This document shows, piece by piece, positions 1 to 51,603 of a stretch of 51,603 bases of DNA. The translations under genes and the position numbers were made by a program. Each line of letters starts with the position of its first letter. Position 1 is the first letter of the stretch. Location of the stretch: the IMG/VR virus record IMGVR_UViG_3300032024_000113, positions 1 through 51,603 of that record, one strand, 5' to 3'. A model generated the notes under the pieces. That model made no database searches. It saw only the letters and a list, made by a program, of their open reading frames with translations, and was not told the DNA's origin. The DNA comes from a virus. Taxonomy: Duplodnaviria > Caudoviricetes.

Positions 1-50
1 GGCGAATGGTAGGTGCCGACACGCAGGATGGATTTCTTGTAGAGCGGCAT
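1..50 (-). CDS. 5' end of a gene running off the left edge (MPLYKKSILRVGTYHS...), possibly a head or prohead-protease-type protein
   Basis: ATG at 50 with an upstream AGGT; frame is open to the window edge. Product is a guess from position next to structural and terminase genes. Confidence 0.3.
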   Translation of the reverse strand, partial: MPLYKKSILRVGTYHS

Positions 51-149
51 GGGTCACGATACCTGATAGTCAAAAAAGCACTTCGTTGGCTAAGCGTGCT
101 TCGACTATCAGCGCGACCTGCGAGTTCGGATATAGACAACTCCCCGCCG

Positions 150-206
150 TGGCAGAACTTGGCAGGGGTTGGCAGAACCTGTCAGGTTATGGCAGAGGGT
201 TGGCGT
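150..206 (+). repeat. Helically phased direct repeats TG(G/T)CAG with a 10-bp period, a putative protein-binding array
   Basis: TGGCAG at 150, 160, 170 and 190; TGTCAG at 180; TGGCGT at 201. Lies between divergent genes. Confidence 0.7.
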
Positions 207-229
207 CTGCGTTTAGAATCCGCAGCACC

Positions 230-481
230 ATGGATGATATCGATGTCAAAACAGAAACCGTCTTCCTGCTGAGCGACGGCGTGCGCATCAAAGGCGTGCA
301 GAAGTCCTATCGGAGCCTCTACCGCTACGTGACAGACGGCGTGCCCGTGATGGACCGATTCGGGCGGCGCGTGGTGATTCGCCTGGCGAAGGTGGAACTG
401 CCGACCGGGATGGCCACCAGCGTAGAAGCCTACTATCGCTTCATCGAGCAACTGACGGTCGTGCAGGCGACCCTGTATTAA
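230..481 (+). CDS. DUF1580-like small winged-HTH (Xis/BldC-like) DNA-binding protein
   Basis: ATG at 230; 83 aa with SLYRYVTDG and C-terminal ATSVEAYYRF, resembling the DUF1580 TSxEAxxRF motif. Confidence 0.6.
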   Translation: MDDIDVKTETVFLLSDGVRIKGVQKSYRSLYRYVTDGVPVMDRFGRRVVIRLAKVELPTGMATSVEAYYRFIEQLTVVQATLY

Positions 482-2094
482 GCAATCAGCGTATCCGCGA
501 TCGTTTCGGCGCCCGCCGCATTGCTCGGCAGTAGCAGGTCGCTCTCGCGCAGATTGAACACGCGGTTCATCCACTCGTGGAGTGTCCCGCCGCGGTCATT
601 CGCCACCGCCAACGTGATGCGATCGTCGAGTTGCCAGTCGGCGGTGCCCGAGAAGAGCGCCACGTACAGACCACCCGTGTAGAGTTGGGTCATGTCCGTC
701 AGTTGCACGTCATCGAGAAACACACTCGTGCCGGCCGACACCGCCGTACTGATGCGAATACGGAAGTACACGTTGGTGGGCAGGGTACTCGGCGTGCGGA
801 AAACACCAGTCTGGGCAGCAAAGGACGTGGTCAGTCCCGCCCCCGTGAACGTGAAGCTGTTGGCTGTGCCCGCGTCGTCGTTGATGACGGTCCCGCCAAT
901 GCCGTCCACCAGGTCGATGGTCAGGACGCCCGCCGCCGGAACCACGTCCACGCAGGCAAACAGGCAGACCGCGTAGTTAGTGGCCCCTTGCAACGCCACC
1001 AGTTGCTGGAGCGTGGTGAGTTGCGCACCGTTACTGTCCAGTTCCAGGGACCGCGCGCCGTTCTTGACGTAAGCCAGCCCCGCCGTGGTCGTGGCGTGCG
1101 TGATGGTGGGCGTACCGCCGCTCAGCGTCGACGTGCTCGTGAGCTGCGTGGGGTTCGGCACGTTGTAGAACGTGATGGTGTGCGTGTAGTCCGGGCTAGT
1201 CCCCGTGGCGGTGACTTCCACGCTTTCCAGACCCGCCAACTGCTGCAACGCTGATTGCACGGCGGTCCCCGAGGCGTTGTACGCCAGGGGCGCCGTGGTA
1301 TGCACCTTGGCGTCGCCGTCAGTGAAAGACAGGGTGTACCAACCGCCGGTCGGCGTCCCCCCGATCACCACTGTCTGGACTTCCACGGGCGTGAGCTTGA
1401 GTGTCGTGCCAACCGTGCCCACACTGATTACCCAGCTGGCGGGCAGATAGACGCTGTTGTCGTCCTCTTCCTCGAAGGTGCCGTTGGTCACGTACGACGC
1501 GCCGCCGCTGTGGCTCTCCACGGTCGTGGACACGCCCGAGCCACCCGGCCACTGATAGGACAGCGGGTCCGACACCAGCTCCTTGCCCAGCACGGAGAAG
1601 GACGTACTGCCAGTGGCCAGGAACACAAGCGTCTCGGCCAACATGTGCTCGTTCGTTTTGGCGTCGCCGCGTTTCACGCTGGTCACCAGGACGCCGTTGC
1701 CGGTGTTAGCGACATCGTAGGACGGGGTGGCACTGACGGCGTTGGCATCCACCGAGTCCGCAGCAGCCAGCATTTGCCGGATGAATTCCGTCAGCGCGGT
1801 ACCCACGTAGGCATCCACCTGTGGGTTGTCGTCCTTGACGATCTGCACCAGGTACTTCTCCAAGGCCGTGGCAATCACCGTGGAATTCAAACCGGCCGCT
1901 GTGTCCTTGAAGGATTGCAGGGCTTCGTAGATCCCGTCGACGCTGCTACTGATCTCGATGTCCGTGGTACCGAACTCCTGCACGAAGTCTTCTACCTCGT
2001 CGTGAATCGTGGTGCCCATCGCCGTGTTGATGACGTTGCCCGCATTGAACGCCTTGCCGGCCTTGGTGAAAAACGTCGTGAAATTGATCGCCAT
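478..2094 (-). CDS. Virion structural protein (beta-rich, tail or baseplate-like)
   Basis: 538 aa, Thr/Gly/Ala/Val-rich. Contains an EVQTVVIGGTPTGGWYTLSF Ig-like motif and a CBM-like segment (NGTFE...FLDDVQL). Directly downstream of terL. Confidence 0.65.
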   Translation of the reverse strand: MAINFTTFFTKAGKAFNAGNVINTAMGTTIHDEVEDFVQEFGTTDIEISSSVDGIYEALQSFKDTAAGLNSTVIATALEKYLVQIVKDDNPQVDAYVGTALTEFIRQMLAAADSVDANAVSATPSYDVANTGNGVLVTSVKRGDAKTNEHMLAETLVFLATGSTSFSVLGKELVSDPLSYQWPGGSGVSTTVESHSGGASYVTNGTFEEEDDNSVYLPASWVISVGTVGTTLKLTPVEVQTVVIGGTPTGGWYTLSFTDGDAKVHTTAPLAYNASGTAVQSALQQLAGLESVEVTATGTSPDYTHTITFYNVPNPTQLTSTSTLSGGTPTITHATTTAGLAYVKNGARSLELDSNGAQLTTLQQLVALQGATNYAVCLFACVDVVPAAGVLTIDLVDGIGGTVINDDAGTANSFTFTGAGLTTSFAAQTGVFRTPSTLPTNVYFRIRISTAVSAGTSVFLDDVQLTDMTQLYTGGLYVALFSGTADWQLDDRITLAVANDRGGTLHEWMNRVFNLRESDLLLPSNAAGAETIADTLIA

Positions 2095-2248
2095 CGGACT
2101 TTTCCTCGCAGGGAGCTATTGAACGGAAGCGTGGCATGTGGGTACAAACACGCCAGCGATCCTCCTTTCGCGACCAGTGGCCAGGACGAGGCTCAGACCT
2201 ATCCTGGCCATGGTCGTTTTGGCATTGTGCATATTTATCGGCAGCTCG

Positions 2249-5200
2249 TCAAAACCTCGCCGCGGTGAACGGGACGGTTTGCTTCGTCATGTCACCCGCC
2301 ACCGTCCCGCCCCAGGCCACGCCACGCTTGGCCAAATAGCGTGCTGCGTAGGAGGCCGCCGTGATATGCACGCACTCCTCGTCCGCCGCGCCGGTCCAGG
2401 CCATCCACTCGGCTTCCAGGGCATCTCGCCAGTCACTGCGGTCACAGGGCAGCATGACCCGTTCCTTGCGGAGCAGGTCTTGCAGGGGCACGCTCAGTTC
2501 CAGCAGTGTGCGGTCCGCACTGTCCACGAGTTCACTCGTCCCGCGGAGCCCCGCGTGCAGCTTGGAGCCCACGTCATCGTTGACGATCAGCAGCCGCTTG
2601 TACTGCCACTCATTGGCGCTGATCCGGCACTTCTCCAGCAACTCACTCCATTGCAGACGCTTCCGCCAGGCATGCCGCAGGAACATGTCCTTCGCTTGCG
2701 GATCGTAGTCCCAGACTTGCAGCACACTCCACGGGGTCTGTCGGGGCCGGTGGATGTCGGACGCGCCGCACTTGACCACGGCGATGCGTTGACACTGACC
2801 CTCGTCCACCACCCGCAGTCGACTGGTCTTCTCCACATGCAGGCGGGTCAGGATGTTGGACCGCCGCTCGAAGAACCGCAACCAAGCGGCGTCGATGATG
2901 GCGTGGCTCATGGCGGCCACCTTGTTGAAGGCCTTGGAGATCGAGTCCACGATGTCGTCATGCTCTGCGAAGGGGAACAGTTCGAACTCCTCGAACAGGG
3001 CCTGGTTCCAGCGGTGCCCCTCGCGATCAGTGACCACGTAGATGCTGCCGACCTCGGCTTGCGCTGCCAGCGATTCGGCATTGCGGACCTTATTGCCCCG
3101 CGTGGGTTGGAAGCGGGCAGTATACCCGTCGAGCATCTTCACAAAGTTTTCGGCGACGGTCTTGCCGCCGCTTCCCGGCTCCTGCTCGCACCATTGATGC
3201 ACCGTGTGGCCGTCGCGCATGGCCGTGGACTTGATCACGCGATCCCGCTCGCCGCTGCTCCACTGCCCGCGTTCGATATCGAGCACCACATAGCGTCCGT
3301 CCGTGGTCTTGCCGACCTTGGCTCCGCTGGTGAAATCGCCTTCATCCTCCGTCGCGGCGAAGTCCCACCAGCGGACCGTTTGCTGCATGGAGTCGGGGGC
3401 GGCTGGCAGCAATTGGAACCAGGCCGTTTGGAACATGCCGCCTTCCTTGGGTGCCGGGCGTTGCTGCATCTGACCGGCGGTGCCGTAGCTGCCGAGTTCT
3501 TTCTCCAGCCCCGCCAGCACAGGTTCCGAGAATTGGTGCGGCGTGAGCAGTTCACCTTCCACGGTGCGCGGGTCCGTGAACCCCAACAGCGTCGGGTTCA
3601 TGCGATCGGGTTCGTAGTGCATGGGCAGGCAGATGTGTTCATAGTCGCCCTGCTCCAGCACGTAGCCCGAGAGATCTTTCTGATGCAGTCTCTGCATGAT
3701 AATCACGCGCGCCGCACCGCGTGACACACCGCGCGTGGACATGGTCAGCGTCCACCATTCGAGCACCGCCTGCCGGTTCGCTTCGGACTCGGCACGCTTA
3801 ACATTGTGCGGGTCGTCGCAATTGTGGACCAGAACCCCGTTAGCATAGTAGTTCGCAGTGCCATGGACCGTCAGGCAATAGACTCGCTGGCACAGAGATC
3901 CTGGGCCAACATGGAAGACAGAATCTCTCGCCACAGATTCTCCAGTTTCGGTCCGCCGTGAACACTGGCGTGGCATGACCCACAAAGACTGATGGCATTT
4001 TTCATGCTGTTGTTCCGTACGTTCCCGTCGACATGATGCACAGACATGGCTTTCCCGCCATTCTCTGCTTTGGTCATTTGGCACAACCGGCACACGTAGC
4101 CGTCTCTCCGACGAACCAGCTTCGATAACTCGACAAATTCTGCGGGGTACTCCTGCGTTCCTAATCCATGCTTGTAGCGACCGTTGCGAGTGCCCTTGAT
4201 GTCTTCGCGATGCGCGAGATTGGCACATCTCCGCGTACAAAAACACCGACCGTGGTCGAAGCGGATCTTGCCGACCCAGAGAGGCGTTCCGCATTGGCTG
4301 CATGGAATACGATAGGGTAGCCCTCGCGGATGTTGCTGGTTTTTCCTGCGGCACTCGTGCGAGCACCATTGAGCGGTTGCGCGGCGTTTTCCCCATGCGC
4401 CGTGAATTGTCTTTCCGCAACCTATGCAACGCGGCTTTTCTCCTGCAAAGGCAGGGTGCGCATCTCCACGAATGGCGAGACCGTGGCAGCGGTGTGAGCA
4501 GTAGATTCGCCCGCGTGCAGCGTGGGCCGGAGGACGGTACACCGGTTTGCCGCACTGCTCGCAGGGCTGCGTGGACTGTGCCCGCTTCAATGCGTACCGA
4601 CACAGAAGGCTGCAAACTCGGTGAGGCCTGGATGGCCTCGCCGCAAAGTCTTTCCCGCAGTTCTCGCATTGCCAGATCATCAGTGACTACCTCATCATTG
4701 GCGTGCAAGTCACTCGCCGCTGTATATCCGCGACCACTCACGTAAATCAAATGATCAGGTGTGCATTCCAGTGAACGACCGGAGCGAAATCGAATACGCA
4801 CCAGTCTCGCGTTGTAGGGTCGCGACACGCACGCATAACTATTCGTGAAACGAGGCACCTTGCCAGTCAGGAGCTTGTCGCGTCCGTCCGGTGCCATGAG
4901 TGTTTCAATTGGTTTCCTGCCAGTATCGGTTGATACCAACGTGCCAGCTGGAAAGCACACGATGTAATCCGGGTGTTCTCCTGTTCCGTGCCCACCGACG
5001 CTCGTAGCCAACCGATAACCGCCTTTGTCGTTCTGGAACTTGGTCTTCTCGTTCTGGTCGTTTACGAACTTGAAGCGGTCGTACCATAACCCGTGATACC
5101 ACGACCCCTGAATCAACGCTCGGCACTTGAGGCTATCTCGCGTGCTCAGCTCCTGGTCGTACGATGCAAAGAACCATCGCGTCTGCGGCTTTGTAATCCA

Positions 5201-5455
5201 GGTCCATGTCGGCCATAGAACCGAAGTCAAAAGACTTTTCGAACAGCCAGGCGGAATGTTGATCAAGAGCTTCTTGATCTGCCCACGACTCACCGCTTGG
5301 AGGTGGGCGCAGATCGCACCGATGTGCCAACTGTCAACGAACGGTACGGACTCGATGTGCGGCCAGGCTTCCTTGACGTAGTCGTAGAGCGAGAGTTCGC
5401 AGAGATACTTGGCAGCTTCGTCGAGCAGGCGTGGATCAATAAGTTCTTCGGTCAT
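2249..5455 (-). CDS. terL: Terminase large subunit, intein-containing (1068-aa precursor, about 689 aa after splicing), with an extra degenerate C-terminal nuclease domain
   Basis: Walker A INIPPGCSKS; Walker B YIV|CDDP interrupted by the intein; motif III IIMQRLH; GQMQQRP; RNase H-like nuclease WWDFAA...HDDIVDS. Confidence 0.95.
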   Translation of the reverse strand: MTEELIDPRLLDEAAKYLCELSLYDYVKEAWPHIESVPFVDSWHIGAICAHLQAVSRGQIKKLLINIPPGCSKSLLTSVLWPTWTWITKPQTRWFFASYDQELSTRDSLKCRALIQGSWYHGLWYDRFKFVNDQNEKTKFQNDKGGYRLATSVGGHGTGEHPDYIVCFPAGTLVSTDTGRKPIETLMAPDGRDKLLTGKVPRFTNSYACVSRPYNARLVRIRFRSGRSLECTPDHLIYVSGRGYTAASDLHANDEVVTDDLAMRELRERLCGEAIQASPSLQPSVSVRIEAGTVHAALRAVRQTGVPSSGPRCTRANLLLTPLPRSRHSWRCAPCLCRRKAALHRLRKDNSRRMGKTPRNRSMVLARVPQEKPATSARATLSYSMQPMRNASLGRQDPLRPRSVFLYAEMCQSRASRRHQGHSQRSLQAWIRNAGVPRRICRVIEAGSSERRLRVPVVPNDQSREWRESHVCASCRRERTEQQHEKCHQSLWVMPRQCSRRTETGESVARDSVFHVGPGSLCQRVYCLTVHGTANYYANGVLVHNCDDPHNVKRAESEANRQAVLEWWTLTMSTRGVSRGAARVIIMQRLHQKDLSGYVLEQGDYEHICLPMHYEPDRMNPTLLGFTDPRTVEGELLTPHQFSEPVLAGLEKELGSYGTAGQMQQRPAPKEGGMFQTAWFQLLPAAPDSMQQTVRWWDFAATEDEGDFTSGAKVGKTTDGRYVVLDIERGQWSSGERDRVIKSTAMRDGHTVHQWCEQEPGSGGKTVAENFVKMLDGYTARFQPTRGNKVRNAESLAAQAEVGSIYVVTDREGHRWNQALFEEFELFPFAEHDDIVDSISKAFNKVAAMSHAIIDAAWLRFFERRSNILTRLHVEKTSRLRVVDEGQCQRIAVVKCGASDIHRPRQTPWSVLQVWDYDPQAKDMFLRHAWRKRLQWSELLEKCRISANEWQYKRLLIVNDDVGSKLHAGLRGTSELVDSADRTLLELSVPLQDLLRKERVMLPCDRSDWRDALEAEWMAWTGAADEECVHITAASYAARYLAKRGVAWGGTVAGDMTKQTVPFTAARF
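3821..4957 (-). mobile_element. Intein (379 aa) inserted in the TerL Walker B motif
   Basis: Block A CFPAGTLV (Cys1 = TGC at 4957-4955); block B LECTPDHLIY; block F VYCLTVHGTANYYANG; block G VLVHN followed by Cys+1. Confidence 0.95.
3871..4680 (-). CDS. Zinc-finger-repeat HNH homing endonuclease nested out of frame (+1) inside the intein
   Basis: 269 aa. Four CxxCG...C(S/T)xxC repeats, an NGRYKHG linker, and HNH core RDGYVCRLC...VHHVDGNVRNNSMKNAISLCGSCH. SD GAGGT lies 8 nt before the ATG at 4680. Confidence 0.9.
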   Translation of the reverse strand: MIWQCENCGKDFAARPSRPHRVCSLLCRYALKRAQSTQPCEQCGKPVYRPPAHAARGRIYCSHRCHGLAIRGDAHPAFAGEKPRCIGCGKTIHGAWGKRRATAQWCSHECRRKNQQHPRGLPYRIPCSQCGTPLWVGKIRFDHGRCFCTRRCANLAHREDIKGTRNGRYKHGLGTQEYPAEFVELSKLVRRRDGYVCRLCQMTKAENGGKAMSVHHVDGNVRNNSMKNAISLCGSCHASVHGGPKLENLWREILSSMLAQDLCASESIA

Positions 5456-5783
5456 GGCGGCCTTTTCTAATCAGTGACATCGTGACCCCGCTACCCACGG
5501 GGTGTGCTGACGGAGGCGGACGTGGTCTTTGTGCCTGGCTCATTACTTCATATTGGTGACGTACATGGCGCACAACGCCTTCACGCGGGTAGTTTCGTAG
5601 CTGGTGGGTGCCGGCCTCAATCATGGCCAGCCATTCCAGGGTTGGATTCGGGTCTTCATCGCAGCTCAGTCCGTAACAGTCCGCACAGACATACAGCACG
5701 GCCGAAGACGTGGTGGCTCGGTCGTCACACTCGCCGTCGCAAGTGCCGGTGCATGTGCCGGGGGTATGTGTGCAAGCGATCAT
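5436..5783 (-). CDS. Hypothetical Cys-rich protein
   Basis: 115-aa ORF coupled to the upstream gene (ATGA) and overlapping the terL start. Confidence 0.5.
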   Translation of the reverse strand: MIACTHTPGTCTGTCDGECDDRATTSSAVLYVCADCYGLSCDEDPNPTLEWLAMIEAGTHQLRNYPREGVVRHVRHQYEVMSQAQRPRPPPSAHPVGSGVTMSLIRKGRHDRRTY

Positions 5784-6151
5784 GCCGTGGTGCGGGTCTG
5801 CCGAAAGAAGAGAGCTTGCATGTCATGCAACACGCGGTCGTAGTCCGCCTCGGACGGTCCCAGTGGCACGGGGATGGCGCGATCATCGATGTAGGCAATT
5901 GCTTCTGGCTTGCCGCAGACCCAGTCGTACGGCAGGTCATGCTTGTCCAGCCAGGACCGCACCATGCTCACCTGCGCGGGCGTGGGATCGAGCGGATCAA
6001 TGCGGGCCGTGTGAATCACGATCTCCATACCGAACGTCTGGAGCATCTTCAGGAAGAACTTAGCCCCCTCATACGGTTCGCCGATGGATGGTCCGCTCGG
6101 GCAGGCCAGTACATGATCCAGATCCACGCAAACACGCTTGGGAGCACTCAC
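5780..6151 (-). CDS. HAD-superfamily phosphatase / nucleotidase-like protein
   Basis: GTGA coupling at 6148-6151; motifs VCVDLDHVLA, IVIHTAR and GKPEAIAYIDDRA. Confidence 0.8.
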   Translation of the reverse strand: MSAPKRVCVDLDHVLACPSGPSIGEPYEGAKFFLKMLQTFGMEIVIHTARIDPLDPTPAQVSMVRSWLDKHDLPYDWVCGKPEAIAYIDDRAIPVPLGPSEADYDRVLHDMQALFFRQTRTTA

Positions 6152-6930
6152 TGGTTGTCTTCCTCCGCATCGGCTGGCAGTCCCTGTAAGGCGTGCTCCA
6201 AGACCTCGGCGGCCTGCTTGATCCCGCGCTGCAATCGCTCCACCGTGCCCCGCGCGCCGAGCACTCCCGAGTCGCGAATGAACTTCACAGCGGCCCCGAT
6301 GGGTCCGGCATCCCACGACTTGGACAGCGACAAGCCCGAGGCCTGCTCAAACTGCTCGATGGTGTATTGCAGCTCGTGGATCTTCCGGTCTTTGTGGACC
6401 GTGTCGAATTGCTGCTTGGCGGCCACACGCTTCGCAACTTCGTCTTCCAGTCCGCCCAGCGGAATGGTCGCGGCGGAGACGCTGCGGAGGATCGAGCACA
6501 ACAGCAGCATGTCCGGCGGGACACACTCCAGCTGCGGGGCGGCTTTGATGTTCTTGACGGTGCCGGCACTGGGGCACTCGATCAGTCCCCAGTTCTCCGG
6601 TACCTCACCCACATCAATCACACCCTTGGGCGCGACCACGTACCAATAGCGGCAATACTTCTGAATGTCGGCGGACTTGTGCGGGTCGGCGAGTTCCTTG
6701 CGACAGTCGCTGCGGCTGACCTTGATCTCGAAGCCCGTCAGATACAGCCCGCGGGAGGGCCAGACCGAGACGGCCAGCGCATCGGCAGTGCGGGTGGTCC
6801 GGCGCTGGTACCCGGTGCCATTGCGGACTTGCGGCAACAGCACGTAGGCCGGTGCCGGGTACGCCTTGACCAGGCACGCGAAGACCGCCGGTTCCGTCCA
6901 GGGTTTGCGGGGTGTGGTCGCCGTCGCCAT
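6148..6930 (-). CDS. MmcB-like PD-(D/E)XK nuclease-family protein
   Basis: RTADALAVSVWPSRG...GFEIKVSRSD...YWYVVAP...VPENWGL; start at ATG 6930. Confidence 0.75.
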   Translation of the reverse strand: MATATTPRKPWTEPAVFACLVKAYPAPAYVLLPQVRNGTGYQRRTTRTADALAVSVWPSRGLYLTGFEIKVSRSDCRKELADPHKSADIQKYCRYWYVVAPKGVIDVGEVPENWGLIECPSAGTVKNIKAAPQLECVPPDMLLLCSILRSVSAATIPLGGLEDEVAKRVAAKQQFDTVHKDRKIHELQYTIEQFEQASGLSLSKSWDAGPIGAAVKFIRDSGVLGARGTVERLQRGIKQAAEVLEHALQGLPADAEEDNQ

Positions 6931-6931
6931 C

Positions 6932-7291
6932 TCAGAACTCCAGCGGTTCCGGGCAGGGCATCGTTTGCGCTGTCGGCTTCTTGGTCGTCCCAGAGAATTT
7001 ACTGGGATCAATAAAGAACTCTTTCGGCGGGGTGAACGGGGGGGGCACACGCCGCAGGCAACCGGTCGCGTCATCGAGCTTATGATCACCGCAATGATCA
7101 GAACCGAACACAGCAGGCCAGCCGCCCAGGGTAGGGGCGTGCCGGCGGCAGCGTCCGAAAGGTACCTCTACGTCCTCGGGCGACATAGGTCCTTCGTAGT
7201 GCTTGCGGACGAACCACATGCAGGTACTGCACCGCATCCCCTGGGAGCGATGCTTCCAATTGTCGAGCACTGCAAAATCATCCGTCGACAT
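6932..7291 (-). CDS. Small Cys-cluster protein (CxxC...GxCRRxxP...WP...CG)
   Basis: SD AGGAG before ATG 7291; the same four-Cys pattern appears in 33860..34339. Confidence 0.6.
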   Translation of the reverse strand: MSTDDFAVLDNWKHRSQGMRCSTCMWFVRKHYEGPMSPEDVEVPFGRCRRHAPTLGGWPAVFGSDHCGDHKLDDATGCLRRVPPPFTPPKEFFIDPSKFSGTTKKPTAQTMPCPEPLEF

Positions 7292-7514
7292 CGTATGTCT
7301 CCTGAGTGGGTAGAAGGTGGTGCTCGGCCTCCACCGACCGCAGGTGCGTCGGCACGGGACCGAGCTTGTGTTGCACAATCGCGAACAACTTGTCGAACAG
7401 ATCGATCACCTCGCGGTGCTCGCGGTTGTGGACGAAGATAGACCAGCAGCACATGCTGCAAAAGCCTCCGCTGAAGCCGATCACAAACAGGCACGCGCTC
7501 AGGTATACGTTCAT
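7278..7514 (-). CDS. Small membrane protein
   Basis: ATGA coupling at 7511-7514; SD AAGGAGG; N-terminal hydrophobic helix. Confidence 0.55.
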   Translation of the reverse strand: MNVYLSACLFVIGFSGGFCSMCCWSIFVHNREHREVIDLFDKLFAIVQHKLGPVPTHLRSVEAEHHLLPTQETYDVDG

Positions 7515-8024
7515 GTACGAGCCTCCTTGTAGCTCTGGACGGTGCGACCGTCGCCGAACAGCAGATGGGACAGCACTTCCCGTCCCTGGTCCCAGACGTA
7601 CTCGAACAGGTAGGCGTCTTCGCCGGTCTGTTCGTGCTTCCTGAGCGTGTCGATGCACTGGAAGCCTTGCGCGCGAAAGAAGATCTGGGCGGCCAGGTTC
7701 GTTTCCCGCACGGCCCAGCAAGATCCGGTTGCGGCGTTGAACCGACAACTTGCCGCGCAGCTGGTTCAGTAACTCGCTCCCGTAGCCAAGTCGCCGATAC
7801 CTGGCGTCCACCGCAATGTTGAGGACGAACAGCGTGTGGCGACTCAGTTCGTACAGCATGTAGCCGCACACCTGATCCGCATCGTTCTCGATGACCACGC
7901 CGATGGTATTCCGCTCCCGCATGTGCGCGTCGAACTCCTCGTAGGTCCAGGAGAACTCAAAGCTCTCCTGCTCGATCCGCAATACGTCGGGCAGGTCTTT
8001 GGCGTTCAACCAGCGGATGTACAT
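7511..8024 (-). pseudogene. rimI: RimI-like GNAT N-acetyltransferase split by one extra G (possibly an assembly error)
   Basis: N-half MYIRWL...IEQESFEFSW...LNIAVDARYRRLGYG...RNRILL and C-half VRETNLAAQIFFRAQGF...GEDAY are in different frames. Removing one G at 7714-7716 restores ILLAVRETN. Confidence 0.8.
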
Positions 8025-8120
8025 GGCGATCCTCTCCGGGTGGCGATTCAGGGGCAGGCGAGAGATAGTCCCCGTCGCGCTGTCGTCGTGCGAAATTGTG
8101 ACGCCGGGTGTGCCGTTGTG

Positions 8121-8543
8121 CTATAGCTGGGCCTGGACGACTTCGTCCGGCACCTCGAACAACCCTTGCTTACCCTCGTACGGGATCGGCTGGGCAAACC
8201 GGCGGACGTCCTGCAGTACCCAGCACCATGGTCCCTCGGTGTGCTTATGCTTAAGCACGTCATCTACCGTGATACCCTTCGCGAGTTCAGTACGGCGGTC
8301 CCAGCGACGAGCACGTACGATATTGATGCAAGCCACGAGGTTCGCCACGGCAAGAATTGAACCCGTCGGATATTCCTCCGCGTGCTCTCGCAACTGCTGG
8401 CGGTCCATGTACTGCGTTCCTTTGCCAGCATGGATTAGCAATGGTCCACGATAGTCCGTTGGTCCCCATGTTCTGTTTTCAACCCACTTGTCACCACTCG
8501 CGATGGCGGTAGCAAACGGCTGGCTGATGGTCAGGCACTTCAC
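8121..8543 (-). CDS. ASCH domain protein
   Basis: KCLTISQPFATAIASGDKWVENRTW...YRGPLLIHAGK...GKQGLF. Confidence 0.9.
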   Translation of the reverse strand: MKCLTISQPFATAIASGDKWVENRTWGPTDYRGPLLIHAGKGTQYMDRQQLREHAEEYPTGSILAVANLVACINIVRARRWDRRTELAKGITVDDVLKHKHTEGPWCWVLQDVRRFAQPIPYEGKQGLFEVPDEVVQAQL

Positions 8544-8545
8544 GA

Positions 8546-8704
8546 CTAATCCTCCACGAGTTGGTTGGCGTACTCCACCAGGTCCGGCCACTGGTCGCAC
8601 CAGTCCTGCACCAGGAACCAACGCCAATACCAATCTGGAACTTCACCTAGCCGCTTGCCTTCGTGTGTTCCGAAGGGCATCTGGCTGTCATCGTGCAATT
8701 TCAT
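8546..8704 (-). CDS. DUF3820-like small protein (not in the ORF track)
   Basis: 52 aa beginning MKLHDDSQMPFGTHEGKRLGEVPDWYWRW; MPFGxHxG motif; ATGA coupling. Confidence 0.75.
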   Translation of the reverse strand: MKLHDDSQMPFGTHEGKRLGEVPDWYWRWFLVQDWCDQWPDLVEYANQLVED

Positions 8705-8895
8705 GGGGACAAATCCTCACTTCGCGGGACGCTGTCGGGTTTCTCGAATCGCTCTAGCCAGTCTTCTACCTCGGAAGGCTCCGTGCCTTTGATCATGCTA
8801 CAGATCTCCTTCACGGTGAAAGTAGCGTGAGTGTACTTGTCGACGAACACTGTTTCGAGTTTCTGGCACAGAATCCGGCTGATGTTACTTACCAT
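8701..8895 (-). CDS. Hypothetical protein
   Basis: 64 aa; SD GGAGGTG; tightly packed in the operon. Confidence 0.55.
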   Translation of the reverse strand: MVSNISRILCQKLETVFVDKYTHATFTVKEICSMIKGTEPSEVEDWLERFEKPDSVPRSEDLSP

Positions 8896-8910
8896 CCAAT
8901 CACCTCCGCC

Positions 8911-9243
8911 TTAAATGAATCCTCGGTTCTTTTCCACCAGCACCCACAGGTTGCGACCCTGCCGTTGATAGACGCGGCCACTCATTGGCGCATGCAACGT
9001 AACCCGCCAGTCGTGGTCAGGGTCTTTGCGGGCCAGGTTCTCGGCCTTCATGACGGTCCAGCAGTCCGTGAACTCAGTGTGGGGATCTTCCTCCCACACG
9101 AGTGTGCCATCCTTCCGCACGGAGGCCTCACCGAACCCCACGGCGATCCGCGTGTTCATGCTGAGCTGCTCGTGCTGGTAGCCGCAGTTCAGGCAGCCGC
9201 CGAAACCGCCTTCAATTGCGGGGAGCTTCTTCCACTTCGCCAT
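8911..9243 (-). CDS. Hypothetical protein
   Basis: 110-aa ORF with coding-like composition. Confidence 0.65.
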   Translation of the reverse strand: MAKWKKLPAIEGGFGGCLNCGYQHEQLSMNTRIAVGFGEASVRKDGTLVWEEDPHTEFTDCWTVMKAENLARKDPDHDWRVTLHAPMSGRVYQRQGRNLWVLVEKNRGFI

Positions 9244-9276
9244 CAGACATTCTCCGTAGCCTGAGCCGCTCGGGCA

Positions 9277-9528
9277 TCACTTCTTCTTGGCGGCTTTTCG
9301 TTTGGCTGCTGGTTTTTTGGCGAACGACTTGCCACAGAAGGGGCAACACGACGCCAGCATCGTACTAGCTGACTCTCTCTTCGATGAGTCAACTTTGTAC
9401 GTGGCAATGACAAGATGCGACTCACACTTCATCGTAGAGAAGTCCATTGTCAACTTCTCCATCAGTTGCGTATTCGTATCGTGAGCTTTCAGTTGCTCGT
9501 TGACTTGATCTACACATTTGCAGGACAT
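9277..9528 (-). CDS. Hypothetical zinc-ribbon protein
   Basis: MSCKC...CPFCGK with a Lys-rich tail; TGATG coupling. Confidence 0.65.
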   Translation of the reverse strand: MSCKCVDQVNEQLKAHDTNTQLMEKLTMDFSTMKCESHLVIATYKVDSSKRESASTMLASCCPFCGKSFAKKPAAKRKAAKKK

Positions 9529-9707
9529 CAGACATCCTCCGTCACTTCGCGCACTTCCCAGTCGACCTGCTCGATTTCCTGCTCGTCGACGGCATGCTCG
9601 AACGGATCGGTGCGGGCTTCTTCTTCGGTGCAATCTTCGCAATGCACGATCTTCGTGACGGTACAACGCATCCGCACGTCCCAGCTACTCTTTTTGGGCT
9701 TGGGCAT
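9528..9707 (-). CDS. Hypothetical acidic protein (59 aa, not in the ORF track)
   Basis: MPKPKKSSWDVRMRCTVTK...; SD GGAGG; its stop overlaps the next ATG. Confidence 0.55.
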   Translation of the reverse strand: MPKPKKSSWDVRMRCTVTKIVHCEDCTEEEARTDPFEHAVDEQEIEQVDWEVREVTEDV

Positions 9708-9999
9708 GACCTTCCTCCTTCTCTTCGAACTCCGCGAGGTACTCGTCGCACGCGACCATCAGATCGAGATCGACACCATCTAGGGCTCCCGCGTCCGCGT
9801 CCTGCCACCACCGCTTCAGTAACGCGCGGACCTTAATCAGTTCTTCATTCTGCTTGTCGATCGCGAGGATGGCCCGCCCGAGGCCGAAGAGGGCGCGCTC
9901 TTGGCTGGAGTAACGGCCCCGCACCACGCCGTCAATCAAGACCTCGACACGACCGTTGAGGTCCCGTTGCACTTCGATCAGTTTGCCGTCTGCGGACAT
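9685..9999 (-). CDS. Hypothetical protein
   Basis: SD AAGGAG before ATG 9999. Confidence 0.6.
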   Translation of the reverse strand: MSADGKLIEVQRDLNGRVEVLIDGVVRGRYSSQERALFGLGRAILAIDKQNEELIKVRALLKRWWQDADAGALDGVDLDLMVACDEYLAEFEEKEEGHAQAQKE

Positions 10000-10033
10000 C
10001 GCTTCACTCCTTACGCCGTGCGGGCTTGCTCGA

Positions 10034-10225
10034 TTAATCGTACTGGCATTCGTCATGGACCTTAGCTACCGCTCTTTCCACTACGGCTTCGACGAATACT
10101 TCCAGTGATTTGTACATCCTCAGTTGGTACTCTTGGTCGAGAGTAACCCGAGTCAAGTGATCCACCGTCACCCGTAGCTCGTTGACTTTAATGCGCAGCT
10201 TGCGGCAATTGCTACAACTACTCAC
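10034..10225 (-). CDS. Hypothetical coiled-coil protein
   Basis: GTG start, CxxC followed by a heptad pattern. Confidence 0.45.
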   Translation of the reverse strand: MSSCSNCRKLRIKVNELRVTVDHLTRVTLDQEYQLRMYKSLEVFVEAVVERAVAKVHDECQYD

Positions 10226-10448
10226 GCTTTTCCTCCCTTCCCGCCGTGCGGGATTGCTCAAATGCTTTCTGGATCTTTGTGTTACTGCATCGTGCCGCAC
10301 ACTCGACGTGTTCCCACACAACATACGGAGGGTCGCCGTATTCAGCCGCTCCGTACAGCCGCATAGCTTCTGTGACGATCATTCCACCGCAGTTTTCGCA
10401 CCGGCGAATCTTTCTAGGCTTCACGATCCGGGCTGAAATGATCATCAC
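10218..10448 (-). CDS. Hypothetical zinc-binding protein
   Basis: CENC...HVEC; coupled to the upstream gene. Confidence 0.55.
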   Translation of the reverse strand: MMIISARIVKPRKIRRCENCGGMIVTEAMRLYGAAEYGDPPYVVWEHVECAARCSNTKIQKAFEQSRTAGREEKRE

Positions 10449-11086
10449 ACCTCCCCCTTCGCCGCTCGCTTAAACTCCACTACGAACACCCACGGATTTG
10501 AATCCCAACTGAAGCCCCGCTTGGCGTTCAGTGCGTCCCACGTATCCATGAAAGCGACTCTAGCGCAAGTCCTGCATTCGTTCGGACGATACGTGCCAAA
10601 CTTCACACCCTCGGCGATTGCATCCTCCTCAGTGATCTCGCACACCCGCTCAACTCGCACCGACACGATCTCCAGTGTGATGCGTGAGGCCCAACGGGGC
10701 ATGAAGATCGAGGGACGCCATCTCGGTAGTACCGACGTGCAGCGGTGGGCGCCATGTCGTACCGATTGGCCCGCGATAATGCGTGTGCCACCCGCCTGAT
10801 ATTCCATGACAGGCGTCTGGTCGATGTCCCATGTTTCGCGGAACGTCTCACGGACCCACAACCGATCGCCCGGCTTGCCGTATGGACACCATCGCACATC
10901 AACCGCCGCGCCACCTACGATCCCCCGTCCAGAAAACGCGGCACCAACAGAGCCGTCCGCGTGCAGCCACTCGTCGTAATGTGGCAATGTTGGCTGCGGT
11001 TTGATCACGCGGCGAGTTACCGTCTTCTGCCCGGCGAGTATCGCCCGCACGCTCTCGCCGCTGAAGATAATCGGGCGGTCAGACAT
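10445..11086 (-). CDS. ASCH/PUA-fold phage protein
   Basis: RPIIFSGESVRAILAGQKTVTRR, CPYGKPGDRLWVRET, WRPSIFMPRWASRITLEI, NPWVFVVEF. Confidence 0.85.
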   Translation of the reverse strand: MSDRPIIFSGESVRAILAGQKTVTRRVIKPQPTLPHYDEWLHADGSVGAAFSGRGIVGGAAVDVRWCPYGKPGDRLWVRETFRETWDIDQTPVMEYQAGGTRIIAGQSVRHGAHRCTSVLPRWRPSIFMPRWASRITLEIVSVRVERVCEITEEDAIAEGVKFGTYRPNECRTCARVAFMDTWDALNAKRGFSWDSNPWVFVVEFKRAAKGEV

Positions 11087-11294
11087 TCTCAGAACCTCCA
11101 GCCCTGGCTCGCCGCTTATACCGCTCGTTCATTTTTTCCTCGCATTGTTTGCACCGTCGCGAACCACGCGGGGACGACTCGCCAATAATCGAGAAATACT
11201 TACTCATGAATGGCAACAGGCGGCCACACCATGTCTTTGCTGGCCCGGACGATGGCGGCATTAAACCGCAGCAATGGATAACGTTATGGTTCAT
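11079..11294 (-). CDS. Hypothetical zinc-binding protein
   Basis: H...TWCG...CKQC pattern. Confidence 0.5.
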   Translation of the reverse strand: MNHNVIHCCGLMPPSSGPAKTWCGRLLPFMSKYFSIIGESSPRGSRRCKQCEEKMNERYKRRARAGGSENV

Positions 11295-11559
11295 CGCTCA
11301 CCTCGTCCTCCGTCTCGACCAGATGCCCCGGACAACCGTCTTCGTAACTGAACCCTTCACAGGCAGGACCAATCGGGATCACGCGGTGCCCGGCCGCTAC
11401 ATGGTCGAGCAGCTCGTTCAGGATCTCGTCCGAATCCATCAGGCTCCCGTCCTCCTTGACGGCGTGTCCGACCAGCGACCAGTCCGCGTACTTTCGCCAG
11501 TAACCGTTGCGGATCGCCCCGCGCACGTCCAGGTTCACATGAAACGTCTTGCTACTCAT
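11284..11559 (-). CDS. Hypothetical protein
   Basis: 91 aa ending in CEGFSYEDGCPGH. Confidence 0.65.
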   Translation of the reverse strand: MSSKTFHVNLDVRGAIRNGYWRKYADWSLVGHAVKEDGSLMDSDEILNELLDHVAAGHRVIPIGPACEGFSYEDGCPGHLVETEDEVSDEP

Positions 11560-11593
11560 CCGCTGCCTCGCTTTCTGCGGAACCTTCTACGCT

Positions 11594-11821
11594 TTAATAA
11601 CTGAACGAGCCCGTCACTTTCCCCACGCCCAATGGCCCGCGCAGAAACGTGGGGCAAAGGATCTTCACGTCACAGACGCCTGCATTCCGCTTGACCATTA
11701 CGAGGAGGTAGTCGCTGTTCGCTTTTGCGGCATCACAGTTCTCCAACGGAATGTATCCGGCTTTCCGTAATCGCTCAACTTCACTCAGCTTGATCGGAAT
11801 CGGGAGAATGTCATTCGCCAT
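11594..11821 (-). CDS. Hypothetical protein
   Basis: 75-aa ORF within the operon. Confidence 0.45.
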   Translation of the reverse strand: MANDILPIPIKLSEVERLRKAGYIPLENCDAAKANSDYLLVMVKRNAGVCDVKILCPTFLRGPLGVGKVTGSFSY

Positions 11822-12149
11822 TCGCCACCTTCTTCGCTCGCAACGGGTTGCTCATCGCATACAGAACCTGCTTCGTCTGTTCGCTGAACCGCGATATTCC
11901 GAGCGCGAACAGCAGTCGCATGACGCCGTGTTCTTTCGCGTTCGCGATAATCCGACACGGCTTATCACTGTGAAGTTGGCACACGAGCACGTCGACGGAC
12001 CCGTGCGAGGCAGGCGTCTCGGGGTCCACGCTCGTATCGAAGATTAGATAAAACTCTGGATCACAACCGTCCAGGACATACCTGTCGCGGCTGATTCTTT
12101 GCTGTCTGGCGCCGAGCAAGATTAGCCACTCGTGCATTCGGTGCATCAT
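11811..12149 (-). CDS. Hypothetical protein
   Basis: 112 aa; SD GGAGGTG; ATGA coupling. Confidence 0.55.
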   Translation of the reverse strand: MMHRMHEWLILLGARQQRISRDRYVLDGCDPEFYLIFDTSVDPETPASHGSVDVLVCQLHSDKPCRIIANAKEHGVMRLLFALGISRFSEQTKQVLYAMSNPLRAKKVANGE

Positions 12150-12514
12150 TCACCTCCCTGGAGCTTTATGACTTGTGGCGCATAGCCACACTTTAGGCAT
12201 GGACGTTGCAATACCTTTCCTCTCAGGTCGTAGAGCCTCTTGTACTCGTCGCGTTCCTGTTCAGATGCAGCGAGCTGCTGCTCAATTTCGCGATGAACAC
12301 CGAATGTCTTTTCTGCTTTGGGACTATCGTCATCTCTCCAGTTGGCACATTCGCGTTCTTTCTGCTTCAGTTCGAGGTCTGCCAACTGCTTCGTCAGCGC
12401 CTCGATCTCCGCAATGGCGCGGCTGTAGATCGTCACCTGATTGCCCGCCGAACGTCCAGCAGCCAACGCGACGTGGTTGCACCGCAAGTCATGGATCAAC
12501 GTCAAGTCCTGCAT
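12146..12514 (-). CDS. Hypothetical coiled-coil protein
   Basis: 122 aa; SD GAGGTG. Confidence 0.6.
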   Translation of the reverse strand: MQDLTLIHDLRCNHVALAAGRSAGNQVTIYSRAIAEIEALTKQLADLELKQKERECANWRDDDSPKAEKTFGVHREIEQQLAASEQERDEYKRLYDLRGKVLQRPCLKCGYAPQVIKLQGGE

Positions 12515-12746
12515 GGATCACCTCACCATTGTTGTCCAACCACTCGAACCACCGATCTGTTTCCCAACCCAGCCGCGGGTCGTATTGAAAGGCTGCCCGA
12601 TCCACCAGCCGCTTGCGACTATGCAGATAGCCCCGCTCGCTGCCGCGCTGGCAGTGCCGTACCACTTCCAAATCGGCTTGTCCGTGGAAGTGGTGACCTG
12701 CCATGTTACCGATCTCGATGCGTTGCGGATCAGTTCTGAATGTCAC
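12489..12746 (-). CDS. Hypothetical protein
   Basis: GTG start; fills the gap between neighbouring genes. Confidence 0.4.
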   Translation of the reverse strand: MTFRTDPQRIEIGNMAGHHFHGQADLEVVRHCQRGSERGYLHSRKRLVDRAAFQYDPRLGWETDRWFEWLDNNGEVIHAGLDVDP

Positions 12747-12753
12747 GCCCCAC

Positions 12754-12968
12754 CTACTGCCTGTCTGGATTTTGCGATTCGTTCCATGGATTAACGGTTG
12801 GGTTTCTGATCGCACCATTGTTCACAATGTCAGCCCAAGACCAAGACTCGGCACCGTCCACGTGCAGCTGAAACTGAATCTCACCCACGGGCAACTCAGG
12901 GTGGTTGGTCTCCCGTAGGATCTTCTGCACTGCGTCCGCAATCATCCGCTTCTGTACTAGCTAAACAT
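12754..12968 (-). CDS. Hypothetical protein with a probable 1-nt deletion near the start
   Basis: The coupled start TAATG at 12968 (SD GGAG) reads ATG TTT AGC TAG; the body VQKRMIADAVQKILRETNHPELP lies in another frame. Confidence 0.55.
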
Positions 12969-13372
12969 TATTCATCTCCCGCCTGCTCGGCTTGTTCGTG
13001 AGAATCCTTTAGCACTCTGCGCATAGCCGTAATAGCCACGTAAGTTCGGCTCGCGAGATCGCCTGAATGGACCTTGCGACATCCACGCAGCCTGTATTTG
13101 TAGTCGTCGACAATCGTGGCGATCAAATGGCCATTGAACCGGAAGCGATCGCCATCAAAGGAAAACCCAAGCCGTTTCGCATGTCTCCCGAACCATTCAT
13201 CAGCAATCGCGCAATGAGCGTAGGCCCAGCCAGCACGATTTCCGCAGGTCGCTCGCGGGGACGTCCATCCGCACGAACAGACACATTTCACCGTCGCTGG
13301 CGTCTCGATAAACACGGGCACGTGTTCTTGCCAAGACGCCGCGATATGATTGTCACTAGTTGCCATCCCCAC
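12968..13372 (-). CDS. Hypothetical protein
   Basis: 134 aa with a CVCSCGW motif. Confidence 0.55.
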   Translation of the reverse strand: MGMATSDNHIAASWQEHVPVFIETPATVKCVCSCGWTSPRATCGNRAGWAYAHCAIADEWFGRHAKRLGFSFDGDRFRFNGHLIATIVDDYKYRLRGCRKVHSGDLASRTYVAITAMRRVLKDSHEQAEQAGDE

Positions 13373-13387
13373 CTCCCGCCTTACTGG

Positions 13388-13633
13388 CTAGTGATTTTCG
13401 ATGCTCAGCGTAATTCGCACTCGCTTGCCGCGCAGTGGCTTGGTGACTGGATCATCTGGCCCTGCCGCGTTCCCCCAATCGAAACCGCCTGGTCCGTTCG
13501 GGTACGCAAAGTACGTCACGGACTCCGTTGGAATTTTACCTGTCCGTTGATGGTGTTCGATCACCCAGAATCGTGCAGCTCCAGCGCACATCCGATGCAA
13601 CGTGTCACGCAGGAATGCACTCATGTCAGTCAC
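13388..13633 (-). CDS. Hypothetical protein
   Basis: 81-aa ORF; SD GAGGTG. Confidence 0.5.
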   Translation of the reverse strand: MTDMSAFLRDTLHRMCAGAARFWVIEHHQRTGKIPTESVTYFAYPNGPGGFDWGNAAGPDDPVTKPLRGKRVRITLSIENH

Positions 13634-13636
13634 GAA

Positions 13637-13831
13637 TCACCTCACTTTCCAGCTCTCCGGAAATTCCGGTAGCTCACGTTTCACCCGCCGCCGGGCTCGC
13701 TTGTTCATCTTGCGTTTCACCGCCTTGCCGAGTCCCGTCCAATTGTTGAAGACTTTCAGGACAGTTCGCCAACCGGAGCACCAGTCTTGTTCGTCGCCGC
13801 TGATGCACGGCTCGCGTTCCTTCTTGCTCAT
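13637..13831 (-). CDS. Small basic hypothetical protein
   Basis: GDEQD...KRKMNKRARRR; ATGA coupling. Confidence 0.6.
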   Translation of the reverse strand: MSKKEREPCISGDEQDWCSGWRTVLKVFNNWTGLGKAVKRKMNKRARRRVKRELPEFPESWKVR

Positions 13832-14088
13832 GGCTGTGGTTCCCGCACCACGAACCGATTCAACAACTGCATGTACTCAGACGCCTGCGATTGATACCGA
13901 ATCGCACATCTGATGGCTTCCTCGCGTTGGGCCAACGTGGCCGGCGTGGGCTCGTTGTTAATGCCCCATTTGACTGTGCCGGTCAGGACCACCTGCATGT
14001 GCAGGGATTGCCGGCGCTGGGCCATGGTGTACTGCTGCTTCCAGTGCCGCCGGATCGTTTGGTATTGAGATGCTTCGGACATGTTCAC
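13828..14088 (-). CDS. Hypothetical protein
   Basis: 86-aa ORF. Confidence 0.5.
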   Translation of the reverse strand: MNMSEASQYQTIRRHWKQQYTMAQRRQSLHMQVVLTGTVKWGINNEPTPATLAQREEAIRCAIRYQSQASEYMQLLNRFVVREPQP

Positions 14089-14121
14089 CCTTTCTCTGGC
14101 GTTGCTAGGGCAATGGCGCGC

Positions 14122-14391
14122 TCATGGCTGACAGTCGACGTAGCCCAGGGTCCGCATCATTTCGGTGACACCACCGGTATGTTCCAGCGCCTGCTTTGCG
14201 ATGAGCAGCGACTGGCTCATGTTCGACAGCGTTCCGACCATCACCGTCTGGTGTGTGACGATGGCTGCGAGGGCCGTCCGCAGTCGCTCGTTCTCGGCCT
14301 TGAACTCAGCGAGTTCGTCGTCCTGCTCCTTTCGCAACTCGGCGAGCGTGGCCCACAGTGGCTTGACCGCCATGTCGTTCTGCATGTTCAT
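14122..14391 (-). CDS. Hypothetical coiled-coil protein
   Basis: 89 aa; ATGA coupling. Confidence 0.55.
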   Translation of the reverse strand: MNMQNDMAVKPLWATLAELRKEQDDELAEFKAENERLRTALAAIVTHQTVMVGTLSNMSQSLLIAKQALEHTGGVTEMMRTLGYVDCQP

Positions 14392-14936
14392 GCGGATACT
14401 CCTGGAGCTTGAAGGATAGCCAACTCCTCGTTGAGTATCGCCTGCTCATCAGGAGGCAACTCACGCGAGTATGCCACGAACGAACCACGTATCGACAGGG
14501 GTGTGAACCTCGCCACGGCCAGGCGGGTTCTCGGACGCCCACGCCCCTGCTTTACCATCAGTAGCGTGCCCCACGGGACCTTGAACAACAGCGAGTCATG
14601 GGCACACTCTTGCATGTAGTGATAGGCCCAGTAGTAGGCATAAGACGTGAACTTCCCGGTCGTCTTCTTCGCGGAATAGGTACGCACGGCATGCATGAAC
14701 CCAAGTGCTCCGGCATGCGCGAGATCGTCGATCCCCACATGGCATGAGTACCGGTGGGACTTCAAGAAGCGACTAGCGATCTTCAGCAGAAAGGGCATAT
14801 TGCGTTCGATCAACGCATTACGGGACTTCACGTCGCCATCCTTGGCGCATGCCAAGAGCGCCGCCTGCTCCTCACGCCCCGGAATCACCACAGGGCGATG
14901 CAGTAGGGACCGTCCATGTCCGCGCTTCTTGACCAT
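14388..14936 (-). CDS. Sigma-70-like protein (regions 1.2 and 2 only)
   Basis: REEQAALLACAKDGDVKSRNALIERNMPF...DDLAHAGALGFMHAVRTY...KFTSYAYYW; no region-4 HTH is visible. Confidence 0.75.
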   Translation of the reverse strand: MVKKRGHGRSLLHRPVVIPGREEQAALLACAKDGDVKSRNALIERNMPFLLKIASRFLKSHRYSCHVGIDDLAHAGALGFMHAVRTYSAKKTTGKFTSYAYYWAYHYMQECAHDSLLFKVPWGTLLMVKQGRGRPRTRLAVARFTPLSIRGSFVAYSRELPPDEQAILNEELAILQAPGVSA

Positions 14937-14942
14937 CTCGTC

Positions 14943-15287
14943 CTAGTCCGTATTCAGTGTGTAGACGTGAATCCCACCCGGCAACCGCTCGCCAGTGATG
15001 TCATACCCTGCCGCCCGCAGGTCGAACATCCGGGCCGAGTACCGCAATGAAATTGCCGACAACTCCACGTTCGTGGCGGGTCCCTCGCGCAGTCTTGCCA
15101 AGATCGCGGCGTTCTGACCAGTGACGCGCCGGACATCGCCCGCGTGAATATGTGGGTCGACTGGAGCGTAGTCCGGTTCTGCGGCGGCTTGTGGCGCCCG
15201 CGCGACTGGGGACATATCACGCTCCGCCCAGTCGTCGAACATCGTGTGCTGTGGGGACCTAGACGGTCGTTGGTCCAGCTTCATCAC
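14943..15287 (-). CDS. Winged-HTH domain protein
   Basis: QNAAILARLREGPATNVELSAISLRYSARMFDLRAAGYDI. Confidence 0.7.
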   Translation of the reverse strand: MMKLDQRPSRSPQHTMFDDWAERDMSPVARAPQAAAEPDYAPVDPHIHAGDVRRVTGQNAAILARLREGPATNVELSAISLRYSARMFDLRAAGYDITGERLPGGIHVYTLNTD

Positions 15288-16795
15288 TCACCTTCGTACA
15301 CTGTGGCACGCACATTCCCGCCCGCGCCGTCATCCACCTGATCTGCTTCGGCGGTGACCATGTTCACCTGCCGCGAAATGAGATGGGCCTTGATCTCACG
15401 CCGCGCCGCGAAATCCAAACCTTCCCAACTTTCTTGGGAAAGTGGAATCAGTCCAGTGGGACCAATCGCATCGATGGCGATGTCCAAGGCGATCTTGCGG
15501 CGGGCGCCCATGCTCAGCTCGTCGAAGAACTTGAAGCTGCCGCCCCCTTGCGGCACCGTGAGCCGGTCCTCATGCACCACCAGTTTCACGCCCAGACTGG
15601 CCACGGCCGTATTGAGAACGGTCGACACCTGATCGGCTCGCACGCGGTTCAGGTCCGCGTCATTCGTCAGTTCGCGGGCTTCCGTCGTCAGCTTGGCTGC
15701 CTCCTCCAGGTGCTTGTGGGCATCGCGGATCTTGGCCCCGTGCTCCAGTGCCTGGCGGGCCGTCGCCAGTTCCTCGCTGGCCGTGGCGATCTCTTCGCCG
15801 CTGGGGACCACCGGGGTGCCGCGTTCCACCACCGTCTCCAGACGCTGCATGGTCCGCTGATGATTGGCCGCTGCGCTGTTGGCTAAGGATGCTCGCTCGT
15901 GCAGCTGCTTTACGCGTTCCAACTCGTCGAGGGCCTGGTCGAGTTCCTCCCGCAGTTCGCCGGCGCGGGCCTGTTGATCCAACACGGTTTGGAGGGCTTG
16001 CTCCTCCAGCTGCTTGGCTTCTTCTCTGGGCAGTCCGTCGTATTCGTCGCGGGCCAGTTGCAGTTGTTGCTGGGCCTCTTCGTACCGCTGCCGCTCGCCA
16101 GCCGCCGCCTTGTCGCGTTCCAGCAACTGCGTGTGCGTGGCCAAGGCCGCTTCCAACCGCGACTGCAACAGTACGGGGTCCGACGAGGCGCTCAGGTCCA
16201 GACCCTGACAGGCTTGCCGCAGACCCGCTGCGCGGTTGGCCATGGCCTGGGAGTCTGTCTCGGCATCGCGGGCTTCTTTGTGCAGGTAGGCCCGCACCTT
16301 GGACGCAACCAGCAACGGATCAAAGGCCGCATCGGGACCGACCGCCTCCGCGAATGCCTCCTTGCCGCCACATAGGTCGTAGAACTCCTTGGGGCTGATG
16401 GTGGCGTTGGAGACCCGCAGCAAGGCCTTGATGCGCTTGGCGTCGGCAGCCAGCGGATCTTTGATGCCGGGGTCCACGATGTCTTCGATGCTCAGGTCAC
16501 CATCCAAGACTTCGAACTCGGCCGTGCCAGTGCGCCGCACATTCTTGTGGATCACCACAGTCACACCACGGCCCGTGATCTTGCCCTTGGTGCCCGGCGG
16601 CGCGTCGCGGCGCACCGAGATGCGATCCTTGCCGCCCGCCAGTACACTGACTGCCTTGAGCGCCTCACTTTTGCCACGGTCATTGCGGCCACGCAACACC
16701 GTGATGCCGCCCTCGGCCGGAAGGGGAATCTCGACCAACTCGTTGGGACCAACGTCCTTAATGGTGATGCCGTTGCTGCCACTCTCCTGAATCAT
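15284..16795 (-). CDS. SMC/Rad50-like coiled-coil ABC-type ATPase
   Basis: Walker A LRGRNDRGKS, long coiled coil, signature ELSMG, degenerate Walker B/D-loop SQESWEGLD. Confidence 0.75.
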   Translation of the reverse strand: MIQESGSNGITIKDVGPNELVEIPLPAEGGITVLRGRNDRGKSEALKAVSVLAGGKDRISVRRDAPPGTKGKITGRGVTVVIHKNVRRTGTAEFEVLDGDLSIEDIVDPGIKDPLAADAKRIKALLRVSNATISPKEFYDLCGGKEAFAEAVGPDAAFDPLLVASKVRAYLHKEARDAETDSQAMANRAAGLRQACQGLDLSASSDPVLLQSRLEAALATHTQLLERDKAAAGERQRYEEAQQQLQLARDEYDGLPREEAKQLEEQALQTVLDQQARAGELREELDQALDELERVKQLHERASLANSAAANHQRTMQRLETVVERGTPVVPSGEEIATASEELATARQALEHGAKIRDAHKHLEEAAKLTTEARELTNDADLNRVRADQVSTVLNTAVASLGVKLVVHEDRLTVPQGGGSFKFFDELSMGARRKIALDIAIDAIGPTGLIPLSQESWEGLDFAARREIKAHLISRQVNMVTAEADQVDDGAGGNVRATVYEGE

Positions 16796-16850
16796 CGTGC
16801 GATCCTCCTGCGATTTCGTTGTGCTAACTGCTTGTCGTACCGACTGGTGT

Positions 16851-16880
16851 ATATTAGCCCTTCGGCTAACCATTTGTCAA
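16851..16880 (-). promoter_or_regulatory. Sigma70-type promoter overlapped by a 16-bp palindromic operator
   Basis: TTGACA-18 nt-TAATAT; operator TTAGCCCTTCGGCTAA at 16854-16869. Confidence 0.7.
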
Positions 16881-17084
16881 CGGCACGTCAAACGGATTCG
16901 CGGGGACTTGCTCCAGGTGCATCTCCAGCGTCACTGCCTCACCACGACCCAGCTGCACCTCGGGACAGAGAGTTTTCCAGTCGGCAGGCTTGAACGAGAT
17001 GAATCGTGCCCCGTGACCGGGAAACCGCAACACCACCAGGTCGGTCATGCGTTCACTGCGCGTGCGTTCGATCCTAAGTTGCAT
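16866..17084 (-). CDS. Hypothetical protein
   Basis: MQLRIERTRSERMTDLVV...; SD AAGGA. Confidence 0.5.
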   Translation of the reverse strand: MQLRIERTRSERMTDLVVLRFPGHGARFISFKPADWKTLCPEVQLGRGEAVTLEMHLEQVPANPFDVPLTNG

Positions 17085-17682
17085 TGCAGATTCCTTCGAA
17101 CATCCGCATCCGTTTGACCACGCCGATCTGCGCGTAGTTGTCGCCGCACGCATCATGCGCATTGAGGTGCTCCACGCCCAGAGCCGCACACACGTCAGTC
17201 AGCTTGAACGAGGCGGGTTTAAGGAGATGACCGTTCTCCGCGAAGAACCACTTGGCGCGTTGCAGCACGCACCAGCCCTGCATCTCGGCGGGCAGGAAGA
17301 TCTTGTGCTCGCGGCAGGCGTGCTGGAGGAAGTCCATGTCGAACGCCGCGTTGTAAGCCGCCAACTGTGCCACGCGATAGGTCTTGCCCGCCTTGGACAC
17401 TTTCTCGATGCAGGCGTACTTGCGGCACAGGTCCGCAAACTCCCAGATCACCTCCGACTGCGGTCGGGCATCCGCCCACAGCATGGCCGAGTAGCTGTTG
17501 AGGCTCAGAGCCTGGGCCTCGCAGCGTGACTCGTCGAAGCGGATCTTGCGTTCGTACTCCTCCAGCACGTCCAGCGTGTCCCAGCGAACTACGGCGGCAC
17601 TCAGTTGGATGAGAGGGTGGCGATCGGCGGACAGGCCGCCGGTTTCCGTGTCGAAGAAAATGACCTTGTCTGTGGCGTTCAT
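17074..17682 (-). CDS. DEDDh 3'-5' exonuclease (DnaQ-like)
   Basis: FFDTETGG, AYNAAFD, AHDACGD. Confidence 0.9.
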   Translation of the reverse strand: MNATDKVIFFDTETGGLSADRHPLIQLSAAVVRWDTLDVLEEYERKIRFDESRCEAQALSLNSYSAMLWADARPQSEVIWEFADLCRKYACIEKVSKAGKTYRVAQLAAYNAAFDMDFLQHACREHKIFLPAEMQGWCVLQRAKWFFAENGHLLKPASFKLTDVCAALGVEHLNAHDACGDNYAQIGVVKRMRMFEGICNAT

Positions 17683-18521
17683 GATTGCTCCGTGTCGTAA
17701 TTCATCCACAGCACTTCGGTACGTTGTTCCTTGACGCTCTTGCTAGACGCCTTGCAGTCGATCTGACGCTCCACCCGCGACCACTGCCACAGACGCGCGA
17801 AGTCATCGTACAACTCGCTGCGATATCCGCTGAGCAGGAACTTGCCCTTGATCCCCGCCAGGGTTTCGAGCAGCTCACGGTGTTGGTCCGCCGTCATCTC
17901 GTGCGCATAATCGCCTGTAGTAACGCGCGTCTCGTGCAAATACGGCGGGTCCAGATAGAAACACGTGTTCGGCCCATCTTGCTGGCGGATCACCTTGCAG
18001 GCATCGTCATTCAGGATCACCACGCGGCGCAAGCGGTGGTAGACTTCCTCCAATCCGTCAACAGCCGTCCACCACGCCGACGCTTGCTCGTTCATGCCGC
18101 GACGTGTGCGGTTGCGTGACAGTGTCGCGAAGTCTTTGCGGAGCCCCTGGCGGCTTTGGCGGCAACGGATGAAGAATATCCACGCGGCAAGCTCCGGGTC
18201 GTCGCTGATGTCGTGCAATTGGGCGGACGCCTTCCGGTATTCCACGTCGCTAAACGGCGTGCTTTGACACAGTCGGTTGAATCGTTCAAAACAGTCGGGG
18301 CGCTGCAGCACCCGCCAGAAATTGGATAGGTCGGCGTCGATGTCGTTCACCACTTCACTCACGCCTTCGCACGGTTTGCGGAGCAACACCGCCAGCCCGC
18401 CAGCGAACGGCTCCACGTAGTGAACGTGCGGCGGCATCTGCCGAATGATCCAGTCGGCGAGGTAGTGCTTGCCTCCGTGCCACTTGAGAGGTGGCTGGAT
18501 GATGGGGTCCGTTCCGTGCAT
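17679..18521 (-). CDS. DNA adenine methyltransferase (Dam/D12 class)
   Basis: LKWHGGKHY, YVEPFAGG, EVVNDID, FYLDPPY. Confidence 0.92.
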   Translation of the reverse strand: MHGTDPIIQPPLKWHGGKHYLADWIIRQMPPHVHYVEPFAGGLAVLLRKPCEGVSEVVNDIDADLSNFWRVLQRPDCFERFNRLCQSTPFSDVEYRKASAQLHDISDDPELAAWIFFIRCRQSRQGLRKDFATLSRNRTRRGMNEQASAWWTAVDGLEEVYHRLRRVVILNDDACKVIRQQDGPNTCFYLDPPYLHETRVTTGDYAHEMTADQHRELLETLAGIKGKFLLSGYRSELYDDFARLWQWSRVERQIDCKASSKSVKEQRTEVLWMNYDTEQS

Positions 18522-18553
18522 GGGTTACTCCGTTACGTCGCTTCAGTCACGAG

Positions 18554-19408
18554 TTAGCACCTAGCATGTTCACGGGGTGTGATCACGACCTCTCGGTTCT
18601 TTGGTCGCTGTCCACTTGTGGATGCTATCGAGTACGTGAACTCAAGATCATTGAATTCCGAGTTCGGGTACAGTCCTCTGACCTCTGGGTGGTCATCGTA
18701 GCTCAACACCCATTTACTGCCAGAGTTATTGATTGCCTTGGCAAGCCGAACGTGATCGTCGTGATCCATGCTGTGCTTATAGAGTTGCGGTCCCTTTTCG
18801 TAGTACGGCGGATCGCAGTAGACAAAGCAGTTGTCGTCTGCGGACGTCATCATTCCAGAGAAGTCTTCGCACGTCACGCGGATATTGGAGTATCTCGTCA
18901 TGTACCTATTGTAGGTAACGATGTCTTCACACAGTGCTTGTGCGTTCCACCTACACGCAACGTCATAGGCACTGTTGCCCTGACACTTTCCTCCAATTGG
19001 TCCACCTGCCATCGCACCAAGTCCGCTGAAACTCATTTGGTGTAGCGCTAGCTTTGCAAATCCCGACTGCACACCAGACAGTGTCCCGTCTAATTCTTTG
19101 AACTTATAGAATTGGTCGACGCTTGGTGTGAATTTCTGCACCATGACCATGAGTTCTCTCGGCGACTTCAGGACTGCTTCCCACAATGCAGCCATTCCTG
19201 GGTCGAGGTCATTGATCCACACAGACGCACCAGGTGGGAGAACCTTCATCATGCGAAACCCTACGGCACCAGCGCCGAAGAATGGCTCTCTGTACTCCAC
19301 TTGTTGTTTAGGTCGGTGGAACAGAGGACACCTGAGCGACCACGGAAAGTACGAGACTATTTGCGGAGCAACTTTATCCTTTGATCCTGGGTATCTTATG
19401 AGTGCCAT
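18554..19408 (-). CDS. Second DNA adenine methyltransferase (Dam/D12 class)
   Basis: IRYPGSK, YREPFFGAG, WINDLD, VYCDPPYY, WVLSYDD. Confidence 0.9.
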   Translation of the reverse strand: MALIRYPGSKDKVAPQIVSYFPWSLRCPLFHRPKQQVEYREPFFGAGAVGFRMMKVLPPGASVWINDLDPGMAALWEAVLKSPRELMVMVQKFTPSVDQFYKFKELDGTLSGVQSGFAKLALHQMSFSGLGAMAGGPIGGKCQGNSAYDVACRWNAQALCEDIVTYNRYMTRYSNIRVTCEDFSGMMTSADDNCFVYCDPPYYEKGPQLYKHSMDHDDHVRLAKAINNSGSKWVLSYDDHPEVRGLYPNSEFNDLEFTYSIASTSGQRPKNREVVITPREHARC

Positions 19409-20040
19409 GCGAAGTTCTCCTGGTACTGGCGTCTACACGCGACGTACTGACACAACCGACTCAAAGGATCTAGCGCGTCGTCACTAACCGAGTAGTTCTT
19501 GTGGCAACCACGCCTCGCGTCGCTGATCGGATGTTTGAGGAGATCGTCTTTCTTCATCCACCCCATTATTGAAACGGAGGATTGAAGTCTGTCGTACCAT
19601 GAAAACACAATCGCGTTTGCCTTGAATGTCAGTGGATTCCCGTACTCATCAATGGCTCGTACTAGATTGTGATCGCCACGACTGCGGCGAGTCTTCACTT
19701 CGATGGACGTGTTGAGTATGTAGAAATCTTTTCCAGCGTCTCCGTATTGGTACAGGCTGAAATCGACTTCACACGGCAATCCTCGGCTTGTCAGGTAGCA
19801 CCTAAGAGCATATTCGCCAACGAGTCCAACGAAGATCGGAGCAACATCGTCCTCAATCGGTCCCAGTCCTGGGAGGATCAGGTCGCGAATCATTCCACGA
19901 CCCCAGTTGTCGGGGCGTCTATTGTATTTCCTTTTCTCGGCTCGCTCCCTTGACTCGAAGAGTAGGCTTAGAATGTCACCTCCTTTCAGGCTCATCATCC
20001 ACGGTGCAGGCGCACAGCGTCCTTTTCTTTCAGCATCCAT
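19396..20040 (-). CDS. Putative PD-(D/E)XK endonuclease-like protein
   Basis: GLVGEYAL...GDAGKDF...IEVKT matches the E...D...ExK nuclease pattern. Confidence 0.55.
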   Translation of the reverse strand: MDAERKGRCAPAPWMMSLKGGDILSLLFESRERAEKRKYNRRPDNWGRGMIRDLILPGLGPIEDDVAPIFVGLVGEYALRCYLTSRGLPCEVDFSLYQYGDAGKDFYILNTSIEVKTRRSRGDHNLVRAIDEYGNPLTFKANAIVFSWYDRLQSSVSIMGWMKKDDLLKHPISDARRGCHKNYSVSDDALDPLSRLCQYVACRRQYQENFAWHS

Positions 20041-20042
20041 AC

Positions 20043-20695
20043 CTACAACCTTGCATTCCTAATGATCATGTGACCTATCGACACGAGCTTCTCTCCAAGT
20101 ATGTCCCGGTGTTCATTAGGCCACTCCTTCGCCAGTTTTTCGCAGACATCAACAACGCGCAACACTGCTGCCATGCAGTCCCACTCGTCATCTTCATCAT
20201 CTTCCCCGGAGACAGGTGCAGCTTTTTTAGCGAGAACCGCTGAACCCCAGCCTTGGTTATTTCAGAGCCCTCGCTCTTGCACTGTGCGACATAACCCTTG
20301 ATCGTCTGGTCCTCGATCTCCACCAGCTTGTAGCAGCGGGAGGCGTAGTCCCGGTTGGGGACGATGTCAGTAAGTGTCAGACGATCTGACGCTTTTGTTC
20401 GCCGCCCCTTCCCAGTCTCAATCAGCCCCGCCTTCTGTCCGGCAATGATCAGTTCGCCGAGTCGCTTGCCGGTGAATATCGCCAGTTCACCGTAGTAATC
20501 GCGGCGCTCCACGTTCTTCCTGTCCATCTTCTTGGCGGCGTCGAGCGCCATCGCGACACTAGCGAGGCGAACAGGGTCCGTCTCGTTGTTGATGGCTGCG
20601 ATCGCCTTGGATACCGGCACGATTGTGCCGCTGTTTATCTTGGCAATAATTCCCCGCGACTCTGCTGCGATCATCAGTTCATTCCCCTCAGTCAC
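20043..20695 (-). CDS. Hypothetical protein with its C-terminus in the -1 frame after A_AAA_AAG
   Basis: The 0-frame ORF is 20075..20695. The -1 frame after 20223-20229 reads AAPVSGEDDEDDEWDC...NARL* and ends 2 nt before the next ATG. Confidence 0.6.
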
Positions 20696-20704
20696 CGTTG
20701 CCGC

Positions 20705-20734
20705 ACATTAGCCGATATACTAATCCGCCGTCAA
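20705..20734 (-). promoter_or_regulatory. Sigma70-type promoter with the same operator
   Basis: TTGACG-18 nt-TAATGT; operator TTAGCCGATATACTAA at 20708-20723. Confidence 0.6.
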
Positions 20735-20741
20735 CCCCTCT

Positions 20742-20951
20742 TCACCACGAGAACGGAAAGTCATCACTGACGCCGAACACGCAGTCGCACTCCGCGTCCG
20801 CACAGGCTTTCGAACAGAACTCGGGCACGGCCCAACGAATCCAGCACCAGGTGGGCCAGCCCCAGAACGTCTCGCCGCAATACGCACAGCGGCGGCAGGG
20901 GAGGAGGTTGCGTAACCGAAACGGAATCAATGTGTGCCAAATGGTTTTCAT
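20742..20951 (-). CDS. Small zinc-finger protein
   Basis: CAYCG...FCSKAC. Confidence 0.55.
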   Translation of the reverse strand: MKTIWHTLIPFRLRNLLPCRRCAYCGETFWGWPTWCWIRWAVPEFCSKACADAECDCVFGVSDDFPFSW

Positions 20952-20953
20952 GA

Positions 20954-21109
20954 TCAGTGCGCCTTAGGCTCTCGGTTGTCTGGTTCGAACCAGTCGTCGT
21001 CCTCGTAGGGTTGAATGAACGCAGCCGCCAACAGCAGGTGAAAGCACACGGTGGCGAGTAGGCCCGTGATGATGACGCCACAACCCAGCCCGCAAAGGAA
21101 GTTAAGCAT
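20954..21109 (-). CDS. Small membrane protein (51 aa, not in the ORF track)
   Basis: MLNFLCGLGCGVIITGLLATVCFHLLLAAAF...; SD GAGGTG. Confidence 0.55.
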   Translation of the reverse strand: MLNFLCGLGCGVIITGLLATVCFHLLLAAAFIQPYEDDDWFEPDNREPKAH

Positions 21110-22448
21110 CGGGCACCTCGTTTTCATTCCTCACGTGCTCGCTCGGCTCGTCCTCAGACGCGGGCTTGGGATAGATGCGTGTGCGTATCACTGCCAGCTT
21201 GTCAAACAGAGCATCCACCACTTGCTCGGCCGTGTATCCCGCACGCCACGCTCCGTCGAGCGCGAGAATCACGACGTCGATCCATTCAGACACGTCGTGC
21301 GGATTGGCGTGGATCTCGGCGAGTTCTTTGAGGATGTGCGCCGTGATTCCTGTCGTGCGCATTCCGTCTCCGAACGTGCTGGTCGACCATGGGATGTGCC
21401 GGTCGCGGAGTTCGGCTACCAGGTCGCGAGCCGTGGCCGTCGCGAGGTTCTGTCTTGCCTCGTCGCGCTCGTCGCGTGCCTGAGCGAGTTCGCTGACGTA
21501 CTCCTCGTTGATCGCGGCAATGCGTTCGTTCATCGCCTCAACGCGAGAGTAGTTCAGCTTGGCTTGATCTCGTTCGGCCTCGGCCGCCGCGAGCTGCTTG
21601 TGCCCGCACACATGGCACAACCCGTCGCCAAGACTGCGAGCTGAGAACAGTAGGCCATTTCCGCAATCGCGGCATTTGTCGGGTGTGTCGCGGAGTGGTG
21701 TTTCGTATTCGGCTATGCGAGCCTCGGCCGCCGCGAGCCGCTGTATCGTTTCCGTGTGTTTGCAAATCTCGTCGAGTAATGAGTTGCTGTTGCTTGTGTA
21801 GGCAAATTGGAGTCGAACATAGCGAGCCTCGACTGCCGCGAGCTGGCTATCGGCACTCTTGAGTGTCGCAACCGCGTCCTCGTGAGTCATCGACTCCGAC
21901 CCTTCGTCAGTGATTTGTCGCAACTCCTCGTAGTGGCGGGCCGTTTCGGAATACATTCGGTCGAGTTGGGCAATTCGAGCTTCATCCTCCGCGTTCTTCT
22001 TACGCAGCTCTCGGCACTCGGCGTCCGCAGCTTCGTTCTGCTGCTTGTAGTGCAGCGCATTGTTGAGCTGCACCCGGTGGCAGTGCTGGGACTCGGCCAG
22101 CTGCTCGCGGAGTGTGACGAGTTCGAGACCTGCGGGATGCTTAGGGCAAGACCTCCAGTGGTCGAGATCAGGACCGTCGTCGCCGCAGTACAGACAGACG
22201 ATCTCCTCGCACTCGTCGTCGTGATCGCCCTCGCCATTCGCCGCGAACTGACGTTCCTGCGCTTCACAGAACGCTTTGGCGTCCAAGAGAGTCGGGAACG
22301 GCGGCTCATTTACAGCCAGCTCCAGCGGGGAGTTCTCCAGCGAGAACAATCCACCGCTCGTCACGCTGATCACGTACTCGAAGTGACTTCCCTGGTCGTG
22401 CATACACGACTTCGCGAACCACTCACACCCGTCATACTTCCAGTCCAT
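21102..22448 (-). CDS. Coiled-coil protein with a C-terminal DUF550-like dATP/dGTP pyrophosphohydrolase domain
   Basis: WSTSTFG...HILKELAEI...SEWIDVVILALDGAWRAG...EHVR. Confidence 0.8.
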   Translation of the reverse strand: MDWKYDGCEWFAKSCMHDQGSHFEYVISVTSGGLFSLENSPLELAVNEPPFPTLLDAKAFCEAQERQFAANGEGDHDDECEEIVCLYCGDDGPDLDHWRSCPKHPAGLELVTLREQLAESQHCHRVQLNNALHYKQQNEAADAECRELRKKNAEDEARIAQLDRMYSETARHYEELRQITDEGSESMTHEDAVATLKSADSQLAAVEARYVRLQFAYTSNSNSLLDEICKHTETIQRLAAAEARIAEYETPLRDTPDKCRDCGNGLLFSARSLGDGLCHVCGHKQLAAAEAERDQAKLNYSRVEAMNERIAAINEEYVSELAQARDERDEARQNLATATARDLVAELRDRHIPWSTSTFGDGMRTTGITAHILKELAEIHANPHDVSEWIDVVILALDGAWRAGYTAEQVVDALFDKLAVIRTRIYPKPASEDEPSEHVRNENEVPDA

Positions 22449-23044
22449 CACGCCGCTCCCAGTTTTCGAATCAGGTTCACCAGTTCGTCCGCCTCCACGC
22501 ATGCGCCGTCCTCGCGGAAGACGTACCATTTCTCGTCCTGCTGCCTCAGCTTGTGCTTTTTAACGAGCAGTCGTTCCAGTTCGACGATGCCTTGCTCCAA
22601 CTCCAACTCGCGATCACGCTGCGCGACCGCCAGGTAGTTGGTCGGCGTGGCTTGCTCCTGCTGCGTGGCTTCCCGGCACAGGAACCTCGCCAGGTTCAAA
22701 GCGTTTTGCTTCGCGAACGGCTCATGCTGTGGCCGGCACTCGACCGCGCGGTCGTCGATGTACGCAGCGGCCAGTGGCTTGCCCAGACCCGCGTAGATGT
22801 GGTGGTACGTGAACCCGTGCTGGTCGAGCCACGCCTGCACACGCCGCACCAGGAAGTGCGGAGCTTCACCCCGGCAGCATTCGGGATTGCAGCGGCAGGT
22901 ATGAATCACCACGTCCGCGAACTCAGCCAGGTCGTGCGTGAACTGCACGGCGCCCGGCAGCGGTTCGCCAAAGTGATCCACACCCTGCCAGGTTTCGTGG
23001 TAGGCCAAAACGCCATCGAGATCTACACACACGGTCTTACGCAC
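22448..23044 (-). CDS. HAD-superfamily phosphatase (paralog of 5780..6151)
   Basis: VCVDLDGVLA, GEPLPGA, VIHTCR, GKPLAAAYIDDRA. Confidence 0.8.
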   Translation of the reverse strand: MRKTVCVDLDGVLAYHETWQGVDHFGEPLPGAVQFTHDLAEFADVVIHTCRCNPECCRGEAPHFLVRRVQAWLDQHGFTYHHIYAGLGKPLAAAYIDDRAVECRPQHEPFAKQNALNLARFLCREATQQEQATPTNYLAVAQRDRELELEQGIVELERLLVKKHKLRQQDEKWYVFREDGACVEADELVNLIRKLGAA

Positions 23045-23687
23045 GGGCCACCTCCTGCGGTTGGTAATACTCGACCACTTCGTTCGCGTCGTGCTCTTCC
23101 TCGGGCGGCACAGACTGGAGCAACGCACTGCCGTAGTCCTCCGCGATGGGCGTCAGTTGCTCGGGAGTCAAGCCGTAGCTGTGGATCACTTGTAGCGATC
23201 TAGCCCGCTCCGCTTCGGTCGGATTGTCGTGCAGCGTGACGACGGCGAGGTTCACCTCGTCTTCCCACTTGGCGTCGAAGTTGAGCAATCGGCACACGCG
23301 GATGGCGGCTCGCGAATGCACGAACAGGTCCCGGCTGTTGACCATCGCCTCCCGCGCCACACCGCTGAACTTCTGCTCCTCGGCCTCGTCCTTGTGCTTC
23401 TGGCGACCTTTGGCCTTGGCGATGTCGTCGGCGATCCGGGCGGCGTACGCGCGGATGCGGTGGGCGAACAAGCCGTAGTCGGAGGGCTCAAGATGATCGA
23501 GCTTGCCGTCCAGTATCCGGTCGGTCACCGTGCCCAGCACGACCAGCGAGTACGGTGCCAGCGTCCGATACCAGCCGCGTTCCACGGTGGCTTTGGAGTC
23601 AGGCAGCTTGGACGCGTAACTCGCCAGGTCAGGAAAGTACGTGCCAAAGTCGGCGAGCCATAATTTGAACTCAGCTTGCGTCGCCAT
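23037..23687 (-). CDS. Hypothetical replication-associated protein
   Basis: Directly downstream of the initiator; helical N-terminus. Confidence 0.55.
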   Translation of the reverse strand: MATQAEFKLWLADFGTYFPDLASYASKLPDSKATVERGWYRTLAPYSLVVLGTVTDRILDGKLDHLEPSDYGLFAHRIRAYAARIADDIAKAKGRQKHKDEAEEQKFSGVAREAMVNSRDLFVHSRAAIRVCRLLNFDAKWEDEVNLAVVTLHDNPTEAERARSLQVIHSYGLTPEQLTPIAEDYGSALLQSVPPEEEHDANEVVEYYQPQEVARA

Positions 23688-24555
23688 CGAGCATCCCCTC
23701 CAGAAGTGCGCCCATGCTGGGCTTCTTGTCCCGCACACGAGCCTTGGGTGTTTGTTTGTCGTCGTACTGACCTTCGATCACCTTGACCGCGTTGGTCACG
23801 TCTTCGATCATCCAGTCGAACGAGGGCTGCCAACCGTTGATGTCCCGCGTGATCGGGAGCTTAGCCAAGGCTTGGTAGAACAAGCCTTCGAACTGGGGCG
23901 ACTCGTCGCACGCCTTGCGGATGAGCCAGAGCCGCTTGGCCGAGAGCATGTGGCACTTGTCGAGTTGCGGGTGGACGCCGCACGCACCGTTCCAGGCATC
24001 GACCATCTTGCGGCCGACTTCCTGATCCTCCTTAGTGACGTACGGCTTCCCGGATTCCTTCGCTCCACCTTGGGGGGTAGGGGGGCGCGCGCCATTACCT
24101 TCTACTTCTGAATCTTCTTTTACTTCTTCTTCTACTTCTCCTTCTTCTCTTCTTCTAGTCACGCTGTTGTCACGCTTGGAGCGTGACATACCTGTGACAT
24201 TTGTCTCGTTGCTGTCACGTTGCGACCGCTTACGATCTGCCGCAAGTGCTCTAGCCTTAGAGCCTTGCGACAAATGACGGTCATACTTCGGAATTTCGAG
24301 ACCGCTCTTCTTCACGATCAACCAACCAACATCGACCATCGCTTGTCCGAATCCCGGCATACCAACGTACCGATCTAGGAACGAAAGTGTCACGCTCGGA
24401 GCGTGACATGTTACGAGCTGCTGATCACACCATCTCCACAGTCGAATCAGCTTCCCGACGACCTCGTCCTCGTTGATTCCCAGTATGGCCGCGATGCCAA
24501 TGACTTCGGGTTTTTCCGGTAGCGCCAACTCAACCTTCAACCACTCGCGTGCCAT
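23671..24555 (-). CDS. Phage replication initiator / replisome organizer
   Basis: WLKVE...KPEVIGIAAILG...VVGKLIRLWRWCD N-domain; low-complexity linker with internal repeats; C-terminal WQPSFDWMI...KVIEGQYD. Confidence 0.75.
   Translation of the reverse strand: MAREWLKVELALPEKPEVIGIAAILGINEDEVVGKLIRLWRWCDQQLVTCHAPSVTLSFLDRYVGMPGFGQAMVDVGWLIVKKSGLEIPKYDRHLSQGSKARALAADRKRSQRDSNETNVTGMSRSKRDNSVTRRREEGEVEEEVKEDSEVEGNGARPPTPQGGAKESGKPYVTKEDQEVGRKMVDAWNGACGVHPQLDKCHMLSAKRLWLIRKACDESPQFEGLFYQALAKLPITRDINGWQPSFDWMIEDVTNAVKVIEGQYDDKQTPKARVRDKKPSMGALLEGMLDGDAS
24158..24408. repeat. Iteron-like GTCAC/GTGAC repeats, a putative replication origin inside the initiator gene
   Basis: Near-identical 21-bp palindromes TGTCACGCT-YGG-AGCGTGACA at 24168-24188 and 24388-24408, further GTCAC half-sites, and an adjacent pyrimidine tract at about 24100-24156. 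Confidence 0.65.
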
Positions 24556-24560
24556 CGCAC

Positions 24561-25082
24561 TTACTCCTTTCGTACGCCGATCGGAGATGTGGACCAGTCT
24601 GGGTCGTACAGCGTGGAGTCTGCCTTCCTGTGGCACTTGGAGCAGACTGTGATGAGATTATCCAAGTGATCTGTACCGCCAGCAGCCCGTTTCAAGATGT
24701 GGTGAACATGCAATTGGCTGGTTGCGGTTAGGCCGCAGATCTGACACTGGGAGTTATCTCGCTGCAAGACGGCTTGCCGGATCTTTGACCAAAGAAGAAT
24801 CTTGTCATACTCCTCCCATGCGCGCTCGGCTGTTTCCCTGTCCCTGCGGAGTTGTGTCTCCTCGTTTTGGAGCTTGTACACACGCTTGTATGTCGGAGAG
24901 TAAGAACTGTAGTTGCCGTCAAACGACAGCCACAGGCCGCATACTTCATCGAAGACCCACGGCAACATCTCGTCATCGACATCCACAGCGCTAGGCGTTT
25001 CTGTGGCAAGGGTTCTCGCGGTGACTGCTCGTTGTGCCATAGAGGGAGGGAGTTTCTTCAGCGTTGCGCGCTCCTTCATCAA
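24561..25082 (-). CDS. Free-standing HNH endonuclease
   Basis: VLQRDNSQCQICG...LHVHHI...GGTDHLDNLITVCSKCH. Confidence 0.88.
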   Translation of the reverse strand: MMKERATLKKLPPSMAQRAVTARTLATETPSAVDVDDEMLPWVFDEVCGLWLSFDGNYSSYSPTYKRVYKLQNEETQLRRDRETAERAWEEYDKILLWSKIRQAVLQRDNSQCQICGLTATSQLHVHHILKRAAGGTDHLDNLITVCSKCHRKADSTLYDPDWSTSPIGVRKE

Positions 25083-25448
25083 TCAGTGCTCCTTAGCTGT
25101 GACTATTCCGTTGCTTGACCACACCACGAACTCGAAGGCACTTTCCTGCCGTTCGCGCTCGCGTGCTTCCTCTTCTCGATGCAGTTCCTGCTCTTCCTCG
25201 TCGGTCCAGACACGACCGCGGGGGTGACTACGATAATCCCGTTCCACCTCCCGTATCCAGACGTGGCCGTCGATGCGCAGGTCGTCCAGGTGATCTTGAC
25301 CGAGACGATCAGGTGGTTCCGTCTGCTCTAAGTACGCCAGGTAGCCCGCCACGCCTGCCTTCGTGAGCCGGACATGCCCCCGGTTTCTGCGGCGCACCGG
25401 CTCGGTGTTGCGCCAGGCTTGCCCCACTTTGAGCGGTTGCTGCAACAT
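25083..25448 (-). CDS. Hypothetical protein
   Basis: TGATG coupling at 25448; SD GGAGGTG. Confidence 0.55.
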   Translation of the reverse strand: MLQQPLKVGQAWRNTEPVRRRNRGHVRLTKAGVAGYLAYLEQTEPPDRLGQDHLDDLRIDGHVWIREVERDYRSHPRGRVWTDEEEQELHREEEARERERQESAFEFVVWSSNGIVTAKEH

Positions 25449-25903
25449 CAGAGCACCTCCCGCAAACTGCCCCGGCGTCCCAGAGCCAGCCAGGCTTGGC
25501 GGAAGTGCAGATACTGCCGTGGTCCGAGATGAGTGCGGCCGAGCACACACCGCAGTTCGTCACGCGGTGGGATGGCGACCGCATCGTAGTGGCAGGCGCA
25601 GTGCCGCACTTGCCGGACCAGGCGGCGGGGGATGTGGATCAGTCGTGACAGGTACTGTGCTTCGCCCTGGACCGCGTTGGCAATCGCCACACTGGCATAC
25701 TTGGCAAAGGAGCCCCGGCCCGCTCGCCACGTCAGGGACGCCCGGCAGAGAGCCTCACAGGCGGCTCCCAGCAAGTCCTCGGTGGTGAGACTGCGGGTGC
25801 TCCAACGCCGGGAGTACAGGTAGGCCAGCCCGAGATTCTCTTCCACAAGCTGTTGCTGGCACGAGGTGAGAGACCTCTCCCCAACAAGAGCCTCCATGAT
25901 CAT
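25448..25903 (-). CDS. Sigma-70 region 2-like protein
   Basis: QQLVEENLGLAY...EDLLGAACEALCRASLTW...GSFAKYASVAIANAV; no region 4. Confidence 0.7.
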   Translation of the reverse strand: MIMEALVGERSLTSCQQQLVEENLGLAYLYSRRWSTRSLTTEDLLGAACEALCRASLTWRAGRGSFAKYASVAIANAVQGEAQYLSRLIHIPRRLVRQVRHCACHYDAVAIPPRDELRCVLGRTHLGPRQYLHFRQAWLALGRRGSLREVL

Positions 25904-25917
25904 GGGCCGCCTCCTTG

Positions 25918-25968
25918 TTTACGGATCGACTAACGGACGAAGTTAGCCGATCCGCGAATTCCCTACAA
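25918..25968 (-). promoter_or_regulatory. Promoter with two operator copies in a divergent intergenic region
   Basis: TTGTAG-17 nt-TAACTT; operators TTAGCCGATCCGCGAA (25943-25958) and TTTACGGATCGACTAA (25918-25933). Confidence 0.55.
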
Positions 25969-26132
25969 GGGGGTCAGCAAAATTCCTAGCCCCACGGCGA
26001 GCAGGCCCTGCCAGGGGGACGCGGCTTTTTATGTCGTGCGCCTATAGACGAACTCGGCAGCGGCGCAGATATTTGGCGACTCACAGCGGACGTATGCTGG
26101 CGTCAGAGTTTCACCTTCAATGGAGTACTGCG

Positions 26133-26732
26133 ATGAAGAATTGGACTGAGTTGCCGACGAGGACGAGGAAGTGGGTGCTGGGGCTGGCCACGATCGCGAT
26201 GGCCTTGGCGACCGGCACGGCAGTGTATGCCGACTACCAGTCATGCTACACGGCAAGGGGCATTGCGCTCTCGCATCAGAATGAATACGGAAATTACCGG
26301 AGTTCAGCCAGTGGAGCTAAATCAGCCGCTGTGTCGCTTCGCGGACAAGCGGCATCTATGCGAGCTGCCTGCGAAGGCAAGCCAGGATGGACCGAAGCGC
26401 AGATGGAGACTGGCGACACTAGCATGGGAGCTGGTGATCTAGGGATAGAATTCGGCGACACATGGTGGGGCGACGCTGAACTGCACAAGGACGACTCGGG
26501 TAACTACAACGGCGGAGACTATCACGTTAGCCGGGGGAATTACTGGTTTAACCTGTCAAGTTGGAATTTTGCAGAAGCCAGTTACAACCAATCTGTCAAT
26601 GACTACCATGACGCGAACGACGACTACGTCCTGAGGTCTGACACGAACAACGCGAAGAGCAATTACGACGCTGCGAGTTCGTGCTTCCAGAGTGCGCTCG
26701 GGTTCTATACACAGTGGTACAATTCGCACTGA
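26133..26732 (+). CDS. Secreted protein (moron-like, opposite strand)
   Basis: SD GGAG; signal peptide ending ...ATGTAVYA/D; Tyr/Asn/Asp/Ser-rich mature region. Confidence 0.7.
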   Translation: MKNWTELPTRTRKWVLGLATIAMALATGTAVYADYQSCYTARGIALSHQNEYGNYRSSASGAKSAAVSLRGQAASMRAACEGKPGWTEAQMETGDTSMGAGDLGIEFGDTWWGDAELHKDDSGNYNGGDYHVSRGNYWFNLSSWNFAEASYNQSVNDYHDANDDYVLRSDTNNAKSNYDAASSCFQSALGFYTQWYNSH

Positions 26733-26826
26733 CACGCACCGACCGGACAGTTTTCAAGAACATAGACAGCCGACGTGTCAATAGCGACTCGCCGGCTGTT
26801 CTCGTATTTGCTTGCCGGCATCGCGA

Positions 26827-27156
26827 CTACTTCGGATCAGTCTCTGCCTTCTGTTTGTCCAGCACTTCCTTTAACGCTATTTCGCTACGGAGGTACTTCG
26901 CACCTTCGGCCGGATCGTTAATGCGATCAGCCGGTATCCATTTCGATGTCCCATTCAAGGTCTTGTGCAGCGTCCACGTCTTTCCAGACACCACTTCAAC
27001 CATGACAGCCACGTCCCCGCCAACCGACACACTGAACTGCTGGACCGCTGGGGACACGGGGATCGGTTCTGGTTTCTGCTCTTGAAACGCCAGCGCCCAA
27101 CCACCCGCCAACAAGGCGGCTACCGCGACGATACCGATTGCGAAACTGCGAGACAT
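26827..27156 (-). CDS. Small exported protein
   Basis: SD GAGGAG; signal peptide MSRSFAIGIVAVAALLAGGWALA. Confidence 0.65.
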   Translation of the reverse strand: MSRSFAIGIVAVAALLAGGWALAFQEQKPEPIPVSPAVQQFSVSVGGDVAVMVEVVSGKTWTLHKTLNGTSKWIPADRINDPAEGAKYLRSEIALKEVLDKQKAETDPK

Positions 27157-27249
27157 GATCTCCTCCTCTCCCATGAGTGACGCGAAAGATGACACCACTC
27201 CAAGATGGCACGGGGATGGGGAGATTGCAAGCGAACACGACAGCTGCGC

Positions 27250-28077
27250 TCAGTCCGGGCACTCAATGCGTTCGATGACCCACCGCTTCTTGTCCAGGCA
27301 CACGGCGTGTCCGCAGGCGCAGAGTACCCATGGCGCGTCACCGACGACGCGATTACATTGGGGGCAGTTGGTAGACGGAATGTCGACCGGCACGACCGGC
27401 ACAACAGGCGGCACAGCGAGCGTCTCCGGTACTGTAGCCAACTCAGTCACGTCCCCCGTCTCCAGCAAGCGGATCGGGAAGGGGAACTCGTGCCGCAAGC
27501 AACCCGGCAGCTTGTTCTCGCGTATCCAGATCTCGGTCTGAATCGCGCATGCGATATTCCACATGGCCTGGGGTAGGTGCGGCTCGTCCGTCTTGCCGCT
27601 GAGCACACAGAAGAGGTGCCGCAGCGCGGAGTCGATGTACCGGCGGAGCGGGATGCCACTTTCCCAGTTCCTATCGCCGTACTTGAGACAACCCGTCTCC
27701 ATCACCCGCGCGAGCTGCCGCACGGCGTCGGCGGGCAACAGGTCGAACCGCCCCTTGTTCTCGTCGATGTCACGCACAGCGCCAGTGCCGAACTCCGCAC
27801 GGGCGCCACTGTCTTGGAAGGTGGTCATGTGGTGGGGAAATCCTGCGGGTGGAAATCGGGCGTCACGCTCATCAGGCGGATACTTTTCCCAAGGCGGGCG
27901 GCGGTCAGGAGTCGGCAGCGGCGCACCTGGATATTTCGGCAGCGGCGGTTCACCCGGTCGGATGATGGGATCGAGCGGTTCGGCACTGTCGCACTTGAAG
28001 CACCGATCGCGGAGCGGCGACCACACCGTGTTACAGCGGGGACAGATCCAGCCGATGTTGCTCACGAGGTTGCTCAT
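27250..28077 (-). CDS. DUF5664-like dATP/dGTP diphosphohydrolase with zinc-ribbon extensions
   Basis: FGTGAVRD...KGRFDLLP...GCLKYGDRNWESGIP...SALRHL...EPHLPQAMWN. Confidence 0.85.
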   Translation of the reverse strand: MSNLVSNIGWICPRCNTVWSPLRDRCFKCDSAEPLDPIIRPGEPPLPKYPGAPLPTPDRRPPWEKYPPDERDARFPPAGFPHHMTTFQDSGARAEFGTGAVRDIDENKGRFDLLPADAVRQLARVMETGCLKYGDRNWESGIPLRRYIDSALRHLFCVLSGKTDEPHLPQAMWNIACAIQTEIWIRENKLPGCLRHEFPFPIRLLETGDVTELATVPETLAVPPVVPVVPVDIPSTNCPQCNRVVGDAPWVLCACGHAVCLDKKRWVIERIECPD

Positions 28078-28182
28078 GACGAGACTCCGCCAGTGTGAAA
28101 TACAAACAGCCGAGAATATAGGACCTGGCTGGCAGGCCACACGGATGCACCCGAGTTTCGTTCCCGGCTGTGAAGCAATCGT

Positions 28183-28476
28183 TCAGATCAGCTTCAGCAG
28201 TTGCATCAGCTTCGCGCTGAACGTGATCTCCACCACAACACCGCCGACTCGGATACGCTGCACGACCGAGTCCCACAACTGCCGGTCCCAGTGCGCAGTG
28301 TTGTCCTCGCGCATCTGCTTCGCGTAACCATCATAGTAGGGTTTGCACGCCCGACGGGCGTCCTCGTCGCCGCAACTGACAGCTTCGAGGGCCAACTCAC
28401 AGAAGCGAGTCGCGTCAGCGTCGTCCTCGATCGTGACGGTGACGTATTTTTCCTGCGGTTCGAACTGGACATTCAT
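28183..28476 (-). CDS. Hypothetical protein
   Basis: SD AAGGAG before ATG 28476. Confidence 0.6.
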   Translation of the reverse strand: MNVQFEPQEKYVTVTIEDDADATRFCELALEAVSCGDEDARRACKPYYDGYAKQMREDNTAHWDRQLWDSVVQRIRVGGVVVEITFSAKLMQLLKLI

Positions 28477-28504
28477 CACGCACTCCTTTTTTGAGTAGGT
28501 AAAA

Positions 28505-28680
28505 GCGGGCGCGGCAGGCACCCGCAGTAGTTAAGCGATGCAGCGTTCTGGCTTGATCCCCATATCGCCTTCCGCCTGCCGCGGCTTACGTGGTTAGGGA
28601 TCACACTTCCCCACGCGGCACACCCGTCAGCACTCGCCACATCTTGCCCCGCCGGAACGAATCGCCGACACGGGACTGTC
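28505..28680 (-). ncRNA. Candidate structured RNA or leader with a pseudoknot
   Basis: 10-bp stem 28510-28519/28574-28583; hairpin 28589-28615; 9-bp loop pairing 28554-28562/28595-28603; stem 28623-28631/28664-28674. Confidence 0.45.
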
Positions 28681-28704
28681 ACACGTCACAGGTAGGGTAT
28701 TCGT

Positions 28705-28932
28705 TTACTGCCGCAGTTCGCGGATGATGATCTGTTGCGAGCCGTGGACCAAGAGTTGCTTACTCTCCCCGCTGCCATCGGGACCGCCTTTCAACTCGAC
28801 CTCCTTGTCGTCATGGACGATCACCGACTTGGGGCCGTCATCCGGACCTTCCTCGGTGGTCCACTGTGTTCGGACGCCAATCACCGCACTCTCGCGGCTG
28901 TCATTGTTCTTTACCGTTACGTCAATCGACAT
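28705..28932 (-). CDS. Small beta-rich hypothetical protein
   Basis: SD GGAG; MSIDVTVKNND...IIIRELRQ. Confidence 0.6.
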   Translation of the reverse strand: MSIDVTVKNNDSRESAVIGVRTQWTTEEGPDDGPKSVIVHDDKEVELKGGPDGSGESKQLLVHGSQQIIIRELRQ

Positions 28933-28968
28933 GCTCAACTCCAAACAAAGAATCCAACACCGACCAAG

Positions 28969-29040
28969 TCAGGGGGGCAGGATTCGAACCTACTTCCGCG
29001 CACGTGCGGGAACGCCAGCGTGAGCTTTCGTCACCCCCTG
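28969..29040 (-). ncRNA. tRNA-like element without a canonical anticodon arm
   Basis: Perfect 7-bp acceptor CAGGGGG/CCCCCTG plus A; T-arm GTAGG-TTCGAAT-CCTGC; 72 nt; no 7-nt anticodon loop can be folded. Confidence 0.65.
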
Positions 29041-29042
29041 TA

Positions 29043-29192
29043 ACGCCGACAGCCAAGACCTGTCGGTGTATTGCGAGCATTCCGCAGCTCACCAGCGGCT
29101 CATCTGCGTTTCACCAGTACATTGCAGTCCGCCCGCGTGGATGAGCACGGTAGCGCTGTCGACCGGGAGGCATCAGTCTTGGGTGAGCCTCC
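29043..29192. ncRNA. Candidate multi-stem RNA with a loop-loop (kissing) interaction
   Basis: Hairpins at 29043-29069 and 29166-29192 with complementary loops CCAAGAC/GTCTTGG; central stem 29093-29104/29140-29158. Confidence 0.55.
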
Positions 29193-29205
29193 AATAAAAG
29201 TGAAA

Positions 29206-29280
29206 TAGCGGTGGCTGGATTCGAACCAGCGATCTCGTGGTTATGAGCCACGCGGGAACGACCAACTTCCCTACACCGCA
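29206..29280 (-). tRNA. tRNA-Met(CAT), initiator-like; CCA not encoded
   Basis: Cloverleaf TGCGGTG...GGGA/TCCC...CGTGG-CTCATAA-CCACG...GCTGG-TTCGAAT-CCAGC-CACCGCT-A, with a 1:72 mismatch. Confidence 0.93.
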
Positions 29281-29286
29281 TCATGA

Positions 29287-30222
29287 TCACTCATCACCGA
29301 CCTGAAGTAGAAACGGAAAATCAGCGAGGAGCTTTGGTTTCTGATCAGCGTCGCTGGCTTTCAGATTCGCTTCCAACGCCGAATCTTCCACTCGCAAGGC
29401 TTTCAGATCCTCCAGCGTCGGACACGGTACGGTTTCGTCAACAGCCCATAGCAAATTGACGTCGCTGCACCATTGCCGCATCCGCCGCACCGGCACAATC
29501 ATGTTGAACCCTTCTCCGGCGCCGCGTACCAGCATCCCAATGTATCGCCCGCGTTCTTCACCTTCTGCCGCGAGAAACACACCGCCACCTGACGAGCCAG
29601 GGAATGCTGTGACGGTGGTCTGATCAAAGATCACACCCGAGCTTTTTCCGATATCCAGCACGCGCCCCACCTGCGACATGATGCCGCTCGTCATCGAGTT
29701 GGCGCCCGACTGCCCGAGCAAACTCCCGACGTGAAAGAGGGTCGTACCGATCGGCACCGGATCGTCTTTGACGTAGAACTTCGCGCTGTCGGTCACGAAG
29801 TCTTGCTTGCGAACCATCAGCAATGCCAAGTCTTGGCCGTTGTCCGCGTCGGAATACTTGACGACCGTCGCGTCCATACGCAGTTCGCCGACCTTGCGAC
29901 CGTTTTCGACAAGCTCTTTGACGATCTTGGCTTCTTTGAATTCGACCGTCTTCTTCTCGACACCCTTCGAGTCGATAACCGTGCGCACTGACCGCAACGA
30001 ATCGACGACGTGCCCAGCTGTCCAGATGAAATTCACTTTACGTGTTTCTGTGCTGTCGGACTTGAGCTTCAGCTCGCGTGTGATGATCACGCCCGATCCT
30101 TCGCCTTGTCCGGTATTGACGGTTACGCTTATTTCTTGCAAGTGCTTCGGCAGATCGTCACCCATCGCACATTTCCAGACACAACCCAGTAACACACAGA
30201 CAGCCATCAGCAGTTTGCACAT
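29287..30222 (-). CDS. Exported trypsin-like serine protease
   Basis: Catalytic triad motifs WTAGHVV, GQDLALL and FPGSSGGG; N-terminal signal peptide. Confidence 0.88.
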   Translation of the reverse strand: MCKLLMAVCVLLGCVWKCAMGDDLPKHLQEISVTVNTGQGEGSGVIITRELKLKSDSTETRKVNFIWTAGHVVDSLRSVRTVIDSKGVEKKTVEFKEAKIVKELVENGRKVGELRMDATVVKYSDADNGQDLALLMVRKQDFVTDSAKFYVKDDPVPIGTTLFHVGSLLGQSGANSMTSGIMSQVGRVLDIGKSSGVIFDQTTVTAFPGSSGGGVFLAAEGEERGRYIGMLVRGAGEGFNMIVPVRRMRQWCSDVNLLWAVDETVPCPTLEDLKALRVEDSALEANLKASDADQKPKLLADFPFLLQVGDE

Positions 30223-30257
30223 GTCAACGCATCCTTTTCGTTGATTTGGAAAGAACA

Positions 30258-30449
30258 TCACGTCTCCGCCTTCTCCGGCGTTCCTGAGAGTTTCCGTGCG
30301 AGCCAGATCCGTCGACACGAATGGCACCGCGGTCGCAGCGTTCCGGGCGTGTAGGTCGGGTGCTTGCTGCACTGGCCAAAGATCATATCGAAGTTGCGGC
30401 GGAACGATCTATAGTCCACCGTGCGATTTGTATCGCCCTTGCCGGACAT
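30258..30449 (-). CDS. Small hypothetical protein
   Basis: MSGKGDTNR...NFDMIF; SD AAGGAG. Confidence 0.55.
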   Translation of the reverse strand: MSGKGDTNRTVDYRSFRRNFDMIFGQCSKHPTYTPGTLRPRCHSCRRIWLARKLSGTPEKAET

Positions 30450-30460
30450 GGCGTGCTCCT

Positions 30461-31033
30461 TCACTCGATGTGGAAATAGCGGGGGCCGCTGGACGCCGCC
30501 AGCGTGATCTTGGGTTTGGGTGGTGATTGCGGTATGACGGGCTCGCGGCGGGCGAGCGTCCCGAGGTTCCGGCGGGCTTGTTCGAGCCTCGCGTGTTCAA
30601 ACCTTTCGTGATCGAACGCGTCATTGGACGTGCCCCGCGTAGCCCGCGACCAGCCCCTCGCAATTCGCTGAGCCACCTCGCGATTCGTCTCCAGCGACGG
30701 CGGCTGCGGGGACGAGAAGGGCACCGGCGTCAGGCGACGATCCAACTCGCGTTTCATCCATCCCCAGACTTCGGCGAGGTGCTGTCGGGAATCGTCGACC
30801 GTGCGACACCCCGCCAGTGTGCTGGCATGAATGTACTGGACGATCTGACCGCCATCTCGCGACAACGTGAGCACGAAACAGCCCTTGTACCGATCCTCCC
30901 GCACCTCCGACTTGTAGCCAACAAACCGCTGGGGGATACAGACGGACGCCCGCACCACATCGTCGCTGCTCGCGGCGAGGGTGGGGTCAATAGAGACAGT
31001 CGCCCAGTAAGGTGGTTCCGTTGCCAGCGACAT
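30461..31033 (-). CDS. Hypothetical protein
   Basis: SD GAGG before ATG 31033. Confidence 0.5.
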   Translation of the reverse strand: MSLATEPPYWATVSIDPTLAASSDDVVRASVCIPQRFVGYKSEVREDRYKGCFVLTLSRDGGQIVQYIHASTLAGCRTVDDSRQHLAEVWGWMKRELDRRLTPVPFSSPQPPSLETNREVAQRIARGWSRATRGTSNDAFDHERFEHARLEQARRNLGTLARREPVIPQSPPKPKITLAASSGPRYFHIE

Positions 31034-31083
31034 ACCGTTCCTCACTTCCAGCCAGGTTATTTGCATCCGCCAGTGACTCGCGG

Positions 31084-31326
31084 TTATTCGCTGTACCGCG
31101 ACTTGCCCAGCATCCAGAGCGTCTCGACCCGCGCGACCTCCACTTCGAAGTCCTCGGGCAATTGACCCGCGCGTTTGAGCCGCGTCAGATCGTCCCACTT
31201 GGCACGTAACAGGGCGGCTCGCCGCTGAATCTCCAAGGGCGTGGGGTCAGGAACCCGGTCGTTCCGCTGCAGTCCCCGCTGCCGTTTCCAACGCTTGTTG
31301 ATGCCGTTCGGTGTGTCCGCAATCAT
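31084..31326 (-). CDS. Hypothetical protein
   Basis: DPTPLEIQRRAALLRAKW; SD AGGAGG. Confidence 0.6.
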   Translation of the reverse strand: MIADTPNGINKRWKRQRGLQRNDRVPDPTPLEIQRRAALLRAKWDDLTRLKRAGQLPEDFEVEVARVETLWMLGKSRYSE

Positions 31327-31358
31327 GCTCTCCTCCTGACCTGGCAATCGGTGCGTGT

Positions 31359-31904
31359 TTAGTTGGCCCCCCCTGACTCGCCACTCGTGATGCGGTGCAA
31401 CCGATCACGAGCTGCACGGAGGACCCGTAGTTCCTCTACGGTCAACTGCTCGACGGCCTGACGGTGGACATCTATGTCTATTCCGTCAGTCGTCGTCTGG
31501 GCCACTTTCTGGGGTGCATCCACCCCGTAGACTGAACCGGCCGACTTGAGGGCGTTGAGCTTGATGCTCTCACTCTTGGTCGTCCGGGCCATTTCCATGT
31601 AGCGCGCGAAGAACTCAGCCCGGAGCTGGTTCAGGTCGAGCTTGTTAGTTTCGGCTAGTCTCGCGCGCGCGAGCAGTAAATACGTTTCCACCTGGCGAGA
31701 CCCGACCCCCCATCGGGACCGAAAGAACTTCTTAATCTCGTGCTTGCGGCGACCATCCAGGACCATCTGGATCGTCAGTAGAATGCGTTCTTCTTTTTCC
31801 GGCACACTAGCCCGTGTCGGCCGCACATCGGGCGGAATGGGCTGACTGGGCGGCGATGTATTCACCGAGAACGTCCGCGTACCAGTCTGGGGAACCTGAG
31901 CCAT
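31359..31904 (-). CDS. HTH protein, candidate terminase small subunit
   Basis: N-terminal HTH (WGVGSRQVETYL), helical middle and C-terminal YGVDAPQKVAQTTTDG...LTVEEL, a TerS-like layout. Confidence 0.5.
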   Translation of the reverse strand: MAQVPQTGTRTFSVNTSPPSQPIPPDVRPTRASVPEKEERILLTIQMVLDGRRKHEIKKFFRSRWGVGSRQVETYLLLARARLAETNKLDLNQLRAEFFARYMEMARTTKSESIKLNALKSAGSVYGVDAPQKVAQTTTDGIDIDVHRQAVEQLTVEELRVLRAARDRLHRITSGESGGAN

Positions 31905-32191
31905 CGTGCGAAACTTCCCTCAAGAACCAAAAACAAGACCCCCCGCGCAGAGGTTCAATTCTGACACGGGGGGCCACTCGCAAGGTGTCCAGCGGCTATG
32001 AACTACGTGGCTATGCATCGTGACAACCTTGGTGCGCCGGTTGTGTCGGCAAATCCTTGCCTGCTGGTGTCATCCTGATCGCGCGCCGGGCAGGGTTGAT
32101 CGGTGGGATGACGTAGTCCGCGTTGGACCATTTCGCCTGAGAGCATGACCAGTCTACCTGGAGTTGTGCAATAGCCAGAACAATAATGCGC

Positions 32192-32244
32192 AAAAAAAAG
32201 CCGCCCCGTGCGCAGCTGGATACGAGGGCTGGCACGGGGCGACT
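32192..32244 (-). terminator. Rho-independent terminator
   Basis: GTCGCCCCGTGC/GCACGGGGCGGC stem followed by T8 on the minus strand. Confidence 0.65.
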
Positions 32245-32480
32245 GGGCAGGGCAAGTCGAAATGCTCGGTCGAGTTTTACGCCTTCGGGGGCGACATGCG
32301 CGGATTACGCCTTCGCGGCATCGCGCAGTAAGCGGTAGTTGTTGTCCACTTTGCGTTCCAGATCGGCCATGAGCCCTAGTAAACGGGTGAGGATCATGAC
32401 CAGTTGTTTGTCGCAGTCATCCATGGCTTCCATGTGCTGAAGCTCACGGGTGATTTCACTGAACGTGTCGGGGTCCAGGA

Positions 32481-32747
32481 TCAAGACTCACCTCCGGTTT
32501 CCTGCAAGCACTTGTTCTGAAACCCCGTGCCTGCACAGGCGGGGCAGTCCGAGAGCACGTCGCACGCACCTTGGACTGTGGAGATCATGCCGTTGCCATC
32601 GCAATCACGGCAGCGTTTGCGGACGGGGATTTCAGTGCCACTGGCGACTTCTGCCAGATACCGCAGGTCCTCGTAGGATTCTGTGGGCAGTCCGAACCTG
32701 ATCCGTTCCACAATGCGGTCCAGGCGTGCTTTGTCGATAGTAACCAT
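32481..32747 (-). CDS. DnaJ-type zinc-finger small protein
   Basis: CRDCDGNG...CPACAGTG. Confidence 0.6.
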   Translation of the reverse strand: MVTIDKARLDRIVERIRFGLPTESYEDLRYLAEVASGTEIPVRKRCRDCDGNGMISTVQGACDVLSDCPACAGTGFQNKCLQETGGES

Positions 32748-32891
32748 ATCCGTTGCGTTCCTTTCTCCAAAAATGTGCGGTTGTCGTGGACTCTTCCTTC
32801 TCCGACATACGTTTCGGATTCTCCTGATATCCACGCTTTTAGGTAGTCGCGAATTACTACTCCAAGCAACTCAGTCAACCACACAGGCGAT

Positions 32892-33252
32892 TCAGCAAAT
32901 CCGCCACTCCAACACGAGTGGCACTTGGTGAATGAAGTTATCCACGTCGTCCGCATCGAACAGCAGGACACCGTGAGTTTGTTGGGACCCGTTGATGCCG
33001 ACCGAGATCAACCGGGCGACCTCGGGCGTGCGCCAGGGCGGCAGGTGCAGAGAGAGCTTTCTCGACCAGCGCGTCGTCGAACGCGATCCCCGGAGCGTAA
33101 TGCCCGTCGAGCACCAGGGCTTGGGGCTGGACGGACGTCGGGAAGGTGAAGCGGCTCAGGAACGTGAACCTACCGTCGCGCACGGCTTGCAGGTAGATGT
33201 CCAGGGCACTGACGCTGCGGTGTTGTTTGACGGGAGCGAGTTGGGTGACCAT
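32892..33252 (-). CDS. Hypothetical protein with an apparent frameshift in a (CT)4 repeat
   Basis: SD AAGGAGG. After 33049-33056 the coding-like reading continues in the +1 frame (LHLPPWRTPEVARLISV...WRIC*). Confidence 0.55.
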
Positions 33253-33344
33253 GTGGCAAAACCTCCTTGTGATCCAATAGAAACGCCCCACTGGGGGTTG
33301 GAGACACCAGTGGGGCGCGTTGGGGGAATCAATCAATTGACTGA

Positions 33345-33365
33345 GAGAGTGTAGTACCGTTTTGA
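33345..33365 (-). promoter_or_regulatory. 21-bp intergenic motif, copy 1 (putative phage promoter)
   Basis: TCAAAACGGTACTACACTCTC, identical to 44535-44555; contains the -10-like TACACT. Confidence 0.6.
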
Positions 33366-33396
33366 GGTCCGGTACAGAGACTCACGAATTTTCTGG

Positions 33397-33798
33397 TCAG
33401 TCGTCCTCCTCGGCCGGGAAGTCGCCGTGATTGAGGCCCCGCAGGTTCTGCATGGCCGATCCGCCACGCCACACCTGCATGAGCCAGCCGTGGTACCGCC
33501 AATCCTCCGGCAGGTGCGCATGGCACTCGTCCTTGAAGTTGTGGTAGTCCATTTCGTTGGCGATGGTTTGTAGCAGGAACGCGAACTCCTGCTTGGTCAT
33601 CACGACCCGGTAGGCGTAATCCCGGTCCGGGGTCCATTCGACCTCGGCCGCGACCGGATTGATATCGACAGACTTGAGGATGGCTTCCAGGTGTTCCCGC
33701 CGCCTGGCGCGGACCATGACCTTGTTCTTGAGGAGGCGTCCCTTCTCGCTGCGGGGACAGACTGCGGAGATGAAACCGTCTTTGGTGAATAGCCACAT
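33397..33798 (-). CDS. Hypothetical phage protein
   Basis: MWLFTKDGFISAV...VRARRREHLE...DYAYR...MDYHNFK. Confidence 0.7.
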   Translation of the reverse strand: MWLFTKDGFISAVCPRSEKGRLLKNKVMVRARRREHLEAILKSVDINPVAAEVEWTPDRDYAYRVVMTKQEFAFLLQTIANEMDYHNFKDECHAHLPEDWRYHGWLMQVWRGGSAMQNLRGLNHGDFPAEEDD

Positions 33799-33859
33799 AG
33801 TGATGGGGTTCCTTTCTGTGATGAATCTTGAAACCGTGAGTAAAAACACAGAGTTCTAC

Positions 33860-34339
33860 TCAGGACTGAGGCGTGTTTTTGATGGACCGCACCCAGATCC
33901 AGATGTCACCGGGATCGTATCGCACGTCGCCGTTGGGCAAGGTGATACAGGGCGGTCCGTGCCCCTCCTTGACCAGCTTATTGAAGCGATTTTCGCTCAG
34001 CCCGAGAATTCGACCGGCCTCGAACGGGTGGAGTAGCGTTGTAGCATCAGTGCGGGCGTACTCTCCGCACCATTCGTTATCCTCGATGATCGGCCACATC
34101 CGATCACTAATGTAGTGTGGCAAAGGAGTACGGATATTCTCAGACTCCTTCCGGTGCTCAAACGAGAATCGCTGGAGCGCGTGCGCTACGGTTTCGACAT
34201 TGACAGGTGCGGAAGGGTCCTGGCGATCCATGGATAGCCTTTCCGTGTGTTGGATCGTCGGAGGCATCCTCCGGCACTCACCGTTCGTGTGGCCGATCTG
34301 AGACCGCCACCATTTGCATGTTGCACATGTTCCGATCAT
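33860..34339 (-). CDS. Cys-cluster domain fused to an Xis/AlpA-like HTH
   Basis: CATC...GECRRMPP...WCGE followed by LLHPFEAGRILGLS...GPP...VRYDPGDI. Confidence 0.65.
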   Translation of the reverse strand: MIGTCATCKWWRSQIGHTNGECRRMPPTIQHTERLSMDRQDPSAPVNVETVAHALQRFSFEHRKESENIRTPLPHYISDRMWPIIEDNEWCGEYARTDATTLLHPFEAGRILGLSENRFNKLVKEGHGPPCITLPNGDVRYDPGDIWIWVRSIKNTPQS

Positions 34340-34428
34340 GGTTCCTATCTCCAGTTACGTTGTTGGTGTGAGCCAGCGAATCGTGTGTTCTTTGTACCAT
34401 GTCCATCTGATGGCAGTGGGTTCTCCTT

Positions 34429-34995
34429 TCACTCGTCCGTAAAATCGAAGAGGGTAAGTTGCGTAGCGTGTGGGTTGTCGTCCACGAGCAATGTGACGGC
34501 CGGCCCCAGGAAGACCCAGGTCTCCTTGCCGCACTTGGCAGTCATGCGGTGATAGAACCCACGCGGGTCCCGCCGGGCGAAGGCCCCGCCTTGGTCTTTG
34601 GTCTTGGCGTGGTAGTCAGTGGGACGGCCCCACTGCTCCGTCTTCCACTCGGCCAGGCGGATCACCCGCCAGGCTTCGCAGAGTTCCTTGTCCTGGTCTG
34701 TGCCGCGGGGACCAACGCCCATGGCCACGTAGAACCGGCCGTCGATCTCGAAGGGCTTGTGAATGCGGCCTTCCGTGGGCAGCAGGGCACACGAGATGCT
34801 TTCCCACCACGGTCCGCGTTGATCCCGCCAGACATGCTCGAAGCCGTAGTGGTCCACGTAGCGAATGCTCCCGTCCGGTGCATCGCGGCGCTGCTCGTAG
34901 GGTGGCCGCTTGTCCGGTTTGAATCGCTTGCCGGTCCGCACGTAGCCGGGACGGGCCACCAACTGGGACGAGACGATGATGACGGTGCTGGTCAT
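34429..34995 (-). CDS. Hypothetical protein
   Basis: SD AAAGGA; about 188 aa. Confidence 0.6.
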   Translation of the reverse strand: MTSTVIIVSSQLVARPGYVRTGKRFKPDKRPPYEQRRDAPDGSIRYVDHYGFEHVWRDQRGPWWESISCALLPTEGRIHKPFEIDGRFYVAMGVGPRGTDQDKELCEAWRVIRLAEWKTEQWGRPTDYHAKTKDQGGAFARRDPRGFYHRMTAKCGKETWVFLGPAVTLLVDDNPHATQLTLFDFTDE

Positions 34996-35011
34996 AGTGC
35001 TGGTCCTTTCC

Positions 35012-35043
35012 AATAAAAAACCCCCGCCGGCAAAGGCGAGGGT
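35012..35043 (-). terminator. Rho-independent terminator
   Basis: ACCCTCGCC-TTTGCC-GGCGGGGGT followed by TTTTTATT. Confidence 0.7.
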
Positions 35044-35075
35044 GTGTGTAAGGTTGTTCCAGGCATCGGCTAGGC

Positions 35076-35723
35076 CTACTCGTCGTCCTCTTCGTCCCGT
35101 GTGAACACATAGCGAGTAGCCGCATCCTCTACCTTCTCCTGGAGCGCGTCGATCGTCGACTGCTGACCGTCATGTGCGAGTTTTCGCAGCGTGCCACGCA
35201 GCGCGTCGAGCGGCACTTTGCAGAGGAAGTCCGAGAGAATCACGAGGCGTTCCAGCGCGTTGGTAGTGTGTCGTTCAAGGATCGCAATCTCGCCAGCGAG
35301 CAATTCCCGTGCGGAAGAGAGGGCAGCCTCCTTGGCCGCCTTAGCCTGCTGTTCTACTTCCGCCTCAGCGCGTCGCCGCTCTAGTTCGGTTTGCCACTCG
35401 GCACGCTTGGTCGCGATCCGCTCATTGGCGGCGAGGATCGCTGCGTCCACATGAGCGGCCGTGGGGCTCTCAGCGTCGACCTGTGGGTAATCGCGTCCCC
35501 AGGTGGAATAATGCGACAGTTCAAAACTGGAGTTGAAGGTGAAGCCGCCAGTAAAGACGCGGTACTCGCCGTCGCCCCATGCCAACAGGGCGGCCCGCGC
35601 CTCAGTGGACAAGTCGCTAGGCTCGACTTCCAGCGTGATGCGGTCCGGCACGTTCGTGCCAGTCACCAGCCGCCGCGCACGCACCCACTTGTTCGACCGC
35701 TCGATCGTAATCTGAATAGCCAT
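35076..35723 (-). CDS. Hypothetical protein
   Basis: 215 aa; SD GGGAG. Confidence 0.65.
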   Translation of the reverse strand: MAIQITIERSNKWVRARRLVTGTNVPDRITLEVEPSDLSTEARAALLAWGDGEYRVFTGGFTFNSSFELSHYSTWGRDYPQVDAESPTAAHVDAAILAANERIATKRAEWQTELERRRAEAEVEQQAKAAKEAALSSARELLAGEIAILERHTTNALERLVILSDFLCKVPLDALRGTLRKLAHDGQQSTIDALQEKVEDAATRYVFTRDEEDDE

Positions 35724-35823
35724 GCTATTCTCCCACGGGTGTTACAGGCCGACCCGTTGTCCTGCCCGGTGAATCCGGGGTGGCTGCCACTTGAAAATGC
35801 GGGGGCAACCAAGCCGCAGTAAA

Positions 35824-36705
35824 CTACTTTTTCGACTTGTCCTTCTCGTATTCCCGCCGCTTGCGCTCCAGTTCGGCGGCCCGGACTTCCTCTTCCAGTT
35901 TCCGGTTGGCTTCTCGCAAGTCAGCCTCTTCCTTGCCCATGCCGCTGTCTTCGGCACCTTGCACGGCCGACTTCTCCCGCTCTAGTCGCAGTCGTTCCAT
36001 CTCCAGTTTGAGCTTGGTGTTTGTATCGTGCAGCTTGGCGATCTCTGCCGCTCGATCCCGGCGTTCGGCATTACTCTTGTCGCGGAGGGCACGCTCGTAT
36101 TCCGCCTCTTCCCGAGCGCTCAGGGAGTTCTTCTGCATACACTGCGGACAAGGAATTTGCCCGCGACCACCACAGGCGTCGCAAGTTCCGGTCGGCAGCA
36201 ACCTCGCATGCACCACCACGAGGTCCCCGTAGGGCGTCGGCACGACGGACGGCACATCGACTTTGTTGTAGAGTTTGCCTCCCTTGCAGTTCTTCACGGG
36301 GCAATCGGCAATCTGCTTATCCCGGCAGCGGGGGCAGTCGTATTTGGACGGGCGGGCGGCTTTCATGAGCTTCACTTGCTCGCGGACCCACTTCATGTCC
36401 GCCTCTTCCAAGTCAGTCGGCTTGATCCGCACGATCTTGGCGTCGGGCTGCTTCTTGATGACCACGCGGCCGTCTTCAAAGCCTACGTACTCGCCGGTGA
36501 TGCTGGACTTGCCGTCCTTGGACCGCCAGCGGCGCATGAGCGTATCGGAGGCTTCCTCACGGGCCTCGGTCGGGGGTGTCTCGGGCTTGGCAACTTCGCC
36601 CGCCAGTCCTGCGAACTGATCCGCCGGATTCCCCAGGTCAGGCTTGTCGCGTGTGTCCACTTGGCAGGCCACGAGCGCCGCCAGCAAACAGAATGTGGTG
36701 GTCAT
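35824..36705 (-). CDS. Exported SHD1-domain protein with a DnaJ-like zinc finger and coiled coil
   Basis: RRWRSKDGKSSITGEYVGFEDGRVVIKK...DLEEADMKWV (SHD1-like); CPRC/CDACGGRG/CPQC; hydrophobic N-terminus. Confidence 0.7.
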   Translation of the reverse strand: MTTTFCLLAALVACQVDTRDKPDLGNPADQFAGLAGEVAKPETPPTEAREEASDTLMRRWRSKDGKSSITGEYVGFEDGRVVIKKQPDAKIVRIKPTDLEEADMKWVREQVKLMKAARPSKYDCPRCRDKQIADCPVKNCKGGKLYNKVDVPSVVPTPYGDLVVVHARLLPTGTCDACGGRGQIPCPQCMQKNSLSAREEAEYERALRDKSNAERRDRAAEIAKLHDTNTKLKLEMERLRLEREKSAVQGAEDSGMGKEEADLREANRKLEEEVRAAELERKRREYEKDKSKK

Positions 36706-36829
36706 GGTGTTACCCATCCTTTCGTGTACGAGCAAAGAACTCGGGTGTAGGGTATATCTTCCCTTCTTGTGCGTCACGCATCAACCGCAGTCTATGCGAA
36801 TCTCTACGCTTCCGTATGCTGCCGGGGGG

Positions 36830-37173
36830 TCAGTGCCACCACAGCACAACCGCAGTGCCGGGCGGTACGGCGCGGAGGAACTTGAACACGGCGAACGTCC
36901 ACTTGGAGCAATCGTCCGGCAGTTCTGTCTCTCAGCCAGTTCTTCCGCCAGTACGTAGGTCAGCGGCTGACCGTAGGGATCAGTCTCCTGATCCTGAATG
37001 CCGTGATCGGTGTACATCGTGAAGCAGACGCCGGGCGGCAGTGGGTGCGGCTGGCAGGCGGCTTCGATGGCGTCGAACACGCGACTGTCTTGGTCGATTA
37101 CCAGCTGATTATTACCAAGCCACCATTTGTTGCCTCGTGGTGGAATTACATAGAATCGCAGGTCAATGCCCAT
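36830..37173 (-). CDS. Hypothetical protein with an apparent frameshift in a (GA)3 repeat
   Basis: After LAEELAE the alternative frame reads TELPDDCSKWTFAVFKFLRAVPPGTAVVLWWH* (stop at 36830). Confidence 0.6.
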
Positions 37174-37525
37174 GGGTCACCTCTTGCTCTTGTTCGCTGA
37201 AGAGTTCAAACACGTTGGCCAGTCCTTCCATGGTTTTGGCATGGAGGACACGGGCGATGAGCAGGGCTGCCTGCAGGTCGTGGAGACCTTGGGCTTGAGC
37301 TTCGCTGCCTCCCAGTTCGATGGATCGTGTCAGCGTGCCATCGAGTCGCACGGGGATCGTCTGGAGGGCTGGGTTGAGCAGGGCCGGGCAGTACACGCGG
37401 AGCCGGATGTAGAACACGTCCTGCTGACGCTCGTCGACGAATGCAGACACACTGAATCCTTCCTTGGTCTTGGTGCGATCGAAGTTGGCGAACGGGTTTC
37501 CGAACAGACCTTTAGTGACTTTCAT
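37163..37525 (-). CDS. Hypothetical protein
   Basis: ATGA coupling at 37522-37525. Confidence 0.55.
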   Translation of the reverse strand: MKVTKGLFGNPFANFDRTKTKEGFSVSAFVDERQQDVFYIRLRVYCPALLNPALQTIPVRLDGTLTRSIELGGSEAQAQGLHDLQAALLIARVLHAKTMEGLANVFELFSEQEQEVTHGH

Positions 37526-38037
37526 GGGATTGTCTCCAGGCAACGGGGAGTGGATGCCGCGAGGAGCTTCCGCTTGCGTTCGAGCAGCGGCGAGGCCACG
37601 CGGTCGGAGTTGAACAGCAGTTCGAGTACGGCCTTGTAGGTACCGTCCTCGTGAATGTCTTGCATGATGCGCCGCAGTCCATCGGTCGATAACTGGTCGG
37701 CATCCTCTTTGGACATGTGTGTGTCGAAGTGGGCACAGCCGAAGGGGGCCACGGCATGGATGTCACAGCGGTGCTGATCGTTGAGAAACACGCACGACCC
37801 GTCCGCTTTCTGGGCGGGCACGATGGTTGGGATGCGGAAGCGGCGGTCACCGGCTTGGACTAGGGCACCCTCGGAGGCCAGTAGGTACCTGGCCACGAAG
37901 CCCTTGGTGCAGCCGCTGTAGCCCAGTCGCGTGCCGATGGTGAAGAGGTCCCCTGGCACGAGGTAGCCGGGCATGTGCTGACAGCACTTGATGCACTCGT
38001 CGCAAGCACACTCGGTGCGGATATGGGGTGTGCTCAT
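37522..38037 (-). CDS. YkgJ-like cysteine-cluster (Fe-S or Zn) protein
   Basis: CACDECIKCC...CVFL...CDIHAVAPFGC. Confidence 0.75.
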   Translation of the reverse strand: MSTPHIRTECACDECIKCCQHMPGYLVPGDLFTIGTRLGYSGCTKGFVARYLLASEGALVQAGDRRFRIPTIVPAQKADGSCVFLNDQHRCDIHAVAPFGCAHFDTHMSKEDADQLSTDGLRRIMQDIHEDGTYKAVLELLFNSDRVASPLLERKRKLLAASTPRCLETIP

Positions 38038-38453
38038 GGTGCCACCTGATACTCTTGGTTGACCCGGCCCAGTTCGATCTCCTCAATCACCAGCTCCACA
38101 CGCGACGCCACGATGTACTCGGCCACGCGTACCAGGGCATCTTGCAAGACCAGCGGGTGGGTCAGTTCGCTGTAGCTGCAGGGCGACGGGTCCCACAAAG
38201 CCTGGTACTGATCGAACGTGCCGATCACCCACTTGGTGACCATGACGCTGTACGTAGCGTGGGGTGACTCGTCCACCTGCGTCAGGACCGGGACCAGGTA
38301 GTAGGTGCCGTCCACCACGAGGCACAGTTCGTGCGTCTCGCGGTGCTGCGTAATGCCCACGTTGAGTTGCTCGCCTGGGAAGGCACTGCGGTAGCAGCGA
38401 TGAGCCATCTCCAGTCCCACGTGCAGCTGGTCAGACAATGTCGGTTCGGACAT
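38034..38453 (-). CDS. Hypothetical protein
   Basis: SD GGAG; coupled to the downstream gene. Confidence 0.55.
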   Translation of the reverse strand: MSEPTLSDQLHVGLEMAHRCYRSAFPGEQLNVGITQHRETHELCLVVDGTYYLVPVLTQVDESPHATYSVMVTKWVIGTFDQYQALWDPSPCSYSELTHPLVLQDALVRVAEYIVASRVELVIEEIELGRVNQEYQVAP

Positions 38454-38545
38454 GATATGCGTCTCCAGGTTTGGATAAGGTGCAACAACAAAGGGCCGAG
38501 TGGCAGTCCTCGGCCCCCACACAGCAGTAAGTACAGGCTGGCGTA

Positions 38546-38692
38546 CTAAGCCTTCTCCACCGCGAAGTCGGCGTCCTCGTCGAGCAACTGGACGGCAAAC
38601 TGCCGCCGCGCCTGATCGAAGAGAGTGGCCAAGTCTTCAGTGCCGTTGTCATCGCGAACAGTCGTCTTCATGGTGAATTCATACGTCGTCAT
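38546..38692 (-). CDS. Small hypothetical protein (48 aa, not in the ORF track)
   Basis: MTTYEFTMKTTVRDDNG...; SD GGAG. Confidence 0.45.
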   Translation of the reverse strand: MTTYEFTMKTTVRDDNGTEDLATLFDQARRQFAVQLLDEDADFAVEKA

Positions 38693-38709
38693 AGAGTGCG
38701 TTCTCCAAC

Positions 38710-39210
38710 TCAGATTACAGGAATGATAAACAACGTGCCTTCCTGGCTTTCCGTTCCTGGCGCGACTCCATGCAGTGCGCCAGGTCCATTGCCTTCGTCA
38801 TCGCGGCACGGCCAGAGCTGCGTGCCGTCGTCCAGGTCGAGTACGAGCCCGGCTTGCTGCCAGTCGCATTCTGCGCACTCGTCCTCGGACATGTAGTGAA
38901 CGTGAGTGATGGTGCGGCCCAGCAGGTGCTTGGCTGCCACGCGGTTCCAGAGCCTCGCCAGCGGCACCGCTCCCTCACCGTACTCCAGGCTGGCGAGGGT
39001 CAGTTCCGCCTCGACTTTCTGGAGCGGCACATCGGGGCAGATGTGGCGGTACGCCCCGATCAGTCGCAGGTAATAGAACGGGTCCAAGTGTCCCAGGACA
39101 AGAGCGTCTACTTCCTGCTTGTCGTGGGTGAACGTGACGATGTCCCCGTGTGAGAACTTGGCGGGCTTTGGCTTGGCCGCTTTCTTGGTGGCGGGCTTTT
39201 TCTTAGCCAT
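38710..39210 (-). CDS. Hypothetical protein
   Basis: C-terminal LLGRTITHVHYMS...DDEGNGPGAL motif; SD AGGAG. Confidence 0.65.
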   Translation of the reverse strand: MAKKKPATKKAAKPKPAKFSHGDIVTFTHDKQEVDALVLGHLDPFYYLRLIGAYRHICPDVPLQKVEAELTLASLEYGEGAVPLARLWNRVAAKHLLGRTITHVHYMSEDECAECDWQQAGLVLDLDDGTQLWPCRDDEGNGPGALHGVAPGTESQEGTLFIIPVI

Positions 39211-39243
39211 GGGACGGTTCTCCTGTGTGAGAGTAACGAACAA

Positions 39244-40611
39244 CTAGGCAGCCGAGCCAATCGCGCTGCAGATGGCGGACATCACGGCGGGTGCGACTGA
39301 GTTGCCGATCTGCTTGATCTGCTCGGCTTTGGTGCCAGTGAAGTGGTAGTGCGCGGGGAAACCTTGGGCCTGGGCCAACTCGTGGATAGCCAACATGCGA
39401 AAGCCGATATCCTGAATCCACAACTCCTGCATGAGGGTCACCAAGGCTAGTCCGTGTCGCGGCTTGGTGGTGACAGTGGTCAACGGGCGGTCGACGGGTT
39501 CCACGAGGCCCGTGCGGTTGTATTTCACAAGGAACGGGAGCACGAGGGCTTGCCCCTTACTGCCAGTGATGGTGTTGATGGGCCGCTCCACAGAACGCGA
39601 GCGGTCCTCGTGGCAACTGCTGGCCCCGTGATTCACATCGATCAGGAAGGGTGTCGCCAGGGCGAACCGCGGATTGGTGTCGATGGTCCCGAGCGGATTC
39701 TCCACCGACTGACAGCGTTCCGTGCCGTCGCGCCCTGGCTTGTTGCCGCCGTGGTAACTGACCACGAACGGACTGACCAGGGCGAAGTGGTTGCAGGCTG
39801 TGATGGTGCGTAGTGGTTCAGAGGTGTGATTCGCCGTACTCTGGCCTCGCAGATGCACGATGAACGGTTCGGCCGCCTCGCCCACGAACTTCCGCAGCCC
39901 GATCTCGATCCGCCGCAGCGTCTTCTCAGCCAGCGGCTTCTTGCGACTGAACACGCTGGGGCAGGGGAGGGTCCAGTCGAGCACCTCATGCACCGGGCGC
40001 CACTGCCCTTCGATAAACTGCTTGCGCGGCCAGGGGATCTTGATGTCCTCTGGTCCCCGGCGGGCGATCACAAACAGGCGACGGCGGGAGGTGTGCGCAC
40101 CGTAGTCGGCGGCGTTGAGTATTCTCCACTCCACCTGGTAGCCCAAGGCCCGGATCGCGTTGACCCAGGCCGTAAAGATCTTGCCCGCCTCGGACTTGAT
40201 GCGTTTGCCGTGCGCGTCGATGTTTCCCCACGACAAGAACTCAGGCACGTTCTCCACTACGGCCCACTTGGGTTTTTTTGTCTCGATCCAGTGCAGCACG
40301 TTCCAGGGCGTGGCTCGCTTCTGGTCTGAGATCGGTTTGCCGCCCCGCGCGTTGCTGTGGTGCTGGCACTCAGGCGAAGCCATCAGTAGGTCGATGTCGG
40401 GAATGGACGCATCATGTCTGGGGTCCACAGAATCAATCGGGGCACAGATGTGCCGGGTGTGGGGGTGGTTGTTCTGGTGCGTGTAGACGGCTGTTCGCCA
40501 GTGATTGATGGCGAGGACCACGTCCACCCTGCCAGACATTTCCGCCCCGGTGGTACTTCCTCCCGCCCCGCAGAACAAGTCGGCAGCTGCGAGTTTGGTG
40601 GGTGCGATCAT
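39244..40611 (-). CDS. DNA (cytosine-5) methyltransferase
   Basis: DLFCGAGG, ASPECQHHS, VENVPEF, RRRLF, KQIGNSV; repeated PLxTIT motifs in the variable region. Confidence 0.92.
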   Translation of the reverse strand: MIAPTKLAAADLFCGAGGSTTGAEMSGRVDVVLAINHWRTAVYTHQNNHPHTRHICAPIDSVDPRHDASIPDIDLLMASPECQHHSNARGGKPISDQKRATPWNVLHWIETKKPKWAVVENVPEFLSWGNIDAHGKRIKSEAGKIFTAWVNAIRALGYQVEWRILNAADYGAHTSRRRLFVIARRGPEDIKIPWPRKQFIEGQWRPVHEVLDWTLPCPSVFSRKKPLAEKTLRRIEIGLRKFVGEAAEPFIVHLRGQSTANHTSEPLRTITACNHFALVSPFVVSYHGGNKPGRDGTERCQSVENPLGTIDTNPRFALATPFLIDVNHGASSCHEDRSRSVERPINTITGSKGQALVLPFLVKYNRTGLVEPVDRPLTTVTTKPRHGLALVTLMQELWIQDIGFRMLAIHELAQAQGFPAHYHFTGTKAEQIKQIGNSVAPAVMSAICSAIGSAA

Positions 40612-40781
40612 TCGATATCTTTCCATTGGTTGAGGATCTCGTGCAGGATCTCCACACATTGGTTCGGCGTGAAGTTGCCGTGATCCGTGACTGCGGTGAC
40701 AGCCTGTTCGAGGAGGTGCTCGACTTCGTTCGCCACCGGTTGATTGACGGCACCGAGCCATCGAGTTAGTAGCTCGCTCAT
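40608..40781 (-). CDS. Small hypothetical protein (57 aa, not in the ORF track)
   Basis: ATGA coupling at both ends. Confidence 0.5.
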   Translation of the reverse strand: MSELLTRWLGAVNQPVANEVEHLLEQAVTAVTDHGNFTPNQCVEILHEILNQWKDIE

Positions 40782-41023
40782 GTCGGTGCTCCTGGTGTTG
40801 ACGGTTGACGAGGAGGAATGAAACGGACCCGATGCACACAGACCTCAAAGATTTCTCCACTGGCCAGGTCCTCCACTACCGCACAGGGAGATGGCATTGT
40901 GATCTCAATGCTCTCGTTGGTAGTGCCCCAGCAATGGAACATCCCCTCCCTCCATTCACTGGGCTTCCTCCAGTCCGACTGAGCGTTGTAGTGGCACTGT
41001 CGTGGTTTGAATGTAGCGTTCAA
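40778..41023 (-). CDS. Hypothetical protein
   Basis: GMFHCWG...AVVEDLASGEI. Confidence 0.55.
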   Translation of the reverse strand: MNATFKPRQCHYNAQSDWRKPSEWREGMFHCWGTTNESIEITMPSPCAVVEDLASGEIFEVCVHRVRFIPPRQPSTPGAPT

Positions 41024-41199
41024 TGCGGTTCTCCTTGTGGTTTACGGGCAGGGCGGCGGGTGGTCTTCGGCAGACCCAGCTGCTGCCGCACGTAGTTATT
41101 GAGACTCATTCCAGCTAGTAGCGATTGCGTGAGCAGGCGGTCATGCTCGTCCGGTTTGCCACGGACGGTCACGATGATGCGGTCGGCGGGTTCACTCAT
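41020..41199 (-). CDS. Ribbon-helix-helix-like small DNA-binding protein (not in the ORF track)
   Basis: IIVTVRGKPDEHDRLLTQSLLAGMSLNNYVRQQLG. Confidence 0.6.
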   Translation of the reverse strand: MSEPADRIIVTVRGKPDEHDRLLTQSLLAGMSLNNYVRQQLGLPKTTRRPARKPQGEPH

Positions 41200-41470
41200 G
41201 GTGTCGTCCTTTCAGTGCGGAGTCCGCGCCGTCCATGAGCTGACGCGAACGGTGTAGTACGAAGAGGTGATTCGGGAGTTCCTTGCGAACGTCGGCGGGT
41301 ACTTTGGCCAGTGCCAGCGCAAGTCGCACGACGGCCCGTCGTAGCGGAGCAATGAACTCCGCATTATTCATCTCGCACAGTTCGTCGGCTGCCGCCATGC
41401 ACGCCCTCGACGCGGAGAGCACTGCCCGTAGTTCGGCAGGTATATCGTCAGGGAGGTCGCTCTTAACCAT
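41192..41470 (-). CDS. Hypothetical protein
   Basis: 92-aa helical ORF; SD GAGGTG. Confidence 0.55.
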   Translation of the reverse strand: MVKSDLPDDIPAELRAVLSASRACMAAADELCEMNNAEFIAPLRRAVVRLALALAKVPADVRKELPNHLFVLHRSRQLMDGADSALKGRHHE

Positions 41471-42689
41471 CGTTCACCTCGCTTTGTAATGGTGTGGGAA
41501 ACTGCCGCACGCGGAGGTCTTGCGGCCACTCAGCAGGATCGCCGCCCTTGGGGTCAGAGAGGACAACTTGATCGTGCAACCTTCCGTCACTCTCGACCGA
41601 AAACGCGCGGAACTGTGTCAGCGGTGGCCACGAACAGCGAGAGATAGGATCGTCGTCGATACAACACGCGCCGAGCTGTTTTGTGAACACAGAAACACCC
41701 GCGTTAAGGCACTGATTGACGAGGGACCGCACCCACCGCACGTCGCACGGCCGCGCGTTCGTTCCGCTTTCCCCGCCAGTGATTACCCAATCAAGTACGG
41801 CAGGCGGTTCATAGAACCTCGCCTCGTCAAGTTGCTGGATGGAGTTGTAGCAAAGTCCACCAATTGGTGATCGCTGCAACTCAACAGGTGCCTCGACTTG
41901 ATCAAGCCGAATTGGACCAATCAACGGCTCAAGAGATACGCCCAGCACTGGAACGAGATTGCGGCATTCGAGCAGGTGCGGCAACCCGGCCTCAAGCGAT
42001 TGCTGGTCGCTGGCCGAATAGACCAGCCATACGTTGCGGTACGCCACCCTGGAGAAGTCGTTCGCTTGCGGCCACATCCGACGGATATTCTCAGGCCGCT
42101 TGGTCAACAATATCCAGTCGATGTTGGGAGTCTTGTTGATTAACTCGAACATGTCGTACCGCAGATTGTCCATGGTGGCGAGCCGGTAGTGCCCTAGCTC
42201 GATGTTTCGCCGCTCGTGCGAAGTCGTCCGATCCCAGGGGACCGCTTCGGGAATGTAGCGATGCGGCACGCTGGTCAAGGCACGTAGCGTGTTCCCATGA
42301 CTGTCGATGATCGGACCGTCCCACTTTTCAAAAACATCACACAACGACGGAAAGACTCGCAGGCGATAGGGTCCGATGTTGCCAGACCCACCGCACCGCT
42401 GGCAAGCGACGTGCGCCTGCTTGTCGTCGGCTAGTTCGCCGCAGTGGCCGTGTCCTTTGCACTCAGGACAACGTCCTGCAGCAGCGTGCTTGTTCCAACC
42501 GATGGGTTGCAGCCAGTACGTGTCGCTGGTCTTCACTCGTGTGCCCTGCGGTCCCCACTTGACCCTGCCTCGCCGGATGTCGAAGTCAGCCTCGGCGTAA
42601 CAATTAAGGCAGCCACTGGCAATCTTCGAACAGCCGATCCACGGACTCCAAGTCATCGTGGCATAGGAAATGTTCGTATTCTCAGCCAT
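41463..42689 (-). CDS. DUF5131 / Gp37Gp68 family (radical-SAM-like) protein
   Basis: TWSPWIGCSKIASGCLNCYAE, ILLTKRPEN, SLEPLIG, LDWVITGGESG, FTKQLG, DLRVRQFP. Confidence 0.9.
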   Translation of the reverse strand: MAENTNISYATMTWSPWIGCSKIASGCLNCYAEADFDIRRGRVKWGPQGTRVKTSDTYWLQPIGWNKHAAAGRCPECKGHGHCGELADDKQAHVACQRCGGSGNIGPYRLRVFPSLCDVFEKWDGPIIDSHGNTLRALTSVPHRYIPEAVPWDRTTSHERRNIELGHYRLATMDNLRYDMFELINKTPNIDWILLTKRPENIRRMWPQANDFSRVAYRNVWLVYSASDQQSLEAGLPHLLECRNLVPVLGVSLEPLIGPIRLDQVEAPVELQRSPIGGLCYNSIQQLDEARFYEPPAVLDWVITGGESGTNARPCDVRWVRSLVNQCLNAGVSVFTKQLGACCIDDDPISRCSWPPLTQFRAFSVESDGRLHDQVVLSDPKGGDPAEWPQDLRVRQFPTPLQSEVNDG

Positions 42690-43281
42690 GGTTCGATGCT
42701 CCTTTCGTTGCGTAGTAATCGTCGTACTGCCGGATGCCCCACACGATCGCGTAGCAGGCAAACACGAAGCGGTAGCTGTACTCGGTCGCGTCGGCCTCAT
42801 AGAAGTCCTGGAACAGCAAGTCGCCGTCATGCTCGAAGTCGTTGGCAGCTTGCCGCGCGGCATACTCTCCGTCGTCGGCGTACCTCAGCACGTCGTTTTC
42901 TACCGCCGCCTTTACTTCGTCGCTCTGGTCATCGACCCACTCACGAACGATCCGACGAAATACGTCCGGGCTGTAATTCTTAATGCCGTCGCGATCATCA
43001 GCGACTACCTTCTCGGACCAATAATCTGTATTGATGCGCAGTCGTGCATCCCGCTCGCGCTGCCGGAAGAACTTGAGCATGTCTTCGCAGCGAGTGAACA
43101 GGTAATCGCCCATGTCCCCGCAGTAACACAGGAACCCCGGCCAAGTCACGAGGTCAAAGCCGTCCACGCTGCCATGCTGTCCGCGATACCGTAGGTGCCG
43201 GTACAGCCCGTCGTCCCGCAGGACTTCGATACCGTGCTGTTCTACCCGCTTGAGAAACTCCGCTTCACTCGGTCGTTCCAT
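42682..43281 (-). CDS. Hypothetical phage protein
   Basis: LRDDGLYRHL...FDLVTWPG..CGDMG...DMLKFFR...YWSEKV. Confidence 0.7.
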   Translation of the reverse strand: MERPSEAEFLKRVEQHGIEVLRDDGLYRHLRYRGQHGSVDGFDLVTWPGFLCYCGDMGDYLFTRCEDMLKFFRQRERDARLRINTDYWSEKVVADDRDGIKNYSPDVFRRIVREWVDDQSDEVKAAVENDVLRYADDGEYAARQAANDFEHDGDLLFQDFYEADATEYSYRFVFACYAIVWGIRQYDDYYATKGASNHG

Positions 43282-43852
43282 GAGCAGCCCCCTTTCCTGT
43301 CGCTTTGGCGATGGCTGCGCGGGCCGCGTCCAGTGCTTCGCGAAGCCCGGAGTATTCCACGCAATCGTTGCACGGCGGCGCGACGTGACAACGACAATCT
43401 GCGTCCGGCACATACACAAGATCCACCAGCAGCTCCAGTGTCGCAAGTAGCGAGGGCGCTGCGGCCATCAGGCGGGCGTTGGCGGCGGTCCTGATGGACT
43501 CAGCGATTAACGCGCCGCCGTACGCTGCGATGTTGTCTGCATCGGCGTATGTGCCGATCTCGGAATCGGCCACTACCGTATTGCCATGACCAACTCGCCA
43601 CGGTCCGGGCGTGGGTCCGGCTGCGGGTGCCTCGCCGCCAACCTCCTCGATACAGAAGATCGACACCAGTTCAATGAGCGCGTGTTCGTCATTCGCGTAA
43701 CGCTCGTACACCGCGTCAGTCACAGCACATTGCAGTTGCTGGTCGTCCAGATCGCCGCTGAACGGTTTGGCGATCTCCCACTTGTCCCAGTGCCCGTCCT
43801 GCCACGCGATGAGAGCCTCCACTCGTTTCATGGGTTTTGTATTGCTAGTCAT
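43265..43852 (-). CDS. Hypothetical phage protein (TPGPW...ANARLMAAAP type)
   Basis: PTPGPWRV...ANARLMAAAPSLL...ARAAIAKA. Confidence 0.7.
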   Translation of the reverse strand: MTSNTKPMKRVEALIAWQDGHWDKWEIAKPFSGDLDDQQLQCAVTDAVYERYANDEHALIELVSIFCIEEVGGEAPAAGPTPGPWRVGHGNTVVADSEIGTYADADNIAAYGGALIAESIRTAANARLMAAAPSLLATLELLVDLVYVPDADCRCHVAPPCNDCVEYSGLREALDAARAAIAKATGKGAAHGTTE

Positions 43853-44219
43853 TGAGCACCTCACTTTCTTCGAGCACTGGACGGGAGAGTCCGCCGCCCA
43901 GGATGTTGGTTTCGATCCAGGCTACCTCGGCCGCGATGGCGTCTTGGCGGCGGGTAAACGGGCCGAGCACCGGTCCGCCGCACAACGCCAGGTCGGCTTG
44001 CCACCGGCACGGCCAGCGGCGAGTGAACTCAGCCAGCGGGCTGTCGTCCTCGCAGACGTGCCGCAGCTTGCGGAACAGCCACCGCATGAGCCGGTTGACT
44101 GGCAGGACATGGCTGGCCCGATCATGACGGGTTGGCCCGAGCGCGGCGAGAAAGGCGAGTTCTGGGCATTTGATGCACTGGATGTTCCCGTGCTCGTCGA
44201 ACGTGACTGTGATGCGCAT
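43845..44219 (-). CDS. Hypothetical protein of the AAA/DUF1257/DUF2997 module
   Basis: RASHVLP...WQADL...GPVLGPFTRRQDAIAAEVAW; SD AGGAG. Confidence 0.7.
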   Translation of the reverse strand: MRITVTFDEHGNIQCIKCPELAFLAALGPTRHDRASHVLPVNRLMRWLFRKLRHVCEDDSPLAEFTRRWPCRWQADLALCGGPVLGPFTRRQDAIAAEVAWIETNILGGGLSRPVLEESEVLND

Positions 44220-44245
44220 GTGCTTTCTCCTGTGGGTGTCTCGAA

Positions 44246-44279
44246 CAAAAAACCCGACACGCTTTACTGGCGTGCCGGG
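44246..44279 (-). terminator. Rho-independent terminator
   Basis: CCCGGCACGC-CAGTAAA-GCGTGTCGGG followed by TTTTTT. Confidence 0.65.
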
Positions 44280-44318
44280 CGTGGTGAGGACGTGCCGTCG
44301 TGTCTGGGACGGGGGCGG

Positions 44319-44516
44319 CTATCCGGTTTGCCCCAGGCCGGTCTGGGCGGATTCCCTGCAGGCGTCGTGATACTCGGGCTTGTGCGTGACCGTCTGCACG
44401 GTCCCCAGCACCCGCTCGACGTTCGCTGTAAGATCCTGGCACTGCGTACCTTGCACGCCGTTGACTTCCACGGTCGTGTTGCCGCTGGCGTCGATAATGA
44501 GTGTGACTTGGGCCAT
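44319..44516 (-). CDS. DUF2997-like protein
   Basis: LIIDASGNTTVEVNGVQGTQCQDLTANVERVLG...KPEYH. Confidence 0.8.
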   Translation of the reverse strand: MAQVTLIIDASGNTTVEVNGVQGTQCQDLTANVERVLGTVQTVTHKPEYHDACRESAQTGLGQTG

Positions 44517-44534
44517 GGCTGGTCCTTTCGTTGC

Positions 44535-44555
44535 GAGAGTGTAGTACCGTTTTGA
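44535..44555 (-). promoter_or_regulatory. 21-bp intergenic motif, copy 2
   Basis: Identical to 33345-33365; immediately upstream of the SD of the DUF2997-like gene. Confidence 0.6.
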
Positions 44556-44581
44556 AAAAATCTTTTCCGGGCGTACCGATC

Positions 44582-44983
44582 TCAGATCTCGAACACGCAC
44601 TTGACCGCCCCGTTGGGCAGCGTGGTCTTTTCCGTCAGGGCGAATCCGTTGAGCTGGAAGGCCTCGATCCCGTCCACCACGGCGTAGGCTTGCAACAGCT
44701 TGCCGCCGTTCTTGCCGACCGCATCCTCCAGGCCGTAGCCGCCGACGAAGAAGTCGGCATTGAGAGACCACTTGTCGCCGTCTTTGACCACGCCGATTTC
44801 GTAGGCTGCCTCGTTGTTGCGGACACGGATCTTGTGGTCGCAGGGGGCCAGTTTCCCGGCCCAGTACTTGTGTTCCTTGGCGTTACGAACCAGTTCCACG
44901 GTGCCTAGCAGGCGGCAGGCTTGGTCCAGCTTGTCGAGGGACGTGATGTCCTTCTTCGTGTTGATCTTGGTAATGTGTGACAT
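44582..44983 (-). CDS. DUF1257 (Ycf35-like) protein
   Basis: MSHITKI...ACRLLG...YEIGV...LLQAYA. Confidence 0.8.
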   Translation of the reverse strand: MSHITKINTKKDITSLDKLDQACRLLGTVELVRNAKEHKYWAGKLAPCDHKIRVRNNEAAYEIGVVKDGDKWSLNADFFVGGYGLEDAVGKNGGKLLQAYAVVDGIEAFQLNGFALTEKTTLPNGAVKCVFEI

Positions 44984-45067
44984 GGGGTGTTTCCTTTCGT
45001 AGGAGGTCAAAAGAAAAGGACCAGCCGAAATAGCTGGCCCTGTGGTAACGGGTCCATGGGGTCCGGC

Positions 45068-45493
45068 TCAATAGTCGTCGCTCCACCGCTCGCCCGCGTA
45101 CGTGGGATCAAACCATGCGGGCTGATAGGGAGACTTGTACTCGCAAGCCCGTTCCCTGGCTGCCACACTGGCTGTCTGACAGGTAAGGCACACGTCGTAG
45201 GGACCGCCCACGTTGTAGACGTTGTCCCAGACCAACGTGTACTCGCCCTCCTGCCAGACGCCGGCATTGTCATACCATTGCTGACCGTTGAAACCGCCAG
45301 CTCGTTTGCCGGTGACGTTGTGGACAGCCCAGCAGGCTTGGGGCTGTTTGTACGCGGCGCCACACCGTTTACATGTGGCAGGCACCGTACGATCTTGGGG
45401 CTTGGACATTTTGCGTTCCTCCAGAATGACGAAGACCACCGCAATCGCGATGGTCGGGACGACACAGATCACAGTGGATATCAGTGCTTCCAT
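45068..45493 (-). CDS. Hypothetical zinc-binding protein (start could also be 45409)
   Basis: CKRC...CLTC; C-terminal PAWFDPTYAGERWSDDY. Confidence 0.55.
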   Translation of the reverse strand: MEALISTVICVVPTIAIAVVFVILEERKMSKPQDRTVPATCKRCGAAYKQPQACWAVHNVTGKRAGGFNGQQWYDNAGVWQEGEYTLVWDNVYNVGGPYDVCLTCQTASVAARERACEYKSPYQPAWFDPTYAGERWSDDY

Positions 45494-45506
45494 GCAGGGT
45501 GGTTCC

Positions 45507-45707
45507 TTATGTGGTAGCCGCGATGATCGTGGCCTCCAGGTCGGCGGATCGTCCCTGCTCGCCGCTGTGGTCGAGATACTGCGGCCACTGCTTGGCGGCA
45601 GCGATCGCTTTGTCCAGGGCGTGCTTGCGGCTGACAGCTCGTACACGCTCGACGGTCATGTGACTACCGTCCGCCCACGCGATCCGCACTTCGATGTGAA
45701 ACAGCAT
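45507..45707 (-). CDS. Hypothetical protein
   Basis: SD AGGAG before ATG 45707. Confidence 0.5.
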   Translation of the reverse strand: MLFHIEVRIAWADGSHMTVERVRAVSRKHALDKAIAAAKQWPQYLDHSGEQGRSADLEATIIAATT

Positions 45708-45961
45708 GGCACGTTCTCCTGTGGCGGTGTGAGCACGAGCATCCGGGTATCGTCCCAGACGAACCGCTCCAGCAACCAATCCGGTGCCTCGTGCTCGTCC
45801 CAGATTACGCGCTGCTCGTCGTAACCCTGTTCGGACGCCCACTCGGACGCTAGGTCGAAGTGCAGCCCCGACTGATAGTCCTCGTCTGAGCACCGCACCC
45901 GGACGCACCCGAAGTCGGCCGCGCCGTACTTGTTCCCGATGATGACGCATTTCACGATCAT
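45656..45961 (-). CDS. Hypothetical protein
   Basis: SD AAGGA; acidic coding-like ORF. Confidence 0.55.
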   Translation of the reverse strand: MIVKCVIIGNKYGAADFGCVRVRCSDEDYQSGLHFDLASEWASEQGYDEQRVIWDEHEAPDWLLERFVWDDTRMLVLTPPQENVPCCFTSKCGSRGRTVVT

Positions 45962-45963
45962 GG

Positions 45964-46206
45964 TTATTTCCTTTCGCGTTGATCTACAATCTCGATTTCG
46001 CAGGTGAATCGCGACGGAGGCGTCGTACTGTCGTTATGCAAAGCGAACGCCATAAGCACGACAGCCCATCCTTCGAGGTCTCGTACCGCCTTTCGCATCG
46101 CGTGCCGTGGAGACTTGGCGATAAATACGTCTTCGGTATGAGTTGTCTCTCCACACACCGTGACGGTAGTGTGAGTGGTAAACTCTGGATACTTTTTGCC
46201 CATCAT
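45964..46206 (-). CDS. Hypothetical protein
   Basis: SD AAGGAG. Confidence 0.55.
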   Translation of the reverse strand: MMGKKYPEFTTHTTVTVCGETTHTEDVFIAKSPRHAMRKAVRDLEGWAVVLMAFALHNDSTTPPSRFTCEIEIVDQRERK

Positions 46207-46215
46207 GCACTCCTT

Positions 46216-47766
46216 TCAGTTCATGCTCACGTCACGCCGCGTGCCCTTGAGCGGTTTGCGGTCTTTGCGGAACACGCCGTGGTAGCTGGCGGATAGGAAG
46301 CGACCGGACGCTTGGCTGCGGAGTTCGGCGATGTCATCGGCCGCACTTTGCGCCACGGCCACGATACTCTTGGCGGCGTCCAGCAGCGTCACGCCTTTGA
46401 GGTACGCCTTCTCGCAACACTTCTTGATGTTGCGGCCCACCCAGCCCGCGTCGTCCGGCAGCGGTTGGTTGTCCAAGCTGAACTTCCGCAGCCAGATCTT
46501 CCAGATGACTTCCAGCTCGTCCCTGGACGGCAGGTCGAAGAAGAACACGTCCGAGAACCGACTGCGTAAGGCGGGCGACAGGTTGCTCACCTTGTTGCTG
46601 GTGGCGATCCACAGCCCGTTGTCGTTGGTCACCGCACTGGTCACCCGCAGAGCTTCCCGCACGTAGCGTTCACTCTCGCCCACATGCGAGCCCTTCATGC
46701 CGCCCAGGTCGAACCGGATGGTCGGGCGGTTGAAGGTGGCCCCCGCCGCTTTGGCGATCTCGGACTTGCCACAGCCGGGCACGCCCACTAACACAATGGC
46801 GTAGGGGTTGTGGTCCTCCATGTACGTGAGGATCTGCCCCTCGGCGTCCGAGTTCACGCCGCTCAGATCCGACGTGTTGCCCAGGCCGGTCTTCTCGATC
46901 TCATCGAGCCAGACCACCGCTTGGAAGTGCCGCTTGGTGCTCTGCATCAGGGACGTGATCTCTTCCTTGACCGGACCGCAGCCGCCCACGTCCGTGAAGG
47001 TGCTGCCCTGGCGGAACACGCTCAAGCCCGGCGTGCGTTCGATCTGCTTCTCCTTGCGGTCTTCCAGGGACCGGATATCAATCCCGCCACCTCGCAGCGC
47101 CATGGCGGTGAACTGCTCCACTTGGTATGCGGTCAATCCCAGGTTGGCATCCACGGCTTGGCTCAGTTGCAGCGGTTCAATGTCAAGCACCGGCCGCTGC
47201 TGGTCGGGGGCGACAGTGGCATTGTGCCGCTCAATCGAGCGGTTGAACTGCGTGATGACGTTATCGGTGATGATCTGCCGGATCTCTTCCTTGCGAGGCA
47301 GCTGGTCGTCCAACTGCAACGTATCGCCACCGAGTTCCGCGGGCAGGCTGTTCATGTCGTGCCCGAGCAGGACCAGCGTGCGGCGGTCGCTCTTGAACTT
47401 GTCCCGCAGGTTCCAACAGGCCATGGCGAACTTGTGGCCCATCTGATCGTTCGACAGCCAGCGGTCCGCCTGCAACAGGAACAGCACCGAGTTGGGCGGC
47501 AGGTTATTCGCCTTGACGGCACAGCCGGTCGGATTGTTGGGCGTGGTGTCCTGGTCGCCCACCATCTTACTGGCGGCCTCGACGCCCAGCTCATTGCGAG
47601 CCACCACGCCGTTGATAATATCCCACTGCACCACAGCCACCTCCGGGGGCAGCGTGAGCAGCAGGCTGGCGGTCAGCGCGGCCGGATCGGGCGTACTGAT
47701 GGCGACCAGCGGTGTGGAAACTCGGCGCGCGTCGTTGATCGTGTCATTCAAAGTGGTGTTAGCCAT
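46216..47766 (-). CDS. Ycf46-like AAA+ ATPase with permuted motif order
   Basis: Motifs in this order: FTDVGG, VVWLDEIEK (Walker B), GVPGCGKS (Walker A), VGESE, WIATSN (sensor 1), LRSRF, FFFDLP. Confidence 0.85.
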   Translation of the reverse strand: MANTTLNDTINDARRVSTPLVAISTPDPAALTASLLLTLPPEVAVVQWDIINGVVARNELGVEAASKMVGDQDTTPNNPTGCAVKANNLPPNSVLFLLQADRWLSNDQMGHKFAMACWNLRDKFKSDRRTLVLLGHDMNSLPAELGGDTLQLDDQLPRKEEIRQIITDNVITQFNRSIERHNATVAPDQQRPVLDIEPLQLSQAVDANLGLTAYQVEQFTAMALRGGGIDIRSLEDRKEKQIERTPGLSVFRQGSTFTDVGGCGPVKEEITSLMQSTKRHFQAVVWLDEIEKTGLGNTSDLSGVNSDAEGQILTYMEDHNPYAIVLVGVPGCGKSEIAKAAGATFNRPTIRFDLGGMKGSHVGESERYVREALRVTSAVTNDNGLWIATSNKVSNLSPALRSRFSDVFFFDLPSRDELEVIWKIWLRKFSLDNQPLPDDAGWVGRNIKKCCEKAYLKGVTLLDAAKSIVAVAQSAADDIAELRSQASGRFLSASYHGVFRKDRKPLKGTRRDVSMN

Positions 47767-47780
47767 TGATCGTGGTCCTT

Positions 47781-48056
47781 TCAAAGGGGGTTGTCGGTCA
47801 GTAATTGGTCCCAGCATTTCGGACAGAAGAAAGCCGGGCGGCGGTACCGCTCGTCCTTGAAGTAGCGGTACGCCAGGTCCTTGAGGCCGGCGTCCTGGCG
47901 GGTCGCCATGTACCCCGCCAGGATCGCGTCCTCTTCGCCGCACATGCAGCAATCGAAGTACACAGGCTCCTCGTCAGTTTCTGCCGGGCACTGCACGCGC
48001 TGCGGTTCGTCGAACGTGTAGAGGTTCCAAATGGGTTCTTCTTCAGGTGTCGTCAT
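47781..48056 (-). CDS. Small zinc-ribbon protein
   Basis: CCMCG...FCPKC. Confidence 0.5.
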   Translation of the reverse strand: MTTPEEEPIWNLYTFDEPQRVQCPAETDEEPVYFDCCMCGEEDAILAGYMATRQDAGLKDLAYRYFKDERYRRPAFFCPKCWDQLLTDNPL

Positions 48057-48066
48057 GGTCGGTCTT

Positions 48067-48663
48067 CTAAAACAAGAGGTCGTGGCGGGGTTTTCCGCGT
48101 GGTGCTTTGTCATCGTCATCCTCCGGTGCGGCGTGCTGCCGCTTGAGTGCGTACCCTTCGATGCGGTAGTAGTCCACATCGATCGGGTTATCGAGCTTTG
48201 TGCCTTCTTCGAGGAAGTGCGTGATGCCGCGCCCCATCCCTTTGCCCCGCCGCGTATGCTGGTCGAGGGCCACATCGGGGATAGGACCAGGCGTGAGCGT
48301 TTCCCACTGGTCGAGCGTGACCCACACGAAGTGGTCGCCTTCCCGCGACTTCTCCGAGCGAGCCAGTGCCCGCACGCAGTTGCCAAACATGATCCGCCAA
48401 CCCTGCTTCTCGTGCATCTCCTTGGCAGCCGTAGCGGTTGCCATTACGAACTGCACGGCTTGTGGGTTAGCCAAGCCAATGTCCTCGTGGGCGATGACTT
48501 GCAGACGCCCCAGCATCCACGAGTAATACGCCTTGGAGGTGTGGGCCATTTCCAGGCACCACAGCATGGCCTCGCGTTCGAGGCCACGTCGGATGCACTT
48601 CTGAATCGCGGAGATCACTTCGAACGGGTCGTATCCATTGACGGTCTTTTGGATTGGTCCCAT
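48067..48663 (-). CDS. Stand-alone MgsA/RarA C-terminal-like domain
   Basis: ISAIQKCIRRG...RLQVIAHEDIGLANPQA...EKSR; no P-loop. Confidence 0.75.
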   Translation of the reverse strand: MGPIQKTVNGYDPFEVISAIQKCIRRGLEREAMLWCLEMAHTSKAYYSWMLGRLQVIAHEDIGLANPQAVQFVMATATAAKEMHEKQGWRIMFGNCVRALARSEKSREGDHFVWVTLDQWETLTPGPIPDVALDQHTRRGKGMGRGITHFLEEGTKLDNPIDVDYYRIEGYALKRQHAAPEDDDDKAPRGKPRHDLLF

Positions 48664-48666
48664 CGT

Positions 48667-49779
48667 CTATCCTTTCTTGAAAGCGGCTTTGTCCTTGCTG
48701 ATACGCAGATCCAACTTGTCCACTTGGGTCAGCAGCTCCGAGCTGCCGTTACCCGCCTCGATCTCGGTGCGGGCCGTGTTCAGGCACCGCCGGGCCGCCG
48801 CGAACTTGTGCCGCGACAGGCTGGCTTGTGCCCGCGTGAGTAGATCGGCCACGCCGATGGACTCACCGTTGCGGGGCGGCTTCTCGGCTTTGGGTGTGGT
48901 GACCTTGGGGGTCGCTTTGCCCTTGCCCTTGCCTTCGACCGCCTTGGCGCGGGCGATGGCGTCGTCCACCGTGCCCGCCTTGGGCTTCGCTTTGCCCTTG
49001 GAGACCACAGCCACGGGTTTGTCATCGTCCTCTTCCTCTTCCGCTTTGCAGACTGCCTGCCGCTTCTTGGCGTTCTCAGCCAGTGCCTCCGCTTGAGCAG
49101 CCTTACGATGCACCGCCTTTTGGCGGGCCTCGGCCGCTTTCTCCTTGGGGTTCTTGCCCGAGTTGACCAGGACCAACGCTGCCCGCAGGCGATCGTGTAA
49201 CCCTTGCTGGTTCTCAATAGAGCACGGCATCAGAGCCCCCACCACCTGCACCGGTGCGGCGTTTTTGTCCTCCTGCTTCACGTCGAAGAAGAACTGGATC
49301 GCCGAGTCGACCTTGCGTTTCTGCCACTTGTCTCCCGGCGTGTGATGTACGCACAGGTAGATTCCGCCATCGCCGCCATGCCGGCGCGTGTAGTCCACCA
49401 GCGGTCCGAGGGTTTCCAGGGACAGGGGAATCACCACGTCCGGTTCGCTGCCATCGATCACACTGAACAGGTTGCCGAACTTACTAAGATCGGCGTTGCC
49501 GTTGGGCGTGACGAACTTTTTGTTGACTGCCAGCTTGCCGTCGATAGCGGATAGTTCGTACTCCTTCTCGGCAGCCGCTGCGAGCTTGGCGGGCGTAACG
49601 AGCCCGTCGGGGGCGTCACACTCGCCAGGGACGGGCACTACGATCCCGATCTTACCATCGCACGCAATGAGCGTGCGCGTCTTAGCGTCGTACTTGGCGT
49701 GGTCCTGCGGGGCACCGCTCGCGAAGGGCTTGTCCGAGCAGAACGCGGTCACGTCGTGATACTTCTGGAGCTTGGCCAT
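48667..49779 (-). CDS. Hypothetical protein with a possible sliding-clamp-like N-domain and a Lys/Ala-rich tail
   Basis: LIACDGKIG...VGALMP resembles clamp-domain motifs; AK-rich C-terminal half. Confidence 0.5.
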   Translation of the reverse strand: MAKLQKYHDVTAFCSDKPFASGAPQDHAKYDAKTRTLIACDGKIGIVVPVPGECDAPDGLVTPAKLAAAAEKEYELSAIDGKLAVNKKFVTPNGNADLSKFGNLFSVIDGSEPDVVIPLSLETLGPLVDYTRRHGGDGGIYLCVHHTPGDKWQKRKVDSAIQFFFDVKQEDKNAAPVQVVGALMPCSIENQQGLHDRLRAALVLVNSGKNPKEKAAEARQKAVHRKAAQAEALAENAKKRQAVCKAEEEEDDDKPVAVVSKGKAKPKAGTVDDAIARAKAVEGKGKGKATPKVTTPKAEKPPRNGESIGVADLLTRAQASLSRHKFAAARRCLNTARTEIEAGNGSSELLTQVDKLDLRISKDKAAFKKG

Positions 49780-49795
49780 GAGAATAGTCCTTTCT

Positions 49796-51603
49796 TCAGC
49801 TGAACATAGTGAGTTGACGAATGATGTTGGTCGGGTCCAACTGGAGCAAGACGGCTCGTTGTCGGATCAGATTCTCCAGCGTGGCCGTCTGCATGGACCG
49901 GTTGCTGGTGGGCATCTTCGTGATCTTGGCCCACTCACGGGCCGGGTCCATGTCATCGAGCTGCTGCACCAGGCTCTGGGCCAAGGCGATTTCCATGGAG
50001 GCGTCTTCACCGCCCATGGCCGCCAGCCCTTCCGTGGAGAACTTGCCTTCCACCGCTTCGGCAGCCGCCAGCTTGCGACCCATCAAGGTCATGGCCCGCG
50101 ACTGCATGGTCTTGTCGTAGTAGAAGTACAACACCTTGCACTGCTCGACCTGGCCAATCCGCCACGACCGCCGTGAGGCTTGCCGCAATGTGAACAGACC
50201 GTAGCCTGTCTGATAGAACATCAGCGTGGTGAAGTTGTACGTCCCTGACTTGTCGAACAGGTCCAAGCCGGTTTCCACCAAACCGGGATGCGAGATGATC
50301 ACCTCGGCGTCCGGGCCGTGCTCGGCGATCCACTCTTCACGTTCGCCGGTGCCGACTGAGGACCGCAGCGTCTTCACGCGGAAGCCGTTGATTTGCAGCA
50401 GCTTCTCCAGGCGGGCCACTACGTCGTGCTTGTCGGTCATGGTGGTGAACACCCAGCACTGCCGACCCAGGTCCACTTCGTGCGTGACTTGGTCGATCAG
50501 GGCTTGTTCCTTGGGCCGCACCACCGTCTCCGAGAGATTCTCGGGCGTGACGATGCCGATCCACTTCTGCACGCCATCCAACGACGTGTCGTAGTATCCG
50601 ATCTCGCTGCGGCCGTACGGGTAATCGCAGTAGCCCAGCAGCGTCCTGAGCATGGTTCCCAGCAGACGCCGGTCGCCACGCTGGACCATGTCCCGAATCG
50701 CGTCCTTGAGCTTGCTCTCGATGGTGCGGTAGGCCAGCTCCTGCTCGTAGTCCATCGTGACGGGGATGACCTGCTCGGTCATCTCGGGCAGGTTGTCGGC
50801 GACCTCGCTGAGTGACAAAAATATGCACTTGTCGATCAGGTGCTTGCCGAACAGCGCAGGCATGACGCCTGGTCGCACGGCCTTGGTCACCCGCGAGCTA
50901 CCCTGCTTGCCTTCGCTCTGCGTGTTGTGCTTGCGAAAGTCTTCGCCGGGGGCGGCTTTCGAGTAGGTGGTCGTTTCAATGCGACCGTACTTCTCGTTGA
51001 ACTTGGACGTTTGCTCATACGTCATGCCGTCCGCGAGCAGTGTGCGGGGCGACAAGCGGTACAGCAGCGTGCGGAGGTGGTACGCATACCCGCCGAGCAG
51101 CGTGCCCGTCAGGGCGATCACCTTCTTACTGGCCGCCACGAAGCGAGACATGTTGGTGGCGATCGCCGTGTCCTCGCCCTTGGCCTGATGCACTTCGTCG
51201 ATGATGAAGTAATCGAAGAAGCCCCGCATCTGGCGCTGGGCGTACTTGGCGATGGGCCACCGATCCGGCTGGCTCGTCCACTGCCAGAGCTGCTCGCCGC
51301 AGTCCTCGTTGGGGCAGGTCATACGAGTGCGTTCCAGATCCTTGGGAGGCACTGGCACTTGCCGCTTGGCCTTGCCTTCAACGCGGGTGATCGGTTCCCC
51401 ACAGCGCGGACAATGGGGCACGCCCACCGGCCGCTTGTGGAGCACGTACTGCGGCACCCACTTGGGCGTCATCTTAGCGCTGGTCTGCGACACCACGTAC
51501 CACTCGGGTCCATCGGGCTTGACGGTCACGTCGAGCTTGACCACATCATGGTACGTTTTCAGGACCGCGATCATGGCCTCGGGAATGGTTTCCGCGATCT
51601 CGC
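49796..51603 (-). CDS. SF2 (SNF2-like) helicase, 5'-truncated by the window edge
   Basis: IIDEVHQAKG, LTGTLLGGY, VETGLDL, LRQASRRSWRIGQ; frame is open to the right edge. Confidence 0.88.
   Translation of the reverse strand, partial: EIAETIPEAMIAVLKTYHDVVKLDVTVKPDGPEWYVVSQTSAKMTPKWVPQYVLHKRPVGVPHCPRCGEPITRVEGKAKRQVPVPPKDLERTRMTCPNEDCGEQLWQWTSQPDRWPIAKYAQRQMRGFFDYFIIDEVHQAKGEDTAIATNMSRFVAASKKVIALTGTLLGGYAYHLRTLLYRLSPRTLLADGMTYEQTSKFNEKYGRIETTTYSKAAPGEDFRKHNTQSEGKQGSSRVTKAVRPGVMPALFGKHLIDKCIFLSLSEVADNLPEMTEQVIPVTMDYEQELAYRTIESKLKDAIRDMVQRGDRRLLGTMLRTLLGYCDYPYGRSEIGYYDTSLDGVQKWIGIVTPENLSETVVRPKEQALIDQVTHEVDLGRQCWVFTTMTDKHDVVARLEKLLQINGFRVKTLRSSVGTGEREEWIAEHGPDAEVIISHPGLVETGLDLFDKSGTYNFTTLMFYQTGYGLFTLRQASRRSWRIGQVEQCKVLYFYYDKTMQSRAMTLMGRKLAAAEAVEGKFSTEGLAAMGGEDASMEIALAQSLVQQLDDMDPAREWAKITKMPTSNRSMQTATLENLIRQRAVLLQLDPTNIIRQLTMFS

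What the first reader, a model, noticed from the sequence alone, without database searches (positions are those of the whole stretch)
3821..4957. Terminase intein whose HNH homing endonuclease is a separate overprinted gene in the +1 frame
Seen: the intein frame (blocks A and B ... F and G, HN/C) stays open without a stop for all 379 codons, but its central ~270 codons are Arg/Ser-rich with no recognisable domain. The same DNA read in the +1 frame (4680-3871) encodes a coherent protein with four CxxC...CxxxC zinc-finger repeats and a complete HNH core. That ORF has its own SD (GAGGT, 8 nt upstream of ATG, within intein codons D-E-V) and its own TGA, which falls inside intein block F (VYCL|TV). 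Known: canonical inteins carry their endonuclease in frame, and 'fractured' split inteins have it between two separate ORFs. Inference: here one 810-nt stretch is dual-coding. One frame gives a spacer that must stay stop-free so the essential terminase can splice, and the other gives a freely translated homing nuclease. This would let nuclease dose and timing be set apart from TerL splicing. I cannot confirm from the sequence whether this architecture has been described before.
Basis: partly seen in the sequence, partly recalled or inferred. Interest (0 to 1): 0.92.

Follow-up and report, generated by a model that had tools for sequence, protein, structure and literature searches.

The report
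Terminase intein hiding out-of-frame HNH gene
A phage DNA-packaging gene carries a protein insert of the self-splicing kind (an intein), and the same DNA read one base over holds a complete gene for a predicted DNA-cutting enzyme that likely spreads the insert; the layout is real and common in phages, but it was already reported in Brucella phages in 2015.

Summary
Observation confirmed. TerL (5455-2249, minus strand) holds a 379-aa class-1 intein in its Walker B strand. A 269-aa zinc-finger HNH gene (4680-3871) lies inside it in the +1 frame. The intein frame is actively kept open: 0 of 44 stop-creating synonymous choices are used, against 53 of 177 elsewhere (p=1e-6), so this is not an indel artefact.

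The layout is widespread: 35 IMG/VR loci, 4 cultured phages and 13 genome loci. The same TerL site is also found empty or fractured.

Two corrections. (1) The HNH is the conserved, ancestral frame; the intein spacer is the overprinted one. (2) It is known. A 2015 paper describes an intein-encoded HNH out of frame within TerL of all annotated brucellaphages, and I found that HNH to be a +1-frame homologue. Preprints of 2025 and 2026 describe out-of-frame nucleases of other types. This scan noted the layout at least eight times on other DNA.

Splicing, translation and cutting are inferred, not shown. Separate control of nuclease dose or timing has no support here. New member of a known kind; only the family's breadth and the untested mechanism remain open.

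The parts
2249..5455 (-). Terminase large subunit precursor ORF, 1068 aa; 689 aa once the intein is removed
   Evidence: PHROG 38 E 5.5e-80; TIGR01630; Terminase_6C
4958..5455 (-). N-extein, 166 aa, ending ...GEHPDYIV
   Evidence: 61% identical to intein-free L143
3821..4957 (-). Class-1 intein, 379 aa, inserted at YIV|CDD (Walker B strand; motif name recalled)
   Evidence: TIGR01445 31.7 bits (cut-off 24.5), TIGR01443 30.1 (15.6); PF14890 44.2 (35.8)
4682..4957 (-). Intein N-terminal splicing region: Cys1, block B T66-x-x-H69
3872..4681 (-). Intein spacer (frame 0), 270 codons, Arg/Ser-rich, no domain, kept free of stops; the overprinted frame
   Evidence: no Pfam, NCBIfam or PHROG domain of its own
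3871..4680 (-). HNH endonuclease gene in the +1 frame, 269 aa: four zinc-finger-like repeats and an HNH core (H215, H216, N228, H237)
4689..4693 (-). Shine-Dalgarno-like GAGGT, 8 nt before the ATG, formed by the intein's E-V codons
   Evidence: anti-SD duplex -6.9 kcal/mol; same place in L051 and L054
4687..4689 (-). +1-frame TAG two codons before the HNH ATG; limits any frameshift entry to a few codons
3821..3883 (-). Intein C-terminal splicing region: block F VYCLTV (holds the HNH stop) and block G ...LVHN
2249..3820 (-). C-extein, starting with Cys (CDDPHNV)

Best explanation
The terminase gene carries an intein whose middle holds a complete HNH gene in the +1 frame; the intein likely splices itself out of the 1068-aa precursor to give a 689-aa terminase, while the HNH is likely translated from its own start and is predicted to cut intein-free terL alleles so that the whole insert is copied in (homing). 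Selection acts at two levels: on HNH amino acids in the +1 frame, and against stop codons, with much weaker amino-acid constraint, in the intein frame. The element likely arose when a free-standing zinc-finger HNH gene entered the loop of a small intein. Lineages whose read-through frame was or became stop-free give this form; others give fractured, split-intein forms with the same nuclease between the halves.
For: Shown: intein HMMs above cut-off with Cys1, TxxH, His-Asn and +1 Cys. Stop avoidance 0 of 44 against 53 of 177, Fisher p 1.2e-6; split and free-standing homologues do not avoid these codons to zero (7/54 to 42/81). 38 of 87 intein ends examined have this layout and none an in-frame HNH; so do 13 of 83 in genome contigs, and 83 of 190 protein hits are compatible with a hidden +1 HNH motif (0 for +2; 0 of 950 shuffles). 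HNH-frame identity exceeds intein-frame identity in 689 of 689 pairs, with the HNH third position least conserved in close pairs. H215, H216, H237 and core cysteines are invariant in 35 aligned members; 30 of 35 match Pfam HNH at E<=0.01; the AlphaFold2 model has mean pLDDT 82.6. The site is empty in 24 of 30 TerL relatives and in all 10 TerL loci among 48 motif matches. On a C-extein tree the +1 state needs 16 changes, at least 5 forced by well-supported branches. All 32 loci scored have an ATG, GTG or TTG upstream of the first zinc finger. TerL inteins of mycobacteriophages splice, and two were assayed for cleavage of intein-less alleles (PMC5050341, passages).
Against: No expression, splicing or cleavage data for this element. 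The window HNH is below the Pfam HNH cut-off, and Foldseek gave no match at E<=0.001; the best are HNH proteins Cap5, McrA and IscB at about E 0.02. Block F has Cys where Asp or Asn is usual and lacks the His of most relatives. An SD of -4 kcal/mol or better exists for only 19 of 32 loci and is not significantly enriched. The +1 state is clustered on the tree more than shuffles (3 of 500 as low), the tree is the quick one, and gain cannot be told from loss. The identity comparison used an alignment made in the HNH frame, which favours it. Pooled zero stops (0 of 1713) is by construction, as loci were classed as open.
Confidence: 0.82

Rival explanations
1. The HNH is made by +1 ribosomal frameshifting out of the terminase frame, as a fusion behind the N-extein and intein N-domain, rather than by its own initiation.
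For: In 26 of 32 loci the +1 frame is open back to block B, against 5 of 32 for the +2 frame, and SD-like sites are weak in 13 of 32.
Against: In this window a +1 TAG lies two codons before the ATG, with a strong SD between; L051 and L054 show the same. The +1 frame is also open over an equal length further upstream in 20 of 32 loci, so openness there is a weak signal. Split relatives carry the same HNH as a separate ORF.
Confidence: 0.07
2. The HNH has been domesticated as a terminase cofactor for DNA packaging (HK97 gp74-like; recalled), and nesting ties it to terL.
For: The brucellaphage paper raises a functional link with terminase. A free-standing homologue sits directly upstream of terL in HVTV-1.
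Against: Most close TerL relatives have neither intein nor nested HNH (24 of 30; 10 of 10). The HNH travels with the intein to several TerL insertion sites. The same site can hold other inserts.
Confidence: 0.06
3. The HNH in this window is an inactive remnant carried along by a splicing-only intein.
For: No expression data; the Pfam score is weak; the HNH has a long end branch (1.01).
Against: The ORF is intact with start, SD and all invariant residues. A decayed frame would be expected to gain stops, as the other four frames have.
Confidence: 0.04
4. Assembly artefact: two compensating indels moved a normal in-frame HNH out of frame.
For: No independent reads exist; the two runs laid may be the source.
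Against: An off-frame reading of this HNH should hold about 8-10 stops and holds none. Dozens of unrelated records, including cultured phages, have the same layout, and no in-frame version was found.
Confidence: 0.01

Closest known systems
Brucellaphage TerL intein with out-of-frame HNH (PMC4422536, 2015; GenBank JN939332 ORF07/ORF08)
   Same: Same host gene, same strand, same +1 frame (ORF08 starts 823 nt into ORF07), HNH wholly nested, homologous nuclease (tblastn 30%, E 2e-8), same stop avoidance (0 of 51).
   Different: The insertion point is a few residues earlier (AD|CVIIDD against YIV|CDD). It has fewer zinc-finger repeats, a GTG start, and its stop lies nearer the intein end. In the passages read the paper notes the layout in passing and tests nothing.
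Non-canonical actinobacteriophage inteins (Gosselin, Arsenault, Gogarten; bioRxiv 10.1101/2025.01.02.630785)
   Same: Contiguous intein with a homing nuclease in a separate, overlapping ORF, many in TerL; the same invasion model. Phage Clown's TerL intein is in their set and carries a +1 homologue of this HNH.
   Different: The types named are endonuclease VII-like in frame 3, antisense LAGLIDADG or VSR-like, and in-frame HNH. A +1 zinc-finger HNH is not named in the text read; 'frame 2' and 'Brucella' do not occur. Supplements could not be seen.
Cyanobacterial dnaX intein with out-of-frame homing endonuclease (bioRxiv 10.64898/2026.09.14.751524)
   Same: Disordered in-frame spacer, overlapping nuclease ORF with SD motifs, purifying selection in the nuclease frame.
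   Different: LAGLIDADG nuclease in a cellular dnaX gene.
Fractured genes with split inteins (Dassa et al. 2009, PMC2677866)
   Same: A nuclease gene between intein N and C parts. L002/L003, L194 and L200 show this at the same TerL site, and L183 close to it, with homologues of this HNH.
   Different: The window's intein is contiguous, so splicing would be in cis. The published nucleases were GIY-YIG and Vsr-like.
ShiLan domain (PMC11855218, 2025)
   Same: An out-of-frame HNH with zinc fingers inside a stop-free in-frame insert.
   Different: No splicing domains; methylase host; third frame; no detectable RBS.

Membership tests
Class-1 intein | In-frame insert absent from homologues | tested here: met
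   Site empty in 24 of 30 and 10 of 10 TerL relatives
Class-1 intein | Cys1, block B TxxH, terminal His-Asn, +1 Cys/Ser/Thr | tested here: met
Class-1 intein | Hint fold | tested here: inconclusive
   Single-sequence model, mean pLDDT 36.7; Hint and Hint_2 HMMs below cut-off
Class-1 intein | Protein splicing | not testable with these tools
   Inferred from residues and from TerL being essential
HNH endonuclease | H-N-H core with conserved His, Asn and zinc cysteines | tested here: met
   PHROG 1271 E 3e-26; profile hits to IscB, HNH 5h0m and McrA
HNH endonuclease | Structural match to solved HNH folds | tested here: inconclusive
   Confident model; best Foldseek hits are HNH proteins at about E 0.02
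Homing endonuclease | Patchy distribution beside empty alleles | tested here: met
   16 changes on a quick C-extein tree, at least 5 forced; direction not resolved
Homing endonuclease | Cleaves the intein-free allele | not testable with these tools
   No assay
Brucellaphage-type TerL intein with out-of-frame HNH | Contiguous TerL intein with nested HNH ORF in the +1 frame | tested here: met
Brucellaphage-type TerL intein with out-of-frame HNH | Homologous nuclease | tested here: met
   tblastn E 2e-8; alignment A1; tree
Endonuclease VII-like frame-3 inteins | Endonuclease VII-like nuclease in frame 3 | tested here: not met
   Frame is +1 (frame 2); no endonuclease VII family among Pfam or PHROG hits
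Fractured gene / split intein | Intein halves in separate ORFs | tested here: not met
   One 1068-aa ORF
Canonical intein with in-frame nuclease | Nuclease domain in the intein frame | tested here: not met
   No nuclease family in frame 0

The most novel reading that the evidence does not exclude
The brucellaphage oddity is one member of a large, old family of terminase inteins with a +1 zinc-finger HNH, spread over phages of at least seven bacterial phyla and several TerL insertion sites. Its dual-coding form and its fractured split-intein form interconvert repeatedly, and the separate start lets the nuclease be regulated apart from terminase. Dual-coding inteins would then be a main route, not a rarity, by which inteins gain nucleases and by which split inteins arise.
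Probability: 0.35. Interest if true: 0.6.

Novelty: new member of a known kind. Interest (0 to 1): 0.35.

Why it matters
It is a clean natural case of an 810-nt overlap in which one frame is held by protein function and the other mainly by the need to avoid stops. Gene callers miss the nested gene: it is unannotated in Clown, RS-CA1 and S-EIVl, so such inteins can pass as decayed. Finding empty, fractured and dual-coding alleles at one TerL site with one nuclease family makes the published invasion model (PMC2677866; bioRxiv 2025) directly testable. The layout itself is not new, and I found no experimental test of it in the papers read.

Tried and rejected
A single-protein search for HNH relatives found none in viral contigs and only the query among 108 candidates; these word-based searches are insensitive. 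The first HNH alignment was too divergent for a contig scan. The single-sequence fold of the intein was uninformative. No RNA holder listed. The promoter scan found no minus-strand site in 3700-5800, and terminator-like sites were near shuffle level (3 against 1.7). RNA folding around the HNH start was not better than shuffles. The SD enrichment test across relatives was not significant and could be scored for only 12 loci. The HNH tree places the 4 split forms apart from each other (4 changes), but well-supported branches force only 1, so the direction between split and nested is unresolved. The careful extein tree did not finish; the quick tree is cited. A paper search for overprint or dual-coding wording with intein, HNH and phage found 0 papers; the search on alternate-frame wording listed nothing on inteins among 20 shown of 482. 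Rejected: indel artefact, in-frame HNH, split intein, endonuclease VII type.

Full report
Observation. The window is a 51.6-kb virus record, 62% complete by CheckV. A 1068-aa ORF at 5455-2249 (minus strand) is a terminase large subunit. Residues 167-545 (4957-3821) are an intein: both NCBIfam splicing-region models and Pfam Intein_splicing pass their curated cut-offs, with Cys1, T66-x-x-H69, His-Asn and a +1 Cys. A 269-aa ORF at 4680-3871 begins 277 nt into the intein, in the +1 frame.

Is the open intein frame chance or artefact? A stop in the intein frame needs an HNH codon ending in T followed by one starting AA, AG or GA. Where a T-ending synonym was possible, 0 of 44 such positions use T, against 53 of 177 elsewhere (Fisher p 1.2e-6). 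Synonymous permutation gives a mean of 9.4 stops and zero in 1 of 20,000 draws. If indels had shifted an in-frame HNH, the off-frame reading would carry those stops, so the artefact reading fails. Logan contigs of two runs agree with the window without gaps, but they may be its source, give identical numbers and do not span the stretch in one piece.

The nuclease. Alone it is below the Pfam HNH cut-off, but it matches PHROG 1271 (HNH) at 3e-26. In a 35-member alignment H215, H216, H237 and core cysteines are invariant and N228 is at least 90% conserved; 30 of 35 members match Pfam HNH at E<=0.01. The profile hits IscB, a solved HNH endonuclease and McrA. AlphaFold2 gives mean pLDDT 82.6, and 89-97 over residues 181-260. 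Foldseek found nothing at E<=0.001; its best rows include the HNH proteins Cap5, McrA and IscB. The intein fold without an alignment was uninformative.

Relatives. Of 30 viral loci found with the C-extein, 24 are empty at this site, 1 has the window's layout (L026), 2 are fractured with a homologous HNH between the halves (L002, L003), 1 is fractured with another ORF and 2 have other contiguous inserts. All 10 TerL loci among 48 matches to the site motif are empty; the closest is 61% identical in the N-extein. Among 130 sequences then held, a motif search found 87 non-duplicate intein ends: 38 contiguous with a +1 HNH (35 IMG/VR loci, 2 GenBank phages, the window), 18 rows with a +2 hit, 5 split, 26 other and 0 in-frame. 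The motif missed Clown and S-EIVl, which I confirmed separately. In 80 genome loci, 13 of 83 intein ends were contiguous +1 (one weak hit), labelled with seven phyla; 3 were split with the same HNH, 2 were cut by contig ends, and 0 were in-frame. Of 190 proteins from two searches, 83 are compatible with a hidden +1 HNH motif, 0 with +2, and 0 of 950 shuffles. These sets were retrieved by likeness to the query, and the scans kept only the best 80 hits of a partial pass, so they show breadth, not prevalence.

Which frame is ancestral? Over the same nucleotides the HNH frame is more conserved than the intein frame in 689 of 689 pairs (mean 31% against 20%), and close pairs show the HNH third position as least conserved (for example 0.74, 0.83, 0.53). 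The alignment was made in the HNH frame, which favours it, but the codon-position pattern and the free-standing homologues in four phages point the same way. The spacer is therefore the overprinted frame, the reverse of the finding's title. Split and free-standing homologues show no such zero (7/54 to 42/81).

Mobility. On a quick tree of 66 C-exteins, 36 +1 rows need 16 changes (shuffled mean 21.9; 3 of 500 as low), at least 5 forced by well-supported branches. The window sits in a supported clade of 12 occupied and 4 empty rows; 27 of the +1 labels there rest on the protein-motif test, not DNA. This fits homing with coexisting empty alleles but cannot separate gain from loss. On an HNH tree the four split forms fall apart from each other without strong support.

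Translation. In the window a +1-frame TAG lies two codons before the ATG and the SD pairs at -6.9 kcal/mol; L051 and L054 have the same SD placement. Independent initiation is therefore the simplest reading here. Across the family all 32 scorable loci have a candidate start, but only 19 have a strong SD, and the +1 frame is open back to block B in 26, so frameshifting is not excluded for some. No minus-strand promoter or unusual hairpin was found. The idea of separate dose or timing is untested.

What is known. [quoted passage not shown] GenBank JN939332 annotates the nested ORF; it is in the +1 frame and homologous to the window's HNH. bioRxiv 10.1101/2025.01.02.630785 (abstract, sections 8 and 15, passages) describes frame-3 endonuclease VII-like and antisense nucleases in inteins, calls them rare and proposes invasion by free-standing genes. 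Its supplements were closed and may list Clown's nuclease. bioRxiv 10.64898/2026.09.14.751524 (first quarter of the text and passages) reports an out-of-frame LAGLIDADG with frame-dependent selection. Also read: PMC11855218 (abstract, introduction, discussion), PMC2677866 and PMC5050341 (passages). The original brucellaphage genome papers were not read. Six searches listed no survey of this +1 HNH family and no experimental test, but the library lacks most subscription journals. Eight earlier notes of this scan describe the same kind of layout on other genomes; six of them date its first description to 2025, which the 2015 paper moves back.

Verdict. Real, selected and widespread dual coding. 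It works like a homing intein and is a new member of a known kind. Shown: anatomy, stop avoidance, frame-specific conservation, and empty, fractured and nested alleles at one site. Inferred: splicing, independent translation, cleavage and homing, and origin by invasion. Interest 0.35.

Noticed in passing
L081-L113, L054:6007, L210-L260: A second group of contiguous inteins, many at other TerL sites, has weaker HNH-profile hits in the +2 frame: 18 rows (one hit counted twice) and 20 rows.
   Followed up: partly
L025:1489-4251, L027:1441-4191: Contiguous inteins at the same TerL site whose spacer has no hit to this HNH profile and reads like the antisense strand of another gene; possibly an antisense nuclease. 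Not checked.
   Followed up: no
L004:1385-3960: Same TerL site fractured by a split intein with a different nuclease-like ORF between the halves; it looks GIY-YIG-like by eye.
   Followed up: no
L002 and L005: Sister terminases with very short branches (0.04-0.05), one fractured with the HNH and one empty: the best sign of recent gain or loss.
   Followed up: partly
L045, L056, L057: The same +1 HNH family occurs in inteins at another TerL site (C-extein starts CEHL or CDHL).
   Followed up: partly
window 4698-4687 (-): A tiny +1-frame ORF (ATG ATG AGG TAG) overlaps the SD just before the HNH start; it could allow re-initiation.
   Followed up: no
window 24561-25082 (-): A second, free-standing HNH gene (173 aa) upstream of a replication-initiator-like ORF.
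   Followed up: partly
window 2249-2900 (-): TerL has about 220 extra C-terminal residues beyond the nuclease domain match (HMM hits end near residue 850); they may be a second terminase-like domain.
   Followed up: no
L132:3413-3475, L055:4387: Some relatives carry a second intein in the TerL C-terminal half.
   Followed up: no
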